Position numbers and translations under genes: made by a program. Of a stretch of DNA of 64,000 bases, positions 1 to 64,000 are shown piece by piece; the first letter of the stretch is position 1; the number at the start of each line of letters is the position of its first letter. Origin of the DNA: an uncultured bacterium (GTDB lineage: Bacteria > Babelota > Babeliae > Babelales > RVW-14); the NCBI GenBank assembly GCA_903825355.1, contig CAIKAH010000008.1:12048-76047 (forward strand), written 5' to 3'. A model generated the notes under the pieces. That model made no database searches. It had not been told where the DNA came from and was given only the letters and a program-made list of their open reading frames with translations.

Positions 1-46615: not shown

Positions 46616-47698
46616 TTATTTATTGAAGAAAATCCTTCTAACATAGTCTTCAGCAATACCAAGCAAGTTGCTCGTTAATTGATAAAGCACTACACCCGCA
46701 GGGAATGTTGCAAATACCGCAGCAACCACAAATGCTAAGAACGTGGTCATGACTCGCTTCTTTTCGTCCACTACAGCCATTAAAGAATTTGACCAAATCA
46801 TCGCCAAGCCAACCAGTAAGGGCAAAATGTAGTATGGATCGCGTGCTGATAAATCAACAATCCAGCCAACAAATGGTGCTTGATATAGATCAATATAGTT
46901 ATTCAAAATTCTAAACAAAGCAAACAAAATCGGTAGCTGTATTAACTGAGGCAAACATCCCGCCATCTGACTTGCCGGTGACAAATCATGATCTTTATAA
47001 AACTTCATCAGTTCTTGATATTCCATGCTTTTATCATGGCGATACTTCATTTTAATACGCGTAATTGATGGTTCAAATTTAGCAAAATGATCCGTTTTTT
47101 TACGTGAGTAAATCATTAAGGGGGAGAACGGTAAACGCAATACAATAGTTAGCACAATAATCGCAATGCCAAAGTTACCAATTAGTGAATACAGATACGC
47201 TAGCAATTTGAGAAGCAACATACAGAGACTAGTAAACCACCCAAATGAAAGGAGTGGCGTCAAGCGTTCATCAATTGCTTGCAAGGAAGCTGGCTCTTTA
47301 GGCCCAAGATAAAACGAAAGATTCCATGCCATTTTTTGCGTAGCAACAGGACCTTCAAGAATACTTAGCAACGTAGTCGAATCACAACGTTTAATGTAAG
47401 CACGCTGGGTAAATCTATTAACATCACTCACTAATAGATGAGCAAAAAATCGATCTTGCCCTCCAAAGATTGGCTTCTTATCTAACCAAAACCATGCAAG
47501 CCCTTGACTAGCAGCTGGTTCGTGCGTCTCTACAGAACGCTTAGCTTCGTCCCACGCACAAATGGTCATAGTATCATCACTAATTTCTTTAATACAGGGA
47601 ACCGGAAAGAACAAGCGGGGGGGTAGCTGTAACGCCAGCATGCTTTGGATCAAACATAACTGAGACATCACACCGATAATTATCATGATAAAATACAA
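46616..47698 (-). CDS. yidC: membrane protein insertase YidC, C-terminal (Oxa1-like, 5-TM) portion; frame-shifted relative to the N-terminal portion
   Basis: Conserved insertase core (NFGIAIIVLTIVLRL...PLMIYS, GCLPQLIQLPILFALF). The first about 27 codons overlap the upstream ORF and are probably not native. Confidence 0.8.
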   Translation of the reverse strand: MYFIMIIIGVMSQLCLIQSMLALQLPPRLFFPVPCIKEISDDTMTICAWDEAKRSVETHEPAASQGLAWFWLDKKPIFGGQDRFFAHLLVSDVNRFTQRAYIKRCDSTTLLSILEGPVATQKMAWNLSFYLGPKEPASLQAIDERLTPLLSFGWFTSLCMLLLKLLAYLYSLIGNFGIAIIVLTIVLRLPFSPLMIYSRKKTDHFAKFEPSITRIKMKYRHDKSMEYQELMKFYKDHDLSPASQMAGCLPQLIQLPILFALFRILNNYIDLYQAPFVGWIVDLSARDPYYILPLLVGLAMIWSNSLMAVVDEKKRVMTTFLAFVVAAVFATFPAGVVLYQLTSNLLGIAEDYVRRIFFNK

Positions 47699-48218
47699 AC
47701 GTTTTGGTTACATGATACTGCTCGTTTTCAGCAGCAAATACTACTTCAACGCCGTCATGTCTATCTTTTTTACTTTTCAGCACATAATTAAACGGCGTTT
47801 TATCATCAACAGAAAGGAGAAAAGCTCCTTGTTGACGCTCCACCTCATCATGCACCTTTTTAGGATAAATAGTCCGAAGCGGTTTTTTATCTTTTCCATG
47901 ATGATTCTTAAATGCTAATGACTCTATTACCGCGCCATTAGGAGAGAGGTGTACAACCGTTTTTTTAGTTTCAACCACAACATCCTGAGCAACAGCAGAA
48001 ATACGTGCATTGTCAAATTTCACGCTAGTTACTAGCGGTTTATAAACAGCTTCAGCTGTTGGTACCTGTACTGGTTGACCAGCAGCCAACGAGCGAGCAG
48101 CGCCAACATCAACAGCCCCGCCTTGTGGATTCACTGGCGTCTTTTGCATAATATAATAATTAAAGATCCATACAGACCCAAGAGCAAGCGCCACCGACAA
48201 TATAAACTTCTTATCCAT
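47589..48218 (-). CDS. yidC: YidC N-terminal (TM1 plus periplasmic P1 domain) portion
   Basis: MDKKFILSVALALGSVWIFNYY anchor plus a soluble beta-rich domain. Terminates 8 codons after the C7 run. The two parts sum to about 533 aa, the size of a diderm YidC. Confidence 0.75.
   Translation of the reverse strand: MDKKFILSVALALGSVWIFNYYIMQKTPVNPQGGAVDVGAARSLAAGQPVQVPTAEAVYKPLVTSVKFDNARISAVAQDVVVETKKTVVHLSPNGAVIESLAFKNHHGKDKKPLRTIYPKKVHDEVERQQGAFLLSVDDKTPFNYVLKSKKDRHDGVEVVFAAENEQYHVTKTFVFYHDNYRCDVSVMFDPKHAGVTATPPLVLSGSLY
47617..47623. repeat. G7/C7 homopolymer at the yidC frame junction
   Basis: gcgggggggt read directly. Removing one C joins ...GVTATP to RLFFPVPCIKE... in frame. Confidence 0.9.
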
Positions 48219-48411
48219 TCAAAATACCCTTTGTCATGAAATATGCTATAAAATACGCTATTTTCAATTGAAAGCACATTGTAACAAAGATGCATCTTTC
48301 TTGCTAGGAGTCATTTTTGCCTCCCATGGTTTACAAAGCCAAACCTGCTGTGTAGGATATAATGGTTCTATTTATATATTATGCTAACAAAATAACCGTA
48401 CAGGTCCTGGT

Positions 48412-49167
48412 ATGCTGACACAAAGATATGCTCTGGTTGTTATCGCTACATTACTCATCGCTGGATGTGCAAAACATAAAACTAAAGAGACTATGAATGC
48501 TGAAGAGCTGGCTACCAAAGCACATGCTTACATCAAAAATAAGCGTCATGATGATGCTATTCAATATGTAGGCGAATTGATTTCACGGTATCCTGACCAT
48601 GCCAAAGTAGGCAAATACAAAATTTTACTGGCAGAACTACAGTTCAAAGCAAAAAATTACCATGCCGCAAAAGAGCTTTACGATAATTTCAGCGAATTCT
48701 TCCCAGCAGATAAACATGCTCAATACGCACGCTACAAAACTATCCTTTCCTCTTTCTACCAGACACTGCCAGCAGACTGCGACCAATCATACACTGAAGA
48801 AACTGCACGCCTTTGCAAAGAATATTTAGCAAAATCACCTACGAGCAAATACAGCAAAGACATTGAAAAGATCTTTGCCCAAAGCCAAGAGCGCCTCGCT
48901 GAAAAAGAGGTCTATGTGTTTGATTTCTATCTGCGCAAGCAACAGTTTGATGCTGCCCGCAGCCGTTTGGCCTATTTGAAAGAAAAGTTTGGCAAAGAGG
49001 CCACCCTAGAGCCACGTATTGCTTACCTTGAATATAAGCTGGCACTCAAAGAAAAGAAGTATGATCTTGCCGACGAGCACAAAAATAAGATCTTAGCTAG
49101 TTACCCTAACTCTCGGATTGCTGAGATGACGGTACAACTAGATAATAGGTACAACTTCACGGTCTAA
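48412..49167 (+). CDS. bamD: outer-membrane protein assembly factor BamD-like TPR lipoprotein
   Basis: Lipobox LIAGC. TPR-like repeats with ...YP.H/S... spacing. The EKEVYVFDFYLRKQQFDAARSR segment resembles the BamD C-terminal TPR. Confidence 0.65.
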   Translation: MLTQRYALVVIATLLIAGCAKHKTKETMNAEELATKAHAYIKNKRHDDAIQYVGELISRYPDHAKVGKYKILLAELQFKAKNYHAAKELYDNFSEFFPADKHAQYARYKTILSSFYQTLPADCDQSYTEETARLCKEYLAKSPTSKYSKDIEKIFAQSQERLAEKEVYVFDFYLRKQQFDAARSRLAYLKEKFGKEATLEPRIAYLEYKLALKEKKYDLADEHKNKILASYPNSRIAEMTVQLDNRYNFTV

Positions 49168-49175
49168 ACAACTTC

Positions 49176-49541
49176 ATGCTAGATACAACACTGCTCGGGC
49201 AAAAAGGTGAGGCACTCACGGTGGCTCACCTCCAAAAACAAGGCTTTACCATCCTTTCAACCAACTATCGTACACGCCGCGGCGAAGTTGACGTCATTGC
49301 CAAAAAAGATGATGTCATTGCTTTCGTTGAAGTAAAAACACGTGCCAAAAATTACTTCCCCCTCAGCCAGGTAATTACCAAACCAAAGCAACGTCGCATT
49401 GCCTCGGCTGCCATCGATTTTGCCCTTAAGCATCAGTTAACCCAGAAGATACTGCGCTTTGACGTAGCTATGGTTCAATACACTGATACCAGCCAAGAGC
49501 TGACCTATATCCCTAATGCCTTCCAAGCTGCTCGTCGGTAA
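49176..49541 (+). CDS. yraN: YraN family (UPF0102) endonuclease-like protein
   Basis: 121 aa. GEVDVIA...FVEVKTR motif of the PD-(D/E)xK-like UPF0102 family. Confidence 0.8.
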   Translation: MLDTTLLGQKGEALTVAHLQKQGFTILSTNYRTRRGEVDVIAKKDDVIAFVEVKTRAKNYFPLSQVITKPKQRRIASAAIDFALKHQLTQKILRFDVAMVQYTDTSQELTYIPNAFQAARR

Positions 49542-49677
49542 CTTTTTTTAACGCTGTCATAAAAACCACTTGTTTTCGCTAAAACCACACCACAATTGAC
49601 CGTTTGAATATTTTATCCACCCGTGGTATCCTGAAAACGGTTAAAATATGATATTTTGTGACTTTAGAGAGAAAATT

Positions 49678-52626
49678 ATGCTCAAAATCAAACACAACAT
49701 GACCCTGCACCTTTTACTGCTCACTTTTATGATACATGCACCACTGCACGCAGCAACTGGCTCTCAATCACAAGAAAAAAAACGTGTACGAGATACTGAG
49801 CACGCAGCTACTATGGCTGAACCAGCAGCAGCAGCAACATACGATGCTGAAGCTCCTACCATTGATAACAGTGCTATTGCAGAAGCAGTACTATCAGCAA
49901 TCCGCGGTGAAGATAGTGCCGCATTAACTACCTGTTGCTCTACAACGCCAAAAGAGATACTCATCACTATTCAATTGCCACATCCTACCGATAAAACTGT
50001 TCTTATTTCTCCACTAAAGTACATCACTACAGCATTCCCCCCAGCCGAACGCAAACCAATAGTGAGCAAGATGGCAATCATACTACTCAAAGCATACTCT
50101 AATGCTAGTGATACGGTTATTGAGCCTGTCGATCTCATTTTACAAAACCCCGAGATAGATGAAGAAACACGCTACCAGCTTTTCGTCCTTATACTCGGCG
50201 TAGATAAAGCAGTAGAAGAAGAACTGAAAATCATGTTAAAAAAATTGCACGATGCAGTCGATGTAGAAAAAAATATTGAAACCCTGCTACAACTCGGCAA
50301 TCCTACCCTCCTCAAAGACAATTCTATACTACTTTTAATACTAGCTGGCATCATGCTTCTTGCATCGGAACAAGCACTTCCCATTGATGAAATGCTACGT
50401 GATAAGTTATTTAAAGAGTTCATTGCCGCCGGCTGCTCCGAGGAACAAAAAACATCAGCTATTGGTCAATACATCTGTAATAAATTTTTATGTAACACCC
50501 GCCCTATTTCAGCAGAAGATTTTGATATACTCTGGGCTGAAGCACTCGATGGAAATGCTACATGCCTAGGAAAAGAAAAAGACATACCACTTCATATTGC
50601 GATAGACAATATCCTCACAAGCGCTTTACTTGCTCACGATACCAACGATGAGCTCAAAACACAGATCAATGCTTTTTTTGCAAAACCTGTAGTACAGAGC
50701 CCTGAGCGCACCATTACTATGCGAGAGCACTTATCCTCCCGCAGCAAGGCATGGGAAGCATCACAAACTCCTTCAGCAACCCTTCTTTCACCAGAAAAAA
50801 TCGCACTCGCGCATAGCCGTCTTCCTGCTCCAGTTGTTGACAAACCTACCATCACTGTTATTCCAATACCCGCGTTATTGCAAAGTTCTCCAATCGGCAA
50901 GGCATTGTACAAAGACAGTGCATCAAGTACATGGAGTAAATCTTGCAGCTTTTATGCCATTTTTCACCTCGTCAACCTGTGGCAATACAGAGATAATCCA
51001 GCTGCTCTAAAAGAGCGTCTTGGCCGTAATAACTTCAGTACATTTTTAAGCTTAACTCGATCGGCTGCTGATCTTGTCCCTATGCTCAGAGCACCGGAGG
51101 CTTTGCCTTGTACACTTATTCTTGATGATGAGAAACGATCCCGCAAAAAAGCCACTTACCCTACGCTCACTAAGCACTTAGATACTGCAGCAACTATACC
51201 GCTCGGCGGCAATAGCCTTACTGACGCCTTGCTTACCAGTTATAGCTTCCTCAGTGATGTTTCAGATCAGTCATTGCACTATGCTCCGGTAGTAGCTACT
51301 ACCGGACTTGCATGGCGCGGGGATATTCCTTGTATAGATGGTTTGAGATTTGGCATCACGTACTGCAATGCAAATGGCGACCATAATACCGAGCATACGG
51401 CCTACCTGAAAGCAGCCATTGCCAAACCTGAAGCTTTTGTTTTTCCAGTGTGTATTGAAACGCCAAAACACATGAGCAGCGGACTTGCTTACAAAATAAC
51501 TGATATACCAGGCCAACCAAAACAGTTTTATGTATTCTTTGCTGAATCCAATAACACTCCTGGCCATGAAAATAATGAATCTTCTACAAAGCCTGTTTCT
51601 TCAAAAAAAAGCGGGGCTTTTCATTTCGCAACTTTATTTCAACAATTGTTTGCCTCGTTAACAGATACACCAAGCAGAAATGATGTAGCAGTACTTGGGC
51701 CAGAAGAGACATTTCAAGGCGATGATGCATTTTGTCTATTGGAAAGCTGTAGACGACAAGTAACCTCCCCTGAACAGGTGTACACCTGGCGCTGTCCAAG
51801 TGAAGACATAGCACATATCGAAGCAGCGATTATTGATCATGACAGCCCACTGCTGGATAGACTTTGTGATCAATATGCAGCTAGTGGCATTGACCTAAAT
51901 ACTATCCGCATCAACCGCAACGTCCGCGGAGTTATGAGCGCTCAATCAGTCTCTTGCTCAGTATTAGGTATTGCAGTACTAGAAGACAATGCACAGGCAG
52001 TAAAGGTATTATGCTCTCATGGCGCCACACCACAATTGGCTGCACCACTACAATTCACCGATAACGTAGCTGATGCCTTTTCCCTGGCAATTTACCATCG
52101 CAAATGTAAGGCACTACAAGCCCTCTGCCAGTACGCCTCAGCAGAAATAAACCGCATAAGCGTCGATGATTTTGAAAGACCAACAGCACATGTAGCACTT
52201 TTAATGAAGCTACATAAATCACCAGAAATGGCTGATACCACGTATGAAACCCTATTAATTACCATGGCACAAGCACTGCTAGATCATCGTGCAGATCTTA
52301 GTGCAACCGAACATTTATTCAAGCGAACCTTGTTTCATTTTGCATTGGAAGAACACTACTTCAACTTATTTGAAATTTTATGCCAATACCCTCAGGCCAA
52401 AGATGTCATTAATCAATCAGACAGTTTTGGACATAGCACACTGTACAACATCCTCGATAATCGCAGCATTAATGAGGAACAACGCTATAACTTGACCAAA
52501 ATGGCCCTTGATGCAGGCGCATATTACGATGAATCTCTTCAGCAAGAGGTCAAGCATCGAACCCAAATAAAGTTCTGGCGTCTTGAACCGAGATTGATTG
52601 AACTGTTGCAAGACCATGCACATTGA
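49678..52626 (+). CDS. large secreted protein with degenerate C-terminal ankyrin-like repeats and an uncharacterised central domain
   Basis: Preferred start MLKIKHNMTLHLLLLTFMIHAPLHAATG (signal-like); the ORF track starts at 49648. ANK-like units SVLGIAVLEDNAQAVKVLCSHGATP, AFSLAIYHRKCKALQALCQY, TLFHFALEEHYFNLFEILCQY and STLYNILDN in about 51900-52560. Confidence 0.75.
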   Translation: MLKIKHNMTLHLLLLTFMIHAPLHAATGSQSQEKKRVRDTEHAATMAEPAAAATYDAEAPTIDNSAIAEAVLSAIRGEDSAALTTCCSTTPKEILITIQLPHPTDKTVLISPLKYITTAFPPAERKPIVSKMAIILLKAYSNASDTVIEPVDLILQNPEIDEETRYQLFVLILGVDKAVEEELKIMLKKLHDAVDVEKNIETLLQLGNPTLLKDNSILLLILAGIMLLASEQALPIDEMLRDKLFKEFIAAGCSEEQKTSAIGQYICNKFLCNTRPISAEDFDILWAEALDGNATCLGKEKDIPLHIAIDNILTSALLAHDTNDELKTQINAFFAKPVVQSPERTITMREHLSSRSKAWEASQTPSATLLSPEKIALAHSRLPAPVVDKPTITVIPIPALLQSSPIGKALYKDSASSTWSKSCSFYAIFHLVNLWQYRDNPAALKERLGRNNFSTFLSLTRSAADLVPMLRAPEALPCTLILDDEKRSRKKATYPTLTKHLDTAATIPLGGNSLTDALLTSYSFLSDVSDQSLHYAPVVATTGLAWRGDIPCIDGLRFGITYCNANGDHNTEHTAYLKAAIAKPEAFVFPVCIETPKHMSSGLAYKITDIPGQPKQFYVFFAESNNTPGHENNESSTKPVSSKKSGAFHFATLFQQLFASLTDTPSRNDVAVLGPEETFQGDDAFCLLESCRRQVTSPEQVYTWRCPSEDIAHIEAAIIDHDSPLLDRLCDQYAASGIDLNTIRINRNVRGVMSAQSVSCSVLGIAVLEDNAQAVKVLCSHGATPQLAAPLQFTDNVADAFSLAIYHRKCKALQALCQYASAEINRISVDDFERPTAHVALLMKLHKSPEMADTTYETLLITMAQALLDHRADLSATEHLFKRTLFHFALEEHYFNLFEILCQYPQAKDVINQSDSFGHSTLYNILDNRSINEEQRYNLTKMALDAGAYYDESLQQEVKHRTQIKFWRLEPRLIELLQDHAH

Positions 52627-52716
52627 AAGGCTACTAGTAGAAATGCTTCTTGGGGATTCGCCCTTTAGCAGAAATACATCTAAAACGCGCTACTAAAAGC
52701 AAATTGCCGCAAATAA

Positions 52717-54378
52717 CTAACTTAATTCTGAATGAAAACGCAACCGATCGTGTGCGATTAAGCGCGTAGCGATCACTTTAAACAGCGGAAGGGCAACTTC
52801 TGACGCCCACAATGAAGCCTTCTCTGGCTCTTTGATAAAGGTCACTATCACACGACGGTAGTTGCCGTGCTCAATAATACCACCAAAGCTGTACTGGTGT
52901 AATTGCGTTGAATACTTGCCATCAACAATACAGCGAGCAGTTCCCGTTTTACCCATAATACGCACCCCAGGCAGTTGGTGCTTTTCAGCCACTTTTTCCA
53001 TAATATTTTTCAAATCAGCAATAGCGTCATCACGATAGAGCTTTTTGCCTTTACTACGCTTTTCCTCAAGCAGCACTGTTGGCCGCACATCATAACCACC
53101 ATTTGCTACTATACAAAAAGCGCGAGCCAACTGCATAATCGTCGCCATCATTTCATAACCAAAAGACATAACAATGAGCGATGGCTTACTCCACTGTGCT
53201 GGTGGATTAACAAATCCTGAACGTTCACCAGGGAACTGGACCCCTGTTTTTTCACCAAAACCAAGGCGACGATAATGCTCATACAGTTTTTTATCTAACC
53301 GCTTAGCTACTTTTGCAATACCTACATTACTTGAATAGCGCACTACTTCATTAAACGGCAAAATGTTATTGCATTCTTTAAGCTTATGTAACAAGGTGTA
53401 GGTTGGATTTTCAATTTTTACACCATCAACATACCCAAATCGACCTTCGCAATCAATCTGTTCATCATAAGCCACCACCCGCTCCTCAAAAGCAGCCAGC
53501 GCACAAAATGCTTTCATTACTGAGCCAAGCTCATAGCACTCACTTACTGCTCTATTTTTCATTGCTTCAAATGCCGTCACTCCTTTTTTATTAGGATCAA
53601 ATACAGGATAGCTAGCCAAAGCAATAACATCCCCAGTATCAGGATTAAGCACTACTGCGGTACCAGATTTTGCTTTCAATTCGGTAATTTTTTTCTGTAA
53701 CTCATAAAATACAATTTCTTGTAAATGCCGATCAATCGTAAGCCCCAATTTTTTGCCCTGCTTGCCTGCATTAGTTACCGCCCGATCAAAATAAAATGCG
53801 CCAGAACGAGCATCTTTTTGCAAAGAGAGCGTCTTTGCTTCGCCCCCTAAATGATTATTGAAACTCAGCTCTAGACCTGCAATTCCTATGTTATCAATAT
53901 CAGTCAAGCCAACTAACTGTGCTACCCCTTGGTAAGGATAGTAGCGTGCAAACTCATCAATGAAATGTATGGCTAAGTCAGTGCGTTTTTGCAAAGCTGC
54001 AGCTTGATTATCGGTCATTCGACGAACTAACCACAAAAAATGTTTATCAGGGTGCTTACAAAAACGCTTGAATACCTCGGGAAACTGTTTTTTTATAAAC
54101 TGCATAGTAGAAGATTTTTTTTCTAAGGCACTAGGAACAATAAAGGCAGAAAGTGCCCTTCGATTAAACACTAAAGGGTATTGCAACGATGCATCAAATA
54201 TAACGCCACGGGCAGGCACTACCTTAATTTGTAATTCGTACTGCTGGGCTGCCAATTCTTGAAAGAAATTATTTTGCTTGATTTGTAATAAAAAAAGCCG
54301 AGCCACCACTACAGCAAATAAGCTACAAAAAAACAAAAACACAAGCAACATGCGCAATTTATGATCTCGCCCCAGCAT
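52717..54378 (-). CDS. ftsI: peptidoglycan D,D-transpeptidase (class B PBP, FtsI/PBP2-like)
   Basis: N-terminal TM anchor. SxxK (GSVMKAF), SxN (YSSNVG) and KTG (GKTGTA) motifs in the correct order. Confidence 0.88.
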   Translation of the reverse strand: MLGRDHKLRMLLVFLFFCSLFAVVVARLFLLQIKQNNFFQELAAQQYELQIKVVPARGVIFDASLQYPLVFNRRALSAFIVPSALEKKSSTMQFIKKQFPEVFKRFCKHPDKHFLWLVRRMTDNQAAALQKRTDLAIHFIDEFARYYPYQGVAQLVGLTDIDNIGIAGLELSFNNHLGGEAKTLSLQKDARSGAFYFDRAVTNAGKQGKKLGLTIDRHLQEIVFYELQKKITELKAKSGTAVVLNPDTGDVIALASYPVFDPNKKGVTAFEAMKNRAVSECYELGSVMKAFCALAAFEERVVAYDEQIDCEGRFGYVDGVKIENPTYTLLHKLKECNNILPFNEVVRYSSNVGIAKVAKRLDKKLYEHYRRLGFGEKTGVQFPGERSGFVNPPAQWSKPSLIVMSFGYEMMATIMQLARAFCIVANGGYDVRPTVLLEEKRSKGKKLYRDDAIADLKNIMEKVAEKHQLPGVRIMGKTGTARCIVDGKYSTQLHQYSFGGIIEHGNYRRVIVTFIKEPEKASLWASEVALPLFKVIATRLIAHDRLRFHSELS

Positions 54379-54380
54379 TA

Positions 54381-54977
54381 CTATACCTTCTCGACAGTAA
54401 CATTACTTAATGAAATCCATGCATCGAAAAAAGGTTTTTCATCTGCTGCCAATTGTAGGGATTCTGCCATTAACGACGTATCAAGCCGCGAAAGACGGTC
54501 AGCAATCATTGCTAGATCATGCTCTTTTCTCATAGATGACATAGCTGTTTTTTCCCATTTTGTTTTTTTTACTTCTCTTAGACACCGTGAGCTTATAGAT
54601 GAAGACGAGATATTTTTATACCCAGACTGGAAAGGCAACGTAACGGGAATCCCACAGTGCGCAAGTACTGCTGCTGTGGAAGAAGTTCCCACAAAATCAA
54701 CAACAGCAACACTCGTTGTTGAAATGATTGCTTCTAATGCTATAGGCAGCATGCCTTTCTGTTCTGCCTCCGTCATTAATGTAATAGGCTGTTGCTGTTC
54801 GTATAAGGAAACTAACAATTCATTACGCTCTTTTTCAAGCAGAGCAAATTTCCTCCCCAAACGCTGCTGCTCATACGAAGTCTTGATGTATAGGTTGTAC
54901 TGGTAAATTTTAATAAATACGGTACCAAGAATAAGCAACAACCAAAGGTGTACTGAAATAAAACGAATCTTATACAT
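54381..54977 (-). CDS. FtsL-like bitopic cell-division protein with extended C-terminal domain
   Basis: TM segment ISVHLWLLLILGTVFIKIY followed by a coiled coil (EQQRLGRKFALLEKERNELLVSLYEQ). Its stop lies 2 nt before the ftsI start. Function inferred from position and architecture only. Confidence 0.45.
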   Translation of the reverse strand: MYKIRFISVHLWLLLILGTVFIKIYQYNLYIKTSYEQQRLGRKFALLEKERNELLVSLYEQQQPITLMTEAEQKGMLPIALEAIISTTSVAVVDFVGTSSTAAVLAHCGIPVTLPFQSGYKNISSSSISSRCLREVKKTKWEKTAMSSMRKEHDLAMIADRLSRLDTSLMAESLQLAADEKPFFDAWISLSNVTVEKV

Positions 54978-55092
54978 AGCTATCCTAGGCTTTAAAATAC
55001 CTTCTAAATCAAAACTATCTATACGAGGAGTTTTTTTCTAGATATTATTCTCTATTACAAAATCTGATACTTAAAACCTGCAAGGATCTCTT

Positions 55093-55572
55093 ATGAAAAA
55101 AAAATTAGTTTCCTTTTTAGTGTCAATAACCGTTCTCGTTAGTTTTTCCAGCTGCGACTGGTTTAAAAAACACGATTCATGCTCATCATGCAGCAGGCAC
55201 CAACATTACAAAAAAAAATCTGCAACAGAGCTTGTCCAAACAATCAAATCAAAAGCCGCATTTGAGCAACTTATCACTACCGCTACTCAGCCAGTGGTTG
55301 TTAAATTTGGCGCTCATTGGTGTGGGGCCTGTCAAGAAATGAAGCCTATTCTTGCAGAAGTAGCCGCTGCAACAAAAGACCGTTATATCATTGCCTCAGT
55401 GGAACTTACTGAAGTAAAAGAGCTACAAGAGGAACTCGGAATAAAGGGTATTCCGGTGATCTATCTTTATAAAAACGGCAAGGAAGTGCCTGTCAGCCAC
55501 CATCCGACAGGAGTAATTAGCGCTGAAAAACTACTTATGTTTTTAGCCGAACACTTTGATAAAGCTTCTTAG
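55093..55572 (+). CDS. exported (possibly lipoprotein) thioredoxin-fold protein, WCGAC active site
   Basis: Signal sequence MKKKLVSFLVSITVLVSFSSC. Thioredoxin motif FGAHWCGACQEMKP. cis-Pro region GIPVIYL. Confidence 0.8.
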   Translation: MKKKLVSFLVSITVLVSFSSCDWFKKHDSCSSCSRHQHYKKKSATELVQTIKSKAAFEQLITTATQPVVVKFGAHWCGACQEMKPILAEVAAATKDRYIIASVELTEVKELQEELGIKGIPVIYLYKNGKEVPVSHHPTGVISAEKLLMFLAEHFDKAS

Positions 55573-55596
55573 CCTTCTTTATATTTGGAAATCATT

Positions 55597-64000: not shown

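Follow-up and report, generated by a model that had tools for sequence, protein, structure and literature searches.

A central module in a Dependentiae ankyrin-repeat protein resembles, at the level of candidate catalytic residues, a divergent papain-order cysteine peptidase

Josephin-like deubiquitinases and ubiquitin C-terminal clippases have been described from bacteria, among them SnJOS, PcJOS, BpJOS and PaJOS (Hermanns et al., 10.1101/2024.07.24.604956; PMC13720258). In Josephins, an aromatic residue directly following the catalytic histidine is a conserved feature (PMC7391069). The CE clan of cysteine proteases is a circularly permuted version of the papain fold (PMC13720258). Some of the bacterial Josephins cut ubiquitin at a non-canonical position, and the unusual specificity of the clippases has been put to good use in research.

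The Dependentiae, which parasitize protists, are widespread but almost uncultured. Members of this phylum encode hundreds of ankyrin proteins that bear signal peptides and have no assigned activities (PMC6561590). Here we analyze one ankyrin protein of 982 amino acids, encoded within a 64,000-nucleotide stretch of Dependentiae (Babeliales) DNA (the window), which is probably a host-directed effector of an intracellular parasite. From sequence comparisons and predicted structures, we infer that residues 296-712, the central module, represent a strongly diverged and insertion-expanded member of a papain-order cysteine peptidase superfamily.

An open reading frame check indicates that the gene is real (Table 1). 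The stop-to-stop frame also admits an upstream ATG at 49648, which would yield a 992-residue product; starting from ATG 49678, which is preceded by an AGAGAGA purine run, the N-terminus is collinear with those of homologs (MLKIKHNMTLHLLLLTFMIHAPLHAAT versus MTLIKTIIKQCLLLSLLIALVPLNGAT). A preliminary description of this DNA had named the putative nucleophile Cys433; the codon given for it is exact, whereas the number belongs to the 992-residue scheme and becomes C423 in the 982-residue protein. Scanning the surroundings of the reading frame for promoters and terminators returned nothing informative. The signal-like N-terminus noted in the same description can be discerned by eye, with a basic n-region, a hydrophobic core of 16 residues and a c-region ending in HAA-T. 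Most of the 11 homologs in the alignment begin with a comparable leader, P0009 and P0010 being exceptions.

Table 1. Coordinates of the features discussed in the text, numbered from the first letter of the window.
Feature	Coordinates	Strand	Basis
Variable island between yraN and ftsI	49526..52703	.	DNA homology to sister genome ends at 49525 and resumes at 52704
Whole open reading frame	49678..52626	+	982 aa plus stop; N-terminus aligns with homologs P0002/P0003 from ATG 49678
Sec-type signal-peptide-like leader, MLKIKHN / MTLHLLLLTFMIHAPL / HAA-T	49678..49755	+	Sequence inspection by eye
Decayed N-terminal helical/ANK-like region, residues 55-295	49840..50562	+	Weak self-similarity to C-terminal module
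Conserved central module, residues 296-712	50563..51813	+	phmmer boundaries; AlphaFold pTM 0.78; hhalign to Q-C-H-D family
Q402, putative oxyanion-hole Gln; in LPxLxQ motif following strand beta1	50881..50883	+	Aligned to invariant Gln of A6/A7 family
C423, proposed nucleophile	50944..50946	+	Invariant; first residue of 14-residue helix; aligned to Cys of CGYYA
R450, RNNFSxFL	51025..51027	+	Invariant; matches Arg of NDRxLF in related family
H598, proposed general base	51469..51471	+	Invariant; first residue of beta strand just past hairpin turn
E623-S624-N625; E623 proposed His-orienting residue	51544..51552	+	Just past end of next antiparallel strand
C-terminal degenerate ankyrin-repeat domain, residues 713-982	51814..52623	+	Profile versus PDB, E 7.5e-12

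The C-terminus had been described as a degenerate ankyrin domain whose repeats profile methods ought to detect. This proves correct: a four-sequence profile of residues 707-982 matches designed and natural ankyrin proteins in the PDB (E 7.5e-12), including gankyrin, TRPA1 and others. On its own, the sequence scores 22.1 bits on Pfam Ank_2, short of the cut-off of 27.3, and Pfam ANK matches are found in 10 of the 11 family members, with a best E of 9e-49. As for the "helical repeat region" previously assigned to the N-terminus, it bears only a weak likeness to the ANK-like module at the C-terminus of the same protein (hhalign E 0.0076). Residues 55-295 do not align with the allelic protein P0003, the N-terminus of which is a clear ANK duplicate.

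Between these regions, the central module is laid out as an N-terminal helical extension, a proposed peptidase core and a helical insertion of ~150 amino acids. phmmer matches of all relatives begin at about residues 293-302; where a match stays within the module, it stops at about residues 674-717. Across an alignment of 11 members whose identity drops to 22-25%, invariant columns account for ~6% of positions; Q402, C423, R450, H598 and S624 are invariant in 11/11 sequences, with E623 nearly so (Asn in P0012). Inspection of this alignment shows that the Cys signature singled out in the preliminary description, SCSFYAIFHLVNLW, is present and that its cysteine, the one invariant Cys, is kept in 11/11 members; this residue starts a helix in both AlphaFold models. 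One of the two histidine-bearing segments proposed alongside it, KHMSSGL, contains the invariant H598 at a strand start; the histidines of the other, GDHNTEHTAYL, are not conserved and lie in a variable, gapped stretch of low pLDDT. The residue following H598 is M/A/G/V/L in the 11 members (A in seven), such that an aromatic gatekeeper is missing. H430 (Cys+7) and Y411 are additional invariant polar residues, H630 is nearly invariant, and the helical insertion contributes S462, Y494 and Y522, which are invariant in this family but not in the small peptidase-like family described below.

Two AlphaFold models of the central module were obtained with pTM values of 0.77 and 0.78 and a core pLDDT of 81-91. 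DSSP assignments place C423 as the first residue of a helix and H598 as the first residue of a strand in both models, with the E-S-N triplet ending the antiparallel strand that follows. As modeled, this placement would correspond to the arrangement of papain, UCH and Josephin enzymes. Foldseek searches with both models (PDB twice, BFVD once), one of the checks proposed for the earlier papain-fold suggestion, recovered neither a papain-fold nor any other match (best E 0.2-1, probability <0.15); peptidases were absent from the top 50 matches, even though Josephin, UCH, OTU and CE structures were in the library, and structural similarity between the core and solved Josephin domains was not found.

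When the protein, its central domain and every family member were compared with Pfam, NCBIfam and PDB sequences, nothing other than ANK came up; Pfam Josephin (PF02099), run over the whole genome with E up to 10, did not match the reading frame, hmmscan of all 11 domains at the same cut-off did not find Josephin, and Pfam UCH (PF01088, MEROPS C12) had zero matches in the genome. In hhalign comparisons, alignment to three unverified Josephin sequences was not significant, and alignment to four unverified UCH sequences covered just 13 columns around the cysteine (E 0.14). NlpC/P60 and CHAP models from Pfam did not match the reading frame. Word-based homolog searches returned only the two closest relatives, the last such search gave the query alone, and scans of genome contigs and metagenome contigs uncovered no further homologs. 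The deubiquitinase assignment floated earlier finds no support here: it lacks both a Pfam peptidase match, Josephin and UCH/C12 included, and an aromatic residue after the histidine.

Several other assignments were considered and rejected. A match of the helical insertion to the ERCC4-like domain of FANCM (A2 profile versus PDB, E 0.003) was set aside as a chance hit because no XPF-family protein other than FANCM turns up, the models show this stretch as helical, and no Foldseek match backs it. For an ADP-ribosyltransferase R-S-E arrangement (R450/S462/E623), R450 and S462 sit in helices; for an OTU protease, neither H-x-D/N nor D-x-x-C is present; and for a PTP, the C-x5-R motif is absent.

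A connection to peptidase-like proteins emerges from within the phylum itself. A profile search with the module picked up two small Dependentiae reading frames, matching them around the Cys helix. Both belong to an unannotated family (A6/A7), which occurs in 12 of 261 genomes and has an invariant Q, C-G-Y-Y-A, R, H-W and D-S; two further Q-C-H[W/F]-D-S reading frames lie on contigs C33 and C49 of the present genome. hhalign of the target family against this family gives a probability of 67-77% and E-values of 5e-5 to 2e-5 over 48-63 columns (77% and E 2e-5 over 63 columns in the best run). The aligned span takes in LPxLxQ as well as the Cys helix and the Arg motif; reversed and 30 column-shuffled controls give E 0.28 or worse. 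The match is reciprocal, in that the A6 HMM ranks the target first among the 2,969 six-frame reading frames of its own genome (E 6e-4). Significant alignment is limited to the N-terminal half; in the His/acid half the motifs are collinear (E 0.065), with His paired to His both in an extended hhalign path and in a run restricted to the C-terminal half. The resulting order, Q402, C423, H598 and E623(N)-S624, would be equivalent to Q-C-H-D through the A6 family, with E623 corresponding to the Asp of D-S by motif and spacing rather than by significant alignment.

The small family in turn resembles known UBL proteases at a sub-threshold level. Its members reach 24.1 bits on Pfam Josephin (threshold 26; E 3.7e-5), also score just under threshold on Peptidase_C48, C78 and ElaD/SseL, and as a profile match an Orientia CE-clan deubiquitinase in the PDB (E 2e-4); all of these matches fall on the H-W...D-S hairpin. 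The step from this family to Josephin is both below the Pfam cut-off and in competition with CE-clan matches. We take the hairpin, together with a Cys motif of the Q-x-x-N-G-x-C-G-[YF]-[YF]-A type, to resemble motifs of C48 enzymes. Because the module is linked to a family that scores just under the Pfam Josephin threshold, the earlier impression of a "loosely Josephin-like" pattern points in a defensible direction. A peptidase reading of the module itself would follow from transitive remote homology combined with motif geometry.

The locus is accessory and hypervariable. The gene is flanked by bamD-yraN on one side and ftsI-ftsL on the other; in a congener the same slot is empty and yraN abuts ftsI, and in a near-identical genome the slot holds an allele only 46% identical to ours amid flanking genes that are 79-99% identical. 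Family matches at strong E-values appear in just 2 of 261 phylum genomes; another genome carries a tandem array of paralogs, and five divergent paralogs occur within one genome. No meaningful flanking repeats of the kind that mark mobile-element boundaries were found. A divergent, old allele set between near-identical flanks suggests that effectors in this reduced genome diversify through recombination. The signal peptide, the ANK repeats, the tandem paralog array, the absence from the congener and the 46%-identical allele together underlie the effector reading. As the preliminary description stated, the window also encodes a USP-like protein and another ANK protein; the latter is a canonical one with a signal peptide.

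Taken together, we favor, with somewhat better than even confidence, a model in which the protein is a divergent papain-order thiol peptidase effector, exported by the Sec pathway and aimed by its ankyrin repeats. In this scheme, C423 at the N-terminus of its helix would serve as the nucleophile, Q402 would furnish the oxyanion hole, H598 at the beginning of its strand would act as general base, and E623, which relatives replace by Asp or Asn and which lies on the neighboring antiparallel strand before the invariant S624, would orient the histidine. A 15-residue insert would part the Gln from the Cys, and the ~150-residue helical lobe would part the Cys helix from the His hairpin, whereas the C-terminal and decayed N-terminal ANK domains would capture a host target and bring it to the thiol active site. 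With a small or aliphatic residue instead of an aromatic one after the catalytic histidine, the P2 pocket probably accepts residues other than Gly, which casts doubt on canonical Gly-Gly deubiquitination. Host proteins, or ubiquitin-like modifiers cut non-canonically, are more likely substrates than a canonical Ub-Gly-Gly terminus. A more far-reaching version, which we hold as a tentative possibility, is that the module founds a novel family of cysteine hydrolases, one that arose from Josephin-like ancestors and has changed its specificity. Loss of the gatekeeper, gain of H430 and H630, and acquisition of the 150-residue helical lobe would then allow it to cut or modify a protist target other than the canonical ubiquitin C-terminus, for example by irreversible clipping inside a ubiquitin-like tail or by cleavage of an ANK-held host protein; its alleles would persist as old, highly divergent variants swapped by recombination at a fixed slot, as expected of an arms-race effector.

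Foremost among the alternatives, and itself unlikely, is canonical deubiquitination by an enzyme of the Josephin type or of another CA-clan type, which would cut ubiquitin at Gly76 on host or bacterial-surface targets; this is close to the idea put forward in the preliminary description. Triad geometry and the chain of homology would serve this reading equally well, and ubiquitin is a plausible target of the lineage given that the genome encodes a secreted USP-type deubiquitinase-like protein and the two additional Q-C-H[W/F]-D-S proteins. The M/A/G/V/L residue after the catalytic histidine in 11/11 members speaks against it, as do the failure of Pfam Josephin and C12 to match and the absence of any deubiquitinase from the Foldseek results. 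His-[FYW] is highly enriched in deubiquitinases and Gly-Gly UBL proteases (PMC7391069), and H-W is invariant in the small family. In favor of this reading, ZUFSP-class deubiquitinases also do without the aromatic motif (PMC7391069). The next possibility in rank, likewise improbable, is that the module is no enzyme and serves, with a novel fold confined to the lineage, for binding or as a scaffold; the Cys and His would then be structural or metal-binding and the Q-C-H-D likeness a pseudo-enzyme remnant or a product of motif convergence. Foldseek and family searches that match nothing, significant homology across just 48-63 columns, and the fast divergence of the protein are all consistent with such a domain. 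Against it, pseudo-enzymes usually lose their catalytic residues, whereas in this family Q, C and H never vary and the acid position stays E/N across very divergent paralogs, five of them in a single genome. The i, i+7 spacing of C423 and H430 does not point to a metal site, and a second conserved Cys is lacking.

Another improbable option, placed after the binding domain, is that the same Cys-His scaffold supports a different chemistry, such as glutamine deamidation, transglutamination, acyl transfer or a ligase-like activity. Several papain-fold bacterial effectors are deamidases or transglutaminases, and the invariance of H430, Y411, S462, Y494 and Y522 (and near-invariance of H630) at positions not invariant in the small family, together with the large family-specific helical lobe and the lost gatekeeper, would fit a change of reaction. 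Profile searches and Foldseek nonetheless show no likeness to such families, and the nearest detectable relatives resemble UBL proteases. Very unlikely, finally, is a housekeeping role in the periplasm or envelope, with the protein acting as a hydrolase, such as a cell-wall amidase of the NlpC/P60 type, alongside its division-gene neighbors ftsI/ftsL and bamD and not on the host. The Sec leader, the sole export signal, and the position between bamD-yraN and ftsI-ftsL are what such an enzyme would lead one to expect, but the empty slot in the congener, the sparse distribution in the phylum, the strongly diverged allele, the ANK repeats and the absence of NlpC/P60 or CHAP matches all argue otherwise.

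For a single Dependentiae ankyrin protein family, the present analysis defines a testable candidate catalytic center (Q402/C423/H598/E623). It also exposes a broader, unannotated Q-C-H-D peptidase-like family in the phylum that offers an entry point to effector biochemistry, and the missing gatekeeper makes the target family a candidate for unusual cleavage specificity.

Set against known systems, the module as proposed can be compared, by analogy only, with the Lot-class OTU deubiquitinases of Legionella (PMC10133868), papain-fold effector proteases that likewise have a large helical lobe inserted ahead of the His strand, following the Cys helix. OTU motifs and OTU sequence and Foldseek similarity are all absent from the target. 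CE-clan Ulp1/SENP-like proteases (Orientia OtDUB, PDB 6UPS; Peptidase_C48) run in the order His-Asp-Gln-Cys, as opposed to Gln-Cys-His-acid in the target. Eukaryotic Josephins (ATXN3, JOSD1/2; PF02099, MEROPS C86) are collinear with the elements proposed for the module, from the strand-Gln through the Cys helix, helical arm, His strand and (N/D/E)-Ser strand to a final helix and strand, and share the Cys-helix pattern C-x-x-x-x-[LI]-x-x-L-[LV]-[NQ]; the target differs in having its Gln 21 rather than 5 residues before the Cys, in having no His-Trp, and in not matching PF02099. The bacterial Josephins resemble the target in being effectors of intracellular bacteria (a role proposed for the target), with amoeba-associated Chlamydiae among their sources, and in a papain-order Cys...His...Asp triad whose acid sits one strand beyond the His, an arrangement proposed for the target with Glu as the acid; PcJOS, like the target, has an N-terminal helical extension ahead of its core.

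Statistically supported similarity to the target is confined to the small Dependentiae family (hhalign E 2e-5, reciprocal best hit). That family has a ~190-residue core with an invariant His-Trp and Asp-Ser and a Gln 6-20 residues before the Cys, whereas the target family has a ~410-residue module with no Trp, Glu-Ser, the extra H430 and H630, and ANK flanks. The invariant His-Trp and Asp-Ser are replaced in the target by H-[MAGVL] and E/N-S, and we therefore regard the target as a distinct, derived branch and not as a plain member. Common to both are LPxLxQ, a C-[GSA]-[FY]-Y-A helix, R-x-x-F located 27 residues (R450, target family) or 28 residues (NDRxLF) after the Cys, the His strand, and [DEN]-Ser.

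The reading frame under study is open throughout, without interruption. An ATG at 49648 is also possible in the stop-to-stop frame; from ATG 49678, which an AGAGAGA run precedes, the first 30 residues of the 982-residue product align with the N-termini of its closest homologs. In this region a hydrophobic core of 16 residues lies between a basic n-region and HAA followed by T, a leader that, judged by eye, looks Sec-like. Among homologs that have a name, the nearest is called 'ankyrin repeat domain-containing protein [Candidatus Dependentiae bacterium]'. When 1.8 billion representatives were searched exhaustively with phmmer, only nine relatives sharing residues about 296-712 came up, most of them with signal-like N-termini and ankyrin (ANK) flanks. 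Five lie on one 642-kb metagenomic contig (L005), four as a near-tandem array between dnaB and recF/dnaN, with an ANK-only ORF and ruvC breaking the series, and the fifth (574 aa) elsewhere; strong matches occur in 2 of 261 Dependentiae species genomes, making the family rare within the phylum.

Features discussed in the text, with their locations
Feature	Location	Strand	Description
Target ORF	window 49678-52626	+	982 aa
C423 codon	window 50944-50946	+	sole invariant Cys of the domain alignment
L005 paralog array	L005:6861-19154		four target-family paralogs: 997, 934, 720, 776 aa
C33 ORF	six-frame ORF C33_+2_1630		361 aa from its ATG; LPCLQQ...CCAFYA...HF...LIDS; signal peptide; Pro/Ala-rich linker
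C49 ORF	six-frame ORF C49_+0_9948		571 aa; QQSGAQCGAYS...GHW...VCDS; hydrophobic segments
Fic/DOC-domain gene	L006:12892-13656	-	254 aa; Pfam E 6e-22; between P0003 allele and ftsI
yidC, two overlapping ORFs	window 47589-48218 / 46616-47698	-	209 aa + 360 aa
ORF between pepP and recR	window 43595-45994	-	799 aa
Six large ORFs around USP-like gene	window 75-14295		721, 324, 373, 558, 559, 1363 aa

About 20 of the 321 columns of the domain alignment are invariant, including Q402, Y411, W419, C423, Y426, H430, R450, S462, Y494, Y522, H598 and S624; E623, N625 and H630 are nearly so. A preliminary description, made from the sequence, had picked out a cysteine and two histidine motifs as a possible papain-like signature, and was largely right: its cysteine is C423, invariant across the family (the number 433 came from a wrong numbering frame), and the histidine of KHMSSGL is the invariant H598, whereas those of GDHNTEH fall inside a gapped, variable loop of low confidence. 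Its degenerate ANK C-terminus is likewise borne out. Pfam leaves ANK below threshold on the single sequence (Ank_2, 22.1 bits vs 27.3); residues 707-982, as a four-sequence profile, match PDB entries that include designed ankyrin proteins, gankyrin and TRPA1 (best E 7.5e-12), and 10 of the 11 family members carry Pfam ANK matches (up to E 9e-49), so that profile methods do detect the repeats. Residues 55-295 weakly resemble the C-terminal module (E 0.0076), and the equivalent region of P0003, the allele in a sister genome (L006), is an obvious ANK duplicate.

Direct family assignment of the central module drew a blank: with the E limit relaxed to 10, Pfam-A still gave zero matches to any of the 11 family domains, an NCBIfam search returned nothing, and the Pfam Josephin and Peptidase_C12 models left the target ORF untouched. 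The sole, marginal match of its sequence profile in the PDB, FANCM, was taken as chance. Two AlphaFold2 runs, from 11- and 12-sequence alignments, yielded models of residues 385-705 (pLDDT 71, pTM 0.77) and 296-712 (pLDDT 75, pTM 0.78), with core elements at pLDDT 81-91. Foldseek searches with these models, twice against the PDB and once against BFVD, gave a best E of 0.2, probabilities below 0.15 and no peptidase in the top 50; the proposed papain fold was therefore not seen, and neither was any different known fold. In the models, C423 starts a helix of 14 residues, H598 opens a strand straight after a hairpin turn, and E623-S624-N625 sits just past the point where the following antiparallel strand ends, ahead of a loop, helix and strand. 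Josephin, UCH and other papain-type enzymes have their elements in the order that is predicted here.

A link to such enzymes came through an intermediate family. Searching the target's domain profile through 261 Dependentiae genomes gave two weak matches, both to the Cys-helix region, which at an E of about 0.007 per genome are by themselves at chance level. The two matched ORFs are homologous to each other over Cys, His and Asp motifs, and both belong to an unannotated family, here the bridge family, present in 12 of the 261 genomes (L015-L027). Its alignment (A6) has invariant Q35, C46-G47, Y49-A50, R74, H162-W163 and S182, with D181 nearly so, and across the phylum its invariant motifs are Q, CGYYA, NDRxLF, HW and DS; by sequence, these make up a full papain-order Gln...Cys...His-aromatic...Asp set. 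Comparison of the target family with A6 by hhalign gave Prob 67% and E 5e-5; with two members encoded in the target genome added, Prob rose to 73-77% and E improved to 2-3e-5, over 63 columns. None of the controls (reversed alignments and 30 column shuffles) scored below E 0.28. Within the 63 columns lie LPxLxQ (the two Gln residues pair, and the target carries an insert of 15 residues), the Cys helix, and an Arg motif 27-28 residues downstream. Reciprocally, among 2,969 six-frame ORFs (at least 80 aa) of the target genome (57 contigs, 1.39 Mb), the A6 HMM ranks the target first (E 6e-4), followed by two unannotated ORFs, on contigs C33 and C49, that carry complete Gln...Cys...His-[Phe/Trp]...Asp-Ser motifs in papain order and lack a Pfam match. 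With a permissive path the target His pairs with the A6 His, as it does in the top alignment of the C-terminal halves alone (E 0.065). The N-terminal half of the module is therefore, with reasonable confidence, homologous to A6; the His/acid half would be related through collinear invariant residues alone (H598/H162; E623-S624/D181-S182).

As a separate observation, ubiquitin/UBL-protease-like genes seem to number at least five in this small genome, counting two USP-like ORFs; for the six large ORFs that surround the USP-like gene in the window, Pfam gave no family with E at or below 0.001.

The target lies between housekeeping genes, with pyrG, pepP, recR, yidC, bamD/YfiO and yraN upstream and ftsI, ftsL, trx and cysS downstream. 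P0003 occupies the same slot between yraN and ftsI, and in a congener ftsI directly follows yraN, so the site is empty there. DNA homology to the sister genome (85-88%) ends at 49525 and picks up again at 52704; 14 flanking proteins are 79-99% identical and the target 46%, its first 236 residues giving zero alignment with P0003. A Fic/DOC gene of the sister island is absent from the window, so island content differs besides the allele. By Nei-Gojobori estimates, flanking genes have dN 0.007-0.05 and dS 0.08-1.0, and the target dN 0.49 with saturated dS, which argues for old, divergent alleles swapped by recombination rather than simple acceleration. Across window 46007-56919, synonymous divergence of the flanking housekeeping genes from L006 peaks beside the island, climbing from cysS (0.08) through recR (0.25), ftsI (0.59) and yraN (0.90) to bamD (1.05), which resembles the trace of a recombination import with its centre there; flanking repeats suggesting a mobile element were not found at the island. 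In Chromulinavorax, a cultured Dependentiae member, 78% of 98 ANK proteins have signal peptides, and the Sec system alone has been proposed for export (PMC6561590). The locus behaviour, ANK repeats, leader and paralog arrays fit a host-interaction effector. Among the neighbours, yidC is split in the window and is one 533-aa gene in the sister genome, consistent with a frameshift at a homopolymer or an assembly error; the protein encoded between pepP and recR, with zero Pfam matches, is 95% identical in the sister genome, a conserved protein of unknown function.

The papain-like, loosely Josephin-like reading is partly supported, by motif geometry and a transitive chain of homology; no family or fold matches directly, and a hallmark specific to deubiquitinases (DUBs) is absent. 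In most DUB and Gly-Gly UBL-protease families, a conserved aromatic residue directly after the catalytic His touches ubiquitin Gly75 and keeps P2 side chains of larger size out (PMC7391069). His-Trp is invariant in the bridge family, and the C33 ORF has His-Phe; in the target family H598 is followed by Met, Ala (seven times), Gly, Val or Leu, never by an aromatic. Because of this, of two histidines peculiar to the family, H430 at Cys+7 (invariant) and H630 (nearly so), and of a helical insertion some 150 residues long, we do not file the target as a Josephin or deubiquitinase. On balance we lean slightly towards a C423/H598 thiol hydrolase effector, seen as a derived one of papain order with uncertain, probably non-canonical specificity; within that reading, a canonical DUB would be improbable.

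Members of the bridge family fall just below the cut-off of 26 bits on Pfam Josephin (24.1 and 21.8 bits; E 3.7e-5) and that of 20.7 on Peptidase_C48 (20.0 bits), with sub-threshold matches to Peptidase_C78 and ElaD/SseL too, and the family's profile finds the CE-clan Orientia DUB in the PDB (E 2e-4); every one of these matches lies on the H-W...D-S hairpin. Josephin and clan CA share the bridge family's residue order of Gln, Cys, His, Asp, and its motifs resemble those of Ulp1/SENP in permuted order. The CE clan is described as a circularly permuted papain fold (PMC13720258), and this accounts for the cross-matches. Bacterial Josephin-like DUBs with Cys-His-Asp triads are known in Simkania, Parachlamydia and Burkholderia, some being 'clippases' that cleave ubiquitin after Arg74 (10.1101/2024.07.24.604956). 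The target would be a variant of the papain-fold effectors known from intracellular bacteria.
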